From contig CAWIHK010000005.1 in NCBI GenBank assembly GCA_963835935.1, positions 186,467 through 250,466 on the forward strand: DNA of 64,000 nt. The letters are read 5' to 3'. The stretch comes from Ignavibacteriota bacterium (GTDB lineage Bacteria; Bacteroidota; Ignavibacteria; UBA10030; CAVZMI01). Numbering within the stretch: the first letter of the stretch is position 1; each line of letters starts with the position of its first letter. The notes under the pieces are model-generated. The model saw nothing but the letters and a program-made list of their open reading frames with translations. It searched no databases and was not told the DNA's origin. A program made the translations under genes and the position numbers. Shown here one piece after another: positions 1-64,000 of this stretch.

Positions 1-2242
1 GCATCAAAGTAATATCGGCAGCCTCATTTGCAATATCCGTTCCGGTTCCGATCGCAATGCCGATGTCGGCTTGTGCCAGCGCCGGTGCATCATTGATTCC
101 ATCTCCGACCATTGCAACTATCTTTCCCTGGTTTTGTAGTTCTATAATTTTCTCCAACTTTTGATCCGGAAGAACTTCTGCAAACACTGTTGTGATTCCT
201 GCCTGATGCGCTATCGTTTGTGCAGCCAACTTATTATCACCAGTCATCATTACCACTTCTATCCCTGACTGCTGTAATTCTTGTACAGCCTGCAACGAGG
301 TGGGTCGAATTGCATCCGCAACAGCTATAACACCCGCAAGCGAACCGTCGATAGCAACATACATCACGGTCTTTCCTTCGCTCGCACACCGTTCGGTCTC
401 CGTATTTTCTTTAAGCGACACAGACCAGTCGTGCATCATTACTTCGTTGCCAACAATCACTGCATGTTCATCGATCACTGCGTTGACGCCGCGTCCTGGA
501 AATGTCATGAACGTGTTTGGTTCGAATAAAGGAATATTTTTTTGTCCCGCAAAATGTTTGATCGCAATACCGAACGGATGTTCCGAATGCCGTTCGACGC
601 TAGCTGCAAATTGGATTACATCATCTTTAGAATATTCATTAACCGCAATCACTTCCGTTACAACCGGCTTCCCTATTGTAATCGTTCCCGTTTTATCCAT
701 CACGATAGTTGTTATTGAACGAACCCGCTCCAAAATTTCTCCTCCCTTGATGAATATTCCACGTTCGGCACCATTCCCCGTTCCAACCATAATTGCTGTC
801 GGTGTAGCAAGGCCGAGCGCACACGGACAGGCAATTATCAGCACCGCAACAAAATGAATTAAGGCAGAAGCAAAAAGAGTTCCCGGAATAACAAAATACC
901 ACACGACAAAAGTAAGAATCGCGACACTGATGACGGATGGAACAAACACTGAAGCAATTTTATCGGCGAGCCGCTGAACAGGAGCTTTCGATCCCTGCGC
1001 TTGTTCGACCATGCGAATGATGTGCGCAAGAACCGTTCCTTCTCCAACTTTTGTTGCACGCATTTTGAAGCTTCCGGTTTTGTTCAATGTCGACCCGATG
1101 AGTGTTGCACCTTGACTTTTTTCAACCGGAACACTTTCTCCACTGATCATTGATTCGTCGATGACGGCATATCCCTCGATAAGTTCCCCATCCACCGGAA
1201 TTTTCTCGCCGGGTTTAACCAACAAGATATCTCCAACCACGACATCCTCAACAAGCACATCATTTTCCTTGTCATTAACGACACGATGAGCCATAGCCGG
1301 TCTGAGATCCATTAGTTTACGGATTGCTTCCGACGTTCTACCTTTCGCACGAGCTTCAAGTAATCTACCCATGAGAATAAGTGTAATAATAACTGCGGCA
1401 GTGTCGAAGTATACATCGCTGGAATAATTATTTCCGCCAAATGAATATGGGAAGAATGTTATCATCGTACTGAAGATAAATGCCGCCGATGTTCCGACCG
1501 CCACCAATGTATTCATATCGGCAGTTAACTGTTTCATCGTTTTATAGAAGCCGATGAAAAATCTTCTGCCGCTCACAACAACGACCGGCAACGTGAGTGC
1601 AAACAAAACGTAATTCATAACCGGATGCGGCATAAGATGAATCAAAAATTTCGATACACCCGGAACCCATTCCGACATCCCGAACATACTGATGAACACA
1701 ACTGGAATTGTGAGGATTAACGCCAACAGGAAATCACGTCTTAATTTTTTGTACTCTTCTTCATGAATATCCTGTTTCCGGTCGCGGTTGGTCATTGCAT
1801 AATCGATTACTAATGTGTAGCCACCTTCGTTAACCGCGTGTTTTAGTTGTGACACAGAAACCTGGCCCGGCGCACATTCAATGGTTGCTTTTTCCGAAGC
1901 TAAATTCACACTCGCCTGAATAACACCCGGAACTTGGCGAAGTAATTTTTCGACACGCGTCACGCAGCTTGCGCATGTCATTCCTTGTACTGTGTACGAT
2001 GCGTGTTCTAAAGGAACATCATACCCTAGATCGCGCACGGATGTAATGATGTTGGTGAGTGTTGATGTTTGTCCATCAAATTTTATCGATGCTTTTTCTG
2101 TTGCAAGATTGACTGATGCCTCGTGAACGCCTTCGATTTTCCCAAGGCCGTTCTGCACACGTTGAACGCAACTAGCGCATGTCATTCCTGAAATCGGGAG
2201 ATCGATATAACGCTCCCGTGATGTATTGATAGATTTATTCAT
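1..2242 (-). CDS. copA: Copper-translocating P1B-type ATPase (3' end outside window)
   Basis: Manual minus-strand translation: two N-terminal MTCASC metal-binding domains, ACPCALGLATP, DKTGT phosphorylation motif; ATG at 2242; runs off the left edge so absent from ORF track. Confidence 0.93.
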   Translation of the reverse strand, partial: MNKSINTSRERYIDLPISGMTCASCVQRVQNGLGKIEGVHEASVNLATEKASIKFDGQTSTLTNIITSVRDLGYDVPLEHASYTVQGMTCASCVTRVEKLLRQVPGVIQASVNLASEKATIECAPGQVSVSQLKHAVNEGGYTLVIDYAMTNRDRKQDIHEEEYKKLRRDFLLALILTIPVVFISMFGMSEWVPGVSKFLIHLMPHPVMNYVLFALTLPVVVVSGRRFFIGFYKTMKQLTADMNTLVAVGTSAAFIFSTMITFFPYSFGGNNYSSDVYFDTAAVIITLILMGRLLEARAKGRTSEAIRKLMDLRPAMAHRVVNDKENDVLVEDVVVGDILLVKPGEKIPVDGELIEGYAVIDESMISGESVPVEKSQGATLIGSTLNKTGSFKMRATKVGEGTVLAHIIRMVEQAQGSKAPVQRLADKIASVFVPSVISVAILTFVVWYFVIPGTLFASALIHFVAVLIIACPCALGLATPTAIMVGTGNGAERGIFIKGGEILERVRSITTIVMDKTGTITIGKPVVTEVIAVNEYSKDDVIQFAASVERHSEHPFGIAIKHFAGQKNIPLFEPNTFMTFPGRGVNAVIDEHAVIVGNEVMMHDWSVSLKENTETERCASEGKTVMYVAIDGSLAGVIAVADAIRPTSLQAVQELQQSGIEVVMMTGDNKLAAQTIAHQAGITTVFAEVLPDQKLEKIIELQNQGKIVAMVGDGINDAPALAQADIGIAIGTGTDIANEAADITLM

Positions 2243-2254
2243 TGTTGAACGCAA

Positions 2255-2458
2255 TCACTCGACCGGTTGATAACCGGCATTTCTGATGGCTTCTTCAATT
2301 TGCTTGCGATCGAGTTTTGAGTCGTCAAAGTCAATGGTTGCTTTTCCAACTTGAACCTTTGTTGTTAAAACTCCGGGAAGTTTATTGATTTCCCGGTCAA
2401 CAGCCATAGCACAATGATTGCACGACATACCTTTAATTGTAATTTCTATGGTTTTCAT
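2255..2458 (-). CDS. copZ: Copper chaperone (HMA domain)
   Basis: 67 aa, GMSCNHC motif, directly upstream of copA. Confidence 0.9.
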   Translation of the reverse strand: MKTIEITIKGMSCNHCAMAVDREINKLPGVLTTKVQVGKATIDFDDSKLDRKQIEEAIRNAGYQPVE

Positions 2459-2765
2459 ATTACCTCATCTATCGATGTACAGATTCTCTTATTAATTTGA
2501 TGCAATGTATCATCCGAACGGTTCACAAAATCAAGAACAACAATCGAATCTCTTTGGTTCGCACTGAGAAAATCAATCAAATTATTAGCAAAATAAAATT
2601 CTTCTTTGTGCTCTTCATAAAAAGCTATTTAACCTTTGAGTACTTTGTGGTTAACCACAAAGAACACGAAGTGAACTGGCAATCGATGAAGGTCACAAAG
2701 GTTTTTCAGCACTAATTTATTAGTTCTAACGTAATAACAACTGTGTATGTAGTTGATATCCATCC

Positions 2766-3971
2766 TTATTGTTTTTTGAATTTATTCTGCAACACTGCGG
2801 TTTTCCCTTTCGTGATAATCTGATAACCATACTTCGCCCGAATATCATCCATCGTTTTTCTCAGGATCGCCAGCTTGGTCGATTGATTCGCAAAGAGATT
2901 AGTTTGCGATGATGCCGGATTAAAATGCGAGAGATTCACACTTACAAGCCTCACCTTTTTGTCGTTCCGCCATAGTCGTTGAAATATATTTTGCACATCG
3001 ATAAATAATTCTTCTTCGATATTGGAAGGCTCGTTCCTCGATTGCTGACTTTGTTGCTGCGAGAAATCCTGGAACCTCACAGTCACGGCGACCGTAGCCG
3101 CCGCAAAAGATTTATTCCTGAGTGTTTTACAGCACTTCTCAGTCAGATAAAAAAGAACCGACTCGATAAACTCCCGATCATCCGTATCTGTAGAAAATGT
3201 TGTAGCTCTTGAAATAGATTTTTCTTCCTGAGGGCCGTGCAGTATTCTGTCGTCGATTCCATTAGCATAGTCATGCAGTTGTTGTCCCATCGCACCAAAC
3301 ATTTCGACGATTTGGTCAACCGGAAGTCTCGCAAGCGTTCCAATTGTACGAATTCCAAGCGACTGCATTTTTTTTAGCGTTTGTTTCCCTACTCCCGGAA
3401 GCCGTTCAACCGGCAGCGGCGTAAGAAATTCAGCTTCACCTCCATCGGCAACGACTGTGAGGCCGTCCGGCTTCTCGAGATCACACGCGATCTTGGCGCA
3501 AACTTTATTTGATGCGATTCCTACAGAAAGTGTTAAACCTAATTCTTTTTTAATGCGATCCTTCATTGCACGTGCCATCGCAACCGGATCGTTATTCCAA
3601 AAATGGAGACATTCAGTTACATCGAGATATGCTTCATCGAGACTAACCTGTTGAATATCGGGAGTAAAGTCGTTCACCAATGTGAAAACTTTTTCCGAGT
3701 ATTCACCGTACAATTTAAAGTTACCCCTCAGAAAAATCGCGTCCGTTCCCTGCAATAATCGAGCTGCTGTTCGAAGAGGCATTGCAGTCTTAACGCCATA
3801 TTTTCTCGCCATGTAATTCGGACAGGAAACAACGCCCCGTTCCGATGCATTTCCACCGATGCATACAGGTTTATCCTTCAACGCCGGATTCACGGCTTCT
3901 TCTACGGAAGCAAAAAATGCATCCAGATCGACAAGAAAAATTACACGCGTTGATTTTTTCCCCGCTGACAT
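2766..3971 (-). CDS. dinB: DNA polymerase IV (Y family)
   Basis: DLDAFFASVE, SLDEAYLD, SVGIASNKVCAKIA motifs. Confidence 0.95.
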   Translation of the reverse strand: MSAGKKSTRVIFLVDLDAFFASVEEAVNPALKDKPVCIGGNASERGVVSCPNYMARKYGVKTAMPLRTAARLLQGTDAIFLRGNFKLYGEYSEKVFTLVNDFTPDIQQVSLDEAYLDVTECLHFWNNDPVAMARAMKDRIKKELGLTLSVGIASNKVCAKIACDLEKPDGLTVVADGGEAEFLTPLPVERLPGVGKQTLKKMQSLGIRTIGTLARLPVDQIVEMFGAMGQQLHDYANGIDDRILHGPQEEKSISRATTFSTDTDDREFIESVLFYLTEKCCKTLRNKSFAAATVAVTVRFQDFSQQQSQQSRNEPSNIEEELFIDVQNIFQRLWRNDKKVRLVSVNLSHFNPASSQTNLFANQSTKLAILRKTMDDIRAKYGYQIITKGKTAVLQNKFKKQ

Positions 3972-4120
3972 GGTTTAATATACAAACTCTTCAATAAATC
4001 TAAAATAATTATATACTTCCAACAACAGAACTTGACTTTCACTTTCTTATGCTGTAGCTTTATGCCAAAATTCCTTCCACAATTACTGACGATTGCATTG
4101 ATTTCGACAAGGAGGATTCG

Positions 4121-4693
4121 ATGGTTTTCGCTCAGGACGTAAAAGAAGGCATGGCGCTTAAAATCGACGAGAAACTTTTCAAAGTTCTTGAAGTTATACG
4201 CCATGCAGGCTCCGGACAAATGCACGGTTTTATCGAACTAAAACTCAAAGACATCCGCTTCGGACATTTTGCCGATCTTCGATTCAAACACACCGACAAA
4301 CTCGAATATGTCGATCTCACAAAAAAACAAATGGATTTTCTCTATTCCGATACTGAGAATTGCTACTTCATGGATCCACAGACATTCGAGCAGGTAGGTT
4401 TACCGAGAAAAGCAGTCGGCCATCTCGAAAATTTTATCACTGAAGGAATGAAAATAGCCGTTGAACTTCTCGGTGATGAAGCGATTGCTATTCAATTTCC
4501 AAGAGTGATCGAAATAAAAATCGGATCGACCGGAATCGGAATGCACGGAGGGCAGGACAACACCTTGAAATCCGCAACACTGGAAAATGGGTTGGAAATT
4601 CTTGTCCCTCAATTCGTGGAGACGGGAGACATGGTTCGAATCGATACCGAACGATTAAAATATGTTGACCGGGTGGGTGTGAAGAGAATGTAA
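4121..4693 (+). CDS. efp: Elongation factor P family protein with atypical loop (likely paralog)
   Basis: 190 aa; C-terminal ATLENGLEILVPQFVETGDMVRIDT matches EF-P; tip loop reads AGSG rather than PGKG. Confidence 0.85.
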   Translation: MVFAQDVKEGMALKIDEKLFKVLEVIRHAGSGQMHGFIELKLKDIRFGHFADLRFKHTDKLEYVDLTKKQMDFLYSDTENCYFMDPQTFEQVGLPRKAVGHLENFITEGMKIAVELLGDEAIAIQFPRVIEIKIGSTGIGMHGGQDNTLKSATLENGLEILVPQFVETGDMVRIDTERLKYVDRVGVKRM

Positions 4694-4724
4694 TAATAAT
4701 TTTCGTCATTTTGTTTGTGTGAAA

Positions 4725-5300
4725 TCAAGAACGCAAACTTGCTAATATTTCTTCCGTCTTTCTCACCAATCCAATGCGTGGAAATATTTTTGTTATCGCA
4801 AATGTATGCTCTTCTCCTGATCTAGCAGACATTGCATCTTCTGCGAAAATTTGATTGTACCCGTATTCGTAAGCAAACCGTGCGGTACTCTCGACGCCGA
4901 AATTAGTTGCTATGCCGCACAAGACCATGGTGGTTATGCCGCGTCTTCTGAATTCCAAGTCAAGCTCAGTGCCGTAGAAAGCGCCCCATTGATGTTTGGT
5001 GATCAGGAAATCACCTTTCTTCGGCCCAAGCTCTGGAACAATTTCTGCCCAGTCAGGCTGAGGAGCCGGCCGTTGCATTACTGAATCCGCAATAGGATGC
5101 AACGCATCTTTCCCGTCCGGCGATGGAGTTACACGAACCAAAAAAACCGGCATCAAATATTCTCTGAATGCTTCAGCAATCGCCGCCGCATTTTTTATTA
5201 CCAGCGAAGACGGATGTGGAGCAGTTTGCCGACCTGCAATACCTTTTTGAAGATCGATAACGACAAGCGCAGTTTTTGATTTATCGATGATTGTATCCAT
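4725..5300 (-). CDS. Isochorismatase-family cysteine hydrolase
   Basis: VIDLQ, KHQWGAF, GIATNFGVEST motifs; start moved to ATG 5300 behind GGAGG. Confidence 0.88.
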   Translation of the reverse strand: MDTIIDKSKTALVVIDLQKGIAGRQTAPHPSSLVIKNAAAIAEAFREYLMPVFLVRVTPSPDGKDALHPIADSVMQRPAPQPDWAEIVPELGPKKGDFLITKHQWGAFYGTELDLEFRRRGITTMVLCGIATNFGVESTARFAYEYGYNQIFAEDAMSARSGEEHTFAITKIFPRIGLVRKTEEILASLRS

Positions 5301-5498
5301 GAAAATTATTCCTCCATCGTGTATGACCGTGACATGAGTATAACAAAACCGTTTAAACAAATCAAGTAATTGATCAAATGAAGGAATTAATGGAGAACAG
5401 ATTGGAGAGAATTAGCAATCTTAAAAACCTCTATACCTATTTCATTTCTTCCTTCCAATATTTATTGCAACTCCCGTTCAGATTAACTATATTTTTTT

Positions 5499-6329
5499 GT
5501 GTTTCAACCTAGAAAAAACCTCGGACAAAATTTTCTTATCGATCCCAATATCGCGCGAAAAATAGTCGAGGCGATGAAGGTATCGCCGAACGACATCGTC
5601 GTGGAGATCGGGCCCGGGAAGGGAGTGCTGACGTCGCTCCTGCTTCCTCTTGTAAAACATTTATATGCCGTAGAGATAGACGAACGGGCGGTGGAATATT
5701 TAAATCAATTGTTCAATCGACATAAAAAATTGACGATCATCCACAACGATATACTCAATGTCGATCTTCAATCGATCGCCAACGAGCACCACGCTCAATT
5801 ACGCATCATTGGAAACATTCCATATTATATAACCACACCGATTTTGTTTCGTTTGTTCGACCAGCGGCCTGCTATTTCAGACATTCAAATGATGATGCAG
5901 AAGGAAGTCGCCCGCCGGTTGGTTGCAAAACCTTCAACGAAAGATTATGGAATCCTTGCGGTGGTGACTCAATTTTACGGAACGCCGGAGCTGTTATTTT
6001 CCGTCTCGCCGAATGCCTTTTACCCGAAACCGAATGTTACTTCGGCAATCATGCGTCTGACATTAAACAAGGAAACCGGATGTTCTCCGGATGAAGAAAA
6101 AATGTTCCGCCGAATTGTGCGCGCTACGTTCGGTAAACGGAGGAAAATGCTTCGTTCGAGTTTAAAATCTTCACGCATCAGCGATGATATAATCAATTCG
6201 CTCACTTTCGATATTCAGAAACGCCCGGAAGAATTAACTCCGGATGATTTTCTTTCTCTAATCCGGGAATTACGACAACATGATGCTATAATGTCCGAAC
6301 TCAACAATAATATCGATGAACTTGAATAA
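5499..6329 (+). CDS. rsmA: 16S rRNA (adenine1518/1519) dimethyltransferase
   Basis: LGQNFL, EIGPGKG, GNIPYYIT, MMQKEVA, FYPKPNV motifs. Confidence 0.96.
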   Translation: MFQPRKNLGQNFLIDPNIARKIVEAMKVSPNDIVVEIGPGKGVLTSLLLPLVKHLYAVEIDERAVEYLNQLFNRHKKLTIIHNDILNVDLQSIANEHHAQLRIIGNIPYYITTPILFRLFDQRPAISDIQMMMQKEVARRLVAKPSTKDYGILAVVTQFYGTPELLFSVSPNAFYPKPNVTSAIMRLTLNKETGCSPDEEKMFRRIVRATFGKRRKMLRSSLKSSRISDDIINSLTFDIQKRPEELTPDDFLSLIRELRQHDAIMSELNNNIDELE

Positions 6330-6385
6330 AAATAAATCCATGTTACTCAAAAACTTGAAATGCACAATTCTGAAATCAAAAAAGT

Positions 6386-7333
6386 ATGAATAAAACTTTT
6401 CGACGCAATCTTGCATTATTAAATCCGGCTGACGTAGTGACGATTATTTTTCTGTCTATACTTACGATCGTCAACATTGCGTTCGCATCACGAATTTCGG
6501 TATGGTGGATTCTAACAATCATTAACTACGTTGCCAGCGTATGCATTTTCTGGTTTGCTTATAAAGACAACAGCGGACACCGTTTATTCCACCTCTTTCA
6601 TATGTGGTACGCACTGGCGATAATTTTATTAGTGTTTAAAGAAATCTATTTCATGAACAGAGCAATCCACAACTGGAATGATTATGACGAATTTCTAATA
6701 CAAATCGACCGGTGGATATTCGGCGTGAATCCGACACAATGGATTGGGCAATTCGCGAATCCGGTTCTGACGGAGATTCTACAAATTGCTTATGCTTCGT
6801 ACTATTTTCTTTTTATTTATCTAGGATATGAACTCTTTCGCACAAAACGGCTGGCGGAATTTTCGACAACGTTATTCTTCATCTTCTACGGTTTTTATCT
6901 TTCATACATCGGTTATCTTTTACTTCCTTCAGTCGGGCCGCGATTTACACTCCACAATTTTCAAACGATGAATACCGATCTGCCGGGAATATTCTTTACG
7001 AATTTTCTTCGTGCGTTCGTCAACACCGGAGAGTCGATACCGTTCAGCGTTTCCAATCCGATCAACTTTGTTCAACGCGATGTCTTCCCCAGCGGGCATA
7101 CGCAACTGACGCTTGTCGTGATGTATCTCTCTTTAAAATTCCGGATACGATTTCGGTGGATGGTGATTGTTCTCGGAAGTTTGTTGATTATTTCGACAGT
7201 CTACGAACGATATCATTATGTCGTGGATGTATTTGGCGGGATAATATTTTGGGGTATTACGATCTGGACGGCGCCAAAATTAATTAATTATTGGAATACG
7301 ATTCGCAACCGCCTGCAGCAATCAAGCGAATAA
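6386..7333 (+). CDS. PAP2-family membrane phosphatase / phosphotransferase
   Basis: Multiple TM helices, FPSGH and ERYHYVVDV motifs. Confidence 0.85.
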   Translation: MNKTFRRNLALLNPADVVTIIFLSILTIVNIAFASRISVWWILTIINYVASVCIFWFAYKDNSGHRLFHLFHMWYALAIILLVFKEIYFMNRAIHNWNDYDEFLIQIDRWIFGVNPTQWIGQFANPVLTEILQIAYASYYFLFIYLGYELFRTKRLAEFSTTLFFIFYGFYLSYIGYLLLPSVGPRFTLHNFQTMNTDLPGIFFTNFLRAFVNTGESIPFSVSNPINFVQRDVFPSGHTQLTLVVMYLSLKFRIRFRWMVIVLGSLLIISTVYERYHYVVDVFGGIIFWGITIWTAPKLINYWNTIRNRLQQSSE

Positions 7334-7477
7334 AAAAGTGCGGAAACCGGACCGGCTCCATAAACATCAACGCATGTTCACACGTGATGGCCTTCAATCC
7401 TTGTTCATGAGCGATCTCCTGACCACGATCCGATTCCGCACCTTGTTCAATCAACACACAAAAAATTTGTTTCAGTT

Positions 7478-8092
7478 CTATTTTATCCTTTTATAAATTG
7501 TGAATTGATGATCGATCGGAAGAGCGATTGTCCATTCTCCAGGTTTTAATTTCGATATTGCGTCCCACAACTCCGGCCGGAAATCACCAACGTTGACTTT
7601 CCCAATATATCCCCCATCTTTTGCAGTTGCAGTCAGCGAATATTCTTTCGCGAGAGTTTCGAAATCTGTACCCTTCTTCAACTCCTGCAGAATCGAATCT
7701 GCCAATGAAGCACTCGATACCACTATTTCCGACAGATCGTATGATAAGAGTGATTGGAATTGAATTGTAATTTTTTGGGAAATCCAAATTCCAATTGCTT
7801 TCCCTCCCGATTCAGCCGGATAATATTTCCAACGAAAAAGTGAATTCTTGATAGTGTCGTCCAACGCGCTTAAACCGGTACTCTCCGGCAGTTCTATCTT
7901 GCTCACATCGCCGCGAACGTTGATGTACAACATAACAGGAACCGTAATTTCCTTTTTCTTTAAATCGATTCCCGGATAATAAATCGCGCTCGAACTTTTC
8001 AATACCGGATAAACATCCGGTTGAGTCACTTCCGTCTGGACGGCACATCCGGCTATGATGATGCAAGCAAACAAAATAATAATAAATCGCAT
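7478..8092 (-). CDS. Lipoprotein: TonB C-terminal domain fused to parvulin (PpiC)-like domain
   Basis: Lipobox IAGC; INVRGDV...S..WKYYPA...G TonB_C pattern; FETLAKEYS...GGYIG...KLKPGE parvulin pattern. Confidence 0.7.
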   Translation of the reverse strand: MRFIIILFACIIIAGCAVQTEVTQPDVYPVLKSSSAIYYPGIDLKKKEITVPVMLYINVRGDVSKIELPESTGLSALDDTIKNSLFRWKYYPAESGGKAIGIWISQKITIQFQSLLSYDLSEIVVSSASLADSILQELKKGTDFETLAKEYSLTATAKDGGYIGKVNVGDFRPELWDAISKLKPGEWTIALPIDHQFTIYKRIK

Positions 8093-8094
8093 TC

Positions 8095-9126
8095 TTAACG
8101 TACCTCTGCCTGTGCTGGTTTCCTCGAATAATGAATCGTATTCCGGCCGGATCGTTGTGCTTCAATCACTGCATTCTTTCCGCTCACCATTAACGACCGC
8201 ATATCGGAACCATCGTGCGGATGCATTGCGATTCCGATGCTTATTGTTGTTCGAAACTCTTTTTCGGTAAACGCAGTTTGTTCGATCGACGCACGCAATC
8301 TTTCAGCTGCGTCAAGTATGACAGCAATCGGTGTGTTTGGATACAGTATCACAAATTCATCCGGACCAAACCTGCCTCCGATATCAATTGGACGAAGCAA
8401 GCGTTGTATCAAAGCGCCTAACTCTTTTATAAATCGTGACGAAGAATCCGTGCCATAAGTATTGATAATGTCTTTGTAATTATCAATATCGATAAATAAA
8501 ATACCCATTGTTTCATTGAAACGCAACGCTCGTTCGAGCACTTCTTGCAGCCGTTCGACGAAAAAGTTATATTTCACCAATCCCGATTCGCGGTCGACAC
8601 GTTCGAGCCGCGACACTTCATCATATAGCGTTGTTCGATCGAGTGCGATAGCTGCCAACTGAGCAAACGTAACGATCATCGGAATGTCTTCCTGCCCAAA
8701 TGCATAAGGATATGCGTTATCAAGATGAAGATAACCGAGCGACCGATGATTGATACTCAATGGAACACACACGCACGAAGCGAATGCATTCTCGAGTTTT
8801 AGTTCCTCGGCTTTTTCAGGTTCTGCCGAAGACTCCGGAAGCATAATCGTTCGGCCGGTCCAAATCAAATCGGCAATCAATCCAAGACTAATCGTACGGC
8901 GAAATTGTTTTGCGAATGTCAGAGAGATCCCGCAGGCATTCGCAATTTGGAGATATTCCGTTTTAGGATGGATAGTGATGATAGCGCCTGTTTGGCATCG
9001 GTACATACGAACAAGCCTGTCGACGACAAGATGAAAAACACGTTCTGGTTGGTTTGTTGAAGCAAGTGTGGAAGTGATTTCAGAGATATAACGCAGCCCA
9101 CGCTCCGTAAGATTTTCACTTACCAT
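8095..9126 (-). CDS. GAF-GGDEF protein (diguanylate cyclase-like, GPDEF variant)
   Basis: GAF (CVPLSINHRSLGYL), DIDNYK, RFGPDEF, TISIGIA; start placed at ATG 9126 behind AAGGAGG. Confidence 0.85.
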   Translation of the reverse strand: MVSENLTERGLRYISEITSTLASTNQPERVFHLVVDRLVRMYRCQTGAIITIHPKTEYLQIANACGISLTFAKQFRRTISLGLIADLIWTGRTIMLPESSAEPEKAEELKLENAFASCVCVPLSINHRSLGYLHLDNAYPYAFGQEDIPMIVTFAQLAAIALDRTTLYDEVSRLERVDRESGLVKYNFFVERLQEVLERALRFNETMGILFIDIDNYKDIINTYGTDSSSRFIKELGALIQRLLRPIDIGGRFGPDEFVILYPNTPIAVILDAAERLRASIEQTAFTEKEFRTTISIGIAMHPHDGSDMRSLMVSGKNAVIEAQRSGRNTIHYSRKPAQAEVR

Positions 9127-9167
9127 AGGAACCCCTCCTTTCACGACAACTTCGTGAGATTGAGAGA

Positions 9168-9533
9168 TTAACCTGCGCAGTCTACACACACCTCGCGTAA
9201 AGGATGAGTCGATAACGTCTTCCGATCAATCGGCTTCCCGCAAACAATGCAACACACAACCGAGCCCTTCGAAATGCGATTGAGCCGTTGTTCGAGTTCA
9301 AGAAGTTCGGTCCCTTGTTTGATCCTGTTGCGGCATATAAAACCTGCGTGTTTCCTGCACGGTTTTTTCTCTGCCTGACATACTGAACAGATAACTTCCT
9401 CGCCCGTCTTAGGATCGAGTATACAAATTTCTTCCTCCTTAACAGCATCGAGGACTTTCGACATCTTTCGGACTATTTTCTTCTGTACAGCTGATTTATG
9501 TACAGTAGACTTCTTCTTTTTATTCTTATTCAT
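9168..9533 (-). CDS. TraR/DksA C4 zinc-finger protein
   Basis: C-terminal CIVCGKPI...VCVDC; basic N-terminus; start uncertain (9533-9545). Confidence 0.65.
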   Translation of the reverse strand: MNKNKKKKSTVHKSAVQKKIVRKMSKVLDAVKEEEICILDPKTGEEVICSVCQAEKKPCRKHAGFICRNRIKQGTELLELEQRLNRISKGSVVCCIVCGKPIDRKTLSTHPLREVCVDCAG

Positions 9534-9760
9534 CACTATTATCAATTGGTTCGCGTGTAATCAAGATAACACACCACTCCTCACTCTGGTTCCTTTAGAG
9601 ATCCATTCTGCAAGTAAAATTGAAGAGTAATTTTCCCTCAGAATGTACGACCTCTTTGAGCGATTGTCAAGCGGGGCTGTTAATTCAGAGATTGTTGTGA
9701 AATAATGATAATTCCAGAAAAATCACTATTCTGTCCTTCAAAATCGGGATAAACCGAGAA

Positions 9761-10876
9761 TCATTTCCTATCAAGTAAATATTCTTGCAAAAGCTCCAAT
9801 CCAACTCGAAAATCCTTCCGACCGAATCCCATCCTGAAGTAATTTCCAGGAAAATCGAACAGCGACGACGGCGCAAGGAGTACGCCTTTCGACTCGATCA
9901 ATTGTTTACAAAACTCCTCGACCGAATCCTCGATAAGCAATTCTAAAAAAGCAACTGAACCAGCTCTTGGCTGAAACCATCGTATCCTCCCACTCGTTGC
10001 TTTGGAAAACTCCGTGACGAATTTAAGATTAGATTTGAGAATAGAAAGAAGACGGCCGACGAGTTCGTCTCTCGATCTTAATGCAATGAGAGCAAGGATT
10101 TCGCTTGGTGCACTTGCACAAATTGTGGTGTAATTTTTAAGAAGTGAACAACGATGAAGTAAATCGCGGTTCCTTGTTGCCAACCAGCCTATACGCAGCC
10201 CGGGCAAACCGAATGCTTTCGAAAGACCGGATAGAGCGATTCCTCTTTCTTCGCGGTCAACGATTGACGTAAGCCTGTTGAGCGGCTCATATTCAAGGAA
10301 ACGATACATTTCATCTGAAAAAATCGTGATCCCTCGCTGTGAACATACATTGATGATTTCGTCGAATTCGTTTTGAGTGATTAATGATCCGGTCGGATTA
10401 TGCGGAAAATTCAAAACGACGAGTCTCGTTTTTTCAGTGAATAATTCTTTTAGATCATCGACATAAAACCGCCAAGACTCTTCCTTGCGCGGTTGCCAGA
10501 ATGAAATTTCGCAACCAATAGAATGTGCAATCTCGTACAGTGATTGATATGCAGGCATTGGCGCGATCACATGATCTCCGGGTGAAAGAAGCGCGTTCAT
10601 TGTCAAGAAAATACCTTCTTCCGGTGTAACAACAATAATATCGTCTTCCGATGTGCTTGTATATAATAGAGAGATCTCACGACGAAGAAGCGGATGTCCT
10701 GGTGATTCTGTATAATTGAGCCGGAGATAACGCCATAAATTAGCGCATTCATCATCGGCCATGCTGAGAATATCAGCCAGAGTAAATGCTTCACAGTCGG
10801 AAGCGCAGAGAATGTGAGGCACGGAAAATTCATGACGGGCGAAGTAATGCTCAAGTGCAAATGGACGTATGCGCAT
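9761..10876 (-). CDS. Class I/II PLP-dependent aminotransferase
   Basis: NFPHNPTG, SDEMY, SGLSKAFGLPGLRIGW motifs. Confidence 0.9.
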   Translation of the reverse strand: MRIRPFALEHYFARHEFSVPHILCASDCEAFTLADILSMADDECANLWRYLRLNYTESPGHPLLRREISLLYTSTSEDDIIVVTPEEGIFLTMNALLSPGDHVIAPMPAYQSLYEIAHSIGCEISFWQPRKEESWRFYVDDLKELFTEKTRLVVLNFPHNPTGSLITQNEFDEIINVCSQRGITIFSDEMYRFLEYEPLNRLTSIVDREERGIALSGLSKAFGLPGLRIGWLATRNRDLLHRCSLLKNYTTICASAPSEILALIALRSRDELVGRLLSILKSNLKFVTEFSKATSGRIRWFQPRAGSVAFLELLIEDSVEEFCKQLIESKGVLLAPSSLFDFPGNYFRMGFGRKDFRVGLELLQEYLLDRK

Positions 10877-11040
10877 GTGAATTCTCTTTTATTGTTATTA
10901 TGATATATGAAAGAGAAGTGAGAAAGGCAAGTCGTAAAAAAAAAGAGTGAAAGAAAACAGATGTAAAAAAGGTTGGGGTTTAAGTTCAGGAAAAACATCT
11001 AACATTTGTTTTTCTAAAATAATTTTCCCATTTTTAAAAA

Positions 11041-11370
11041 ATGAAAAAAAGAATATACATCGGTGTTATCTGTGGAGTCCTTGCGGGTATTTTAGATACG
11101 ATCCCGATGATCGCGCAACATCTTAGTTGGGATGCAAATCTTTCTGCATTCAGCTTGTGGGTCGTAGCCGGTACGATGATTGCCACGATCAACTGGAACA
11201 TGAGGCCGATTATCAAAGGTATCATCATTCCATTCCTGATAATGATTCCTACCGTTATCATCATCGCATGGAAGGAACCGATGAGCCTGCTCCAGATACT
11301 GGTTATGACCTTGATACTCGGGAGTCTCTCCGGCATATTAATCGACAAGCTTGTTAAACGACTACTTTAA
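11041..11370 (+). CDS. Small four-TM membrane protein, unknown function
   Basis: 109 aa, hydrophobic segments throughout. Confidence 0.65.
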   Translation: MKKRIYIGVICGVLAGILDTIPMIAQHLSWDANLSAFSLWVVAGTMIATINWNMRPIIKGIIIPFLIMIPTVIIIAWKEPMSLLQILVMTLILGSLSGILIDKLVKRLL

Positions 11371-11475
11371 ATTCTCACAATCTCCACATTTTCCGATTTA
11401 TTAATCATTACAAAAAAACATTCGGACAGACAGTTTTTTATCTCCCGGATGAATTTCTTCAATAAGGAGGGAAAG

Positions 11476-12180
11476 ATGAACCAAGTTGTTGCAAAATTTG
11501 GATTCTGGTCGGCATTTGCATGTTTGGTCGCTTTTGTGATCTGGATTTTTTGTTTCGTTTTGATTCTTAAAACAAATCAGTTGTTTCTCTGGACTAATCT
11601 GGAAGAGTTTATAAAATATAATAAGACGTATAATCAGAATTATAAATACTTTGCTCAATTTGCGATGATGATCGCAGGTATTGCATTTATGATACTATTG
11701 CATTGTATTTATGAAAATCTTCAGGAGAACCGGAAATATTTTTCAAGAATCGCACTTACTTTCGGTGGGATGTTCACACTACTCATTTCAGTTAATTACT
11801 TTATTCAGTTAAGTACAATACGTCTTCATCTAATAAAAGGAAATTTTACAGGACTCGAACAATTTATAATGAGCAATCCTATTTCGGCAATGAATGCGAT
11901 TAATATGCTCGGGTGGACAGTCTTTCTCGGACTGGCTTCGATCTTTATTGCTTCAACATTTCAAACAGGAAAGTTGGAACGTGTTATTCATTACTCGTTT
12001 TTATCAAACGGAATAATATGTTTACTTGGCGGAATTGGTTACGTTCTGAATATTATGGTTATAGTGTTCGTGTGTATGAATATTGGGATGGGTATTTCGA
12101 TGATGATGGCAGCAGTGGGTTCGATCAGATTTTTCGGGAGAGAACTCAAGCGATCCAATATCTTCAGGATGCATTTTTAA
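11476..12180 (+). CDS. Multi-pass membrane protein, unknown function
   Basis: About six hydrophobic helices; AAGGAGG upstream of ATG 11476. Confidence 0.7.
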   Translation: MNQVVAKFGFWSAFACLVAFVIWIFCFVLILKTNQLFLWTNLEEFIKYNKTYNQNYKYFAQFAMMIAGIAFMILLHCIYENLQENRKYFSRIALTFGGMFTLLISVNYFIQLSTIRLHLIKGNFTGLEQFIMSNPISAMNAINMLGWTVFLGLASIFIASTFQTGKLERVIHYSFLSNGIICLLGGIGYVLNIMVIVFVCMNIGMGISMMMAAVGSIRFFGRELKRSNIFRMHF

Positions 12181-12231
12181 TATTATGTTTGATTGTTATT
12201 ATGTCCGAGTGATATATAACCTATAAAAGAA

Positions 12232-12270
12232 AAAAATGCAGGACGTCGTATATCTTTCGTCCTGCATTTT
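12232..12270. terminator. Bidirectional intrinsic terminator
   Basis: AAAATGCAGGACG...CGTCCTGCATTTT between convergent genes. Confidence 0.8.
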
Positions 12271-12296
12271 CTTTCACTCAACGATTATTGATAATA

Positions 12297-14318
12297 TTAG
12301 TGATGAAGGAGCGAGCCGTTCTGCCCAACCGATAACCGGCTTGTTTCCGGGCGCTTCGTTTGCGCTCGATTTGTTACCTTGAACGAATTCACCATAGTTT
12401 GCAAATTACTTGTGAGTGATCGCAAAGTCTCAGCCGCTTGTGCAATCTGTTGAATCCCACTTGATGTTTCTTGAGTGACGGTTGTAATCGCCTCAACATT
12501 CTTCGAAATTTCTTCGCTGGTGACCGACTGTTCTTCGCTTGCCGCCGCAATCTGAGTGACCATATCGGTTACTTTTTGTGACACGGATACAATTTCATCC
12601 AGAGCCGTTCCTGCTTTATCGGTCAATTGGATACCGTTTTCAACTTCCTTCGTTCCCTGCTGCATTGCAGTTACAGCGCCTGAAGTTTCCGATTGAATCT
12701 TCTTTATCATTTGAGCGATTTCTTTTGTGGCTTTTGTCGTTCGTTCAGCAAGTTTGCGCACTTCATCGGCAACAACCGCGAATCCACGTCCCTGTTCTCC
12801 GGCACGCGCCGCTTCGATTGCCGCATTGAGGGCAAGAAGATTTGTCTGGTCGGCAATATCATCGATCACGCTGACAATCTCACCGATTTGATTGCTCGAC
12901 TTACCGAGCTCCTGAATAGTGACTGCAGATTTACGAACTACATCAGCGATACGATTCATTCCGGTGACAGTCTGCCGAACTACATCGCCGCCTTGTTCTG
13001 CAGCATCCTTCGACTTCTTTGCAGTACCGGCCGCTTCGCTCGCATTGCGCGAATTTTCTATGATCGTGCGTGTCATCTCTTCAACGGCTGAAGCAACATC
13101 TCCTGCCTGAGAAGTTTGTTCCTGTGCTCCCGCCGCCATCTGTTCGGTGCTCGATGAAATTTCTGCGCTAACGCCTGTAGTCGATTCGACTGCTTCGAGA
13201 ACTTTTTGGAATGCATTGTCGAGAGATTCAGCTACGGTGTTAATACTCTTCTTCAATAACTCCAGATCGCCATGATATTCCCCTTCCATTCGCACTCTGA
13301 AGTCGCCTGATGCCATAACCGCAAGGACGTCGGCTCCTTCTTTCACAGGAGCTACCAATGCATCGAGAGTATTATTAATTCCTTCAACTATTTCACGATA
13401 ACTTCCTCTGAACTTATCTTCATCTCCACGAGCTTTCAAATTACCGTCGACTACTTCGTTTGTCAAACGATTTGTCTCTTCGATCAAATCGCTGAGTGTA
13501 GAAACCATTCGCTGTAACGCTGGAGCAATTTCATCGTTCGTATCGCGCATTGCGACATTTACGCTTAAATCGCCTTCAGAAATTTTCTGCATTGAACCAA
13601 TCACGTTAAACTGAATATCATCCGCGAATTTATTCATGATGATCATCATGTGGCCAATTTCATCTTCACTTGTAACGGTAACTCTGTTGCCGAGATGACC
13701 TTTTCCCATTTCATCCAGCATATCTGCCGCTTGTTGTGCAGGTTTAGAAATATATCTCGTTGTGATAAACGTGTATACGATAACTCCGATGACACATAGA
13801 ACAAGTGCTACAATAAAAGTAATCCAACGGCTGATAGCGACATCGGAATGTAAGTTTGATTTATCGATACCCAGGATGACCGTGCCTAACCGGTCTTTCC
13901 CGGAAGCGATCGGAGTCGAGATTATAAGAACATCTTCTTCATCAATTGTTTCTTCTTTCGCCGATGCGGCAGTTCGTTGTAATTCTTTATCGTACGGCGC
14001 TGCTTTTTCTTCGTTAAACCCAGTAAGCTCTTTCCCATCCTTTTTTAGCACCACCGTAAAGCTTATGTCGGGAATTTTTGTCAAAGGATTAATGATTCCT
14101 TTAATCGATACTGCATCCTCAAATATCATTCCGGCTTGTGAATTAAGCGCAATAATCTGAGCGATCACCCTTGCTTTGTCCTCCAGATAGGCGGACAATC
14201 CGCTTTTTTGCCTTTGCGGGAAAAAGATCGAGAGAAAAACACCGATGAGAACAAAAATGACAACCGTCAGAAGGATATATTTTTCTCTGATGCGCAATTT
14301 TTGAAAGCGTTTCATCAT
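12297..14318 (-). CDS. Methyl-accepting chemotaxis protein
   Basis: Two TM helices, HAMP repeats, [38 protein letters not shown] signature. Confidence 0.96.
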
Positions 14319-14391
14319 AAGCTATCGCTCCTCCCATAATGTCTCGGGATTATTCTTTACGTGTCCGCGATTCACGAGCATAAAAAAATCT

Positions 14392-14685
14392 TCATTTGGT
14401 TAAGTGAGAAATTATCTGTCTGGTTGTCTGGAAAAAATGACCTTCTTCTTTTTCGACGAGCTTGTAAAACTCACAGGACAGACAATTTGCGATCTTTGTT
14501 GCGAATGTTCCCTGTACTTTTCCGCCGCATAATGTTCCTGCCAATGCCCAGCACGTTCTGCCGCCATTATTTCCGTGATGAATTCCATTCACACGAAACT
14601 CCATTGCAGCAGGACACACACCTAATTCGGCAGCACGCGCCCCGCCAGGTTGTCTCCCACATTTTTTATATTCCCAACAATCCAT
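14392..14685 (-). CDS. Cys-rich two-CW-type small protein
   Basis: CWEYKKC...CPA...CW...GTLC...CLSCEFY pattern; upstream of MCP. Confidence 0.75.
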   Translation of the reverse strand: MDCWEYKKCGRQPGGARAAELGVCPAAMEFRVNGIHHGNNGGRTCWALAGTLCGGKVQGTFATKIANCLSCEFYKLVEKEEGHFFQTTRQIISHLTK

Positions 14686-14885
14686 TTTTCTCCCGTTAAT
14701 AAATAAAAATGGAGAACCTCACTCATAGACAAAAAGATTTTCTATTCATACAACCATCCAACATTAATTATCGTCAGATTAATGCGCATTCTTTAATAGA
14801 AATTGATAGAATTCCATAAAAGTTGATAAGGGCGAAATGAATTTTCCCCGTCAGAATCTGAATTCAAGGAAAATTCGCGGTTTTC

Positions 14886-14914
14886 TTGACACTTTTCTAG
14901 CAAATCCTTATATT
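14886..14914 (+). promoter_or_regulatory. Sigma70-type promoter of tRNA cluster
   Basis: TTGACA-17 bp-TATTAT about 150 bp upstream of tRNA-Arg. Confidence 0.65.
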
Positions 14915-15060
14915 ATATATTCAATTTCCGTTTGGATGAGAACCTATAATCTCAGAAATCAATTGACAAGAGAAATCAGGATTAGAGGTTGCGCGTTTCA
15001 GAAGACTTCTCGTTGGAACCCGGGAAGAAAAAATTATAACCACGTGAAGGCTTACGAATC

Positions 15061-15134
15061 GACCCCGTAGCTCAACTGGATAGAGCAACAGCCTTCTAAG
15101 CTGTAGGTTACGCGTTCGATTCGCGTCGGGGTCA
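15061..15134 (+). tRNA. tRNA-Arg(UCU)
   Basis: GACCCCG/CGGGGTC acceptor stem, ACAGC-CTTCTAA-GCTGT anticodon arm, GTTCGATT T-loop; CCA not encoded. Confidence 0.95.
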
Positions 15135-15220
15135 CAAGAGTTTGAAGAAAAAAAGTAAAAGTAAAAATTAGAAGATGTGAGAAGGTTTTTCATTTCTTTT
15201 TAATTTTTCCTTTTTACTTG

Positions 15221-15252
15221 TTCAACACGGTGACCATAGTTCAGTTGGTTAG
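15221..15252 (+). repeat. Duplicate of tRNA-His leader and 5' end (31/32 identical to 15363-15394)
   Basis: TTCAACAC/T-GGTGACCATAGTTCAGTTGGTTAG present at both positions. Confidence 0.9.
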
Positions 15253-15370
15253 TCCCATTCCGACTGAACTTCGTGATCCACCAAACGAAGTTCATAGTCG
15301 GAATGAGGATCCGCCGAAGGCGGAAACGCCTGCTACGATGCTTTACGAAAGCATTATTCGGATTCAACAT

Positions 15371-15445
15371 GGTGACCATAGTTCAGTTGGTTAGAACGCC
15401 AGATTGTGGCTCTGGAGGTCGAGGGTTCGACTCCCTCTGGTCACC
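15371..15445 (+). tRNA. tRNA-His(GUG)
   Basis: 8-bp acceptor stem with G-1:C73, CCAGA-TTGTGGC-TCTGG anticodon arm. Confidence 0.95.
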
Positions 15446-15494
15446 CAAGAGAATGCAGATTTAAGATTTAAGATTGAAGATTTGAGATTGAAGG

Positions 15495-15865
15495 GTGGAG
15501 AAACGCCATAATAAGGCCGAGGATCTTAAATCGAGAACAAAAAAGTTTGCACTCTCAATCATTGGAGTGTCAGAAAATTTACAGAAGAGTACTTCTTCCG
15601 AGATTCTGAAAAAACAATTAATTCGTTCCGGAACATCCGTCGGAGCGAATTATCGGTCAGCATGCCGGGCAAAGTCTCGTGCGGACTTTGCAGCAAAGAT
15701 ACGAATCGTGCTTGAAGAAGCCGATGAGACCAATATTGGTTGGAGTTGCTCTTTGAATTACATTTGATTGAAGAAAAAACTTTCATGGAGTTACACAAAG
15801 AAACGGATGAATTAATCTCAATTTTTGTGTCATCTGCCAAGACTGCTTCGAGGATAGAAAAATAA
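15495..15865 (+). pseudogene. Four-helix-bundle protein (TIGR02436/IVP-like), 1-nt frameshift
   Basis: KQLIRSGTSVGANYRSACRAKSRADF...EEADET; adding one base near 15730 restores QYWLELL...ELISIFVSSAKT to TAA 15865. Confidence 0.85.
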
Positions 15866-15902
15866 TATTCACCATTCTTCAATCTGCATTCTTCATTTTC
15901 TA

Positions 15903-15975
15903 GTCCCCATTGTCTAGTGGCCTAGGACATCGCCCTTTCACGGCGGTAACACGAGTTCAAATCTCGTTGGGGACA
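15903..15975 (+). tRNA. tRNA-Glu(UUC)
   Basis: GTCCCCA/TGGGGAC acceptor stem, CTTTCAC anticodon loop, GTTCAAAT T-loop. Confidence 0.95.
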
Positions 15976-16019
15976 CAAGAGAATTTAGAATTAAGATTAC
16001 AGAATGAAGAATGTTTTAG

Positions 16020-16051
16020 AAAAGCCGGAGATCGAAGATTTCTGGCTTTTT
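16020..16051 (+). terminator. Intrinsic terminator after tRNA cluster
   Basis: AAAAGCCGGAGA...TTTCTGGCTTTTT hairpin plus T run. Confidence 0.7.
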
Positions 16052-16316
16052 CATTGTTTGTTTATTGCTTCGATGCGTTTCGTCGCTCATCAATATTTAT
16101 AATCTTCTATCTGGAATCTTCATTTTTTCGATTTCCTTGAAAAAATGTGTAGTTAAAAAAAACTCTTGCTGTATTAAAGAAAAATTTCACTGTATTATCC
16201 AAAATTTGTCATCAGAAAAAGTGTGCGACAATTTGTAACATGCCCTTTATTTATACTTGCGCATTCATCTTTGGGAATCTGGGAATCCATGCCTTTGGCA
16301 CATCCCTTCGGGAGAA

Positions 16317-16573
16317 GTCCCGCCTTGGAGCAATTTAAACAGAGGCGGGACGGTATCTTTATAGAAATCGCAAGATGAAAAAACAAAGCTCCATCTCTCA
16401 TCACCATCGAATAGCGATGGAGCGATATATCTATGTAATCCATTGAAAAACAACTGAGTATCGCTCCGTCGTATGTGACACCACAGTTCGAGACGGAGCT
16501 TTAGCATTTTGATTTCTTATGTTTTCTACGAGGATCACGCTCCACCACTTATACACGGCTGATTTGGTGGAGC
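16317..16573. repeat. Array of four stem-loop units (8-bp covarying stems, 19-21 nt unique loops, 36-39 nt unique spacers)
   Basis: Stems GTCCCGCC/GGCGGGAC, GCTCCATC/GATGGAGC, GCTCCGTC/GACGGAGC, GCTCCACC/GGTGGAGC starting at 16317, 16388, 16463, 16539. Confidence 0.8.
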
Positions 16574-16799
16574 GTTATTCAGTTCCATCTGACAGAGTAA
16601 TCACATTTTTGTCGCAGACCAAACGACAAGAGATTGCTTATTTTTAAAAAGGATGAATTTTAATAACAAACTTGGTATCAATTTTGATAGATGAGTGCCT
16701 GAAGGTGACCTACGTCACATGTATCTAATTATCACTTGACAATAATTGAAATATTTCACATACTCTTTGTGCGCTTATTAAGATTGTATGTCTCTATAA

Positions 16800-16890
16800 T
16801 AATATAGATAGAGACTAAATTGTAATATAGATAGAGACTAAATTGTAATATAGATAGAGACTAAATTGTAATATAGATAGAGACTAAATT
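16800..16890. repeat. Tandem repeat, 23 bp x ~4
   Basis: TAATATAGATAGAGACTAAATTG three times plus a fourth copy lacking the last base. Confidence 0.95.
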
Positions 16891-17081
16891 TGAGTTTGAA
16901 ACGTTATTTTAAAGAATCGCCAAAAGAACATAAACTAAAACTACAAGGGAATATCAGTAGTTTTTTGGGCTAAAGTTTTGCGGCATTATTCCGATACACA
17001 AATAATTGAAAAGAGCCGTTTCCAGGGTGGTTTTTATAGTGGTGGAAAATAAGTGTAAAATGAAAATATTTTTAAAAAAGC

Positions 17082-17110
17082 TTGACTTATTGTATAAGTC
17101 TCGTTATATT
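17082..17110 (+). promoter_or_regulatory. Sigma70-type promoter of the large surface protein
   Basis: TTGACT-17 bp-TATATT about 280 bp upstream of ATG; AGGAGG RBS before 17393. Confidence 0.6.
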
Positions 17111-17392
17111 TTCCAACCAATGCAAGATAACACCGGTTGATCTTGCCGGTCAAGCGAAGGTGTAACAAAAATTCCTGATTATTTCGTTAGTTATTTTATA
17201 AGAATTCTTAAAAGGCAGGAGCTTGAATTTTTAGAGTAAGGTGTATTTTGGTCACAGTAAGTTTTGCCTTGGCGGCAAGAGAAATATTATTATTAAGCGG
17301 GTAAACAGGTGCAATTCAACTATCAATAGATAACTCCATTAATTCGTGTAATCATCAATCCACAAATAGGAAATCATTAAATAGGAGGTAAA

Positions 17393-20300
17393 ATGCTAAA
17401 AACACGTTTCGGTTTTCAAAAAGTCGGATGGATGCCTCTTCTATTGAGCGTCTTGCTTATAGGAGCGTTAGGTATTTCAACCGCGTACGCTGCTGGAGCT
17501 GGGGTGACCTTTTTAAAAGGTGACACCACGTACATTCCGCTACAGCATACTAAGACCACCTACGGCGATTCAGCGAAGTATAAACTCGCCAATATAACAG
17601 TGGTGGAAACTGTTGCGGGAAATTTGATAGCAACCGCGACTGATTCTGTGCAAATTAAACCGCCAGCTAATTATACTTTCGTGACGGATTCTGTTGTGAC
17701 AATAACAGCGTCTCCGGTTGGTGGTTTAAAAATTGATACCACAGGTTTTGCTGCATTAGGTATCGTTCAAACTAGCCAGACTACGGTAAAATTAAAAATG
17801 AAAAATTATATTTCCTTCATGATTAGTACTGTATCATCTGGCACAGCCGATACACTTACGATTAGTGGTTTGTATCTCCAGTCGGCACAGACGGCGGCAA
17901 ATTTTGATTCTACAACGGCTGCATACATCGCGTTCTCGCAAAAGGGTATAGGCGCGAACTCAGCTAATCTCAGCAAACTTATTGCTCTTCCGGGTGCGTA
18001 TAATAAGATAGCTATGATACAAGATCCAGCAGGTGAGTATTACGCTGGAGAAAATGATATAACAGCTATCATTAAATTAGAAGATGCGGCTGGGAATGCA
18101 GTAGTGAGTGGTAGTGTGATACCCAACGTAAAAGCAGTTCTTAATGGAACAAGCACGCAAGGAAACGGCACTTTATCGGGAACTACAACTGTTACGAGAA
18201 GTGATCGCAAGGACTCTGTTACCTATACAGCGATGGCATATACCAAAGCGGAGAACATTCAATTAGTTTTCACTGCTCCTGGAAATACGCTTACATCAGG
18301 TGAACTCCATATTTACCCAGGTGATCCGGCAAACATTTCAGTTTCGTTGTTGAGCGGGAAAGACACGTTGACAGTAGATCAGACAGTGTCTTATACGTTA
18401 ACAGTTACTGACCAATATTATAACCCGGTTCTAGATGATTGGATAATTGACGCTAATGAAGCGACACCTCATGGTGCAGTAATAAGTTTAAGTGGTGAGA
18501 CAGGTCAGTCCCCATTTACAAGTCTCAGTGGTCAACTTAGCGCTACGTTTGCTCCAAGTAAGTACTTTGTGGGACTTGACACAATTGTATTTACATCAAG
18601 TAGTTATGATGGTAAAGTAACAAAATCTCATAATTTAAAATCACCCACAATAAAAATATCGGGTGCAACACAGTTACAACCCGTTTTGATTACACACGGT
18701 GCAATTGGCGGAATAATAGTTGATTATTCAAACGATGTTAACAACGCTACTGTAACAGAAGCTATAGGTGCAGGAAAGCAGATTTATGCTCGTGCTTTCT
18801 TACGCGACACTTATGGAAACCCGATAGATTTTACAAGTCCAGCGGCAAGTACCTTCACAATCTCAGGCAAGCTTGGTAAAAGCACTTCCCTTGGCACACC
18901 TGGATTGACAAACGCTATTGTAGAATCGGGATATCCTAACACAGTAAAGACTGCTGTAGGTATTGCGATTCCTTATACGATCTCTACAAATGTTAGAGCA
19001 GAAGTAAAGGAAAATAATATTAAATCGAACGGAAAAGCTCCGAAGGTTCTCACTTCAACTCTATTACCCGACAGTATCCTTGTCGCTTCTAATGGTTACA
19101 ATCTGACCCTAACAATTCAGAATCGAAGCGATATTCCTGCAAAACTGAGTGCAACTGCGACCACTGGCGACAGTTCGCTTGTTGCTTCATTGTATGCAAC
19201 CAGCTTGACAGTAACTGATACTGTTTGGGATCAATACGGCAATCTATGCAACGATCCCGGCGCAGTCAAAGTATCTCCTCTTGAAAGCGCTTATGATATA
19301 TTTGCGTCAACAAGCGGATTTGCTAAGTTCGTAAGAGCTAAGGATACTACTGCTGCCGATACGCTGCTTCCCAGCGCTGGAGTAGTTACCAGAACCGTAT
19401 CGCCCAGCACAGTGTCTGGTGCCGACAATGTTGTTTTAGTTGCCGCATCAAGTTCATCACTTACAAAATCAACGCCTATTTGGGTAACCCCTGCGGCATT
19501 CGCGAAGATTGCTATTACACCTAAAAAAGATACAACAGCAATTGCCGGACAGACCGTAACGTTTAACGTTGAAAAACAGGATCAGTATGGCAACCACATC
19601 GACTTAGGTTTGGCTGGCGGTAATTTACGCGGACATCTTCCTTCGACAACCAAACCGGATTCTGCTAGTGTAGCTGCAGATTCTGCTGCGCTGTCTGCAG
19701 ATACAGTGTCGACTGGCAGTAACCGTGGCGGTGTTGTGACTATTTCAAAGAGAGCCACTGCCGGCAAAGCCGGAGTTGCAAGCGTTGGCGGTACACTTGT
19801 AGCAACGTTCCCATTCACAACTTATGTTGCCGGTGCAGATACGCAGAAAGTATATGCGACCATTGGTGCATATAGTGATACGGCTTTAGTAAGATCTGCA
19901 GCGACAGGCTCTTTGAGTAGCTTTAAGATAGAAATTGCGGCTGCTGATTCAATCCATCATGCAGGTGACGTTGTTACTATTACAGTTACTGCGCAAGATG
20001 CAGCGAGCAACCGTATTTATACGTATATTAGCGGCGGCCAGAAACTTGTTTTGAACCACACAGGCGTCAAAGCTATTACTACTGCGGATTCAACTTTCTA
20101 CTTCACTTACATCAGAAATCACAAGGGCGTAGTTAAAGCCGGTGATACCCTGACAGTAAATGGTAACAGTATTCCCGACACTGTGTTTGTACAGGGTCAG
20201 GCAAAGTTCTCCTTGCACAAGTTCACTGCAGAAGATAGCATCAACACGGTGAGTATTAGCACTGTCGGCGGTGCATTCAAAGCTACTAGCGCTAGTGGCG

Positions 20301-20935
20301 TAAAGTTCCTGCCGTTGTCAGCAATTGGACAGTATGGCAAGTGGGCAGTTACCATTAATACAGACTCAGTAACCACGAAGAGCCCGAACGTAAGCTTCAC
20401 AGTTATACCGCGTGATAAATATTATAACGTGACCACTAAGGACACGGTTATTGTCAATATCACGACAAGCTTGTCAAGTGGAATACTGAATTTTGGTTCG
20501 AACCCGAAAGTAATCGTTGGCCCGACAACAATCACCGGTCCTTTGACAAATGCTAAGGGCAATCCTACACTACAGGTTTCGGTGTTTACCAGTGATAACT
20601 CACATCTCTATGCTGCGAGCGCGATTAAGTCACTCGTAGTAGTTGGTGTAGAAAATCCACAAGAGTTGCCGAAATCCTTTGCATTGAATCAGAACTATCC
20701 TAACCCGTTCAATCCAAGTACAGTTATCAGTTACGATTTGCCGGTTAAAGGCGATGTAACTCTGAAGATTTATGATGTTCTTGGAAGAGAAGTAGCTACA
20801 TTAGTGAACGAGAAGCAGAACGCTGGTTCTTACAAAGTGACCTTCAATGCTAGCAAGTTGTCAAGCGGTGTATACTTCTATCAGTTACAAGCTGGCAGCT
20901 TCAGCAGCGTTAAGAAATTGATCTTGATGAAATAA
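17393..20935 (+). CDS. Large secreted Ig-repeat surface protein with T9SS C-terminal sorting domain
   Basis: Signal peptide; Thr/Ser/Ala/Val-rich; recurrent D-x-Y-G-N-like motifs; C-terminal QNYPNPFNPSTVISY...KKLILMK. Confidence 0.85.
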   Translation: MLKTRFGFQKVGWMPLLLSVLLIGALGISTAYAAGAGVTFLKGDTTYIPLQHTKTTYGDSAKYKLANITVVETVAGNLIATATDSVQIKPPANYTFVTDSVVTITASPVGGLKIDTTGFAALGIVQTSQTTVKLKMKNYISFMISTVSSGTADTLTISGLYLQSAQTAANFDSTTAAYIAFSQKGIGANSANLSKLIALPGAYNKIAMIQDPAGEYYAGENDITAIIKLEDAAGNAVVSGSVIPNVKAVLNGTSTQGNGTLSGTTTVTRSDRKDSVTYTAMAYTKAENIQLVFTAPGNTLTSGELHIYPGDPANISVSLLSGKDTLTVDQTVSYTLTVTDQYYNPVLDDWIIDANEATPHGAVISLSGETGQSPFTSLSGQLSATFAPSKYFVGLDTIVFTSSSYDGKVTKSHNLKSPTIKISGATQLQPVLITHGAIGGIIVDYSNDVNNATVTEAIGAGKQIYARAFLRDTYGNPIDFTSPAASTFTISGKLGKSTSLGTPGLTNAIVESGYPNTVKTAVGIAIPYTISTNVRAEVKENNIKSNGKAPKVLTSTLLPDSILVASNGYNLTLTIQNRSDIPAKLSATATTGDSSLVASLYATSLTVTDTVWDQYGNLCNDPGAVKVSPLESAYDIFASTSGFAKFVRAKDTTAADTLLPSAGVVTRTVSPSTVSGADNVVLVAASSSSLTKSTPIWVTPAAFAKIAITPKKDTTAIAGQTVTFNVEKQDQYGNHIDLGLAGGNLRGHLPSTTKPDSASVAADSAALSADTVSTGSNRGGVVTISKRATAGKAGVASVGGTLVATFPFTTYVAGADTQKVYATIGAYSDTALVRSAATGSLSSFKIEIAAADSIHHAGDVVTITVTAQDAASNRIYTYISGGQKLVLNHTGVKAITTADSTFYFTYIRNHKGVVKAGDTLTVNGNSIPDTVFVQGQAKFSLHKFTAEDSINTVSISTVGGAFKATSASGVKFLPLSAIGQYGKWAVTINTDSVTTKSPNVSFTVIPRDKYYNVTTKDTVIVNITTSLSSGILNFGSNPKVIVGPTTITGPLTNAKGNPTLQVSVFTSDNSHLYAASAIKSLVVVGVENPQELPKSFALNQNYPNPFNPSTVISYDLPVKGDVTLKIYDVLGREVATLVNEKQNAGSYKVTFNASKLSSGVYFYQLQAGSFSSVKKLILMK

Positions 20936-20960
20936 CATTCTTCAAATCACTTTTTACACA

Positions 20961-21000
20961 AAAGAGCCGGCTCTTACAAAGAACCGGCTCTTTTCTTTTT
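20961..21000 (+). terminator. Intrinsic terminator
   Basis: AAAGAGCCGG...CCGGCTCTTT followed by T run. Confidence 0.85.
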
Positions 21001-21163
21001 AGACTGATGCTGAGAAACTGCAAAAACATGTCTGGTTAGCTTATTTGATTAATAATTTTGTAACCTGAAACATTTTTCATTAGGCTAATAATTGATGGAG
21101 AGCCTGGAAAATATCTGTCTGTTAAATCATGTAGAGCACTGGCCTGGCCGGTTTTACGAGATA

Positions 21164-21793
21164 AGGCCGTAGGCCTGAAATCTTGGTAGAAAAAAAAGAG
21201 CCATTTAAACTTGAGTTCCGTCAGGAACGGAATATAGAGAAGAGCCTTTATGCCAAATACATACACTCAAATCCACATACAGATTGTTTTTACCGTCCAA
21301 GGACGGAACAATCTCCTACCAACCAAACATCGTGACGAAATTGAAAAATATGTCACAGCTATCGTCCAGAACGATGGTCATAAACTGCTTGCGATCTATT
21401 GCATGCGGGATCATGTTCATGTGATGATCGGACTGCGACCTCAACAAGCACTATCGGATCTGGTCAGAGACATCAAAGCGAATTCCTCCCGTTTCATTCG
21501 CGAATCGGGGATCAAATCGGGGAAATTCTCTTGGCAGGAGGGATATGGTGCCTTCTCTTATTCAATCGATGATATTGAAAACGTAATTCATTATATCCGC
21601 AATCAGGAATATCATCATAAGAAAAAAACGTTTCGGGAAGAATATCTCAATCTATTAAAAGAGTTCAACATCAGATACGATGATAAATATATATTTGAAT
21701 GGATCGATGAAGAGTAGATCAGATTCCACCCCAAACGGGGTTCTAAATTTATTTCAATTCATCATTCTACCGAGATTCCATCCCTAACGGGAT
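21164..21793 (+). mobile_element. IS200-like/REP-associated Y1 transposase module with inverted REP-like flanks
   Basis: Left hairpins AGGCC-GTA-GGCCT-GAAAT and GTTCC-GTCA-GGAAC-GGAAT; right (reverse strand) ACCCC-GTTT-GGGGT-GGAAT and ATCCC-GTTA-GGGAT-GGAAT; TTGGTAGAA/TTCTACCGA in both flanks. Confidence 0.7.
21250..21717 (+). CDS. tnpA: IS200/IS605-family HUH (Y1) transposase
   Basis: DHVH HUH motif, WQEGYGAFS, catalytic Tyr in HYIRNQ. Confidence 0.92.
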   Translation: MPNTYTQIHIQIVFTVQGRNNLLPTKHRDEIEKYVTAIVQNDGHKLLAIYCMRDHVHVMIGLRPQQALSDLVRDIKANSSRFIRESGIKSGKFSWQEGYGAFSYSIDDIENVIHYIRNQEYHHKKKTFREEYLNLLKEFNIRYDDKYIFEWIDEE

Positions 21794-22069
21794 TAGGGGA
21801 ATTCAAAATTAGCTTTATGCAGGAAGGCCGGGCTCGTCCGCCGGAATAACGTGAAGGTGGAAGTGGAGGCGGAAGGAGCGACATATGGAGACGGAATATT
21901 TTCCTTCAAACTACCCAATAGGCTAATATTTGACAAGTAAAACTGACTTTTTCAGCATGAACTAAATAAAAGAACGTGTAAGATCAGAAGATTTATAATG
22001 CGTTTATCTTTTATGTGTGCTAGCTCGAACGGCAGTAGGATAACCGCTCATTATTTCTTTCGTCTAAAT

Positions 22070-24559
22070 CTATTTATTCATAATTTTATCTGCCGCGATT
22101 GCTAATAATAGAAAATCCGTTGTTCCTCCGCCCATCACATATTCAGTCTGCTGCCAGAGATAAGGCCATACTTTGAGTTCCGGAAGATCCGGACGGATCA
22201 ACGCTGTGCCGCTTGCAACACCTCCAGGAATAAATGACCAATCGTCTCTATTGAGCCCGTACGCAGTTGTCAATGAATGCACACCGACCCCGGAAACAAA
22301 AGAATCTGTATTTTCGCCGGGATGAACACCGAGAATGAAATTCAATGCATTAAAAACATTATCGGCTGGAAAATATTTTGGAAAATCAAGGTGGAGAAAT
22401 AACTGCTTGACTCCCAACGATTGTACCTGCCAGCCGTCTCCCCAAACATAAGATTTGTACTGAACGCCAAACGGATTTTCTTTTTGTTGTCCCGAAATAT
22501 TCTCAAAACAATTTTTAACAGCGCTTTCAATTCTGGCCGTAATATTAGCATCATTGATCTTTTTTACCGCTCGTCCAATCACGTCTCCATACTGTATGAT
22601 ATTTTTACAAATAGAATCAATATTTTCACGCAAGACATTCTCAAATTCTTTTTCGGTTGTTGAGAGATAGAGTTCTGAAGCGGCAGATATTCGCTCCGGA
22701 ACTTCAGCTGATTTGTTTTCATGAAAAAGTGATGCAGCAATATTCAAACATTCCCACGCAAGCTCGGGATTTGTTTGTTTCAATACGCGATATGCCGCGG
22801 CCAAGGCTTTCGCTGTCTGAAGTTCATGCCGTGGATTCCGTTCTGTGAAAACCAATCGATCGTCCTTTTTTAAAGGTTGATGAGTGATCAGATCGATTTC
22901 ATTTTCTTTATATACAAGATTATCCGTTGCATTCGAGATATCGCCGGTCTGAATATACTGCTCAAGCGATGAAGAAATTATTCCACGATAAAGCCTTCCC
23001 ATCGAATCGTAACCGCCTACAATCGAACGTACACCATGTTCAATCTGTTCTACAATATCCGGTTTGCCATCCGGCTTATGCAGTTCAACCAAGCGGGCCT
23101 TTTGATCAATTGTTGTCGCATCGTAGTCGATCTTGAATATTTCATAAATCAAAGCGAGTTTATAAACAGTTTCTGCCTGTGATTCTATCCTTAAATCATC
23201 GTCACCAGCATCATGCCACCCACCGACGTTCAAGCCGGGAACATGTTCACCGGGAGTAAATTTTGTGAAAGTTGATTCTTTCTGTGAATATCCATCAAAA
23301 TGAATATAATTTGTCGGTGCCATGAGTGCATCGTCCATATGACACAGTCCATGCCACACTCGATAACGATCCTTCACTTTCATGTGGCACATCTGGACAG
23401 GGAGAAAAGTTTCGAGTGTCGGCTGCCAAACATTTTTGGAATAAATATCTTTCCTGATTTCAAATTCATTAGATTCGATCTTTCCATATTTAATTTGGTA
23501 GATACCTTCTTCAGCAACATCGCTGAAGTCGAATCGGAGATAGTTGTATCGTAAATACTTTCCCCAAAAGGCCGGCTTCTCGGCCATTTTAACAATAGTT
23601 TTTTTATCTTCAGAAATTTTAATTAACTGAATTGGTTCAACATCTTTTGTTAATTTATCCAACTCTATAACTGCGAATTTCGTTTGCTTCGGATGATAAC
23701 CGATTTGAGAAACGTGCACCGCCGGTTGATAACGCCAGTCTTTTATTATTTTCGGAGTAATCGTCCACACAATCGCATTTTTTGTCAATCCCGCAGGAAC
23801 GAGAGAACGTAGCACGAACCAGCCATTATTATGGATAGTCCTTCCGTCAATCAAAAATAAATCACCGCGGCTGTTCTCAATCTTTATCTGCTTTTCTTCA
23901 GTGCCTGGAGCAATCACCAGCTGTTTTCCTGAAGCTAAAAGAACAGGCTTAAGAATTCCTTTTTCATCCTTCTTCACTTCTCCCTGCATGATGCGCGGAA
24001 ACATTCCCGACGTGGTATCCATGATATAATGCTCGCCAAAATAATGAGCAGGAAAAAAGTCGAGGTTCAAGCCGACTTTACCCACGTAAGCTTCGGGCAG
24101 CGGTCTTTCCAGATCGACGACAATCTTAATAGAATATTCACTCGCGATTGTTCTGATGGAGTAGGAAAAACTGACACTTGAATCGTTCGCTGGATCGAAT
24201 CTATTTCTTTCTTTATTTGTATCAGGATATGATAGAGCGACTGTAATAATCCCTTTTTCTTTATCAATATTTTTTTTCTCCATTTTTGGGAAGGCCGACC
24301 ATTGCCCCGCAGCGGGTTCAAGCCGGAGATCTCCATTTGCGGCAATCCGTGTACCGCATTGGATTAGGGTCACTCCCCCTTGGTGCCCATCAGGATAATA
24401 ATCATCAAACACCATAACGTTGAATCCCGGTGTTTCGTAGTATCCCTCTTCATTAATCTTCAGAATAGCATCCATCGGATTCGATTGCCCAAATAAAGTG
24501 GAAACAAGAATTAAGCCGAAAAAAAGAAATACGATTACCTTCGTCAAGTTCATTCCCAT
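22070..24559 (-). CDS. Glycoside hydrolase family 9 with Ig-like N-domain, secreted
   Basis: Signal peptide; VHVSQIGYHP Ig segment; GGWHDAGD catalytic motif. Confidence 0.85.
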   Translation of the reverse strand: MGMNLTKVIVFLFFGLILVSTLFGQSNPMDAILKINEEGYYETPGFNVMVFDDYYPDGHQGGVTLIQCGTRIAANGDLRLEPAAGQWSAFPKMEKKNIDKEKGIITVALSYPDTNKERNRFDPANDSSVSFSYSIRTIASEYSIKIVVDLERPLPEAYVGKVGLNLDFFPAHYFGEHYIMDTTSGMFPRIMQGEVKKDEKGILKPVLLASGKQLVIAPGTEEKQIKIENSRGDLFLIDGRTIHNNGWFVLRSLVPAGLTKNAIVWTITPKIIKDWRYQPAVHVSQIGYHPKQTKFAVIELDKLTKDVEPIQLIKISEDKKTIVKMAEKPAFWGKYLRYNYLRFDFSDVAEEGIYQIKYGKIESNEFEIRKDIYSKNVWQPTLETFLPVQMCHMKVKDRYRVWHGLCHMDDALMAPTNYIHFDGYSQKESTFTKFTPGEHVPGLNVGGWHDAGDDDLRIESQAETVYKLALIYEIFKIDYDATTIDQKARLVELHKPDGKPDIVEQIEHGVRSIVGGYDSMGRLYRGIISSSLEQYIQTGDISNATDNLVYKENEIDLITHQPLKKDDRLVFTERNPRHELQTAKALAAAYRVLKQTNPELAWECLNIAASLFHENKSAEVPERISAASELYLSTTEKEFENVLRENIDSICKNIIQYGDVIGRAVKKINDANITARIESAVKNCFENISGQQKENPFGVQYKSYVWGDGWQVQSLGVKQLFLHLDFPKYFPADNVFNALNFILGVHPGENTDSFVSGVGVHSLTTAYGLNRDDWSFIPGGVASGTALIRPDLPELKVWPYLWQQTEYVMGGGTTDFLLLAIAADKIMNK

Positions 24560-24625
24560 ACATCCTCACAGATTTATGAAAGAGTATAAGTACAGTATAG
24601 TGCATTATTTTTCATTCTTAGTTTT

Positions 24626-25522
24626 TTAATGGGTGATCCATGGTTCAAAAACAAACATCATTCCACGTGCATATCCTTCCGGTTTGGAACCGGAATGATA
24701 TTCCCCATCAAGAATTCTGAATTGAAACCTGAAATTTTCATAATTATGTTTTTTCAGAACCTCGTCAAATCGTTTTATTGCGTTCAGAAAATCGGGATAG
24801 TTGGCAAATTCTTTTTCTGCGCCCGTCATAAAAAGAGAAACGGGCAATTTCGGATGCTTGGTATGAAAATCATCCTCGAGTCGAAACAGCCAATCATTAT
24901 CCCAATTTGCGGCAGGACTAATGGAGATGTATGCATTGAAAAGATACGGTTTGGTGAACATCGTATAGAGAGTGAAAAGTCCGCCAAACGAACTCCCGCA
25001 TAAAACGCGGAAGTTTGTGTCAACTCGATAATGCTGTTGTATATAAGGAATAAAATCATTTTCAATAACGCTCAAAAACTCCCTGCCGCCGCCGGAATTT
25101 GAAAAGATTTCCATTTTTGTCGGCGTATAATCGTGCGTGCGTAACTTTCCATAATCTAAATGATCTCCTTTGTATGAAAACCCGACCAGCTGACATTCGT
25201 TGATTGTTTTATCATAAATTTGTTCACCATATATCATCGCAAGCAATGGGAAATCATAAAATCCGTCACAGAAATAAACAACCGGATAATGCTTATTCGT
25301 GTCTTGGGAGTAACTGTACGGTAATGCAATCATTAGCTCATAGTTCTCTCCGGTGATGTTCGATTTCACTTCTCGAAGTTCCGAATTGCTAATAATGCAA
25401 TGTTGGGTTGCAGGAGTCTGCTGTTGGGCAAGAGCGGGAAAAAGATTCAGAGATAAAAGAATCAGCAACACGTTAATCATTTGCGTCCAACAAAGATAAT
25501 GCATAATAATACTTTCGTCCAA
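24626..25522 (-). CDS. Alpha/beta hydrolase (IroE-like esterase)
   Basis: PVVYFCDG, GSSFGG nucleophile motif, GEYH; start uncertain. Confidence 0.82.
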   Translation of the reverse strand: MDESIIMHYLCWTQMINVLLILLSLNLFPALAQQQTPATQHCIISNSELREVKSNITGENYELMIALPYSYSQDTNKHYPVVYFCDGFYDFPLLAMIYGEQIYDKTINECQLVGFSYKGDHLDYGKLRTHDYTPTKMEIFSNSGGGREFLSVIENDFIPYIQQHYRVDTNFRVLCGSSFGGLFTLYTMFTKPYLFNAYISISPAANWDNDWLFRLEDDFHTKHPKLPVSLFMTGAEKEFANYPDFLNAIKRFDEVLKKHNYENFRFQFRILDGEYHSGSKPEGYARGMMFVFEPWITH

Positions 25523-25618
25523 TCAAAATTATAAATCAGTTATCATTTCCCGCTTGTTGCATCCAGTTCTTTTCACGCTGCACGGAAGCAGTCAATTCCG
25601 ATAAACCTTTGCAGAAAA

Positions 25619-27691
25619 TTATTTTTTGGCTGGATTGAATATCCACACACAGGTATCACGAATAGTCTGTTCTCCACTTAAAGAACGTACTTCGATCTGA
25701 TTTTTCCCTGGCTTCAATTTTACATCTTCCCACAAGAATACATAATCCTGCACGTTCCCTTTTTTACCTTGTGAAATTCCGTTTACAAATAATTCCACCT
25801 CTTTTAAATTTGAATAAACCTTTGCATACGTAGACGGTTCGGTACGATCGACAAACCGGCGGCTTGTAATATAAAGTGTCGGCTCGTTCGACCAGTTCGC
25901 TTTATAAAAGAAAAATGCGTCTTTCTTTGTCTTACGATCGTAAGTGACAAGCCCTTTGTCGTTTCGTCCTGGAATCGCTCCTTCATGCCGAGACGAACTT
26001 GTGAAATCGAACATGTTCCACACGAACGTTCCCCAGACAAACGGCCGTTGTTTCATCGCAGTCCATGCAGCTTCATGAACCAATGCCTGCCATTCTTCCG
26101 GATGCCATTGACCGTCGGTCTTCGGTTGTGCAGGATTTAGTTCGTGTTGAGTTGTATTTGCCCCCGCCCCATACTCGCTTACACAAAGGCCCCCATTTCT
26201 ACTTATAAATCGTCCGCTATCGAGTATGCGGCTAAATTCTTCTTTTGTTCCCCATCCGGGATACCAGCCAGAATAAATGTTCCAGCCGAGGAGATCGGGA
26301 ATTTTGTTCATCTGTTTTAAAACATCATTAGATGTTGCTGCAATTGTTGGTCGAGTTGGATCCTCACCATTTGCTACAATTTTCAAGTCCAGCAGTTCAC
26401 GGTGCGGATCGGGGCGTCCAGGCCATAATTCATTGAACAAACTCCAGACGAATATCGAAGGATGATTCACGTTCTGTCTGATCAAATCAAGTAATTGATT
26501 GCGCGAAGTTTCCTCGAATTGAGATGAAGGATTGATCTCGTTTACCTGTGGAAGTTCCGCCCAGACAAGAATTCCTGCAGTATCGCAAAGACTGTAAAAA
26601 TAACTGCTATGTTCGTAATGCGCGCAACGAATTACAGTACAGCCGATTTCTTTGACTAGTTCAATATCCTCTCTCATGTCGGTCTTGGAAATCGCCCAGC
26701 CTTTATTCGGCCGATCCTGATGACGGTTTACGCCGTGAAGATGATACGGTTTTCCATTCAGAAAAAATCCTTTGTCAGGATCTACACGATAATAACGCAA
26801 ACCGATCGGCTGCTCGATTTCATCGAGCACAACGCCGTCTTTTGTTTGCAATTTTGTGACCGCTTTGTAAAGGAAAGGATCCTGGCGGCCATTCCATAAA
26901 TGCGGTTTGGATACAACTAGACGAATTGAATATGGAGCTGTTACTTCCGGCGTGACGCTGATTGGTTTATCAAATTTCGAAATTATTTTCCCTGAATTTT
27001 CAACAACGAATGCAGATAAAACAAGATTTTCTGATTTTTTCGTAGTATTCGAAATCCATGAAGTCACATCAAGCACTGCTTCTTCATCGTTAACATAGGT
27101 TTGATACCATACAACTCCATCTGACGCGTGATCTGTAAGCGTAAAATCGATCTCGTCGGTCGTGATTAAATATACAGGCCGGTACAATCCGCCGAAGATG
27201 TCGAAGTCACCACTCAATGGCGCAATATCCGGTTCCGGTGCATTACTTACGCGCACAGCGACTATATTTGTGCCAGTGGATGATAGATTTTTCGTCACTT
27301 CAAAACAAAATGCACCGAAAGCGCCGCGATGCTGTCCGATAAGTTTTCCATTCAAGTAAACATCCGCCACTGAACCTGCAGCTTCGAATCGAAGAAAATA
27401 TCGTTTCCCTGCTTTAGGTATTCCTACATTTAAATCAAGACGATACCAACCGGGGCCACGATAATAATTCTTTCCATCCTGCGCGTCTTCCCATCCCCAG
27501 TCATGAGGAAGAATAACACTTTGCCAATCGTGATCGTCGAACTGCAATTGCTCGGCGCCTGAAATCTCGCCGAGTTTAAATCGCCAGCCATTTTCGAGTT
27601 TTAAGATTTCACGTGGATTTGCATTGCAAGTCGAGAACAAAGAAAATAAGCCAACAAAAAAAATGAATAACTTATAATTGTTAGTCATCAT
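25619..27691 (-). CDS. Glycoside hydrolase family 2 (beta-galactosidase-like)
   Basis: HGVNRHQD, IRCAHY, WSLFNE, VSEYGAG motifs. Confidence 0.9.
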   Translation of the reverse strand: MMTNNYKLFIFFVGLFSLFSTCNANPREILKLENGWRFKLGEISGAEQLQFDDHDWQSVILPHDWGWEDAQDGKNYYRGPGWYRLDLNVGIPKAGKRYFLRFEAAGSVADVYLNGKLIGQHRGAFGAFCFEVTKNLSSTGTNIVAVRVSNAPEPDIAPLSGDFDIFGGLYRPVYLITTDEIDFTLTDHASDGVVWYQTYVNDEEAVLDVTSWISNTTKKSENLVLSAFVVENSGKIISKFDKPISVTPEVTAPYSIRLVVSKPHLWNGRQDPFLYKAVTKLQTKDGVVLDEIEQPIGLRYYRVDPDKGFFLNGKPYHLHGVNRHQDRPNKGWAISKTDMREDIELVKEIGCTVIRCAHYEHSSYFYSLCDTAGILVWAELPQVNEINPSSQFEETSRNQLLDLIRQNVNHPSIFVWSLFNELWPGRPDPHRELLDLKIVANGEDPTRPTIAATSNDVLKQMNKIPDLLGWNIYSGWYPGWGTKEEFSRILDSGRFISRNGGLCVSEYGAGANTTQHELNPAQPKTDGQWHPEEWQALVHEAAWTAMKQRPFVWGTFVWNMFDFTSSSRHEGAIPGRNDKGLVTYDRKTKKDAFFFYKANWSNEPTLYITSRRFVDRTEPSTYAKVYSNLKEVELFVNGISQGKKGNVQDYVFLWEDVKLKPGKNQIEVRSLSGEQTIRDTCVWIFNPAKK

Positions 27692-30002
27692 TTTCCTTTT
27701 ATGTAATCTTCATGTGTGATTATTTTTGGGAAATTATAGAGGTTTCTTATTTGCTCCGGTGTGTTATGCGTATCCACAAAATCACTCCAGATCATAAACC
27801 ATGACCACATCGGTTGCTGTTCAAGGATTTCCGGAGTGGGTACTTCACCAACTTCACCGAGTGTGATAATTTTACCCTTTCCCAGTTTGTAAAGTTGATC
27901 GTGATGACTTTGCCGATAATCGTCATGATAAATATCGGTTGCCAGAACGTCAACATATTCCGTCCCCGGGAAAAAATCCTTGTAATCATAAGCTTCATCG
28001 TCGATCAATTGTCGCGGCGCATTTGTATTCCAAACCCATAATAAGTTATTAAGTTTATGGAAGTTGATAAATCGATCGTACAACATTCTATATAAGCCGG
28101 CAGATCCATTTAGACCTTTTCGGTTCCCCCACCAAAACCAAACGCCGTTCGCTTCATGATATGGCCGCCAGAGAACAGGCACGCCAAGTATTTGCAATTC
28201 ATTCAGATATTTTGCAATCGTGTCAACCTGCTCCTGCCAGCGTGAATGTAACTCAGTACCCGGGGTTAATAACTCGTTCCATTGCTTATCTGTCAGCTTA
28301 CCTTGAATGCTTTCATTCCAAGCAAACGGCGGATCGTCCTGCGGCCGGCATGCCACATCAAAGTGATGATGTAGCCTTCTTTGTATTTGTTATAGACCTC
28401 CTGGACTAAACGTTCTGAATAATTCACTACATAATAATTGACGAAATCAACCCCGTATATTTCTGGAGATTTGCCGGTCAGTTCTTTTACACGATTGATA
28501 AATGTATCCGGCCGCGTAATATAATTATGATGGCCGGCGATTATATTTTTTCCATTGATGGAATAAAGGTAATCCAATAATTTTTTTGCTTCAGGTGTGG
28601 CATTTTTATTTACGGGATCATAATGGGCGGGATCATAGGATATTGTCCCTCTCTCCAATCTATTGATGCAATTGATGAGTGCCCGAGACGTATGATAATT
28701 CGCTTTCCAAATTGTCGCTTTTGGAGCCTGCCGTTGTTCCGGTTGAATATCAATTCCACCCCAATACCATCCGCCATGCTCACTATCGATTACATATTGT
28801 TTACAATAATCCCATTGCTTGCAAAATTTTTGATAGTAGTTAAGTTCGTCTTTCGGAAAGAGTTCAGACATCATTAAAAATGAGTTTAACGCTTCGGCTT
28901 GCGACCACCATTCTTTTGTGTTCCTCACGATGGTTGGTTGTTGTTTTCCACGAAAATAATATCCTCCATCAAACAAGCCGCCATGTTCATTATCAAACCC
29001 GAACTTTATGACATGGTCGACCATCTTCTTTGCGATCCTCAACGTCGTCGAATCATTTTTCAATCCAAGGGTCTCCGACGCTTCCAGCATTAGATACGCG
29101 GTTTCAACATCGTGACCGAATGAAATATAATCCAATAATAAATTATTTTGTCTGACTGATGCACTTGAATCTCGGTATGAAAGATGCTTCCAGTCACGAC
29201 TGAAATATAATTTCAAATATTCCTCATCCGTTATCATTATATCGCGGATGACTTTCAAGTGTGAAGCGAGACGTTCCTTCAAAGTCGAATCAGGCCAGAC
29301 TTTGTAGAGTTCCGTTAAACATTCGAGAATATGAATCGCCGAGTTATAATCTTTCGGAGGAGTGCCTTGATATCCATGGATGAACGGTTTTCCATTACGC
29401 GAAAGAAATTGAAAATAACCGCCGTACTGTGAATCATAACTATATTTATCGAGCCACCGAAACGCATCCTGCGCAAACCGCAAAGCATTCGTATCGCCCG
29501 ATGTTCTGTAATATGAAGCCAATCCGTAAATCGCAAAAGAATTTCCGTATGCGCTTTTAATAATTTTCCCATTTTCAGGAATGGGATCACCCTCGCGGGT
29601 CACAAGATCATAAAAGCCGCCGAATTGCCGGTCCCACATTTTATTCCGCAGAAATTCAATTCCATGCACGGCAATATTTCGGAGTGAGTTGTCTGTTTGA
29701 TAAAACATCGCCGCGTTCGATGCAGCCCAAACATGGCGCGCTTGCGTCACAATCATTTTATTTTGCCGGCCTTCCAACTGCCATTGATAATTTATATCGC
29801 TGAAATAACCGCCATGAAGAGAATCAATACACAAAGGATAGAATAGTGCAAATTCTTTCGAAAGAACATTTTGCATTTCTGCCGAGATCGAGTCGCGGTT
29901 TGCTTGGATTTCATTCAGAATTGTCTTCGAATAAGAATTAATAGAGGCTACAAGAAAAAACAAGCCGACTATCAGAGCATATTTCCTAAAAGAAAGATTC
30001 AT
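27688..30002 (-). pseudogene. AGE-family (cellobiose/mannobiose 2-epimerase-like) domain fused to GH26 mannanase; frameshifted at ~28345
   Basis: Upstream ORF has AGE motifs (VTQARHVW, NSAIHILE, SFGHDVE, EWWSQAE, WKANYH) then GH26 N-part; downstream ORF has WRPYHE, DIYH, LGEVG; junction restores MWHAGRPQDD with +4 nt. Confidence 0.8.
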
Positions 30003-30130
30003 AACATTCCACCTTGTTGATAGATCAGTGATAATCTCGTCTTTTCCTGCCACGAAGCATCACCCTTCGACGCGGCTCATATTAAAATTTAGTGTACTAT
30101 TATCTGCTTTCGATTACTTTAAATAAAATT

Positions 30131-32133
30131 GTAGAGTAGGACAATAGTGCAGTGATGTACAGACTCTGTGAGCCCCGACCGTTTCTTTCCTTTCGGAAAA
30201 GTGTCCCTCTCAAGCAAGCCATCATCCTGTTATCCTATTGAACCCTCGTCAAACCGTACGTGAGGTTTTCCCTCATACGGCTTTCCTGAAAGCTTAACAT
30301 ACTACGGTGAAAGTCGTGCAACGTGGTAATCATTGAATAGTCCAAGTTGACCATAAAGATATTCCGACGTCAACTTACCCCATCCATATCCACGTCTCCC
30401 TCTACGTCGCCAAACAACATGCCGAATCCGTTTATTAACATAATTCGCCAGATCGTGCAATGCCGATGATCCATGTCCTAACCTGAAATATCCCATCCAT
30501 CCACATAGATAGCGGTTCAGATTATTCACCTGCTCCTTCACTCTTAGTGGAATTGAATGGTGAACATATTTCCGTACTGTAGCACGGAAGCGTTCCTGAC
30601 TTTTCGGATTTGGGTACACCAGTATCATACGAGTGCCGGTCTTTCTGCTTCTGGCATTATGAAATCGGAATCCTAAGAAGTCAACACTCATTCCTGTATT
30701 AAGCTTGAGTGTGCGTGTCTTCTCAGTGTTCAGGTGCAATCCCAGCCGCTCCAAATAGTGCTTTAGGATACCTACACCCTCTTCCAGATTCCGTTGTGCC
30801 AGAATCATCATGTCATCTGCATACCGTACAAGATGGATGGAACCATTTCTGATTGTTCCAAGTCCTTCTCGCTTGAACGCATGATCTACTGGATTCAAAT
30901 AAATATTTGCCAGTAACGGACTGATAACTCCTCCCTGAGGTGTGCCTTGTTTACTCTGGCGATGCTGGCCATCTTCGACATAGCCACAGCTTAACCACTG
31001 ATGTATTACTCGTAGAATCTCGCCATCCGATATTCGTCGGGCTACAAGTTTCATAAGTTTGCCGTGATCTACCGTGTCAAAGTATTTCTCCAAATCTACA
31101 TCGTAAATTTCAACACATCCCCAGTTCAGATATTTGTATATTTCCCGTATCGCATCATGCGCGCTCTTCTCCGGCCTGAATCCATAACTTGAGTCGGCAA
31201 AATCCGACTCAAAGATCGGCTCCAGCATAAACAAGAACGCTGTCTGAATCACACGATCACGAATGGTTGGTATGCCCAATGGACGTTGCTTTCCATTCGC
31301 TTTCGGAATATATACTCGCCGTACCGGTTTCGGCACATAACGACGTTCCTTCATCTCAAGCTGAAGTTCTGCAAGATAGTCTTCGATTCCCTTCTTCTCA
31401 ATATCCTCGAAGGTCTCTCCGTCTACCCCGCTTGCTCCACCATTGGCTTTCACCTTGCGATAAGCTTCAGCCAATACATCTGCACGATAGGTCTTATCGT
31501 ACAAACTGTAGAACCGAAACCTCGGCTCCTCTTTCGCCTTTGCATGCAACTTCTTCTGAAACTCCCGAAGCCACTCTGTGTTTGGTAGCTCACGCAATAC
31601 ACGCTCCTTTGTTTCTTTGTAAGTTTTCTTTCAGCAGGAGCCCTTCCCTCTGTCGTGTTTCCACGTCTTCATCGGTACTACGACTCCATCCGCCACCCTG
31701 CCATCTCCCCTCTCTTTCGTTTCCTTATAAGAGGGCTCTTCTCCATCTTTCTTTTTCTTCTGGGACAGCGAGGGCTTCCCAAGTCCCATTCCTGTTCTTT
31801 CCAGCCATGTCGTCGCTCATACCCCGGAGGTGACACATGATCGTATTCTCTCTATTCTCGATCAATTGTTAATGACTTCGCCCATAAAATAGGGACTCGT
31901 CCACCTCAACTTGTCTTTACGAGGCTACCTGTGCCTTCACATATTGTTACGACCTGGTTGTTTGCATAGCACCCTTTAAGGTTACATTGTCGAGTCGCTT
32001 AGCATGAAACCGTTTCCCGTCTCATACCGACTCCTTGCTACGTGGCGTTCAGAGTTTCACCACGGTCAGGACTTAGAGTAGAGCGCCCTCCCTCTTCACC
32101 TGACAAGATCAGGAATAGTTTACCTTGGCGCTC
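30131..32133 (-). mobile_element. Complete group II intron (2003 nt)
   Basis: 5' GAGCG at 32133; domain V AGCCGTATGAGGGAAAACCTCACGTACGGTT (~30250-30284); 3' end CCTACTCTAC at 30131; EBS1 loop ATTTTAT complementary to the last 7 exon nt. Confidence 0.9.
30302..31597 (-). CDS. ltrA: Group II intron reverse transcriptase/maturase, no endonuclease domain
   Basis: GASGVDG, RPLGIPTIRDR, GTPQGGVISPLLANIYL, RYADD, domain X; no C-terminal HNH. Confidence 0.95.
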   Translation of the reverse strand: MRELPNTEWLREFQKKLHAKAKEEPRFRFYSLYDKTYRADVLAEAYRKVKANGGASGVDGETFEDIEKKGIEDYLAELQLEMKERRYVPKPVRRVYIPKANGKQRPLGIPTIRDRVIQTAFLFMLEPIFESDFADSSYGFRPEKSAHDAIREIYKYLNWGCVEIYDVDLEKYFDTVDHGKLMKLVARRISDGEILRVIHQWLSCGYVEDGQHRQSKQGTPQGGVISPLLANIYLNPVDHAFKREGLGTIRNGSIHLVRYADDMMILAQRNLEEGVGILKHYLERLGLHLNTEKTRTLKLNTGMSVDFLGFRFHNARSRKTGTRMILVYPNPKSQERFRATVRKYVHHSIPLRVKEQVNNLNRYLCGWMGYFRLGHGSSALHDLANYVNKRIRHVVWRRRGRRGYGWGKLTSEYLYGQLGLFNDYHVARLSP

Positions 32134-33655
32134 ATTTTATCAGCACCATTTTCTTCATCGAATTGAAGCCGCATGCTTCCAGCCGATAAAAGTATATGCC
32201 TGAAGCAAAACTGCTAGCATCGAATGTTATCGAATAATTCCCCGGATTAAGTCTGTCTTCGAGAATCATTTTTACTTGTTGGCCTAAAATATTATAGACA
32301 ATTAACTTTACATTTGACACCTTTGGCAGCGAAAAATCAATCGTTGTTGTCGGGTTGAATGGATTTGGATAATTCTGTGATAACGAATACTTCGTTGGTA
32401 GAACTCCAGATGCAATTTCTTTTATATCTGTTTGCAGGTCAATGGTTACATCGTCTGGATAATTATCATACATGTAATTCAAAGATAACCAGGTATCCGC
32501 CGCTGAATCAGTCGGTCCGAAATCTGTCCACGACCATACTATTGCACCTGCATATCCATTCAGATACAAGAAGGGAAAAAGATCGAGACTGGCCACTCCA
32601 TTAGTCGCTTGCATACTAAATTCAGCGAGAACAACTGCTTTGTCCAGTTTCCAGTGTGAACAAGGAAAAAGGAATGGGCAATAAGAAGCGCCGTTCTGAG
32701 AATAATAATGTACACAATAGAAATCAAGCGTCCCGAGAGAATCCTTTCCGGCAGCTATCAACCGATCATCTCTATAAAAATTAGAATTCGAGAGGGGCTC
32801 AATTTCTTCAAGATATGTAAGATATTCATCGACGGTCAGAATCGTCCTGTGGTGAAGATTAAATTCATGTACGATTTTCAATTTTTGTTCAGGAGAGAAT
32901 GTATTGAAAAGTTCCGATCCACGAGTTGAAACTTTTGCAACAACATTCACATCGGTCAATGTTTGAAAAGTCACCGCACCGCTTGTAACAAGAGCTTTCG
33001 GATCGGTTCGATGAATTGCACCAGCCATTAAATTAACAGAGCGCTGAATACTTGCCATTGGAACGTGATCACGTCCGCCCCAGCCATATTCATTTGAGAT
33101 ACCTTCCGGTTCGTTAAAAATTTCCCATGCAACGATAGCGGGATGTCCTTTTACGGAATCCACCATTGGAATCAACGCATTGCGGATATAGGCGTTGGTA
33201 TAGGCTGTATCAGTCAGCAGTTTAGCATTGCGGTGCAACCTCACAGTATCCAACTCTGACTGATTCAGCATATCATGAGACCACAAGCATAGAATCAATC
33301 CAACGTTATCCCGCTGAGCCTGATCCAGTATTTGCTTTAAATCTGCAGTTGCAAAAGATCCAGGCCCTGTCACATATCCATCTATATCGAAATCAGGAGT
33401 ACTCGCCCCATTTGTATTGAGCCAAAACCGCATAACATTCCCGCCATTGCCGCTCACGTTTTGAAATTCAATATCAAATTGGGTGAGATCGGGTGCGCCT
33501 GGTCCAATATCATTGGCAAAATTTACCCATGCAATATTTAATCCGCTTATAAATATGTTTTTACCTGCAAAATGTATTCTGGATTGAGAAGTACTAATTT
33601 GTGGTACGATCATCGATAATATTAATAATAATAAAATTATTTTGACAATGTTCAT
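32132..33655 (-). CDS. GH5 endo-mannanase-like enzyme with T9SS sorting domain
   Basis: NIAWVNFANDIG, WEIFNEPE, HYY, LAEF; C-terminal QNYPNPFNP...KKMVLIK. Confidence 0.8.
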   Translation of the reverse strand: MNIVKIILLLLILSMIVPQISTSQSRIHFAGKNIFISGLNIAWVNFANDIGPGAPDLTQFDIEFQNVSGNGGNVMRFWLNTNGASTPDFDIDGYVTGPGSFATADLKQILDQAQRDNVGLILCLWSHDMLNQSELDTVRLHRNAKLLTDTAYTNAYIRNALIPMVDSVKGHPAIVAWEIFNEPEGISNEYGWGGRDHVPMASIQRSVNLMAGAIHRTDPKALVTSGAVTFQTLTDVNVVAKVSTRGSELFNTFSPEQKLKIVHEFNLHHRTILTVDEYLTYLEEIEPLSNSNFYRDDRLIAAGKDSLGTLDFYCVHYYSQNGASYCPFLFPCSHWKLDKAVVLAEFSMQATNGVASLDLFPFLYLNGYAGAIVWSWTDFGPTDSAADTWLSLNYMYDNYPDDVTIDLQTDIKEIASGVLPTKYSLSQNYPNPFNPTTTIDFSLPKVSNVKLIVYNILGQQVKMILEDRLNPGNYSITFDASSFASGIYFYRLEACGFNSMKKMVLIK

Positions 33656-33874
33656 ATTATTCTCCTTAATTTATTTCTAATACTTTTTTAATATCAACAT
33701 TTAATTTTGTACCAGAATCAAAAGTTATTTTTTAAATTCAGTTTTTCTTTAATTAAAGTCAATCTTTGTCGCCTATATCTTCCATTGGATAAATCAATCT
33801 CGCATCTTCTTCTGCAATTATCCCGACGATAATTGCCAACAGCTATAATAAAACAATGTTCCAGAGACTTTGAG

Positions 33875-35419
33875 TCATTTTTCAACAACCATCTTTTTGC
33901 TATCCCTATGACTGCCGGCAATTAGATGATAGAAATAAATGCCTGAAGATAGTTTACCTGCGTCGAATGTAGTAACATGATGTCCGGCAAATTGATGGTC
34001 ATTCACAAGGATGGCGACACATTGTCCTAGAGTATTGTAAACTTTTATCTGCACATTGATCGGTTCATTCAGATCGTATTCAATCGTCGTAACAGGATTG
34101 AACGGATTCGGATAGTTTTGGTACAGGCGAAATCTCTTAACCACAGGTCTACCATAAACGTCAATTGAATCTTCTAAATTCGACATCATGATAGAATATT
34201 TTTTAAAAATGCTAATTGTAGATGTATCAGTATCGTAAACAGAATTTAATCCTTGCGCCTCCATCGGCGGATCGCAGACAAAAGGATCGCCAGGTCGCCA
34301 TCTAAAATTGGAATTTGGACTTCGTCCCTCTCCTCCCCAACCCCAGAAATTCGAACCCGCGATCGGCGCGCCTGCAGCAGCGCTGTCGTAAATCAACTTC
34401 AACAATTCGTTGAAATATTGATCACGATATGTAGTCGGACTTCCGGGATTGAATGCCGAAGAATCTCTCTGCAAACCATACTCTTCCATTGCCAACGGTT
34501 TGTTCAATGTTCTTGCAAGAGCAATGTGTTCTTGTATATAAGCTTTCGCCTTCACTAAAGCCGACGAATAGCTTTCTGCACCGGTAACCGGGTGCATCGG
34601 ATCGTACCATCTCCAGTTGTACGCCCAGAGATGGATTGTTGCGTAGTCGATGAACAAACTTTGATGTGCACTTATGAAAATCGATTCCGAACCATTCGAT
34701 CCGATCGTTCCTTCACTACCGGTAGTTACAAGATGGTTCGGGTCGATTGAATGGATATAATAAGAAGTACTGTCAATCCAATTATCAAATATTGCAGTGC
34801 TTCCAGCCGGCCGGGGTTCGTTGGCGAGTTCCCACGCCATGATCGCCGAATCCTCATAGTAACGTAATCCTGAAACAGTATTTACTCGATTGACAAGATC
34901 GAAGATATATTCCCTGTAATCGGTGTTTGCCAGACTATTTTGATAAAATACTGAACCTTTAACCGGGAACCATGTTTCATATTGTGACATTCCTCCGGAC
35001 CATGTCCAGAAATTATTCAAAAAAATGACTGCATGTAAATTTCTTTTGTTCATTTCCGAAAGTAAATAATCCAATCCGACTAGAAGCGAATCATCATAAA
35101 CACCAGGTGATGTCTGGATCGCCGGTGTAATTGCGTCAGATGCTTTTGATGCTTCCGATGCTCCGAGAATTCTTAGATTATTAATTCCCGCATCTCTCAA
35201 ACGATCGAGTTCGCGAAGAAGCCGTTCGCGATTTCCAGTGACGCCTGTCGAGCCGAGATAGCATCCGTACCAAAAATTGGCGCCGACAAAATAGTACGGT
35301 TTCCCATCATACACGAAATGTGTTCCATTGATTTGAATAAATCCAGATTGGGAATGAACAGATGAAACTAAAAAAATCAGAATTACCCAGAAACGAATTT
35401 TATTAAGCTTATTTTTCAT
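33875..35419 (-). CDS. GH5 (subfamily 7-like) beta-mannanase with T9SS sorting domain
   Basis: NNFWTWSGG, WELANEPR, IHLW, MEEYG; CTD QNYPNPFNP. Confidence 0.9.
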   Translation of the reverse strand: MKNKLNKIRFWVILIFLVSSVHSQSGFIQINGTHFVYDGKPYYFVGANFWYGCYLGSTGVTGNRERLLRELDRLRDAGINNLRILGASEASKASDAITPAIQTSPGVYDDSLLVGLDYLLSEMNKRNLHAVIFLNNFWTWSGGMSQYETWFPVKGSVFYQNSLANTDYREYIFDLVNRVNTVSGLRYYEDSAIMAWELANEPRPAGSTAIFDNWIDSTSYYIHSIDPNHLVTTGSEGTIGSNGSESIFISAHQSLFIDYATIHLWAYNWRWYDPMHPVTGAESYSSALVKAKAYIQEHIALARTLNKPLAMEEYGLQRDSSAFNPGSPTTYRDQYFNELLKLIYDSAAAGAPIAGSNFWGWGGEGRSPNSNFRWRPGDPFVCDPPMEAQGLNSVYDTDTSTISIFKKYSIMMSNLEDSIDVYGRPVVKRFRLYQNYPNPFNPVTTIEYDLNEPINVQIKVYNTLGQCVAILVNDHQFAGHHVTTFDAGKLSSGIYFYHLIAGSHRDSKKMVVEK

Positions 35420-35420
35420 T

Positions 35421-38336
35421 TTATTCCTTCGAAGGAACTGCCTGACGTGACAAGACTTTCTCTGCTTGAATTTTTAAAACAGCATCCATCAAACCGGCAG
35501 AAGCAGCAGTCAATACTATATCGCCTGGTTGCTTGTCCGATTGTATTATAACTTGTGCCAGGCCATTAAACACCTTCCGCTTCCAAGTACCGGCCAGTTT
35601 GACGAATTGTACAATACCAGGATCCGTATTCAAAATATCGTATTGAAGTCTTTTTTTCAACGGAGAGCCTGCAGCGGCAAAAATATTTTTTCCTTTACGG
35701 AGTATCGCATGATCGAGTTTATAAGGCCGGACGGAATCGTCACGTTTAATCTTTCCACTAATCAAACATCCGTTAATATACACGGCTTGTTCTTCGCCTA
35801 AACTTTTCGGCCATAGTGTTACTTCAGCGCTTTCATCAAAATCGAGCAGATTGAATGTACCGCGAATCACGACTGTCTTTGCCGAATCATTTGCTTTAAC
35901 ATTATAATTGCCTTGTTCATCGAGTGCTTTTGGCCATGACGAATCATCAGCATCGAATTTTACATCGGGATTTGGTTCCGTCAATAGCTCAACACGAGCG
36001 CATAGGTTTTCAATTTTTAACTGTTGAACGCTCTCAATGTACCTGTCGGATTCATGCGACGATGGATCACCGTTTCCTACTCCAATTATTTTCCCGGGCC
36101 CCTTAAGCGAAAATGAAATTTCATTTCCTGCAATAGGCACAATTCTTCCTAAAGAATCAACCACTTGAATTGTAATCACCGACACGTCTTCGCCATTTGC
36201 CTTTATAATAGACCCGCCATCGGGAATAATCTTGACTGCGGCCGGTTCGCCTGCCGTTTCAATTTTATCGGTTATGACCTTCTCATTATTTTTATAACCA
36301 TAAGCAATTAAAGTACCCGGTTCATACTTGACAGGCCACTCCAGATGCGAATTATTTTCCATCCGTTTTCGTCCCAGGCTTTTCGTGTTTAAGAAGAGCT
36401 CGACTTCATCACAATTACTGTACACTCGAACATCTATCTGTTTTTCTTCATGCCAATTCCAATGCGTCGCGATGTGCAACACAGGTTTATTACCCCACCA
36501 TGACTTGAAATAATAGAAAATATCCTTCGGGAATCCGCAAACGTCAAGAATTCCGTATTGCGAACTTACCGCAGGCCAGCCATAAGGATTCGATTCACCT
36601 CGATAATCGAATCCGGTCCAATAAAAAAGTCCGGATAAAAAAGGACGGCTGGTATAAAACTTCCATCCAAACTCTGCACTCGGATTATCAGCCGCAAGAT
36701 TTTTCGGAGCCATGTGGGCTTGAGCATCGTCTGTTTCATATATACCGCGAGTACCTATTGTGTTGGTTTCTTCACTGCCGATCCCTGCCTGCCATGGAAA
36801 TTGTCGATGATGCTCGTCGATATTTCCATGTACGATATAATTAAATCCGGCGACTTGGCTCACTGTCCCGATTCCATCATCCCATCCGCCACTGCTCGCA
36901 ACTGTGAAGGCACGTGACGAATCGAGATGCCGAGCAAAATTCTGCATCGTCGCGGTAATGCGCGCACCTTTGATGTTGCCTTCGATTGCCCATTCTTCAT
37001 TTCCTAATGACCATAGAATCACAGAAGGATGATTGCGATCCCGCTTTATAAACTGTTCGAGGCATTGCAAATGCTCTTCGTTAATTCCCATCAGCCTGTT
37101 CTCATCGAGAACGAGCATGCCGAGACGATCGCACGCATCGAGAAATTCCGGTGTGGGAGGATTGTGCGATGTTCGAATTGCATTACTACCCATTTCTTTT
37201 AATCGCCGGACGCGGTATTCTTGCAGAGCGTCGGGGATTGCGGTACCAACACCGGCATGATCTTGATGATCACAAGTACCAAGAATTTTCAAATGTTTTC
37301 CATTCAAGAAAAAACCTTCATTCGGATCGAAACGAACCGTTCGGATTCCGAATACGGTTTCATACGCATCGATCACTTTGCCATTCGATCGAATGATTGT
37401 TTGAAGCTTATACAGATACGGTTTTACGACTGACCATAATTTAGGTTTGGTAAGATTGTAGGAACTGAAATATTCCTGCTGATTTCCGGAACCAAGCGAA
37501 ACATGTTTTCTGGAACCTGAAGTTATTGTCTTGCCTTCGGCATCGATGATGTTTTCTTCAATGTCAAAAACAGAATTATTCTTCGATTCATTTACAACGG
37601 TAGTGCGGACGGTAACGCGAGCGATGCGATTCTTCAATTCTGTGGTGATAAACGTTCCATGCCTGGCAACATGAAGCGGAGCTGTTTTAGTAAGCCAGAC
37701 GTGTCGATAAATTCCAGCTCCTTCATAAAACCAACCTTCTTCCATTGTTGCATCGACTCGAACAGCGACTACGTTATCGCCGCCGTAATTCAGATAGTCG
37801 GTTATATCATAGCTGAAACTGGAGTAACCGCTATGTTCCGTCCCGAGATAAAATCCATTTACCCATACAATTGAATTTCGGAAAACACCGTCGAATTCAA
37901 TAGAGATGCGTTTACCGAGATCCGATTCGGGAATCGAAAAAGTTTTTCGATACCATCCTACACTGTTCTGCGGGAAGTCGCGTCCGATTGTTTTGTATCC
38001 ATGACTATGTCCACCGCGTGAGTCGAAGAGAAGTTCTACGCACCAATCATGCGGGAGATCGAGTTTCCGCCAGGCGCGATCATCGAAGTCTTTCGACGCA
38101 GGCCCGTCTCCATATCCCGCTTTGGTAAAGTAAGAAAAATATCCTGTTGCGTGGTTGAAGTCTTTCCCGACGTCGAACGAATGGCCAAAGGCAAAGCGCC
38201 ATCCCGGATCCATTAGTAATCGTTCGCGTCCGATAACCGGTTTGTTTGTTTGATTTGCTTGTTCTTGGGCGAAAATAGATGAAATTACAGGAACAATGAA
38301 CATACTGATAATCAAAAAACTCTTAATTTTATGCAT
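35421..38336 (-). CDS. Glycoside hydrolase family 2 (beta-galactosidase-like)
   Basis: GWFYEGAGIYR, HQDHAG, RTSHN, WSLGNEE, WTGFDYRGE motifs. Confidence 0.92.
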   Translation of the reverse strand: MHKIKSFLIISMFIVPVISSIFAQEQANQTNKPVIGRERLLMDPGWRFAFGHSFDVGKDFNHATGYFSYFTKAGYGDGPASKDFDDRAWRKLDLPHDWCVELLFDSRGGHSHGYKTIGRDFPQNSVGWYRKTFSIPESDLGKRISIEFDGVFRNSIVWVNGFYLGTEHSGYSSFSYDITDYLNYGGDNVVAVRVDATMEEGWFYEGAGIYRHVWLTKTAPLHVARHGTFITTELKNRIARVTVRTTVVNESKNNSVFDIEENIIDAEGKTITSGSRKHVSLGSGNQQEYFSSYNLTKPKLWSVVKPYLYKLQTIIRSNGKVIDAYETVFGIRTVRFDPNEGFFLNGKHLKILGTCDHQDHAGVGTAIPDALQEYRVRRLKEMGSNAIRTSHNPPTPEFLDACDRLGMLVLDENRLMGINEEHLQCLEQFIKRDRNHPSVILWSLGNEEWAIEGNIKGARITATMQNFARHLDSSRAFTVASSGGWDDGIGTVSQVAGFNYIVHGNIDEHHRQFPWQAGIGSEETNTIGTRGIYETDDAQAHMAPKNLAADNPSAEFGWKFYTSRPFLSGLFYWTGFDYRGESNPYGWPAVSSQYGILDVCGFPKDIFYYFKSWWGNKPVLHIATHWNWHEEKQIDVRVYSNCDEVELFLNTKSLGRKRMENNSHLEWPVKYEPGTLIAYGYKNNEKVITDKIETAGEPAAVKIIPDGGSIIKANGEDVSVITIQVVDSLGRIVPIAGNEISFSLKGPGKIIGVGNGDPSSHESDRYIESVQQLKIENLCARVELLTEPNPDVKFDADDSSWPKALDEQGNYNVKANDSAKTVVIRGTFNLLDFDESAEVTLWPKSLGEEQAVYINGCLISGKIKRDDSVRPYKLDHAILRKGKNIFAAAGSPLKKRLQYDILNTDPGIVQFVKLAGTWKRKVFNGLAQVIIQSDKQPGDIVLTAASAGLMDAVLKIQAEKVLSRQAVPSKE

Positions 38337-38554
38337 AGCAAAACCTGATATTTTAGAGATATAATTCTATTATTAATTCAATATAACCCTCTATTTCGAA
38401 TCAATCAAACAAGATTTTTCATTCAACAATTCTGTAATGAGAACGAGCAAATCGGTATGATTATTCACATTTGCTTCTATTGAGGTTTTTTAATATCATA
38501 GTCAGGCCGTATTCTTTGCAGTATATGTTTTCTTATTCGATTACAGGAAACAAT

Positions 38555-39460
38555 ATGATCGCTCAAGAATTTCTCACCAAAATTCCAATCTTTCAACAAC
38601 TTTCTCCGACCGAACTTGAGACGATAACTTCGCTCTGGCATCCGCATCCAGCGAAGAGACACGACGTCATATTCCGAAAAGGCGATATTGGATCCTCGAT
38701 GTTCATCATTGAAGAAGGCTCGGTCGAAATTTCTATACCTGGCGATAACAAGACGAAAGAAATTCGCGTGTCGCTTTTATCAAAAGGTGATTTTTTCGGT
38801 GAACTTTCTATCATCGATGGATTGCCAAGAACAGCTACTGCAAACGCAGTCGATGATTGTAAATTACTCGAAATGAACCGGAAAGATTTTATTAATTTTT
38901 TGACCCATCATCCGACTGTCTCAATCTCTGTGATAAGCGAGATAGGAAAACGCCTGCGCGCAACCAACGAACTTGTGACATCGCTGGCTTCTAAAAATGC
39001 AAATGTGGAAATGGATGAGCGAATGAGCTTCGGCGATAAACTCGCGGATAAAGTCTCGGACTTTGTCGGAAGCTGGATGTTTCTTATTATCTACTTCATT
39101 TGTGTGTTAGCCTGGTGCGCATTAAATTTGGCCGAAATCTTATTCGTGCCCTTCGATCCATATCCATTCATTTTTCTTAATCTTCTTCTTGCGGTCGTAG
39201 CATCGATGCAAGCTCCTTTGATCATGATGAGCCAGAATCGCGCACAGATAAAAGATCGCCTCAAAGCCGAACTTGATTATCAGGTTAACTTAAAATCTGA
39301 AGTGATGCTGCAGCAGCTTCATGCTAAGATCGACGAAATCCGTTCTGCAGAACTCCTTGAACTGCAAATCATGCATCAATCGTTAGAAAAAAAGTTAGCA
39401 CATATCCAGAATATTGTGAGAGAGGATAAAAAGGGACACAAACAAAAACAAAAAAACTAG
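38555..39460 (+). CDS. Cyclic-nucleotide-binding domain plus DUF1003-type membrane domain
   Basis: FFGELS...PRTATA cNMP motif; FDPYPFIFLNL...QAPLIMMSQNR; start moved to ATG 38555. Confidence 0.88.
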   Translation: MIAQEFLTKIPIFQQLSPTELETITSLWHPHPAKRHDVIFRKGDIGSSMFIIEEGSVEISIPGDNKTKEIRVSLLSKGDFFGELSIIDGLPRTATANAVDDCKLLEMNRKDFINFLTHHPTVSISVISEIGKRLRATNELVTSLASKNANVEMDERMSFGDKLADKVSDFVGSWMFLIIYFICVLAWCALNLAEILFVPFDPYPFIFLNLLLAVVASMQAPLIMMSQNRAQIKDRLKAELDYQVNLKSEVMLQQLHAKIDEIRSAELLELQIMHQSLEKKLAHIQNIVREDKKGHKQKQKN

Positions 39461-39491
39461 CCACATCTTTCTTAAAAAAGTTGTGGCTAGT
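39456..39491. terminator. Hairpin between convergent genes
   Basis: ACTAGCCACA...TGTGGCTAGT. Confidence 0.6.
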
Positions 39492-39603
39492 TCGTACAAT
39501 CTTGTATTGAATTAGACGTCTGCTTGAAAAAAACATACCTCTCCGAGGGGCAATACCGAAAAATCTTCCACCAATAATAACCGCCCCGTGAAAGTGCGGC
39601 AGC

Positions 39604-40812
39604 CTATTTACTCAATCTTACCATCACAACATCGTGAGCCGGTACTTCGGCTTTAAAAATTTCATCCGTTGTGCCGACATCCTTCTTCAACCACAAATCG
39701 CGGACGTTATACACCTTTTTATCAAACTTGATATCCATTTTCGAAAAGCCATCTTGCATGCCGTATTTTTTCCAATCATGTTCGATCTTCCTCGGTTTGT
39801 CGCCGCGGTTAAAGAAGCACACGACTACTTCATCATTCTTCAGCGGTTTCGCCCACACTTCCAAATCTCCAAAATTCAATTGCCTGAATCCCTGAACACC
39901 GAGTGAATCCTGATCGATTGCGATGACTTCTTTATTTGTAAGAATGGAATTCGTTTCTTTACTCAAATTACGAAGATCGTTGCCTGCAATTAAGGGAGCT
40001 GCCAGCATGCACCACATCGAGAAATGTGCGCGGTCCTCATTAACCGTCATGCCGTTTCCGACTTCAAGCATGTCGGGATCGTTCCAGTGACCAGGTCCTG
40101 CATACTCACGCAATCCGGTTTGCATATCGATGATTTTTGTAACACCGAAAGTAGTCCATGTTCCGTAATTGAGTTCACAATTCCAACACCTGTAAATGTC
40201 ACCGGTTGTCCGCCACAAATGGCCGACATCTTTGGCCCACAACCATGGCTTGTTGTTTCCCCATTCACATAAACTAAACACTACCGGCCTACCTGCCGCC
40301 GTTAATGCCATACTCATGGTTGTATAGGCGCCGACTGCGCTCAATCCGTCTGTGTTGCACCAATCATATTTCAGATAATCGGCTCCCCATGATGCATACG
40401 TGATTGCATCCTGATATTCATGGCCGCGGCTTGCCGGATAGCCGCCGCAAGTATTGATACCCGCGCACGAGTAGATACCGAATTTTAATCCCTTTGAGTG
40501 AATATAATCGGCCAACGCTTTTATTCCCGATGGAAACCGTTTTGGATCGGGATGAATGAAACCGAGACTATCGCGAACTCCTTGCCAGCAATCGTCGATG
40601 ACGATATATGTGTACCCTGCGTCTTTCATTCCTGTCGCAACCATGGCATCGGCCATACCGCGAATAAGCGTTTCGTCGACATTACACGCGAATGTATTCC
40701 AGCTGTTCCATCCCATCGGCGGAGTAAGCGCCAGGTCTTTGAATTTTTGCGCGAAGAGTTGGGTAGAACTAACCAACATCGCAACAATGATGATTTTGTA
40801 AAAGAATTTCAT
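39604..40812 (-). CDS. GH27 alpha-galactosidase
   Basis: TPPMGWNSWN, IDDCW, YLKYDWC, WRTTGD, WNDPDMLEVG motifs. Confidence 0.96.
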   Translation of the reverse strand: MKFFYKIIIVAMLVSSTQLFAQKFKDLALTPPMGWNSWNTFACNVDETLIRGMADAMVATGMKDAGYTYIVIDDCWQGVRDSLGFIHPDPKRFPSGIKALADYIHSKGLKFGIYSCAGINTCGGYPASRGHEYQDAITYASWGADYLKYDWCNTDGLSAVGAYTTMSMALTAAGRPVVFSLCEWGNNKPWLWAKDVGHLWRTTGDIYRCWNCELNYGTWTTFGVTKIIDMQTGLREYAGPGHWNDPDMLEVGNGMTVNEDRAHFSMWCMLAAPLIAGNDLRNLSKETNSILTNKEVIAIDQDSLGVQGFRQLNFGDLEVWAKPLKNDEVVVCFFNRGDKPRKIEHDWKKYGMQDGFSKMDIKFDKKVYNVRDLWLKKDVGTTDEIFKAEVPAHDVVMVRLSK

Positions 40813-41074
40813 TGCTTGCCTCGTATGTGATTTATGTTGAAAATACTTTCAATGATTTTGAGAATAAAAAATATTCACTCACATTGTTGTGGATTAATGA
40901 ATCGTACCAGTTAATAAAGTTATTATATTAGTGAAAGTTAATTAACGAATTGTTTCCGACATATTCAATCCGTATCAAAAGAAAGTACTTATTGATTTTG
41001 GCAGAAGATTTTCATTCTTTGAAATAGACGGAATTCGACAAACTCAAACTATCAGAATTAAATGAATTTAGATT

Positions 41075-42112
41075 ATGGATTTAATTGAATCTTCACCACA
41101 CCGACGATACAATCCTCTGACGGATCAATGGATTCTTGTTTCACCACAGCGAACCAAGAGGCCGTGGCAGGGAAAAATTGAAACACTCCCATCAACCCAA
41201 CGGCCGGAGTACGATCCGAATTGCTACCTTTGTCCGGGAAATTTAAGAGCGAATGGCGAAACAAACCCGCCGTATAAAGGAACCTACGTTTTCGATAACG
41301 ATTTTACTGCCCTTCTCCCTAAGAGCGAGCATAAATCTGAAACTAAGCATCTTCTTCTTCAGCAGGAATCGGTCGAAGGAATTTGCCGTGTTGTTTGTTT
41401 TTCACCTCGTCACGATCTGACATTACCGATGATGAGTTGTGAAGAAATACGCGGCGTAATCGATGCGTTGGCAAACGAAACCGCGGAGTTAGGGAAACGA
41501 TACCAGTGGGTTCAATTTTTCGAGAATAAAGGTGATATTATGGGATGTTCGAATCCACACCCGCATGGACAGATTTGGGCTGAGACAGCTCTTCCTACTG
41601 AGGCATTTAAAGAAAACGAAAGCCAATATAACTATTTTCGAAAAGAGAATAAGAATCTGCTTCTAGATTATATTGAGTTGGAGAAAAAGGAAAAAGTCCG
41701 GATTGTTCTGGATAATGAATACTGGATGGTGGTGGTACCGTTCTGGGCAATCTGGCCGTTTGAAACTCTACTCGTTCCAAAACAACATGTATTACGTCTG
41801 CCGGATTTATCTGACAAACAAAGAAACGGACTTTCAGAAATTCTAAAACGTTTGGCAGTTCGGTACGATAATCTTTTTCAAATATCCTTCCCCTACACAA
41901 TGGGATGGCACGGAGCTCCGTTCGGAGCAAGCGACTTTACTCACTGGCAATTGCATGCTCATTTTTATCCGCCATTGCTGCGATCTGCGACTGTAAGAAA
42001 ATTTATGGTAGGATATGAAATGCTTGCAGAGCCGCAGCGCGACATCACAGCCGAGCAGGCGGCGGAGCGTTTGAAGTCGATATCGGACGTGCATTATTTA
42101 TTGAATCAATAG
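41075..42112 (+). CDS. galT: Galactose-1-phosphate uridylyltransferase
   Basis: HRRYNPL, CYLCPGN, GCSNPHPHGQ, KFMVGYE motifs. Confidence 0.96.
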   Translation: MDLIESSPHRRYNPLTDQWILVSPQRTKRPWQGKIETLPSTQRPEYDPNCYLCPGNLRANGETNPPYKGTYVFDNDFTALLPKSEHKSETKHLLLQQESVEGICRVVCFSPRHDLTLPMMSCEEIRGVIDALANETAELGKRYQWVQFFENKGDIMGCSNPHPHGQIWAETALPTEAFKENESQYNYFRKENKNLLLDYIELEKKEKVRIVLDNEYWMVVVPFWAIWPFETLLVPKQHVLRLPDLSDKQRNGLSEILKRLAVRYDNLFQISFPYTMGWHGAPFGASDFTHWQLHAHFYPPLLRSATVRKFMVGYEMLAEPQRDITAEQAAERLKSISDVHYLLNQ

Positions 42113-42116
42113 CAAG

Positions 42117-43310
42117 CTATTGCTTCTTGTTCCCGTTTTGTTGCTCCCGGAGTTTTGCCACAAGGTCCGACATGATTACTGTTCGATACATATCAGGTAA
42201 ATCATCTTCGAATAATATTTTTGGCTTTTTCCGAAATTCGACAAAATCATTTTCACTCGGGTGACCTTTGTACGGGACATAAAAATGCTTTTTATGCGCA
42301 TTTCGCCAAAGCATCACATAAGCAATATTTATGCTGTCGCTGTCGAGCGTTTTGTAAAGTTTTTTCGTCCACCACGTTGAATCGGGGACAAGTTCCAATC
42401 CGGTTTCAGTCAGTGCAGCGATTTTTTGTTTCTGTTTCGCCACAGCAGAAATAATTTTTAACTTTCTCTGAACAGCATTCGAGGTGTCCTTTCCCGGCGT
42501 GAAATCGTAATAATCATCCATGCCCACAACATCGACGTACTCATCTCCGGGATATTGTTCGAGATATTCATCTTCGGTATTGAATCGACAGTCGCTGGAA
42601 AAAGCATAAATGAAATTTTGGATCTTCTTGTAGTCCCTCAAATATTCCACAGTAGTTTGCCAGAGTTTTATAAATTCCTGTTTAGTACAGAACTTCTTCC
42701 CCCACCAAAACCAATCGCCGTCGAATTCGTGAAATGGCCTGAAAATTATCGGAATCGGTTTTCCGTCGTCATCTACCAGTTGTTTATTGTACTCTGAAAG
42801 AGTATCGAGTATTCGTAAATACCTTAGAAAATATTTTCCGCCGGGAATAATATGTTTTACTGCAATTGTTGTGTCATAATAAATGCTATCGGTCACCGGG
42901 TTGCGCATGTGATACGAAAAAGTATTGATGCCTCCTCGTGAATAAGCTTCTTTCACAAGACGCGGAACACGATCGAGCATCTTCGCCGTGTCGGCCTTCG
43001 GAATCACTTCAAAATCCCATCCGTAAAGTCCGGGAAATGAACCGGTCACATCACGGACATCCGATCGAAGTGTATCTCCCCTCCACAACACCCCATACTG
43101 TGAAGAATTATGATGACCGAAAATTATTTTATACTGCGAGATCGCTTTTAGGTTATGATACAGCACAACCGTCTCCTTAGATGCGAGACTATCTACTAAT
43201 TTCACGCCGAGTTCACGCTGAAACATCACACTATTATAGGATACGCATGATGAAAGAATAAATGCCAGAATCATCAAGGGCAACGATATAAATAGAATTC
43301 TTTTTTCCAT
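42117..43310 (-). CDS. GH26 beta-mannanase, lipoprotein
   Basis: Lipobox LSSC; FRPFHE, GMDDY, LTETG, LWRN. Confidence 0.92.
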   Translation of the reverse strand: MEKRILFISLPLMILAFILSSCVSYNSVMFQRELGVKLVDSLASKETVVLYHNLKAISQYKIIFGHHNSSQYGVLWRGDTLRSDVRDVTGSFPGLYGWDFEVIPKADTAKMLDRVPRLVKEAYSRGGINTFSYHMRNPVTDSIYYDTTIAVKHIIPGGKYFLRYLRILDTLSEYNKQLVDDDGKPIPIIFRPFHEFDGDWFWWGKKFCTKQEFIKLWQTTVEYLRDYKKIQNFIYAFSSDCRFNTEDEYLEQYPGDEYVDVVGMDDYYDFTPGKDTSNAVQRKLKIISAVAKQKQKIAALTETGLELVPDSTWWTKKLYKTLDSDSINIAYVMLWRNAHKKHFYVPYKGHPSENDFVEFRKKPKILFEDDLPDMYRTVIMSDLVAKLREQQNGNKKQ

Positions 43311-43321
43311 AGCTTCGAATA

Positions 43322-44677
43322 TTATTTTGAAATAGTTAATAATGAATCAACAATTCCCAACTTTTGCATTTTTAATGCATGATCGGTGATAATATTAATT
43401 GTCGACGCATCGCACATAAAAATTGAGTTGCGGCCTTGAGGTTCCTGCGGCGGGTCGCCTACAAAAGAATCGCCTGCCCGCCAAACTCCATCTGGATGTT
43501 GCGCTCGTCCTTCGCCGCCCCATGTCCAAAAATTCGATCCGGCCATTGGTGCGCCAGCCCGGGCTGAATCGTATAATGTACGAAACACTAGATTATAATA
43601 ATGGTCGCGTGCAGTTGTTGGTGTGCCGGGGGAAATCACCCCGCTGTCCCTTCCAATTCCAAATTCCTCCATTACAACCGGTTTGTTCAACAACCGGGCA
43701 TAACCTAGATGCTGATTGATATAATTAAGCGCTTTTTTTTCGGTTGATGGCAGTGTTTCCGAAATTCTTTTTGGGTTGAACCACCCCCAGTTTAACGGCC
43801 ACAGATGAATTGTAACATAATCTATGTATCGTGATTTGTGAGATTGAAGATAGATTTCAGGAGATTGGAGAGATCCTGCCAGCCCTTCGTTTCCGGTTGT
43901 TACGAGATGATTCGCGTCGAGAGAATGAATGTATTCGGCGGTATTATCTATCCAACGATAATAATCATTCAAATTATGTTTGTCCCGATCAAAACGAGGG
44001 GCAGGACGCGGTTCATTCGCCAGTTCCCATGCCATGATCGTCGGATCGTCTGAATAATTTCTGCCATTGATCGTGTTCTTGCGTGAAATAATCCGTTTCA
44101 CATAATCGTTGTATAATTGAATCGCATCTGGCATGGAATAAAATTTCGCCGAGAACTCCATAAAATTACCGTATCCTTTTGATGGATCTTCAGGATCTGC
44201 TCCTTCCGATTTTGTCACCCATGCAATGTATTGCGCCATACCGCCTGACCATTCCCAATAATTATTCAAATAAATCACGGCATTCATGTGGCGCTTAGCC
44301 ATTTCTGATAGGAGAAAATCCAATCCGATCAACAACGAATCATTGACTACGCCCGGAGATTTTTGAATTGCAGGTTTGATCGATCTGCGAATATACGATT
44401 CCTCCGACGCGCCAAGAATTCGCAGATTGGTGATATGATGTGCTTGCAACGAATCGAGTTCCCGCAACAATCGCGATCTGTCGCCGGTAAAACCGGTTGA
44501 TCCGAGATAACAGCCATACCATATATTTGTTCCGGCATAATAATACGGTTTTCCGTCATGAATAAAATGCATTCCGTGTACACGAATGAAATCTTCACGT
44601 TCGTATGTAGAAGGAAGAAATGAACAAGATGAAAAAACCAACGAAGTCAGAATTATTAAAGAAATGTATTTATTCAT
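43322..44677 (-). CDS. GH5 (subfamily 7-like) beta-mannanase, lipoprotein
   Basis: Lipobox FSSC; NYWEWSGG, WELANEPR, MEEFG; no CTD. Confidence 0.92.
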   Translation of the reverse strand: MNKYISLIILTSLVFSSCSFLPSTYEREDFIRVHGMHFIHDGKPYYYAGTNIWYGCYLGSTGFTGDRSRLLRELDSLQAHHITNLRILGASEESYIRRSIKPAIQKSPGVVNDSLLIGLDFLLSEMAKRHMNAVIYLNNYWEWSGGMAQYIAWVTKSEGADPEDPSKGYGNFMEFSAKFYSMPDAIQLYNDYVKRIISRKNTINGRNYSDDPTIMAWELANEPRPAPRFDRDKHNLNDYYRWIDNTAEYIHSLDANHLVTTGNEGLAGSLQSPEIYLQSHKSRYIDYVTIHLWPLNWGWFNPKRISETLPSTEKKALNYINQHLGYARLLNKPVVMEEFGIGRDSGVISPGTPTTARDHYYNLVFRTLYDSARAGAPMAGSNFWTWGGEGRAQHPDGVWRAGDSFVGDPPQEPQGRNSIFMCDASTINIITDHALKMQKLGIVDSLLTISK

Positions 44678-44962
44678 CTCGAATTATCTTCATAAAGAAT
44701 TTAAAATAATCTTATTTCATACTCGATCAAATGATTTGGGACACAATTACTCTTCACACGCATTCGACTTCTCTTGATACTTTTCATTCAAGATGAATGA
44801 CTATTATGGGGAGGAATAAAACTTCTAACGATGTATTTCCATTCCCACACTCTCTTCGAAGATACTATCTGAACGATTTAATTTCAAGAGGGAAACGAAA
44901 TATATTCAAGCGACTATTGCTGGATCGAAAATACTTAACAATTCTATTTGGTTGGACACATG

Positions 44963-47886
44963 TTATGAACTTTTCAAAATATTATCTATGGTCGTCAGCA
45001 TCTGTTCCGCGTTGAATGGTTTCGCCAAAAATCCATCAACAATCTCCCTCCATTCTTCCTGCTGGTTTCCTTTGAGTACCACTCCCGACATTGCCAGAAT
45101 TTTAACCGTGGATGATATTTTTTTCAATCCAGCCATCGTCGCTGCTCCATCGAGAACAGGCATCATAAGATCGCATATTACGAGGCGGATTCTTGATGCG
45201 TTATCCAAAAATTTTGTAAATCCATCCGCACCGTCGACAGCTTCCAGCGTCTCATATCCGTGCATTTCGAGCACTCGTTTCGCCATATCACGGATTGAAA
45301 CTTCATCATCGATGATGAGGATCAACTCGCCGTCACCTCGTGGAAGATCGCCTTTCCGTTGTTCTGCTTTCTTAACAACGCTTCCGGGAGATGATGGGAA
45401 ATAGAGAGAAAAAGTGGTTCCCTTTTCTAATTCTGTGTCAACTTTTATAAATCCACCATGGCTCGTAAGAATCGTATGCACGGAAAGCAATCCTAATCCT
45501 GTTCCTTTTCCTCTCTCTTTGGTTGTAAAGAAAGGATTAAAAATATTTTCGAGATATTCGACCGGTATTCCAGGTCCATCATCCGACACTCGAACCACAA
45601 CAAACGGCCCCGGCTTAACATTTGGATAAAGGCGCACATCATTCTCTTCTAAAAAAATATTTTCCGCCTGAAGTTCGAGCGTTCCCTCCTCCTGCATGGC
45701 ATCGCGAGCATTTACACATAGATTCATTATCGCCTGATGGAATTGAGTAATATTACATGGAATAGGTGATAAATCGTGTGCGATATTACTTTTAAGAACG
45801 ATTGATTTTGGAAACGTCTCGTTAATAATTTGTTGAACCTCTTTCAGCAGATACCTCGGCTGGGTTAGTATAAAGTTTTTTTCCGATCCGCGTGCAAACG
45901 AAAGTATCTGACGCACAATATCCGCTCCACGCATAGCAGCCGCTTCTATAGTGCTTAGTATCCCCAGATTCTCAGCATCGATCAACCGCCGCTGCAACAG
46001 TTGAATGCTCATCATAATTGGAGACAGAACATTATTGAGATCATGCGCAATACCCCCCGCTAAAAGTCCGATGCTTTCTAAACGTTGTGTTCTCAATATC
46101 TGTGTTTCCATCTGCTGCCGCTCGGATATATCTTCAAGAATACCGAATATCCGATAAATCTCCCCTTCCGCATTTCGAGCGATGTACGATTTACTTGACA
46201 TCCAGCGTACTGTTCCGTCACTGCTGATAATACGAAAATCCTCATCGAATACTTCACCGTTACGTTGCGCTTCAAACGCCTTTTGCATGCGCTCGTAGTC
46301 ATCCGGGTGAATGGAATCGATGAAGAAATATTCCATCTGGTAGATTCCTTCACTGGAATGACCCCAGATATCTTCATAAGTGGGACTGATATAGAGAAGC
46401 CGTCCGGTTTTATAATCCTGTATCCAGAATACCTCGTGTACGGTCTCGGCCAATTCACGAAACATCTCCTGCCGTTCGAGGAGTGATTCTTCGATCTTCT
46501 TTCGTTCGGTGATGTCCTCAAAGATCGCCACGATTTCGCCTGAAGGGAGTTTGTAGACATAGTTCTCATACCAACCCGTCAGGCGCTCATCCTGATACAA
46601 AGTAACCGGGTGGTAGGCAGGTTCGCCGGTCCGCCACACCTTCCGAAATACATCAATCAGCCCAAATTGCTCCACACCGGGCCGCACTTCAAAAATACTT
46701 TTTCCAATCAGCCGTTCCCGTTGATCGTGATCAATTTTTTCGCCTGCGCGGTTGAAGTCTTTGAAGATGAAGTCCTTGCCGTTATCTATGACTTCATAAA
46801 CCGCGACACCGTTGTTAATGCCGTCGAACAAGGTGCGGTATCGCGCTTCGCTTTCACTCAAGGCTATTTCTACCTGTTTACGGTTGGTTATATCAGAAAA
46901 AGAAACCGAAAAAAACCTTTCTCTGTCGAGTAAGCATTACCTTCAAAATATTTTTGATTATGGGGTGAATACATTTCGTATCGTGTTGATTTCCCAGTCA
47001 ACGCAACCGGTCCGAATACTTCAACCCATTTTTGCAATTCTCCCTTTGGGAGAATTTCGCTGACCTTCTTGCCTACAACATTCTCTGCCTTCACATTTAA
47101 ATAATATTCGTAGGCAGAATTCACTTCCAGAGTGATATAATCGATTGGAACGCCATCATCATTGCAAATGATTTTATGAATTGCGAATCCATTCTCCATC
47201 TTTGAAAATAATGTCCGGTATTTATTTTCACTTTCCTGGAGTACTTCTTCACTCTTCTTTCTATTTTCAATTTCTTCTTTCAGATACTCCGTCAGATGCT
47301 GCGCTGCATTATAATCTTTCCGCAATTTCTCGTTTGCGTTTTCGAGTTCAATTTTATTTCTCTGTTGTTTCTCGAGTTCCATTTTCATTTGCCGGGTTTG
47401 TTCAGCCAAAAGTGTTTCAAGCTGATCCTTTTCATGACGCTGTTGATTGATTTCGACGGAGTCGTGCTTTAGCCCGGTGAAGCCATACTTTAATGCGGCT
47501 TTTAACTTTGCCATGGCTCGAATTAGAGCAGTCAATTCTGTAGCGTCAATAGGTTTTTTAAGAAATGCCTCAGCTCCGGCTTTTAAAGCTTTTACGCGGG
47601 CAGTTCTGTTTGTTTTCTGTGTTATGAGGAAAATTACGGGAATGCTTTTGAGGTGTTCGTCAGCTTTTATCTGCCGGCAAAATTTGAAACTATCTATACC
47701 GGAAATTCGAATATCAAGAATTATGATATCAGGATCCTGTTCACGTGCGATATCAATACCGATTTTAGATGTCAAAGCCGAGAATACTATTGCTTTGGGA
47801 AAAACGTTCCGAATTGCTCCGTTCAATTTTTTCAAGTCAGTTTGATTCTCATCAACGACAAGAATTTTTAATAAATTTCTTCCCAT
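44963..47886 (-). pseudogene. REC-PAS-PAS-PAS-HisKA-HATPase-REC hybrid kinase split by 1-nt frameshift
   Basis: ORFs 46888-47886 and 44963-46861 fuse (KGFFSVSFSDITNRKQVEIALSESE) if A7 at 46909-46915 is A8; GGIAHDLNN, NARDAM, GTGLGL. Confidence 0.85.
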
Positions 47887-48201
47887 ACACTTGCCTCAAG
47901 TATGGTTGACAAGAGCAACCATACATCCATAGATCTCAACAATGGCCGTGGAAACCGACTTATTTGAAAAACCGTCAATAATTGACGGTATGACTTTCAT
48001 CGATTTTTAATATTGCATATAACAGAATATACCCTTGTTATTACGGAAACCTGAAAGTTGAATTCTACAAAAAACATGCTCCACCAATTATATATGAATC
48101 GCTTAGTTCCGCATTTTTGAGTTCTATTTGACAGGATAATCTTCCATATTTTTGCCGCAAATCCTGTTCATATGTATAATCGGCAGTAATCTTTATTAAC
48201 A

Positions 48202-49083
48202 TTACTCTTCTATCGTAACAGGGCAAAAATCGTTTGTTGTTGGATCGGAAGAAATGCTACACGGAATTTGTTTAATGGTGACTGGCTCTCCTTTTACAAA
48301 AAATGCCTGAAATATCATAGTCTTTTTATAGCGCGGATTCGTATTTCCTCCAAAGACAAAATTACCTAGACTGTAAGCGATATACTTCCCTTTATATGTC
48401 TCGACCGGCTGTAAGACGTGTGGATGATGCCCGACAACCAGATCGGCGCCGGCATCGATTAGTTCATGAGCCATCATCTTCTGCTGCGCGTTTGGTTTGT
48501 ATTCTTTTTCTTTTCCCCAGTGCATGACGACGATAATAAAATCTACCGAATCACGAATCTCTTTAATATAGGAGAGCATATCTTCATTCACATGAAAACA
48601 ATTGCCTATGAACGCAAACCGTAGGCCTTTGATATTCTTTATCAGATATTTATCATATCCGAAATAATCGATTTTATACTTATCTAAATTCATTCTTGTC
48701 TTCGCAAATCCGTCATTTCCATAATCGTGCGAGTGATTATTGGCAATCGTCACACACTCGACGCTTCCTTCTTTTAGGATATTTAGATATTCCGGTTTAC
48801 CTCGGAAGCGAAATTGTTTTTCGACCGGCCGTCCGGCATCGATGATTGCAGTTTCGAGGTTTGCGACTGTGTAATCATCAGCCGCAAGTATATTTTTTAC
48901 TTTGGAGAAGAAATAGGAATATCCATATTTCGCAACGTACTCATCGAACACCGTTGATCTCATATCGTTACCGATGGTACAGTCGCCGAGAAAGCTGATG
49001 GTGACCTGAGGAAAAAGGGGTGCAGTGAAAAATATTAGAGTGATGAAAATTATTTTTATATGAATATGGATAAATGGTTTCAT
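48202..49083 (-). CDS. CapA-family metallophosphatase-like protein
   Basis: GDC, NLET, ANNHSHDYG, HWGKE, GHHPH, YSLGNF motifs. Confidence 0.92.
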   Translation of the reverse strand: MKPFIHIHIKIIFITLIFFTAPLFPQVTISFLGDCTIGNDMRSTVFDEYVAKYGYSYFFSKVKNILAADDYTVANLETAIIDAGRPVEKQFRFRGKPEYLNILKEGSVECVTIANNHSHDYGNDGFAKTRMNLDKYKIDYFGYDKYLIKNIKGLRFAFIGNCFHVNEDMLSYIKEIRDSVDFIIVVMHWGKEKEYKPNAQQKMMAHELIDAGADLVVGHHPHVLQPVETYKGKYIAYSLGNFVFGGNTNPRYKKTMIFQAFFVKGEPVTIKQIPCSISSDPTTNDFCPVTIEE

Positions 49084-49146
49084 TCTGATTGCTTTTAAGT
49101 GACAAAATCAAACGATAGAAACAACTATATCATTAATAATAATTTA

Positions 49147-50327
49147 TCAGTGCTGTCCAAAACCCGGGAATGCTAATTGGCCGTCACCAAGCAAATAAGG
49201 TGGACCTTCAAATGGATCATTGAGCCACAATCGAAGATCACGATACGAGAACAAGTTGAACCGCAGCAATGCAACCATAGTGGAGAATGACCAGCGACAA
49301 AATGCTGAGATCATCTTCATATATTTCAGAAGTAGTATCGCGATAAGCGCAGTCCAGATTTGAACCAATACAGCATTTTTGCTTGTTCCAACGAACGTCT
49401 TGATACGAAGATTCTGTTTGATTGTCTTGAAGAACGTTTCTATAGCCCATCGATCTTTATAAATCGATGCGATTGTCGAAGCTGCGAAATCCATATGATT
49501 TGTCACAAGAATGATTCTGCGTTGTTCTTTCTCATCATAGACCACGATTCGTCGAAGATGATGTGGGCAAGGCTTTGAAGCATAGAATCCTTTAAAGGTA
49601 ATCTCTTGATCGGCGATGATCGATGTGTTCTCCGGTAACGATCGATGATGCTTAACCTTATAATTTGTATTACATCGTAACCGTGTGACAAAGAAAACGC
49701 CATTCGTAATCCACTGTGTCAGAAGTGCGAAATCAGTATACCCGCGATCGTAGACTACAATGGATCCCGGATCGAACGAAAAATGGCCTAAAATATGCTT
49801 TTTCAAAGCATCCACCTCATGAATCGTGCCATCGGTAACATGAGCAAAACACGGCAAGTATCCGTCATGATCCAAGACCATGTGAAGGTTTACGGCTCCC
49901 TTTGTACGACGGAACTTTGCCCAGTCGAACATTGTCAGACATAAATCTATCACTGTTGCGTCAATGCTGAAGAGCTTGTTCTTAAATCGAAATTTGCGTT
50001 TCCCATTCCATGCTCCTTGAGCAATGGTCAGGAAGTCGAAAAATATCTGTTGATAGATCCGCCAGTCGCGGTGTTCGTTCGCATAGGCGAGCGTTGAATG
50101 GATCGGTACTTTTCGGACTCCCATAAGAGAAAGTTTTCCGAGACTACTTTTCAATCCAGTGCTGATCTCTCGTAATGATTTAGTCTGGACCAGTTGGCAA
50201 AATGATCGCATGTCGGAAATCCCTTAATGTATCGATCACCCTTATAACGGTGTACTGCTGCATGGAATTTATGTCGATCAATTAATTGTAGAATTTGTGC
50301 AAAAAGTGATGTACCTTTCGATTGAAT
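49147..50327 (-). pseudogene. IS4 DDE transposase, N-terminal frameshift
   Basis: IDAT, VYDRGY, RWAIETFFK motifs; N-terminal SLFAQILQ...GDRYIKGF is in a different frame from FCQL..SLRE (break ~50200). Confidence 0.8.
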
Positions 50328-50417
50328 TCAGACCTCCTTAAGTTTGTGACTTTTTGGTTTCGCAATCAAAAGATACTCACTTCTGGAGGTCTTTTCTATT
50401 TATTTTTGACAAGTCTG
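49148..50417 (-). mobile_element. IS4-family insertion sequence, 1270 bp, 9-bp target duplication
   Basis: Imperfect TIRs CAGTGCTGTCCAAAA / CAGACTTGTCAAAAA; ATAATTTAT at 49139-49147 and 50418-50426. Confidence 0.88.
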
Positions 50418-50701
50418 ATAATTTATATATTTTTTGTTGGTCCTAATGAGAATCATTGTACATTTGTTGCTGGATAATCAATAGCTACACAATCCAAGGA
50501 TTCAGTCAGTTTGTATATTTCACTAAATAATTTTACTTTATGGTAAATGAAAAACATTTGAATAACAATACATTGAAAGTTGTTCTGTAACATTTTACTG
50601 TATATAATTCCCATTTTATATGTTTTCAATTATACAATAAAATTAATCAAACACCAAATATTTTAGATCGAGATTAACTGCCTCCTGATTGTTGAATATC
50701 G

Positions 50702-51529
50702 TTGGAGAGAATGATAAAAAGGAACAAAATGAATAAAATAATGAGACATAACCTGATTCGGCTTTATACCATTTTAAAATTATTTGGATTTGACCCACTT
50801 GTATTGATTAATAATTTACGTGATTTGCCGTTTTATTTTTTTGACTACTCTAAAATCAAAAAACAAAAAGGGCATGATTCCAAATTTTATTTTGGGAATA
50901 ACTATCCAATACTTGGTGAACGGTTTTCTGAATCAGGCACTATGTCTGGTCATTATTTTCATCAAGATTTATTTATTGCAAGAAAAATATTTGTAAATAA
51001 CCCTAAACGACATCTTGACATTGGGTCAAGAACGGATGGATTTGTAGCTCACGTTGCTGTTTATAGAAAAATTGAGATAATCAATATCAGGAATCAAACA
51101 AGTAAGGTTACTAATATAATTTTTAGAAGAGCAGACTTAATGCAACTTCCTGATGATATGATCAACGCCTACGACTCAATTTCCTCGCTTCACGCAATCG
51201 AACATTTCGGATTGGGAAGATATGGCGATCCAATTGATTATAATGGCTATGAAAAAGCGATTATTAATATTACAAAAATATTACAAACTGGAGGAATATT
51301 TTATTTTTCGGTTCCGATTGGCCCTCAAAGAATTGAATTTAATGCTCACAGAGTGTTTTCTGTTCGGTTCTTACTCGATCTTTTTAAAAATTGTTTTACA
51401 TTGAATAGTTTTTCATTTGTCGATGACAATGGCGATTTGTTTGAAAACGTCGAATTAACTCAAATTGAAATTAACAGAAATTATGGATGTCACTACGGTT
51501 GTGGAATATTTGAATTAATCAAAAAATAA
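50702..51529 (+). CDS. DUF268-like SAM-dependent methyltransferase-fold protein
   Basis: HYFHQDL, HLDIGSR, SLHAIEHFGLGRYGDPID, FNAHRVF; start probably 50729. Confidence 0.8.
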   Translation: MERMIKRNKMNKIMRHNLIRLYTILKLFGFDPLVLINNLRDLPFYFFDYSKIKKQKGHDSKFYFGNNYPILGERFSESGTMSGHYFHQDLFIARKIFVNNPKRHLDIGSRTDGFVAHVAVYRKIEIINIRNQTSKVTNIIFRRADLMQLPDDMINAYDSISSLHAIEHFGLGRYGDPIDYNGYEKAIINITKILQTGGIFYFSVPIGPQRIEFNAHRVFSVRFLLDLFKNCFTLNSFSFVDDNGDLFENVELTQIEINRNYGCHYGCGIFELIKK

Positions 51530-51794
51530 TATGCTCAACAATGGTTCTATCATTATTTCAAGAATTCTGCCTGGCTTGAACTCTTCCGCTAAAGAATAAA
51601 ACTATCTCCACCATCATACGTTATATAGACTCGACCATTAGCTATATAGTTAGTTGATTTCTTGTGGCACAATCCGGTTTTATAAATTTCAACCAAGGAC
51701 GACCCAACCGTAAATCGTCATATTCTATAATAATAAAAATATAACCCAAATTAAAATCAATTTATTTATCATTTTATTATATCGTGATTGAAAA

Positions 51795-52964
51795 TTAACG
51801 GCTGACATTCCATATCGGCTTTTGCTTTTTTAATATTGCTTTCAGAGAACCGAAAAACAATGCGTAATTCATCGCAAGAAAATAATATGGATATTTGAGA
51901 CATCCAATTTTAATTTTAAAAGTATCAGCGATGAATCCAAGCAAACTGACAATAGAAATGCCTATCCATGCAACAATTGTTATCTTAAATATGCTCGATT
52001 GATTAATCAAAATCGAAGAGATGATGATTGTCAAGAGTAATAAAAATGGGATGAACCATCGTATAATTTTGTGTGACCACAAAGAAAAAGCTAAGAATCC
52101 ATATTGGGGCGTCAAAAGCGGAGCAATGCGGGATAAAATATTAAAGTTCTGGGCGCCAATCCTTACCTTCCGGCGAAATTCTCCACGCACAGAATTTTCA
52201 AAATATTCAAACGCCAACGCATTTTGTGCAAATACTGTTCTATATCCTTTTTTAAGAATTTCTATGGGAATAAAGAAATCATCAGCGATAGAAATATCTA
52301 AAGGCAAAGGAGTGAATAATAATTTTCTGATTGCATAAATTCCACCTGTAGCACCGAGTAATGAACCAGAAATACTTTCCAAGGATTTTATTAAATTTTC
52401 AAATGCCCAATAAGTATACTCACCTGTTTTCCCTGAATTATCGTTGGGAGCTAATAGCTGTAAATGTCCCGAAACCGCCCCGACTGTCGGATCATCAAAG
52501 TGCTCGACTAATTCTTTTATTGCTTGGGAATCAAATTCGGTGTTTGCATCAGAAAAGACAATAATTTCTCCATTGGCTTGAGCGACAAGATCATTAAGCA
52601 CTGCGGCTTTTCCTCGTCTGTTTTTGTACAAAAAAATAGAAACTGAATCCAACGTGGAATTTCGAAGGATATCCTCACTTCGATCCGAGGAACCGTCTAA
52701 CCCAAAAAGAATCTGTAACTTCCCGGGCGGGTACGCATAGGAACGAATGTTCTCCAGTTTGGCGCCTAATATTTTTTCTTCATTATAGACCGAGATGACC
52801 AACGATACTGTCGGTAATGGTTTATAAATGGATTCTCTGGATGGATTTCCTTTCCGAGTGATCATAAATAATATTATTGGATAGAAAACGTAGGAATGCA
52901 AAAATAGTGCTATAACAATCCAAAAAATAATATTCAGTATCATTAGCATCAAACTTCCGATCAA
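51795..52964 (-). CDS. Glycosyltransferase family 2, membrane-bound
   Basis: SVYNEE, DGSSD, FSDAN, ADDF, RKVR motifs plus TM helices. Confidence 0.92.
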   Translation of the reverse strand: MIGSLMLMILNIIFWIVIALFLHSYVFYPIILFMITRKGNPSRESIYKPLPTVSLVISVYNEEKILGAKLENIRSYAYPPGKLQILFGLDGSSDRSEDILRNSTLDSVSIFLYKNRRGKAAVLNDLVAQANGEIIVFSDANTEFDSQAIKELVEHFDDPTVGAVSGHLQLLAPNDNSGKTGEYTYWAFENLIKSLESISGSLLGATGGIYAIRKLLFTPLPLDISIADDFFIPIEILKKGYRTVFAQNALAFEYFENSVRGEFRRKVRIGAQNFNILSRIAPLLTPQYGFLAFSLWSHKIIRWFIPFLLLLTIIISSILINQSSIFKITIVAWIGISIVSLLGFIADTFKIKIGCLKYPYYFLAMNYALFFGSLKAILKKQKPIWNVSR

Positions 52965-54031
52965 AAAATATTAATATCGTTAAATATTTTATAAAATCTC
53001 TTCTCATATGTGTGATCCTTCAGAGTTCTTTCTGTCCCTGCAATCTGTATAGCATCACGCTCATCATCATGCTCAAGATAATAATGGAGGAAATCAATCA
53101 ATTCGTCCATAGAATGATACACAACAATTTCCTTTCCTAATTCATAGTAATCTTCCAATCCCTGGACGTACGGTGTAAGAAGAAACCCACCGTATCCCGG
53201 TATCTCAAAATTTCTTGCTTTGATCTGTGGACGGCGATCAAAGAAAAAAGATTGTAGTTCCCGGAGAATCTGTTTAGGATTATTCCAATGGTATGTATTA
53301 TCGCATCTGCGACGGAGAAACAATTTCACAACACGGCGAAGCTTCCAGGAATTTGAACTTTCAGAAAAATTTAAATTAATCTTGCTTTCCCTAAATATTC
53401 GAATCATATCGTTTCTGGGCAACTTCCCTTGTTTCCACCCTTTTCCCCAACATGCCACAGTAATGCCTTTATTGTAAAGGTGTCGAATGATTTTGCGCCG
53501 GTTTGAATGCGCCTGGCCGATAAAACTTACATCAAAGGAATATTGTCGTTTCTCCTCGCTATTCTTCTCGTGCTTTCTTCGATATGCCCACTGCGAAAGG
53601 ATCACGTTTGTGTAACCTAATGCTCTATATTTTTCGACTGACTCGTGGTCCGTTGTTATAATATAATGAAAAAATGAACACCATAGTTTTGAAAATGTAT
53701 TCAATCGCCAATGATCATCGGCAAACCAATTAAGTGTTATAGCATCTGTTTCCTGCCTGATTTGGTTCAGCACTTTTGGTTGAAATTCATCAGTAAATAA
53801 TGAAAAGAAACAAAGTTTTGGTCGAAATGTTTTTATCAATGAAAATAATTGTTTATTCATTTCATCCCGGCCGTATTTTCTCAGGACTTCATCAAAAGGA
53901 AACGTCTTTACCTCAAATTCCGCCATCTTTTGCAGAACTGGTAGAAAACTGCTCCACTCGTAACATTCACCCAAGGCAGGCGACCCATAGTCATTCTTCA
54001 TGCCGATATATAAAAGTCTCAATTTATCCAC
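52961..54031 (-). CDS. CgeB-like glycosyltransferase
   Basis: NWFADD, KARNFEIPGYGGFLLT, HTYEKR. Confidence 0.85.
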   Translation of the reverse strand: MDKLRLLYIGMKNDYGSPALGECYEWSSFLPVLQKMAEFEVKTFPFDEVLRKYGRDEMNKQLFSLIKTFRPKLCFFSLFTDEFQPKVLNQIRQETDAITLNWFADDHWRLNTFSKLWCSFFHYIITTDHESVEKYRALGYTNVILSQWAYRRKHEKNSEEKRQYSFDVSFIGQAHSNRRKIIRHLYNKGITVACWGKGWKQGKLPRNDMIRIFRESKINLNFSESSNSWKLRRVVKLFLRRRCDNTYHWNNPKQILRELQSFFFDRRPQIKARNFEIPGYGGFLLTPYVQGLEDYYELGKEIVVYHSMDELIDFLHYYLEHDDERDAIQIAGTERTLKDHTYEKRFYKIFNDINIF

Positions 54032-54057
54032 GAAGCCGGTTTCTTTAATAATTGGAA

Positions 54058-55251
54058 TTATTTATTCTTTATGATTTCCTGATAGAGATCTTCAAATAAT
54101 ATCGCTATTCGCTCCCAACTATAATTATCTTCGACAAATTTTCTTCCGTTTATCCCCATTTGCTTTCTTGACTGGGGATTCTTCAATAATGCATCGACAC
54201 CTTCTGCAAAACCCTCTTCAGTATCGGCAATCCACAGGTGATCAAGATGATTGACAGCTAACCCTTCACACCCTAGCGGAGTGGAGACCACTGCTTTTTG
54301 CATTGAAAACATTTCCAACAATTTCATCCTGATGCCACTCCCCGAGCGTAAAGGAACAACACAAACCCGGGCACGATTATAATACGGTCTGACATCCTCT
54401 ACCTCGCCAATGATTTGTACATTTGGATGACGTATTTTTATGATGTCGTCAGGGGGGTTACTACCGACAACTTCAATTATAACATTAGGATTACGCGCTA
54501 CAATTAACGGGACAATATTTCTATAAAACCACCAAAAGCTATCCTGATTTGGGTACCATTTCAATGCACCAATCCAAAGAACAGTTTCCTCACTACTTTC
54601 AGAGACATTATTAGATGTGAATTCTTTCAGTTCAACGCCGCTAGGAATAACTGTAGTCTTTGCATGAGGATTAAGTTGATGGAACACATCTTCATCATTT
54701 TTCGAAACAAATGCAATACGATCAAATAAACCGCAATACTTTTTCTCGTACGATCGGAGTTTTCGGATCTCGTAGTTAAAGTATGCTCTCCTCAATCGGA
54801 GAGAATCTTTTTCCTTATATGTTCCTACGTTGACCGAATCAATGCTATGTGACCGTAAAACAATTGGTATATTACTAACTTTTTTAATTGCTAGCCCATA
54901 GAATACAGAGTGTACTCCTTCAAGCTGGACAACGTCAAAATTAGAATGCAGTAACTTAAGAATCTTTTCCAGATGAATTACATTATGATAACGGCTTAAA
55001 AAATATGACGTTTCATGCATGGCTTGAAACAAAGCTCCTGCAATACTCGGAGTGTGATCATTGAATGTTATTGTCACCGGACCAAATTTTTTCATTTCAA
55101 GATAGGCTGCTTCATCATGACGATCCGTCAAGCAGGCAAAATGGACATGATGGCCTCGCGCAGAGAGATATTTTACCGGATAGTACACTCCTTTCCGGCC
55201 TCCGTCCAGAAGAGGGTACGGTAAAGTGGGTGAAACAATTAGGATACGCAT
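54058..55251 (-). CDS. Glycosyltransferase family 4
   Basis: PSGV, VVPLRSGSGIRMKLLE, STPLGCEG. Confidence 0.92.
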   Translation of the reverse strand: MRILIVSPTLPYPLLDGGRKGVYYPVKYLSARGHHVHFACLTDRHDEAAYLEMKKFGPVTITFNDHTPSIAGALFQAMHETSYFLSRYHNVIHLEKILKLLHSNFDVVQLEGVHSVFYGLAIKKVSNIPIVLRSHSIDSVNVGTYKEKDSLRLRRAYFNYEIRKLRSYEKKYCGLFDRIAFVSKNDEDVFHQLNPHAKTTVIPSGVELKEFTSNNVSESSEETVLWIGALKWYPNQDSFWWFYRNIVPLIVARNPNVIIEVVGSNPPDDIIKIRHPNVQIIGEVEDVRPYYNRARVCVVPLRSGSGIRMKLLEMFSMQKAVVSTPLGCEGLAVNHLDHLWIADTEEGFAEGVDALLKNPQSRKQMGINGRKFVEDNYSWERIAILFEDLYQEIIKNK

Positions 55252-55272
55252 TTTTACTTTCCTAAAAGGATA

Positions 55273-56232
55273 TTAATACTTAGAAACATCATAACTTTTT
55301 GCACCCGAAATCATTTTTACAAAAACAGAAAAAATAATCCATGCATTATTTAGATACTTTTTTCGCATGAATATTATTCCCAACATAGTATAGACGAATA
55401 CCCGGTTGAACAATCCTACATATGTCGCTGCTTCAATGAGGACACGATAGTTTTTATTATAATGCTTTAATAAGAAGAGCTTCCGACTTATCAATACCCA
55501 TAGAACAGATCTAATTGAAGGATTTGACATACCCTCCCAATAGTGATATAGGGATGTTAATGGGTAATACCAAGTTTCAAAATCATTATTTTTTGCAAAA
55601 TAACAGTAGTCCATTTCTTCGCTATACATAAAATAACGCTCATCAAGCCCCCCGAGTACTTTTATGACATTCCGTTTTATAAGAAAATATGCCCCCATAA
55701 CCCAATCGACCTTTTGTGGTTCTATTAATGGTATTTTGATAATTTTCCTATTCGTGATATAAGATTGTCTAGGAAAAAACTTATTTAAAAATAAAGCATC
55801 CATGACCGCACCAAAAAGAGAAGGAAATCCGAAAACAGAAGATTGCCAGCTACCATCAGCATTGAGTAGTTGACAGCCTACAATACCTGCGGATGATTTT
55901 CTCTCCGCAAAATCAATTGTTTTTTTAATTGAATTCTCAAAGAATCGCGTGTCAGGATTCAATAATAGAATGTATTTACCTTTTGCATTCCGGATACCTT
56001 GATTATTCGCTACCGCAAAACCACGGTTTTCACTATTTTCAATAATTATAACTTTTGGAAATAAATATTTTATCATAGCTTGACTATCATCCGTCGAAGC
56101 GTTATCGACCACTATCGTTTCGAAATCAATTTCTTCAACAGTATCATAAATGGATTTGAGACAACCTTTCAATAATTCCCTGCTATTGTAATTTACTATA
56201 ATAATAGAAAGAGTTATTAATAGAGAATCCAT
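55273..56232 (-). CDS. Glycosyltransferase family 2
   Basis: IIIVNYN, VVDNASTD, LLNPD, YSEEMD. Confidence 0.92.
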   Translation of the reverse strand: MDSLLITLSIIIVNYNSRELLKGCLKSIYDTVEEIDFETIVVDNASTDDSQAMIKYLFPKVIIIENSENRGFAVANNQGIRNAKGKYILLLNPDTRFFENSIKKTIDFAERKSSAGIVGCQLLNADGSWQSSVFGFPSLFGAVMDALFLNKFFPRQSYITNRKIIKIPLIEPQKVDWVMGAYFLIKRNVIKVLGGLDERYFMYSEEMDYCYFAKNNDFETWYYPLTSLYHYWEGMSNPSIRSVLWVLISRKLFLLKHYNKNYRVLIEAATYVGLFNRVFVYTMLGIIFMRKKYLNNAWIIFSVFVKMISGAKSYDVSKY

Positions 56233-56579
56233 TTAATCAAAAACTCCATTAGTAATAAATATTAATTTAATTTTTCAATCGACAACTTCAAAATGATTCT
56301 ACATAATATCACAATCCGATACTTGATGGATATTTTAGTAAGTCCCTAAATTACTCATCCCGTTTCTTCAAATATAACTGCGATCCATCTTATACCAAAT
56401 TTCTTCATTCCATATTCCACTTTACCGTGTTATCTATTATGTTGTTACTCACCATTTATATTCTATTATCAAATTTCCAATCTCTCGACAATAACCGAGT
56501 GACCACTATCCGATTTGCGTTACTCAGACTGACACCGACACTTAGCCGGGCACAGAATAAGTATTTTTACGTGAAAAAT

Positions 56580-58097
56580 CTAAAATATCCTATTCTTCAA
56601 TTGAAGAATGAATTGGCGATCCAATTCGTCAAGATTGTTATGCCATGCCCATAAGAAAAATACTAATGAAAATACTCCAGCAATGAATATTTTTAAGACC
56701 AAGATCGACGTATAAAAGGACGTCGCCAATATAAAAAATGAAGTCAGCACTAGAATTAAAATATTCTTAAATCTTACCCTAAAGTATGATAATGTCAACC
56801 TCATTCCGATAAATTTATGTGTCGCCCATATTAGCAATGCTACATCGATACTAACGCGAAATGTCCAAGTCAGTGCAGCACCAATGATGCCCGCCCAAGA
56901 GATTAAAATGAGATTCATCAGCACCATCATTGGTAATTCTATAAGATGGAACTTCGCAGTTAAATCTGGACGACCGAATGCGTGGAGTACAGTAGTCGGA
57001 ATTTGTGCAATAGAATTAAAAAAAAGACCTATTGCTATAATTTGAAAAATAATAGTACCTTGTTCTGAATATTTGGTTCCCATCCATATCGATAAAATAT
57101 CCCGTGCATAAACCATGATGAGGACACTCACAGGCAGCAAAATTAGCACCATATATTTCATAGACCGTGCGTACATTTCGTGAAGCTTTGATTTATTTTC
57201 CTCAAAAATCGATTGGCCACTAAACATCGGGAATAAGACGGTAGAAAAACTGACAGGAACGATTAATAACCTTGTCAGAGCCTCTTGCGGTACGGTATAA
57301 TATGCGAGAGCAGTCAAAGATATAATTGCTCCGACCAAAATTCTATCTAAGTAAGAAAACAAAGGACTAATGATTTGGGATACAGTCAACCAACTACCAA
57401 AATGGAGCAACTGTCGTATAATTTTTTTGTCCCATATGATGATACTCTTATATATTGTCGGTAGTAATCGATGTAAAAGAAAAAAAGATGAGAATGCCGA
57501 CATGATTCGAAGAATAGCAGTCAGTAGTAAAATCGCTCCAAGCCCCATCCCTAGTTTCACTAATAAGATAGAAACCAACCACTGAGATAAACCCATTACT
57601 CCTTGAAAAATATTCACAAGATCAAATCGTTCATATGCCATCTGAATTCCTCGAATAGTTCCGAAAGAAAGCATGAATGGGATGCTTATCGCCGCATATC
57701 TAAAAGCTCGGAGAGATTCGGCATAATAAAGAGGATTTACTTTGAATATATTCATTAGAACATATGGTGATATACCCCAGATAAAACACATACTCAGTCC
57801 CCCGAAGAGCAAGCTTAAAGATAATGCGCTCCATATAATCCTTCCTGCAAGAGACTCATCACTTCGAACAATCGCTCCCGAAAGATATTTCGTAATTGCA
57901 CGGCTAATACCGAAATCCAATAAACTGAAATAACCAACAAATGCCCACAGAAGAGAGAGTAAAGCAAATCGTTCACCTCCAAGACCATGTACAATACTTG
58001 GAAGGACTAAAAATGAAACAAGAATCAATAGTCCTTGAGTGAAAAGATTGTATCCAGTATTACGAAATAGAGACAATGATTTACTGTTCTTTAACAC
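56580..58097 (-). CDS. wzx: Polysaccharide flippase
   Basis: Many TM helices; YFSLLDFGISRA, YLDRILVG, AYYTVP; GTG start. Confidence 0.9.
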   Translation of the reverse strand: MLKNSKSLSLFRNTGYNLFTQGLLILVSFLVLPSIVHGLGGERFALLSLLWAFVGYFSLLDFGISRAITKYLSGAIVRSDESLAGRIIWSALSLSLLFGGLSMCFIWGISPYVLMNIFKVNPLYYAESLRAFRYAAISIPFMLSFGTIRGIQMAYERFDLVNIFQGVMGLSQWLVSILLVKLGMGLGAILLLTAILRIMSAFSSFFLLHRLLPTIYKSIIIWDKKIIRQLLHFGSWLTVSQIISPLFSYLDRILVGAIISLTALAYYTVPQEALTRLLIVPVSFSTVLFPMFSGQSIFEENKSKLHEMYARSMKYMVLILLPVSVLIMVYARDILSIWMGTKYSEQGTIIFQIIAIGLFFNSIAQIPTTVLHAFGRPDLTAKFHLIELPMMVLMNLILISWAGIIGAALTWTFRVSIDVALLIWATHKFIGMRLTLSYFRVRFKNILILVLTSFFILATSFYTSILVLKIFIAGVFSLVFFLWAWHNNLDELDRQFILQLKNRIF

Positions 58098-58099
58098 TC

Positions 58100-58312
58100 T
58101 TACACTTCCTTTGACGATAGCTTAATAATTCTCCTCATGAATTTCCATTCAGTCCTTTTTATCGCAGAAAAAAATCTCGTATATGCGAAACCATTCTCAT
58201 AGAAAAGATCAGAATATCCATTCGTAATGAAAATATCGATCGATGGCCGCTTTTGCCTGTCCCATTCTATTTCTTTCGCATCAGGATTATTGAAAACATT
58301 TTGCTTTTTCAT
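58100..58312 (-). other. 70-aa ORF, possible glycosyltransferase deletion remnant
   Basis: Coupled to neighbours (overlaps wzy stop); PSIDIFIT resembles a GT2 N-terminal strand but nothing else of the fold follows. Confidence 0.35.
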
Positions 58313-59763
58313 TTCTCAGCGTGTTTGGGAACAACTTGAAGTCTCAAGATGTTCATTAATAGTCCAATATAAAGAATTGTGAGAGCAAACAACTCATGAT
58401 CTACTGTTAATACCCAGAAGTTGCTGCCAATGACACAAATTAACAAACACCCAAAAAGACCGACTGCGGGAATATAAAGCTCGGAGTCCTCGGCAGAACG
58501 AAGACTTTTTATTCCTAATTTTACAGCGATAACCATGTACGCAATCAGGGCGATTCCAGCGATTGTGCCAGCCTCTGCAAATATTTGAAGATATTGATTA
58601 TCGACATACCCAACTCCTTCTCCGGGTTTTCCGAGTTTCAGAGTGAAGTAATCGGCAAAACGTACATTCCCGATACCATAACCGAAGATTGGATGGCTCA
58701 AGTATATCTCAATTCCTTTTCGCCATGCGTTTAGACGCATTAACAAGGAGAGATCGGTTGTCGAATATGCACCGGTGGTTGTTCCAAATCTAGATGCTCC
58801 TTGTAATGCTCCCAAGAAAAATTTACTATCGACAAGACCGAATACATTAGTCTGAACGATGATGAAAATCAAGCTAATGATTATCCCAGAAATGGCCAAC
58901 GACTTTCGGAAAGAACCGCGTTTCTGTAAAAAAAACAAAATAGCCATCACTATTAAAAAAGCTCCAATCCACGTTCTTGTTTGGCTAACTAGCAAAGCCA
59001 AACAGGCGATAGGGATAGTAACTATTGACAACATTTTTACATAGTAATGGCTTTTATACCACAGAGCACTTATCGAAAGAACTATCGTTGAGGCTAGGAA
59101 TGCGCCTTCATTACCACCATGCCATCCGAATACCCTTGTTGATTCTCTTAAAATAATGACGTTGTTTATATATTGTCCAATTGCTATGCAAGAAGCAATC
59201 AGTCCTCCGAAAATCAAACTTATGAATACCTGTGTGATCCGCTTTTCAGTTTTACATGAATAGATAACAACTATTAAAAAAAACAAAAATAGCTCTATAA
59301 AACGGACTACTTGCTTGATTCCTACAACTAAATAGGGCGCCCTAAACAACGAAAGTGATGCCGGTATAATAATGGCTAGAGAGAGAATGAGAAATTTTTT
59401 CGGGAATTCGATTCTTTCCCTCAAAAGAATAATTCGGCCGGACCACACGATAAAAATAATGATCAAAACAACTTCAGAAAGGAGAAGCGACGATCCCGTT
59501 TCAACGAGCATGTACGGATTAAATAGAACGATAGGGATATAAAGAAAAGCAGCTTCAAAATTAAAAAATGCGGTCACAATGACAACTGCACAAAAGATGG
59601 TAAAAAAATAGAAAAAAATCCATTCTTGCACGACGCACAGTAAATATGATGTGACAAGAAAGGCTACCACAAGATAAATTTTAATTGGAATTTTCTGAAG
59701 ATGATACGAATTCGCTTCGACTGTTTGATATGCGACACGATTTTTTTTATTGAATATCATCAA
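58309..59763 (-). CDS. O-antigen ligase/polymerase (Wzy_C) family protein
   Basis: Polytopic; SQTRTWI, R..AW..G...Y..HPIFGYGIGN, DNQYLQ..AEAG. Confidence 0.88.
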   Translation of the reverse strand: MMIFNKKNRVAYQTVEANSYHLQKIPIKIYLVVAFLVTSYLLCVVQEWIFFYFFTIFCAVVIVTAFFNFEAAFLYIPIVLFNPYMLVETGSSLLLSEVVLIIIFIVWSGRIILLRERIEFPKKFLILSLAIIIPASLSLFRAPYLVVGIKQVVRFIELFLFFLIVVIYSCKTEKRITQVFISLIFGGLIASCIAIGQYINNVIILRESTRVFGWHGGNEGAFLASTIVLSISALWYKSHYYVKMLSIVTIPIACLALLVSQTRTWIGAFLIVMAILFFLQKRGSFRKSLAISGIIISLIFIIVQTNVFGLVDSKFFLGALQGASRFGTTTGAYSTTDLSLLMRLNAWRKGIEIYLSHPIFGYGIGNVRFADYFTLKLGKPGEGVGYVDNQYLQIFAEAGTIAGIALIAYMVIAVKLGIKSLRSAEDSELYIPAVGLFGCLLICVIGSNFWVLTVDHELFALTILYIGLLMNILRLQVVPKHAEK

Positions 59764-61061
59764 TTTTTATCTGTTTTCATCCTCAGTTTCAGGGCTTTGA
59801 ATAAAAAACCTTCAGTACGAATAACATCCGACAAACTTAATAATGAACTATAAAAAAAAGTGTTGATTTCTTTTTCGTTTATCCAAAAATCATAGAAGAA
59901 CGCAAACGTAAAAGCCGCCGAACCGCCAATAAGTATTCCACCGAGAATGATGAATAATCTCGATGGACTTGATCTATGTTCAGATGGTTTTGCAGGGTCA
60001 AACAAGAAAACGGAAGGAACCTTCTGTTCTTCTATCATCTGTGCTTGCTTGTATATCGATGTTATAAAATACAACAATGTGTCCTGGAGTTCGATATTGT
60101 TAATCCACCTCATATAATCTTGTTCAATACCAGGTACCTTTTTGAACGGCGGAAATACGTTTATGACGTCCATTGAAGCGTTCGTTCCTACTACGATCGT
60201 ATGAAGCTTATTTTTAAGTTCCGAGATCTCGAGTTCAATCGCCTTCAAAGCAGGATCATCTGGCTGAGTTGTTCTTTTTAATACATTGGCCTGTACCTCT
60301 TTCATTGCAAGCTGACTGGCAAGATCTGCGGAAGTGGTGATAAAGGATTCGATTTGTTCTGGCATTTTTATGACTGATAATTTTTCCTGGAATTTCTTTA
60401 AAGAATCGATTGCATCTGCGAGGCCCTGGAGATTGCGTTCATATCTTTGCGTGATATATTGCCGATTACCACGTGAATATTGTCCCCGCATCTCCCAATC
60501 GGTCTTGTTAATCATCTCCATGAAATAATTTGCAATATCTGCCGCACGCTGTGGATCTTTGTCGGAGACAGTGATGGAGAGATTGCCTTCCCAGTTTACT
60601 TCATAATCAACATTTTCACTCAATTTTTTAATCGTTTTTTCCATCGGATAAGATGTGATCCCATAGACCTTGCTTAAATCAAACTTCTGAACAATGGTGT
60701 AAAGGGTTGTACGACTTTTGAGAATAGATAAATATCTATCAATTTCCTCTGAACGAATCAGCCTCGTTAAGTTTTTAGAAAAAGATATGGTCTTTGATTC
60801 CATAAACGATTTCACAGGAAATGAACTGCCCTCCAACATACTTAATACATTGAGATCGTCAAAGGGAAGTACTGAGGCTGTCGACTCATAACGATTTGGT
60901 ATTAATATTGCAACAACTATCGTTGTTAGACCAGAGACTATTAGACACTGGAAAATGAATTTCCAATATCTTAACATAACCGAAATTATGTTCGGCCAAA
61001 TATCTGTCGGAGTTGTTGAGCCGGTGTCCCGTTCAACACTATCTATTAAATTTTCGTTCAT
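59760..61061 (-). CDS. Wzz/GumC-type chain-length regulator (copy 2)
   Basis: Two TM helices flanking coiled coil; FDPAKPSE...P.R. Confidence 0.85.
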   Translation of the reverse strand: MNENLIDSVERDTGSTTPTDIWPNIISVMLRYWKFIFQCLIVSGLTTIVVAILIPNRYESTASVLPFDDLNVLSMLEGSSFPVKSFMESKTISFSKNLTRLIRSEEIDRYLSILKSRTTLYTIVQKFDLSKVYGITSYPMEKTIKKLSENVDYEVNWEGNLSITVSDKDPQRAADIANYFMEMINKTDWEMRGQYSRGNRQYITQRYERNLQGLADAIDSLKKFQEKLSVIKMPEQIESFITTSADLASQLAMKEVQANVLKRTTQPDDPALKAIELEISELKNKLHTIVVGTNASMDVINVFPPFKKVPGIEQDYMRWINNIELQDTLLYFITSIYKQAQMIEEQKVPSVFLFDPAKPSEHRSSPSRLFIILGGILIGGSAAFTFAFFYDFWINEKEINTFFYSSLLSLSDVIRTEGFLFKALKLRMKTDKN

Positions 61062-61064
61062 TTC

Positions 61065-61387
61065 CTATTTAGCATCTTCGAAAATTGTCTGAAAAAGAAT
61101 TGATATAAAAAGCAGGTTCCTAGTTACCTGGAACCATGCTATATCTCCCTTCTGCAATCCTTCTGTGACCAATTTCGTGGCAACACGACCCAGTCCGAGA
61201 TCGAAGGTCGTGAAATATGCAAGCAATCTCCGTGAGAGAAAGATACGATTCTAAAACCGTCGACACAAAATTCTTTAATAATAAATGGAATAGAGATACA
61301 CCCCACGATGGGTTGAATGAATTGACTTGCAAATTTAAAAAAAACATTGCAGCCAATGTGTCTATGAGAAGACGTGGAAATATTCAT
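61065..61387 (-). pseudogene. Degenerate N-terminal fragment of a second flippase
   Basis: Two frames give ISIPFIIKEFCVDGFRIVS and AYFTTFDLGLGRVATKLV, colinear with LVLPSIVHGLGGERFALLS and GYFSLLDFGISRAITKYL of the intact wzx. Confidence 0.65.
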
Positions 61388-61499
61388 TTGTCATATAAAA
61401 AAGGGAACCCGGGATTTTGTTCTATTCCTAAAAAACTGACTAATATATTTGAATTATAAAATATGATTTCAATTCTTTTTATAGAACTGATGTTATAAA

Positions 61500-62741
61500 T
61501 CATCTTTTTTTCCTTAAAAAAAATCTTCTTACATCTTTCATGACGGCTTCCTGAAAATAAACATACTTTTCAGGATAGGATGCTTTGAATCGGTTGAAAA
61601 GTTCCTTTGTGAAAATATAAAGAAAACCAATTCCGAATGAACCGATAAATCCAGCCAAAGCATAAATGGTTCCATGTGGCTTGGATTTCCTTTCTGCAGG
61701 GCCTGCCTTGTCGAGTACAAGTACCGAAGGTGTATTTCTGATTTCTTCGATCTTTGCCTGTTCATAGAGCGGTTGGATAAACTCAAGTATTTTATATTGT
61801 ATCTCTAAATTTCTGTAAATCTTCAGATATTCATTACCCAACTCGGGAGCGTCTTTGAATGGGATCAGGAGTTTCATTTCATTTTGGGATGCATCTGTCC
61901 CATAATTCAATTGATTTATTTTTCTACGCATCTCATCAATTTCCACATGGGCGTTTGTCGTCATGGGATGATCCACACCGAGTGTTTGCTTCATCACATT
62001 ATATTCGATTTCTTTCTTGTATAGATCAAGCTCGATACTTGCCATTGTCTTGACGGTAGCCTCTAGCTGTTGGGTAACTGCGATGACGCCATATTTTTTC
62101 TGAAAAAGTTTCATATCCGATTCTAGCTTATTGATGTCGTCGATATTTTGAAGATACCTCTTCTCCACGAATTCCCTGTTTGCCTTTGCATTTGTTATGC
62201 TGAGACTTGTGTTCATTTCATTTAATCTATCAACCATATAGTTCGCAATATCTGCGGCTTTCTTGGGGTCTTGATCATAGACAGTGATGGTCAAATTCCC
62301 CTCATCTTGGACATCCAGCTCAAGATTTGATTCCCATTCTTTGACTACGTACTCGTAATAGTCATTTTCTCTACCATATTCTTTTCGAAGCTCAAATTTT
62401 TTGATCACGTCATCGGTCATAGTGCCACTCTTCAGGATAGCAAGATATTTATCCGATTCTGAATTTTTACCTGTCAATGCGGCCAATCCCTTACTTGCGG
62501 AAAATCCTCTCGCTAGATTCGAAATACCGGAAATAGTAGAAAGAAGATCGTTTTTTTCAGCGGGAAAAACTGATGTAATAGATTTATACCATCGTGGAGC
62601 AAGGAGAGCGTAGATAGAGGTTGCTACTGTGATTATAAATACAAACAAAAATAAAAATCGTCTATACTTTACTGTAATCGTGAGAAATTCAATAAACATG
62701 CTTCCGACTACTTCTTTTGAATCCTGTGACTGTTCTGTCAT
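61500..62741 (-). CDS. Wzz/GumC-type chain-length regulator (copy 1)
   Basis: Two TM helices, coiled coil, VLDKAGPAE..SKP. Confidence 0.88.
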   Translation of the reverse strand: MTEQSQDSKEVVGSMFIEFLTITVKYRRFLFLFVFIITVATSIYALLAPRWYKSITSVFPAEKNDLLSTISGISNLARGFSASKGLAALTGKNSESDKYLAILKSGTMTDDVIKKFELRKEYGRENDYYEYVVKEWESNLELDVQDEGNLTITVYDQDPKKAADIANYMVDRLNEMNTSLSITNAKANREFVEKRYLQNIDDINKLESDMKLFQKKYGVIAVTQQLEATVKTMASIELDLYKKEIEYNVMKQTLGVDHPMTTNAHVEIDEMRRKINQLNYGTDASQNEMKLLIPFKDAPELGNEYLKIYRNLEIQYKILEFIQPLYEQAKIEEIRNTPSVLVLDKAGPAERKSKPHGTIYALAGFIGSFGIGFLYIFTKELFNRFKASYPEKYVYFQEAVMKDVRRFFLRKKR

Positions 62742-62759
62742 TATAATTTCCTACCGTAT

Positions 62760-64000
62760 TTACTTCTTGAATTGAATTAGTAATAAAACTATGGTAGCAA
62801 CATTTCCTACAATAGCTAACACTGTCCCAATCCTCTGCACGTATCCCCAAAAACTTAGTGGTACATTCTTTGGCACATAAATATAATCACCGGGCTCCAA
62901 TGTGACATCATTCTTATGTTTTGTCACCCAGTTCATTTCTTTTCCTTTAATGATGATTGCCGAACCCTCGCTTCGGGCAATTTCAGTAAGCCCTCCGGCT
63001 TTTTCTATATAATAAGAATAATCCTTACCAGGTTCGTACTTCAAATAGCCGGCCTTTTCAACCTGTCCGAAAACATAAATATAATCGAATTTCTGGGGCA
63101 CGATGATGAAGTCCCCTTCTTTAACCATGAATGTACTCTCATCCGATTTGGGATCATCAAGTTTGGTAAAATCTACCAGACATTCGGACTGAAGCATACG
63201 TAGATTATTATCGACGCCAAATATTAGTGAATCTTCCTTGTCAAGTGTATTCAAACGCACTATTTTAAGCTGCTTTTCCTCCTGATACAATCTCCAATGG
63301 TTTCCAGACCCTTTGATTGAATCAGTTGACTCAAGAAAATCATGCTCAATCTGAGATTTTCTTAAAATTTCTCCTGCATCTAAATCACGAATTATTTCGG
63401 CATGGCGTAAATCCGCATTCGGAGTAAAACCTCCCGCCTTCTTTATGACATCGATAAGAGGAGAACCGTCTTTTGCAACATAGACTAAACCGGGCTGACG
63501 AACCTCTCCAAGAACATTTACTGAATAATTTTTCCGCTCATTTTCAGCCGCAATGATCTTAATTCTGTCCCCGCACCGAAGATCCGTATTATCGCTCAAA
63601 GAAACCCGGATAATTTCCTCCTTCGTTCCTGTGTTATCAAGCCGGGATATCTCGGCGGAAGAAGCACTATCGTATATCGGATTAATTCCACCGGCAAAGA
63701 GAATCGCGTCCGAGAGTTTGTCCCCTCCCACAAATTGAAACTTCGTTGGTTTATTTACTGCACCGCTGATATCTATTATATTCTTTTCTGTATCGAAGGA
63801 TGGAAATATAATGACATCGTCATTCTGCAGATATGGATTATTGGCAAAATCACCAGTTATGCGAAATTTCAATAAGTCTAATTTCAGTACTTCACCATTT
63901 GCTCTCTTTAATACAATACCTCTTAGTGCAAACCTATTCAATTCTTTTGAAATCAATTTTATATTTTCTGTGGTAGTTACGGATCCTGTTGCTTTCTGCT
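62760..64000 (-). CDS. SLBB-repeat polysaccharide export protein (5' end outside window)
   Basis: Repeated GxV..P...AGG SLBB motifs; frame stays open to the window edge. Confidence 0.88.
   Translation of the reverse strand, partial: QKATGSVTTTENIKLISKELNRFALRGIVLKRANGEVLKLDLLKFRITGDFANNPYLQNDDVIIFPSFDTEKNIIDISGAVNKPTKFQFVGGDKLSDAILFAGGINPIYDSASSAEISRLDNTGTKEEIIRVSLSDNTDLRCGDRIKIIAAENERKNYSVNVLGEVRQPGLVYVAKDGSPLIDVIKKAGGFTPNADLRHAEIIRDLDAGEILRKSQIEHDFLESTDSIKGSGNHWRLYQEEKQLKIVRLNTLDKEDSLIFGVDNNLRMLQSECLVDFTKLDDPKSDESTFMVKEGDFIIVPQKFDYIYVFGQVEKAGYLKYEPGKDYSYYIEKAGGLTEIARSEGSAIIIKGKEMNWVTKHKNDVTLEPGDYIYVPKNVPLSFWGYVQRIGTVLAIVGNVATIVLLLIQFKK

Follow-up and report, generated by a model that had tools for sequence, protein, structure and literature searches.

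The four hairpins at positions 16317-16573 of an Ignavibacteriota genome segment (the window, meaning the whole stretch of 64,000 nucleotides that was analysed) most probably constitute a BIME-like cluster of REP-type DNA hairpins which, judged from sequence, a Y1/HUH transposase would recognise in single-stranded form. The same hairpin foot and 3' tail, carried on units with a short loop, are found beside Y1 homologues in other genomes and in 230 copies in Desulfonema, and we therefore read the window array as a BIME-like REP cluster whose loops are about 20 nt longer. A CRISPR-like or guide-RNA reading of the locus would thereby be replaced by one in which its units are substrates of a Y1/HUH enzyme.

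Architecture of the hairpin array

The window (C5:186467-250466) belongs to a genome of 6 contigs (C1 to C6; 4.06 Mb, 41% GC), and the array sits in a 1.3-kb non-coding gap with a tRNA cluster upstream and a type IX secretion system (T9SS) cargo gene downstream. The features of this region, in window coordinates, are the following.

15061-15976, + strand: tRNA-Arg, tRNA-His and tRNA-Glu, upstream of the array
16019-16051: intrinsic terminator of good quality, after tRNA-Glu
16317..16351, + strand: u1, putative A-type long-loop REP hairpin, GTCCCGCCT / 17-nt loop / AGGCGGGAC
16352..16372, + strand: u1 tail GGTATCTTTATAGAAATCGCA, the conserved 3' tail GRNATMTTTATAGAAA of the family (from alignment, nhmmer and motif census)
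16388..16423, + strand: u2, B-type hairpin, GCTCCATC / 20-nt loop / GATGGAGC
16424..16462, no strand assigned: central spacer between u2 (+) and u3 (-), which lie tail to tail, and common to both
16463..16499, - strand: u3, B'-type hairpin, GCTCCGTC / 21-nt loop / GACGGAGC
16518..16538, - strand: u4 tail, read on the minus strand as GTGATCCTCGTAGAAAACATA (from pairwise alignment and direct reading)
16539..16573, - strand: u4, A'-type hairpin, GCTCCACC / 19-nt loop / GGTGGAGC
17393-20935: gene, downstream of the array, for a protein of 1180 aa that carries a C-terminal sorting domain of the type IX secretion system

The four hairpins are present as a first-pass annotation of this DNA had described them, with stems of at least 8 bp and a period of 71-76 nt. 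Their start-to-start spacing is 71, 75 and 76 nt, the stems measure 8-11 bp (that of u4 extends to 11 bp over 16537-16575) and the loops 17-21 nt. Folded as DNA, each unit is more stable than its dinucleotide shuffles, with z = -4.4 for u1, -2.6 for u2, -3.5 for u3 and -5.9 for u4, and the 311-nt region as a whole gives z about -5 on either strand. Stem differences among u1-u4 are compensated in the 3' arm, including those at stem positions 6-7, where the compensatory change noted in the first-pass annotation is confirmed; the foot of u2 reads GCTCC/GGAGC instead of GTCCC/GGGAC by way of two compensated changes, as seen in pair counts and in the unit alignment. The central spacer starts with GATAT and finishes with GTATC, and its ends are able to pair with the adjoining stems (GGAGCGATA / TATCGCTCC).

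Two features of the earlier description had to be revised. The loops and spacers had been taken to be all different, but the first spacer, 3' of u1, bears the family-wide conserved tail GGTATCTTTATAGAAA, with ATAG at positions 10-13 counted from the hairpin foot, and the u1 loop is a diverged homologue whose core, GCAATTT, recurs in loops at C1:1416906, C6:345985 and C6:346058. The units had also been implied to share one orientation. Neither u3 nor u4 was detected in the genome search with our covariance model of the unit (R1), so that u3 is to be regarded as diverged, and an nhmmer profile of the dimer missed both hairpins in either orientation; their orientation and assignment were settled by pairwise inverted-repeat alignment against shuffles. 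Local alignment of u1-u2 with the reverse complement of u4-u3 scores 47, compared with 19.2 +/- 3.4 for the shuffles (z = 8, 0/300), and spans ~100 nt with the spacer included, whereas alignment with the right half in direct orientation reaches a z of 2.1 only. On the minus strand, u4 is then followed by GTGATCCTCGTAGAAAAC, with GTAGAAAA retained at the family position. From the inverted-repeat alignment, together with the GTAGAAAA kept in the u4 tail, it follows that the locus has the structure A B B' A', in which a module of two hairpins is present twice, convergent and tail to tail, u1-u2 being forward and u4-u3 reverse.

A long-loop repeat family in the genome

A genome-wide scan found six GCTCCNNN..NNNGGAGC hairpins in the whole 4.06-Mb genome, three of them at the window locus; since there are only six such hairpins, we rejected a GCTCC-type REP of the ordinary kind, dispersed as single copies. 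The wider family became visible once the feet were relaxed to GTCCC/ATCCC. BLAST of the region against its own genome returned several further loci matching the u1 hairpin and the spacer that follows it, and these are arrays of GTCCCSS...SSGGGAC hairpins with ~20-nt loops, each then followed by G.TATCTTTATAGAAA. A profile of the two-hairpin module (~145 nt, nhmmer) matches more than 12 loci, the E-values running from 3e-37 to 1e-8 and being 1e-22 for the copy in the window. The covariance model R1 detects 43 units at E < 1e-3, among them u1 (52.4 bits, E = 7e-11) and u2 (38.6 bits, E = 1e-6), and these are distributed over 12 loci, all of them intergenic, with the units always in clusters. The first-pass annotation had associated many dispersed single copies with an ordinary REP family; dispersal is indeed what we observe, with ~40 copies at 12 loci, but the copies are clustered and never single. 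For a REP family this is few, more than 100 copies being typical.

The long-loop consensus reads A-GTCCCSS, a loop of 17-28 nt, SSGGGAC, and then GRNATMTTTATAGAAA; 26 oriented units align as ..AGA-GTCCCSC-(loop)-GSGGGAC-GRNATMTTTATAGAAA. Across these 26 units, 93% of the cells of the 8-pair helix are paired and double-sided changes occur in six of the eight pairs, giving a covariation score that 0/500 shuffles reach and that collapses in slid controls. Stem variants include GTCCC/GGGAC, GCTCC/GGAGC and ATCCC/GGGAT, and pair 6 may be G-C or C-G. The 3' tail is conserved in the pattern G-R-N-AT-M-TTT-RTAG-AAA, while the 5' flank is merely A(G)A. A GTAG (or CGTC) tetranucleotide directly at the stem end is absent from these units; the tag is an ATAG or GTAG located 9 nt beyond the foot, in the 3' tail. 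We considered whether loop and tail might form a pseudoknot (e.g. loop TTTTCTA with tail TAGAAAA) and rejected this candidate, since duplex energies for 23 units gave a mean z of -0.05 against shuffled loops.

The module is a direct dimer, A then B, with a 72-nt period, and inverted pairs of dimers occur at 5/12 loci. Those forming quads outside the window are as follows.

C4:11428-11722: tail-to-tail quad, as in the window
C2:309993-310292: tail-to-tail quad, as in the window
C5:106815-107091: head-to-head quad
C6:345967-346278: head-to-head quad

The context of the copies and their orientation relative to neighbouring genes vary among the 12 loci. Several lie directly 3' of stop codons, between convergent or tandem genes (e.g. 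C5:48720-51485, C6:337342-339429). Near-identical modules in reverse orientation were also observed at C5:51494-51644, C5:463139-463289 and C6:339418-339569, each ~100 nt upstream of a member of a group of paralogous 230-250 aa proteins with the T9SS C-terminal tail NYPNPFNPST..., which suggests that these three modules were carried in a segmental duplication, or that they mark these genes.

Among the genomes searched, the long-loop element is confined to this lineage. None of 60 genomes of the order and none of 300 other genomes (144 genera) of the phylum contains it, this genome alone carrying it among 301, and two pattern scans of metagenome contigs found no long-loop form; no empty insertion site emerged for comparison with the occupied loci.

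Y1 transposase genes and their flanking hairpins

The genome encodes five or six Y1 proteins, 25-45% identical to each other. Each gene is single-copy and each has different flanking hairpins. The genes and associated repeats are listed below.

21215..21241, + strand: short-loop relative upstream of the window Y1 gene, GTTCC-gtca-GGAAC then GGAATATAGAGAA
21250..21717, + strand: IS200-like Y1 (HUH) transposase gene, 155 aa (Pfam Y1_Tnp, 1.3e-24)
21715..21793, - strand: two short-loop inverted copies downstream of the window Y1 gene, in the same arrangement as at homologous loci
C6:391578-393249: largest long-loop array, six 179-nt A-B repeats around a Y1 gene
C6:391962-392384: Y1 gene, 141 aa, inside the largest long-loop array
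C1:1801078-1801473: further diverged Y1 gene
C2:488544-488957: further diverged Y1 gene
C6:395265-395685: further diverged Y1 gene, broken
C1:1533421-1533807: further diverged Y1 gene

The window Y1 protein and that of the C6 array are 45% identical (BLASTP). In the C6 array two repeat copies lie upstream of the Y1 gene and four downstream, with two additional inverted units right after the stop codon, so that the units bracketing the gene are in forward orientation on its upstream side and in reverse orientation immediately behind it. The long-loop family probably has its 'home' REPtron in this array.

The hairpins that flank the window Y1 gene are short-loop versions of the long-loop unit design. 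The upstream copy has the position and orientation seen at 46/80 of the homologous loci described below. Downstream, the hairpin at 21728-21741 reads ACCCC-gttt-GGGGT followed by GGAATCTGATCTA, and that at 21780-21793 reads ATCCC-gtta-GGGAT followed by GGAATCTCGGTAGAATGA (a tail also written GGAATCTCGGTAGAA). A motif census indicates that the short-loop form is rare in this genome (~4 copies) and that the long-loop form predominates. The latter differs by 2-4 extra covarying pairs and a loop of 17-28 nt, which together add ~22 nt to the unit.

The four further Y1 genes have small hairpins of their own, for example CCACGGCC-taaa-GGCCGTGG and ACCACCC-tgaa-GGGGTGG followed by AATAAAATAG. Since each diverged Y1 gene is accompanied by its own hairpins, several Y1/hairpin systems coexist in this one genome.

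By its motifs (DHVH, WQ and YIRNQEYHH, the signature of subclass 1.2), the window Y1 protein fits subclass 1.2 of the TnpA_Y1 proteins. It scores 70.1 bits with the NCBIfam IS200 equivalog model (cut-off 55) as against 40 bits with REP_Tyr_transpos (cut-off 80), and for the C6 protein the corresponding scores are 89.7 and 33.6 bits. The nearest solved structures are those of IS200/IS605 TnpA proteins, e.g. that of ISDra2 (PDB 2XM3), and not that of E. coli TnpA-REP.

Short-loop relatives in other genomes

Relatives of the C6 Y1 protein were found at at least 508 loci (one genome per species, identity at most 51%), and we examined the best 80. In these best 80 of at least 508 loci, R1 gives 70 matches at E <=1, always to 37-nt units in which 3-4 nt replace 25 central model positions: AGYCCC-NNN-GGGRCG-NNATATTTATAGAAA. 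An apparent '20-nt loop' match in one related locus was rejected as an artefact of tandem repeats consisting of the tail only. With a fuzzy motif search, GGGRYG-NN-AT-N-TTTATAGAAA was located after a hairpin with a 3-4 nt loop at 46/80 homologous Y1 loci, which come from other phyla, the loop measuring 3 nt in 89 copies and 4 nt in 24.

The placement of these copies relative to the Y1 gene is regular. Of the tail copies at the 80 loci, 64 are on the + strand ahead of the gene and 37 on the - strand behind it. On the upstream side the nearest copy ends 47-56 nt short of the start codon, and on the downstream side the nearest one lies 81-85 nt past the stop. Upstream and inverted downstream copies are both present within 300 nt at 17/80 loci, where the two agree at 17.1/21 positions within a locus, compared with 14.2/21 between loci (0/5000 permutations).

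The same foot and tail with a short loop occur at Y1 homologues in Bacteroidota, Ignavibacteria and Desulfonema. The chromosome of Desulfonema magnum (NZ_CP061800.1) contains 230 dispersed copies of CCCNNNGGGRYGNNATNTTTRTAGAA (CCCGTAGGGGCGGCATATTTGTAGCA type), with 0 for the reversed control pattern; many of the copies lie in tandem arrays of 50-52 nt period with at least 10 units, and head-to-head pairs also occur. In a Dyadobacter genome the short-loop repeat is present 23 times. In its numbers and arrangement, the short-loop repeat behaves as a REP family with its REPtron does. Growth of the loop by about 20 nt would turn the 50-nt period of these relatives into the 72-76 nt period of the long-loop arrays. 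Desulfonema magnum is a deltaproteobacterium, and its Y1 gene resembles those of Bacteroidota.

The first-pass annotation had also suggested that the window hairpins might be sites for recombination of single-stranded DNA, or derivatives of REP hairpins with expanded loops that are related to the hairpin at the Y1 gene near 21.2 kb. Both suggestions are supported by our results, namely by the inverted units that bracket a Y1 gene and by the short-loop relatives.

Proposed mechanism

The unit that we envisage comprises a 5-bp foot, 2-4 further covarying pairs, a loop of 17-28 nt and the conserved 3' tail, and the propagating unit would be the direct A-B dimer of hairpins spaced 72 nt apart. In IS608 and ISDra2, hairpin recognition is coupled to a cleavage site at a fixed distance from the hairpin foot. 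By analogy, the Y1 enzyme encoded at C6:391962-392384 would bind single-stranded DNA, such as the lagging-strand template, at the foot of the hairpin and would cleave near the tail RTAG, which at ~9 nt beyond the foot is the obvious candidate for a fixed-distance site; in this way it could copy or move units. Insertion beside an existing tail would generate head-to-tail arrays of constant period, ~50 nt for short-loop and ~72-76 nt for long-loop units. We propose that the stems are kept because the enzyme needs the hairpin, and that the loops drift because the enzyme does not read them. This model draws on work on the TnpA proteins of IS608 and ISDra2 and on E. coli TnpA-REP (PMC3333891, PMC3479197, PMC8266576).

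Relation to known systems

The repeats share many properties with REP and BIME elements and with REPtrons, in which a RAYT or TnpA-REP gene has inverted REPs on either side (Nunvar 2010, PMC2817692; Ton-Hoang 2012, PMC3333891; Di Nocera 2013, PMC3733652). Both are short intergenic hairpins with GC-rich stems that occur singly, as dimers or in regular clusters, and the clusters described here have mixed orientations, like the head-to-tail, head-to-head and tail-to-tail dimer types of REPs and BIMEs. In both, compensated changes preserve stem pairing, the families are lineage-specific, a genome may hold several Y1 genes, each with its own hairpin, and a REPtron-like arrangement places a single-copy Y1/HUH gene between inverted repeat copies. 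There are also clear differences. The GTAG is not at the 5' foot, and instead there is a 3' tail of ~16 nt in which RTAG follows the foot at a distance of about 9 nt; the protein is a member of class 1 (IS200-like, subclass 1.2) and not of class 2, TnpA-REP; the copies number about 40; and the loops are 17-28 nt long, where most REPs have 2-5 nt. A few GTAG families are reported to have large loops, of 9-27 nt (PMC3733652).

REPINs, in which two inverted REPs make up a larger hairpin that RAYTs mobilise (Bertels & Rainey 2011, PMC3116915), are similar in that the repeated unit is composite, with inverted module pairs at 5/12 of the loci here, and in that the family and a single-copy Y1 gene are both vertically confined to the same lineage. 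In contrast to REPINs, the basic module consists of two unlike hairpins in direct orientation and is not an inverted doublet, each hairpin folds alone, and the long-range palindrome is imperfect.

The Y1 proteins agree with the published description of TnpA_Y1 subclass 1.2 (Quentin et al., 2018, PMC6006769) in length (~148-155 aa), in their FCB-group taxa, in the HuH motif (D/E)H[VI]H, the WQ and the Y---Q--HH signature (YIRNQEYHH, YILNQDFHH), and in a low copy number with paralogues ~36-45% identical. That subclass is listed there as being without REPs and without IS ends, whereas we observe flanking hairpin-plus-tail repeats at 46/80 homologous loci and 230 dispersed copies in one genome. 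We found no later paper on subclass 1.2 in a literature search that was incomplete, and the repeat may be described elsewhere.

Among insertion sequences, members of the IS200/IS605 family (IS608, ISDra2; PDB 2XM3) encode the Y1 enzymes nearest in sequence, and their cleavage at a fixed distance would fit an RTAG ~9 nt 3' of the foot. The ends of such elements, however, share a strand, and the left end is unlike the right, whereas the copies described here are inverted and the gene is not multi-copy. An autonomous IS is expected to leave several near-identical transposase copies with their ends, and here each Y1 gene is found once.

Palindromic units at regular spacing are reminiscent of CRISPR and attC arrays. 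In contrast to a CRISPR array, no cas gene is present among the ORFs near the array, stems vary from unit to unit, the variable part is enclosed by the hairpin, a conserved tail occupies part of the spacers and the orientation is mixed; in contrast to integron attC sites, there are no integrase, no gene cassettes and no RYYYAAC/GTTRRRY ends.

Alternative explanations

We considered how a processed multi-unit non-coding RNA, in which a single transcript is processed into its hairpins and the variable loops of these serve as guides or as antisense regulators, would account for the locus. Stable, covarying hairpins would likewise be explained by RNA structure, the array does lie in a non-coding gap between a tRNA cluster and a T9SS cargo gene, and REPs elsewhere act at the RNA level (PMC3733652). 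However, units lie in opposite orientations inside the array, and at other loci they occur in either orientation to the flanking genes, and the loops are diverged homologues and not unrelated inserts. When the four loops and three spacers were compared with the genome (blastn-short), only chance matches of at most 13 nt were obtained, family tails aside, and the array had no match among 50,697 phage records (blastn). The element is not conserved in the 60 genomes of the order or the 300 of the phylum; Rfam gave these repeats no match but only noise at gathering or E-value thresholds, whether in the window, in the C6 array or at two related loci; and no convincing sigma-70-type promoter or terminator bounds the array. 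The guide- or antisense-like RNA that the first-pass annotation had put forward is thus very unlikely, given the mixed orientation, the want of targets in the genome and in phages, the absence from relatives and the Rfam result.

A role for the host, with the cluster exapted as an insulator or terminator, as a stabiliser of mRNA 3' ends or as a site where nucleoid proteins bind, at its place between tRNA operon and T9SS cargo gene, is compatible with a REP origin and not an alternative to it. As the explanation of the locus it seems unlikely to us. A proper intrinsic terminator already follows tRNA-Glu, the hairpins have no U-tracts and have loops of 17-21 nt, and context and orientation vary among the 12 loci; these points weigh against such a role, even though REP and BIME elements have roles of this kind in enterobacteria (PMC2817692, PMC3733652), several copies directly follow stop codons, as at the loci on C5 and C6 named above, and three paralogous copies precede the paralogous small T9SS-tail proteins. 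We regard as highly improbable a third account, in which the hairpins are fossil left and right ends, no longer active, of an IS200-like insertion sequence that was formerly autonomous, or else are MITEs descended from it. In its favour, u3 and u4 are strongly diverged, and the Y1 proteins do score as IS200-family members closest to the TnpA structures of the ISDra2 and IS608 type. But the Y1 genes are single-copy and 25-45% identical, where active insertion sequences are multi-copy and identical (PMC6006769, Table 1); the flanking hairpins are inverted, where IS200/IS605 ends are on one strand; and the compensated stem changes argue for continued selection or copying.

Implications for subclass 1.2 Y1 proteins

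The reading of the window array as a cluster of REP-type substrates of a Y1 enzyme leads to a more general suggestion, which we offer tentatively. Subclass 1.2 Y1 proteins may head a separate REP system spread over several phyla (Bacteroidota, Ignavibacteriota, Desulfobacterota and others), its signature being a hairpin with a 5-bp GC foot and three or four loop nucleotides, followed by a 3' ATNTTTRTAGAA tail, and this could represent a second, independent domestication of an IS200-type transposase beside that of the classical RAYTs. In the present lineage the hairpin would have gained an extra helix segment and a freely evolving loop of ~20 nt, with the stem kept. In a bolder version of this suggestion, the enlarged loop would be a tolerated cargo position and the units a natural scaffold for short variable sequences.

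What we consider new, to a moderate degree, is the long-loop variant of the hairpin-plus-tail repeat and the repeat family tied to subclass 1.2 proteins. A widespread and poorly characterised clade, whose members are annotated as 'IS200/IS605 family transposase', is thereby linked to a recognisable repeat. If the suggestion is true, the REP/RAYT idea reaches the FCB group via an independent protein lineage, annotators obtain a simple motif with which to mask such repeats, and the natural series of loops from 3 nt to 28 nt lends itself to asking which parts of a hairpin these enzymes read.

Other features near the array and in the window

Just upstream of u1, positions 16272-16287 and 16297-16313 hold a direct duplication, TGGGAATC-TGGGAATC, and a small hairpin, CCCTTCGGG. 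A sigma-54 promoter proposed by eye in this segment (TGGCAC-N5-TTCG at 16298-16313) was rejected, as its -12 element departs from TTGC and the other copies are not preceded by anything like it. Between the array and the gene for the 1180-aa T9SS cargo protein, at 16800-16890 and ~500 nt upstream of that gene, there are four perfect 23-nt tandem repeats (TAATATAGATAGAGACTAAATTG) with a degenerate fifth copy ahead of them. These repeats, which occur nowhere else in the genome, may be iteron-like or may bind a regulator. Further along the window, the segment 30131-32075 on the minus strand is a group II intron, with Rfam matches to domains 1-4 and to the catalytic domain.

Follow-up and report, generated by a model that had tools for sequence, protein, structure and literature searches.

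The usual view is that bacterial group II introns persist by hiding in intergenic DNA or inside other mobile elements, and the known specialists home either to terminators or attC sites (IIC introns) or to the stop codon of one housekeeping gene (the groEL type). Stop-codon introns as such are already known from the groEL IIB1 lineage, the "start/stop-codon" introns that include Avi.groEL and EcKTE56.groEL (Michel et al., 2007, Ferat et al., 2003, Gomes et al., 2025; PMC12584367). Here we describe a group II intron from an Ignavibacteriota bacterium, located in a window of 64,000 nt (contig CAWIHK010000005.1, the whole stretch of DNA that was analysed). It is very probably an active copy of a mobile element belonging to a monophyletic Ignavibacteria lineage whose home is the stop codon of genes ending in a T9SS type-A sorting domain. 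A literature search found no paper tying group II introns to T9SS sorting domains and no intron lineage homing to the tail of a multi-copy protein family, and no placement of such introns is given in PMC3552965, PMC3753933 or PMC8919778. Such a lineage would exploit a safe haven of a third type: the stop codon and conserved final codons shared by a whole family of secreted proteins, which offer dozens of transcribed and harmless sites in each genome. It would also tie the spread of an intron to the T9SS secretome of a class of the FCB group.

Like the groEL IIB1 lineage, the introns described here are mobile group II elements inside a termination codon whose first base(s) rebuild the stop and leave the protein unchanged, and tandem double insertions occur in both lineages (PMC12584367 for the groEL introns). 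Whereas the groEL introns occupy one housekeeping gene, this lineage occupies a gene family with dozens of members per genome. The groEL introns cut the stop codon between positions 2 and 3 (UAA to UAG) and start with the canonical G, whereas here the cut falls between positions 1 and 2 and calls for a non-canonical A2. They are also IIB1/CL-type and carry subdomain Ia, a 5'-subterminal insertion of 300-700 nt; in contrast, the intron-encoded protein (IEP) of the present lineage is closest to class C and has no endonuclease domain, and there is no such insertion, the D1 core (Rfam) starting at intron nt 59 within a 5' part that measures 536 nt in all ahead of the ORF.

With class C introns (IIC: GsI-IIC, B.h.I1 and O.i., targeting terminators or attC sites) the lineage shares the absence of an endonuclease and of a detectable EBS2, the start G-N-GCGCC, and a safe haven that is a generic genomic feature present in many copies. 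IIC introns, however, lie after a terminator hairpin and T-run, whereas the site here is at the end of a coding sequence and has no upstream hairpin. Their EBS1 covers 3-4 bp compared with 7 bp in the present intron (6-7 bp across the lineage), and D1 is larger here (Rfam D1D4-6/-4) than in the IIC sisters (D1D4-3). RmInt1 (class D / IIB3) of Sinorhizobium meliloti is likewise without an endonuclease and reaches high copy number in a multi-copy target, ISRm2011-2, with a lagging-strand template bias at replication forks. The discussion of PMC12584367 also takes this up. RmInt1 uses EBS1, EBS2 and EBS3, whereas no EBS2 covariation is found here, and its target is a mobile element whose ORF is interrupted, with no stop-codon site, rather than the stop codons of host genes.

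The intron in the window is intact, with Rfam matches to D1 and to D5/D6 (Table 1). Domain V reached 47 bits against RF00029 (gathering score 40), and the fold places the bulged branch-point A at 30137, 7 nt from the 3' end ...CUAC. The genome holds seven copies that are 100% identical over exactly nt 1-2003 and differ in their flanks, so both intron boundaries are fixed. Written on the minus strand with slashes at the boundaries, the junction in the window is ...ATG GTG CTG ATA AAA T/GAGCGCCAAGG...CCTACTCTAC/AATTTTATT.

Table 1. Positions of the intron, its components and the neighbouring target features in the window
Feature	Position	Strand	Basis or remark
Complete group II intron, 2003 nt	30131..32133	-	5' GAGCG ... 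CTAC 3'; seven 100% identical copies with exactly these ends
Domain I core, Rfam group-II-D1D4-6 (RF02005)	31812..32075	-	62.4 bits; gathering score 49
EBS1 loop ATTTTAT in domain I, CCC/GGG stem, conserved U before it	31884..31890	-	Top-covarying window, 87 intron/target pairs
GGCAC, former candidate EBS2	31931..31935	-	Present, unsupported as pairing element
IEP, 431 aa, RT (YADD) and maturase X domain, no D/En domain	30302..31597	-	Pfam RVT_1 and GIIM only
Domain V, AGC triad hairpin	30249..30285	-	RF00029 alignment and fold
Domain VI, with internal insertion	30131..30247	-	Fold and RF00029 alignment
IBS1 ATAAAAT, Ile-Lys codons and stop T, last 7 nt of 5' exon	32134..32140	-	7/7 with EBS1
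Filled-site stop TGA: exon T (32134), intron G1 and A2 (32133, 32132)	32132..32134	-	ORF end and sequence
First two 3' exon bases, AA, restoring TAA when spliced or empty	30129..30130	-	7/7 copies followed by AA or AG
Host gene, secreted GH5-like glycoside hydrolase, 507 aa	32134..33655	-	Pfam Cellulase and Por_Secre_tail; TIGR04183
Empty, EBS1-compatible sorting-domain stop ATGAAAT/AA of 1180-aa gene	20927..20935	+	

Group II introns have the 5' consensus GUGYG. The present intron does not match this consensus, GAGCG deviating by one base at position 2, and the other features leave no doubt that it is a group II intron. The departure from GUGCG, pointed out in the initial annotation, is real and common to the whole clade: 22 of the 23 members found via the IEP start with GAGYG or GAGCA, whereas the sister introns start with GUGCG. 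A2 may be an adaptation, and the lineage offers a natural experiment on the tolerance of the 5' splice site for an A at this position.

The host protein comprises a signal peptide and, at aa 429-504, a T9SS type-A C-terminal sorting domain, and its ORF including the stop runs over 32132..33655 on the minus strand. Because exon U and intron GA together make UGA, the host protein has the same last residue whether the transcript is spliced or unspliced. The ORF end and the junction thereby bear out the initial annotation, in which the intron was placed within the stop codon, rebuilding it and leaving the GH5 protein unchanged. The empty site had been predicted to read AAA TAA, and in two genomes from the same family the orthologous gene carries no intron and ends in AAA/TAA; the empty state of all seven sites in the genome would be TAA or TAG. 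The end of the 1180-aa gene, noted before as pairable with EBS1, is indeed an empty compatible sorting-domain stop. It lies on the strand opposite to the intron, which is locally the C-rich (lagging-type) strand.

Translation of the IEP, whose ORF lies in domain IV, starts at a TTG codon preceded by GGAG. The protein matches RVT_1 and GIIM with Pfam E-values of 2.8e-37 and 1e-12 and scores 409 bits against TIGR04416 (cut-off 300). Its best PDB matches are the IIC reverse transcriptases GsI-IIC and E.r., and the match to IIC enzymes (1e-66) is better than that to the CL-type T.el4h RT (5e-49). IIC IEPs are its nearest relatives, with 35-42% identity, and in a tree whose references were without classes A, D, E, F and g1-g4 it branches off on a long stem, next to or within the IIC-type IEPs.

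In the genome, each copy is inserted at ...K/R-codon T/GAGCG...CTAC/A(A/G), and all seven lie in the stop codons of different T9SS type-A sorting-domain genes, every one coding for a signal-peptide protein; outside the sorting domain these host proteins are unrelated. SprA is present. T9SS sorting-domain ends had been proposed as a multicopy neutral target, and a census agrees with this: there are 135 such gene ends in the genome, 68 of them compatible with EBS1 and seven occupied. Since only 68 of the 16,859 EBS1-compatible sites genome-wide are sorting-domain stops, the observed placement has a chance probability of about 1e-17. Their complete identity marks the seven copies as recent, and together with their location at different sites it points to recent mobility. 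All seven lie on the G-rich strand, compared with 37 of the 61 compatible sites that stand empty (one-sided Fisher test, p = 0.04), a marginally significant sense/G-rich strand bias. Other sorting-domain ends that read AAA TGA GCG... are chance look-alikes, and only eight D5 motifs exist in the whole genome.

EBS1 was assigned in the initial annotation from its perfect pairing with IBS1, and covariation over 66-87 independent intron/target pairs, with compensatory variants in the clade such as ATCTGAG/CTCAGAT and ATCGCAT/TTGCGAT, proves the assignment. The EBS2 candidate proposed alongside it, GGCAC, did not survive: it pairs 5/5 only at the flank of the copy in the window, reaches 2-4/5 at the other six identical copies and shows no covariation. 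All D1 windows were compared with the exon from -8 to -26, first in 23 pairs and later in 87, and EBS1 alone covaried. A search for an IIC-like upstream hairpin gave the same fold z-scores for occupied and empty sorting-domain ends, whose sequence logos are also essentially alike, with no extra preference of occupied ends detectable by logo comparison.

EBS1 and position +1 cannot explain the specificity. With 16,859 EBS1-compatible sites in the genome, EBS1 alone is insufficient and another determinant would be needed, probably contacts of the IEP with a codon-periodic T/A pattern at -9 to -22. The sites not recognized by the HMM are mostly decayed sorting-domain tails, and the T periodicity is therefore inseparable from sorting-domain coding. 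The intron thus poses a recognition problem, seven to eight base pairs being too few for specificity, which can be tested by plasmid mobility assays.

The related introns form one monophyletic clade in the IEP tree (support 100/99). Within this IEP-defined clade about 21 of 23 junctions with flanking sequence are at sorting-domain stops; a scan of the phylum added six new sites, five of them at such stops, and in metagenomes the HMM placed 48 of 62 true junctions there, with at least five more recognized by eye (48-53/62). The same junction recurs elsewhere in the class Ignavibacteria, in further families and orders, and the first 3' exon bases across the clade are AA (23), AG (18) and GA (2). 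The sister IIC-type introns (L045, L047, L052 and L088) match Rfam D1D4-3 and lie after a terminator hairpin and T-run. Insertion of homologous introns in unrelated contexts had been named as evidence that would count against the proposal; the outcome favors the proposal, and only the more distant IIC-type relatives lie elsewhere, after terminators. The main inference, that a lineage in Ignavibacteria inserts at the same spot in many T9SS sorting-tag genes, holds on these sequence comparisons.

A mechanism can be proposed on this basis. At the DNA level the conserved tail of the cargo proteins, ...K-K-(hydrophobic x4)-K/R-stop, corresponds to a near-invariant word, AAR AAR NTN NTN NTN NTN ARR T/AR, present at about 135 gene ends in the genome. 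The 7-nt EBS1 loop pairs with the last two codons and the stop T, a purine is required at +1, and integration falls directly after the first base of the stop codon. By starting with GA and not with the canonical GU, the intron completes UGA with the exon U, and splicing would restore UAA, UAG or UGA. The element has no promoter and would be transcribed as the tail of a cargo mRNA, then presumably be spliced as a lariat via the bulged A of D6. The resulting RNP may reverse-splice into further sorting-domain gene ends along a retrohoming pathway. As the IEP lacks an endonuclease, the cDNA would most likely be primed from nascent lagging-strand DNA at replication forks.

A more far-reaching version, which we put forward tentatively and consider somewhat less than evenly probable, is "protein-family homing". 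Here the RNP would read a DNA signature with the codon periodicity that a conserved C-terminus imposes (T at -6, -9, -12 and -15, AA at -18/-19, then the stop codon) instead of one fixed word. The determinant would be something other than EBS2, either IEP contacts or a coupling to the stop codon or the terminating ribosome, the change of U2 to A, in a 5' end (GUGYG) that is otherwise invariant, would be an adaptation solely to rebuild the stop, and the element would have no phenotype at any of dozens of expressed loci in each genome.

The distribution might alternatively reflect promiscuous insertion wherever EBS1 pairs (~17,000 sites), followed by selection, so that only insertions at transcribed, harmless sorting-domain stops persist. 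In keeping with this, no determinant beyond EBS1 and +1 was found, occupied and empty sorting-domain ends have like logos, and a few ectopic copies exist. However, the seven copies are identical, and so recent, and none occupies any of the remaining ~16,800 compatible sites, many of them in neutral intergenic DNA; moreover, the pattern is repeated in dozens of independent genomes. We therefore regard selection after promiscuous insertion as improbable. The modular and multi-copy nature of sorting domains, all with like ends, also suggests that the copies could have spread with the domain, by duplication, domain shuffling or gene conversion of domain and intron together, and not by intron mobility. 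This is extremely unlikely, as identity ends at the first and last base of the intron while each copy has its own sorting-domain DNA upstream and its own flank downstream, the host proteins have nothing in common beyond the domain, and EBS1 covaries with the target across the clade.

Targeting could also operate at the level of RNA or translation, the RNP reverse-splicing into the cargo mRNA or being guided by the terminating ribosome, and reverse transcription and recombination then fixing the insertion in DNA. In favor of this route, every site is a stop codon, whether TAA, TAG or TGA, with no fixed word, and base pairing alone is insufficient. Studied group II introns, however, overwhelmingly retrohome into DNA. 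The G-rich strand bias fits DNA targeting at replication forks, and since both the stop codon and the periodic T pattern are conserved in the DNA of the family itself, RNA recognition is not required. We judge RNA-level targeting highly improbable, having counted in its favor that the authors describing the groEL stop-codon introns likewise raise guided retrohoming and ribosome association (PMC12584367). The preferred reading remains a mobile intron lineage with its home at sorting-domain stop codons.

Eight metagenome pattern matches preceded by C or A, with neither an IEP nor a D5, were false positives. A minority of copies, mostly ORF-less, lies elsewhere (L011, L228 and some metagenome loci). 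In genome annotation, introns of this lineage and their ORF-less derivatives of ~0.7 kb follow directly after cargo genes and are easily taken for 3' UTRs or intergenic repeats.

Domain V of the intron carries the AGC triad. Domain VI is interrupted by an insertion, and its bulged A lies at 30137, 7 nt from the ...CUAC 3' end. The intron-encoded protein (IEP), a reverse transcriptase/maturase, contains a YADD motif, matches TIGR04416 with 409 bits and has no DNA-binding/endonuclease region. In the GH5-like host protein the T9SS sorting domain forms the extreme C-terminal end, and the junction reads ...GTG CTG ATA AAA T/GAGCGCC...CCTACTCTAC/AATTTT, so that the TGA of the host ORF is composed of the exon T and the intron GA. 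This agrees with the initial annotation, which had placed the insertion inside the stop codon, with AAA TAA as the empty or ligated form and TGA as the filled stop. In the same family, orthologues of the host GH5 (~65% identity) in the two further genomes show the predicted empty site: they lack the intron and end ...CTT CTT AAA/TAA TAT. Splicing, lariat formation and the in vivo junction are predicted from the anatomy of the sequence, its identical copies and the empty sites.

Features of the intron, its host gene and its surroundings
Feature	Position in the window	Strand	Remarks
Group II intron	32133 to 30131	-	2003 nt
Domain I core	31812-32075	-	Rfam group-II-D1D4-6, 62 bits, above gathering threshold
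Domains V/VI	30131-30285	-	Rfam Intron_gpII, 47 bits, above gathering threshold
IEP	30302-31597	-	431 aa, in domain IV; RVT_1 and group II maturase domain only
EBS1 (ATTTTAT)	31890 to 31884	-	In CCC/GGG stem; 7/7 pairing with ATAAAAT
Host ORF, GH5-like enzyme	32132-33655	-	507 aa; signal peptide and T9SS type-A sorting domain (PF18962, TIGR04183)
Run of glycoside hydrolase genes	25619-38336	-	Contains the intron
Epimerase-like/GH26 gene	27688-30053	-	Directly downstream of the intron
GH26 ORF, first part	28293-30053	-	Profile positions 1-98
GH26 ORF, second part	27688-28356	-	Profile positions 112-309
Three tRNA genes	15061-15975	+	Rfam tRNA, 60-71 bits

The assembly (4.06 Mb, 6 contigs) contains seven copies of the intron, which are 100% identical over exactly nucleotides 1-2003, with identity ending at both boundaries. 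Immediately before each copy stand a K or R codon and a T, immediately after it AA or AG, and the seven upstream ORFs encode different signal-peptide proteins with tails of the form ...YFYRLQAGxFxxTKKxxLxK. Using a custom HMM and counting ORFs in which the sorting domain extends to the C terminus, we found 135 such ORFs in the genome, where the gene for the T9SS translocon SprA is also present. Sixty-eight of the 135 ends are compatible with EBS1 (at least 6 contiguous pairs), 7 of them occupied and 61 empty. Genome-wide, 16,859 positions fit IBS1 (6 bp, G-U allowed) with a purine at +1, only 68 of them sorting-domain stops, which gives a chance of about (68/16859)^7, or ~2e-17, for finding all seven copies at such stops. 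The sense strand lies on the locally G-rich (leading-type) strand in 7/7 copies, compared with 37 of the 61 unoccupied compatible sites (p = 0.04, one-sided Fisher test), a thin indication of the bias expected if an endonuclease-less intron primes from nascent lagging-strand DNA.

The initial annotation had suggested T9SS gene ends as the target and proposed tabulating the insertion sites of homologues, and this idea held in the clade, in a phylum-wide scan and in metagenomes. IEP searches returned a sharply bounded group of sequences with 58-82% identity from Ignavibacteria, Melioribacteraceae and 'Bacteroidota' MAGs, the next relatives being at most 42% identical. The few contigs assigned to other phyla are likely mis-binned, because their host genes carry T9SS tails. 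In an IQ-TREE phylogeny, 21 close IEP sequences form a single clade (support 100/99) on a long stem, neighboured by one acidobacterial intron and IIC-type IEPs. The sister introns are textbook IIC elements, with a terminator hairpin and T-run directly before GUGCGCC and a match to Rfam D1D4-3. Almost all clade junctions with flanking sequence read ...K-K-M/L-x-L-x-K/R plus T/GAG(C/T)GCC...CTACTCTAC/AA, AG or (twice) GA. A 5'-end pattern search of 401 genomes of the phylum gave matches in 7, all of the same class, and none in the ~300 genomes of other classes; 5/6 new sites were sorting-domain stops. A metagenome scan with a similar pattern listed at least 80 loci. Of those listed, 7 lacked flanking sequence, 8 were false positives with neither an IEP nor a D5, and 3 were tandem junctions between introns; all of these were set aside. 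Among the matches listed, upstream ORF tails matched the sorting-domain HMM at 48 of 62 junctions, and at least five further tails were sorting-domain-like by eye.

The EBS1 originally proposed is borne out by its full pairing and by compensatory changes, since across 66 unique intron/target pairs a changed loop goes with a correspondingly changed target, for example ATCTGAG/CTCAGAT (7 Watson-Crick pairs), ATCGCAT/TTGCGAT, ATTTCAA/TTGAAAT, ATTTCAG/CTGAAAT, ATTTAAT/ATTAAAT and ATCGTAT/TTACGAT. When every D1 window was compared with every exon offset over 87 pairs, EBS1 was the top covarying element, and no second element stood out for exon positions -8 to -26. The EBS2 candidate of the initial annotation, GGCAC (31935 to 31931), pairs 5/5 with GTGCT here, but pairing falls to 2-4/5 (0-2 Watson-Crick) at the six remaining identical copies, and we treat it as coincidental. 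No IIC-type hairpin was found upstream of the insertion site. The +1 base of the 3' exon is A or G, whose partner could be the U directly 5' of EBS1 or an EBS3 U.

Another recognition determinant must exist, because ~8 bp cannot yield the observed exclusivity. Sorting-domain ends are near-invariant at several positions: T, the second base of a hydrophobic codon, at -6, -9, -12 and -15; AA at -19/-18; A at -22; and C at -24. Combining these bases with the IBS1 pattern reduces the genome sites from 16,859 to 132, including 57 sorting-domain stops. They may offer one candidate for the added determinant. IEP contacts to distal 5'-exon positions are established in Ll.LtrB and RmInt1, and we infer that the IEP might make such contacts here. 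A segment of the distal 5' exon can pair with Leu codons just upstream of IBS1 in five of the seven hosts, and in three of these five it consists of the Q-A-G codons CAGGCAGG. The Leu codons are of the CTTGC/CTGCT type, with GTGCT as the form at the window copy. The long-range stem that this pairing forms was not significant against empty sites.

The 5' end of the intron is GAG in clade members versus GUG in the sisters. A canonical U2 would turn the filled site into AAA UGU GCG CCA AGG UAA, adding four residues, whereas with A2 it reads UGA immediately; work on P. gingivalis RgpB reportedly showed that the sorting signal needs its native C-terminal residues. In the nested clade member L027 (5' junction near 1922), the sequence ...ATCAAAT-A-GUGUGCC has the canonical GUGUG after an extra A, and the 3' exon starts with GA. 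Either boundary leaves a stop, which is UAG when the site is filled and UGA or UAG when it is empty, and the EBS1 register favours T/AGUGUG. This 5'-end pattern fits selection for insertion silence. At another locus, L083 (near 1878), the junction is AAAT-C-GAGCGCC, where the extra C abolishes the stop and the host ORF runs into the intron.

An established case of stop-codon insertion with stop regeneration is the IIB1 groEL lineage, whose activity in E. coli is known (PMC12584367). That lineage likewise sits in a stop codon and rebuilds it, but it belongs to another class, has its own 300-700-nt subdomain Ia, cuts between the second and third bases of the stop codon and has one gene as target. 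IIC introns, the closest relatives, also use a generic multi-copy haven, which in their case is terminator hairpins. As both systems differ, and our literature search found no paper linking group II introns with T9SS sorting domains, we rate the specialised lineage as new, with a new target type and a putatively co-adapted 5' end.

Among the metagenome matches listed, both ends were located for 35 elements; 13 of these are ORF-less derivatives that lie at the same site type and mostly measure 0.7-0.8 kb. ORF-less mini-introns of ~0.47-1.1 kb occupy sorting-domain stop codons at metagenome loci L101, L102, L108, L118, L136, L137, L151, L159, L168 and L169, and also at L017 and L011; these are probably non-autonomous and depend on full-length relatives for mobilisation in trans. 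The genome itself holds one derivative that stems from a related intron: L008 (G000:C1:314006-314747) is ORF-less, 742 nt long and 72% identical to nucleotides 1-538 of the intron in the window, with a near-identical D5 and the EBS1 ATCTTAT. It is preceded by ...TD-stop-stop-KLVLFR plus T and followed by AC, and its 5' exon resembles a decayed sorting-domain pseudogene end. Three metagenome loci (L117, L125, L149) show head-to-tail intron-intron junctions, ...CCTACTCTAC/GAGCGCC..., which are expected if a second copy enters T/G of an occupied site, because +1 may be G. Similar tandems have been reported for the groEL intron (PMC12584367).

Within the window, the intron lies in a one-strand gene run in the order GH2, GH26/epimerase gene, GH5 with sorting domain, second GH5 with sorting domain and another GH2. 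This run is probably a cluster for mannan/hemicellulose utilisation, and the intron puts ~2.08 kb between the first GH5 and the downstream gene. In the latter, an N-acylglucosamine/mannobiose 2-epimerase-like domain is joined to a GH26 mannanase, whose domain is split by a frameshift into two overlapping ORFs in different frames, reflecting either a pseudogene or an assembly error. A cluster of three tRNA genes is also present.
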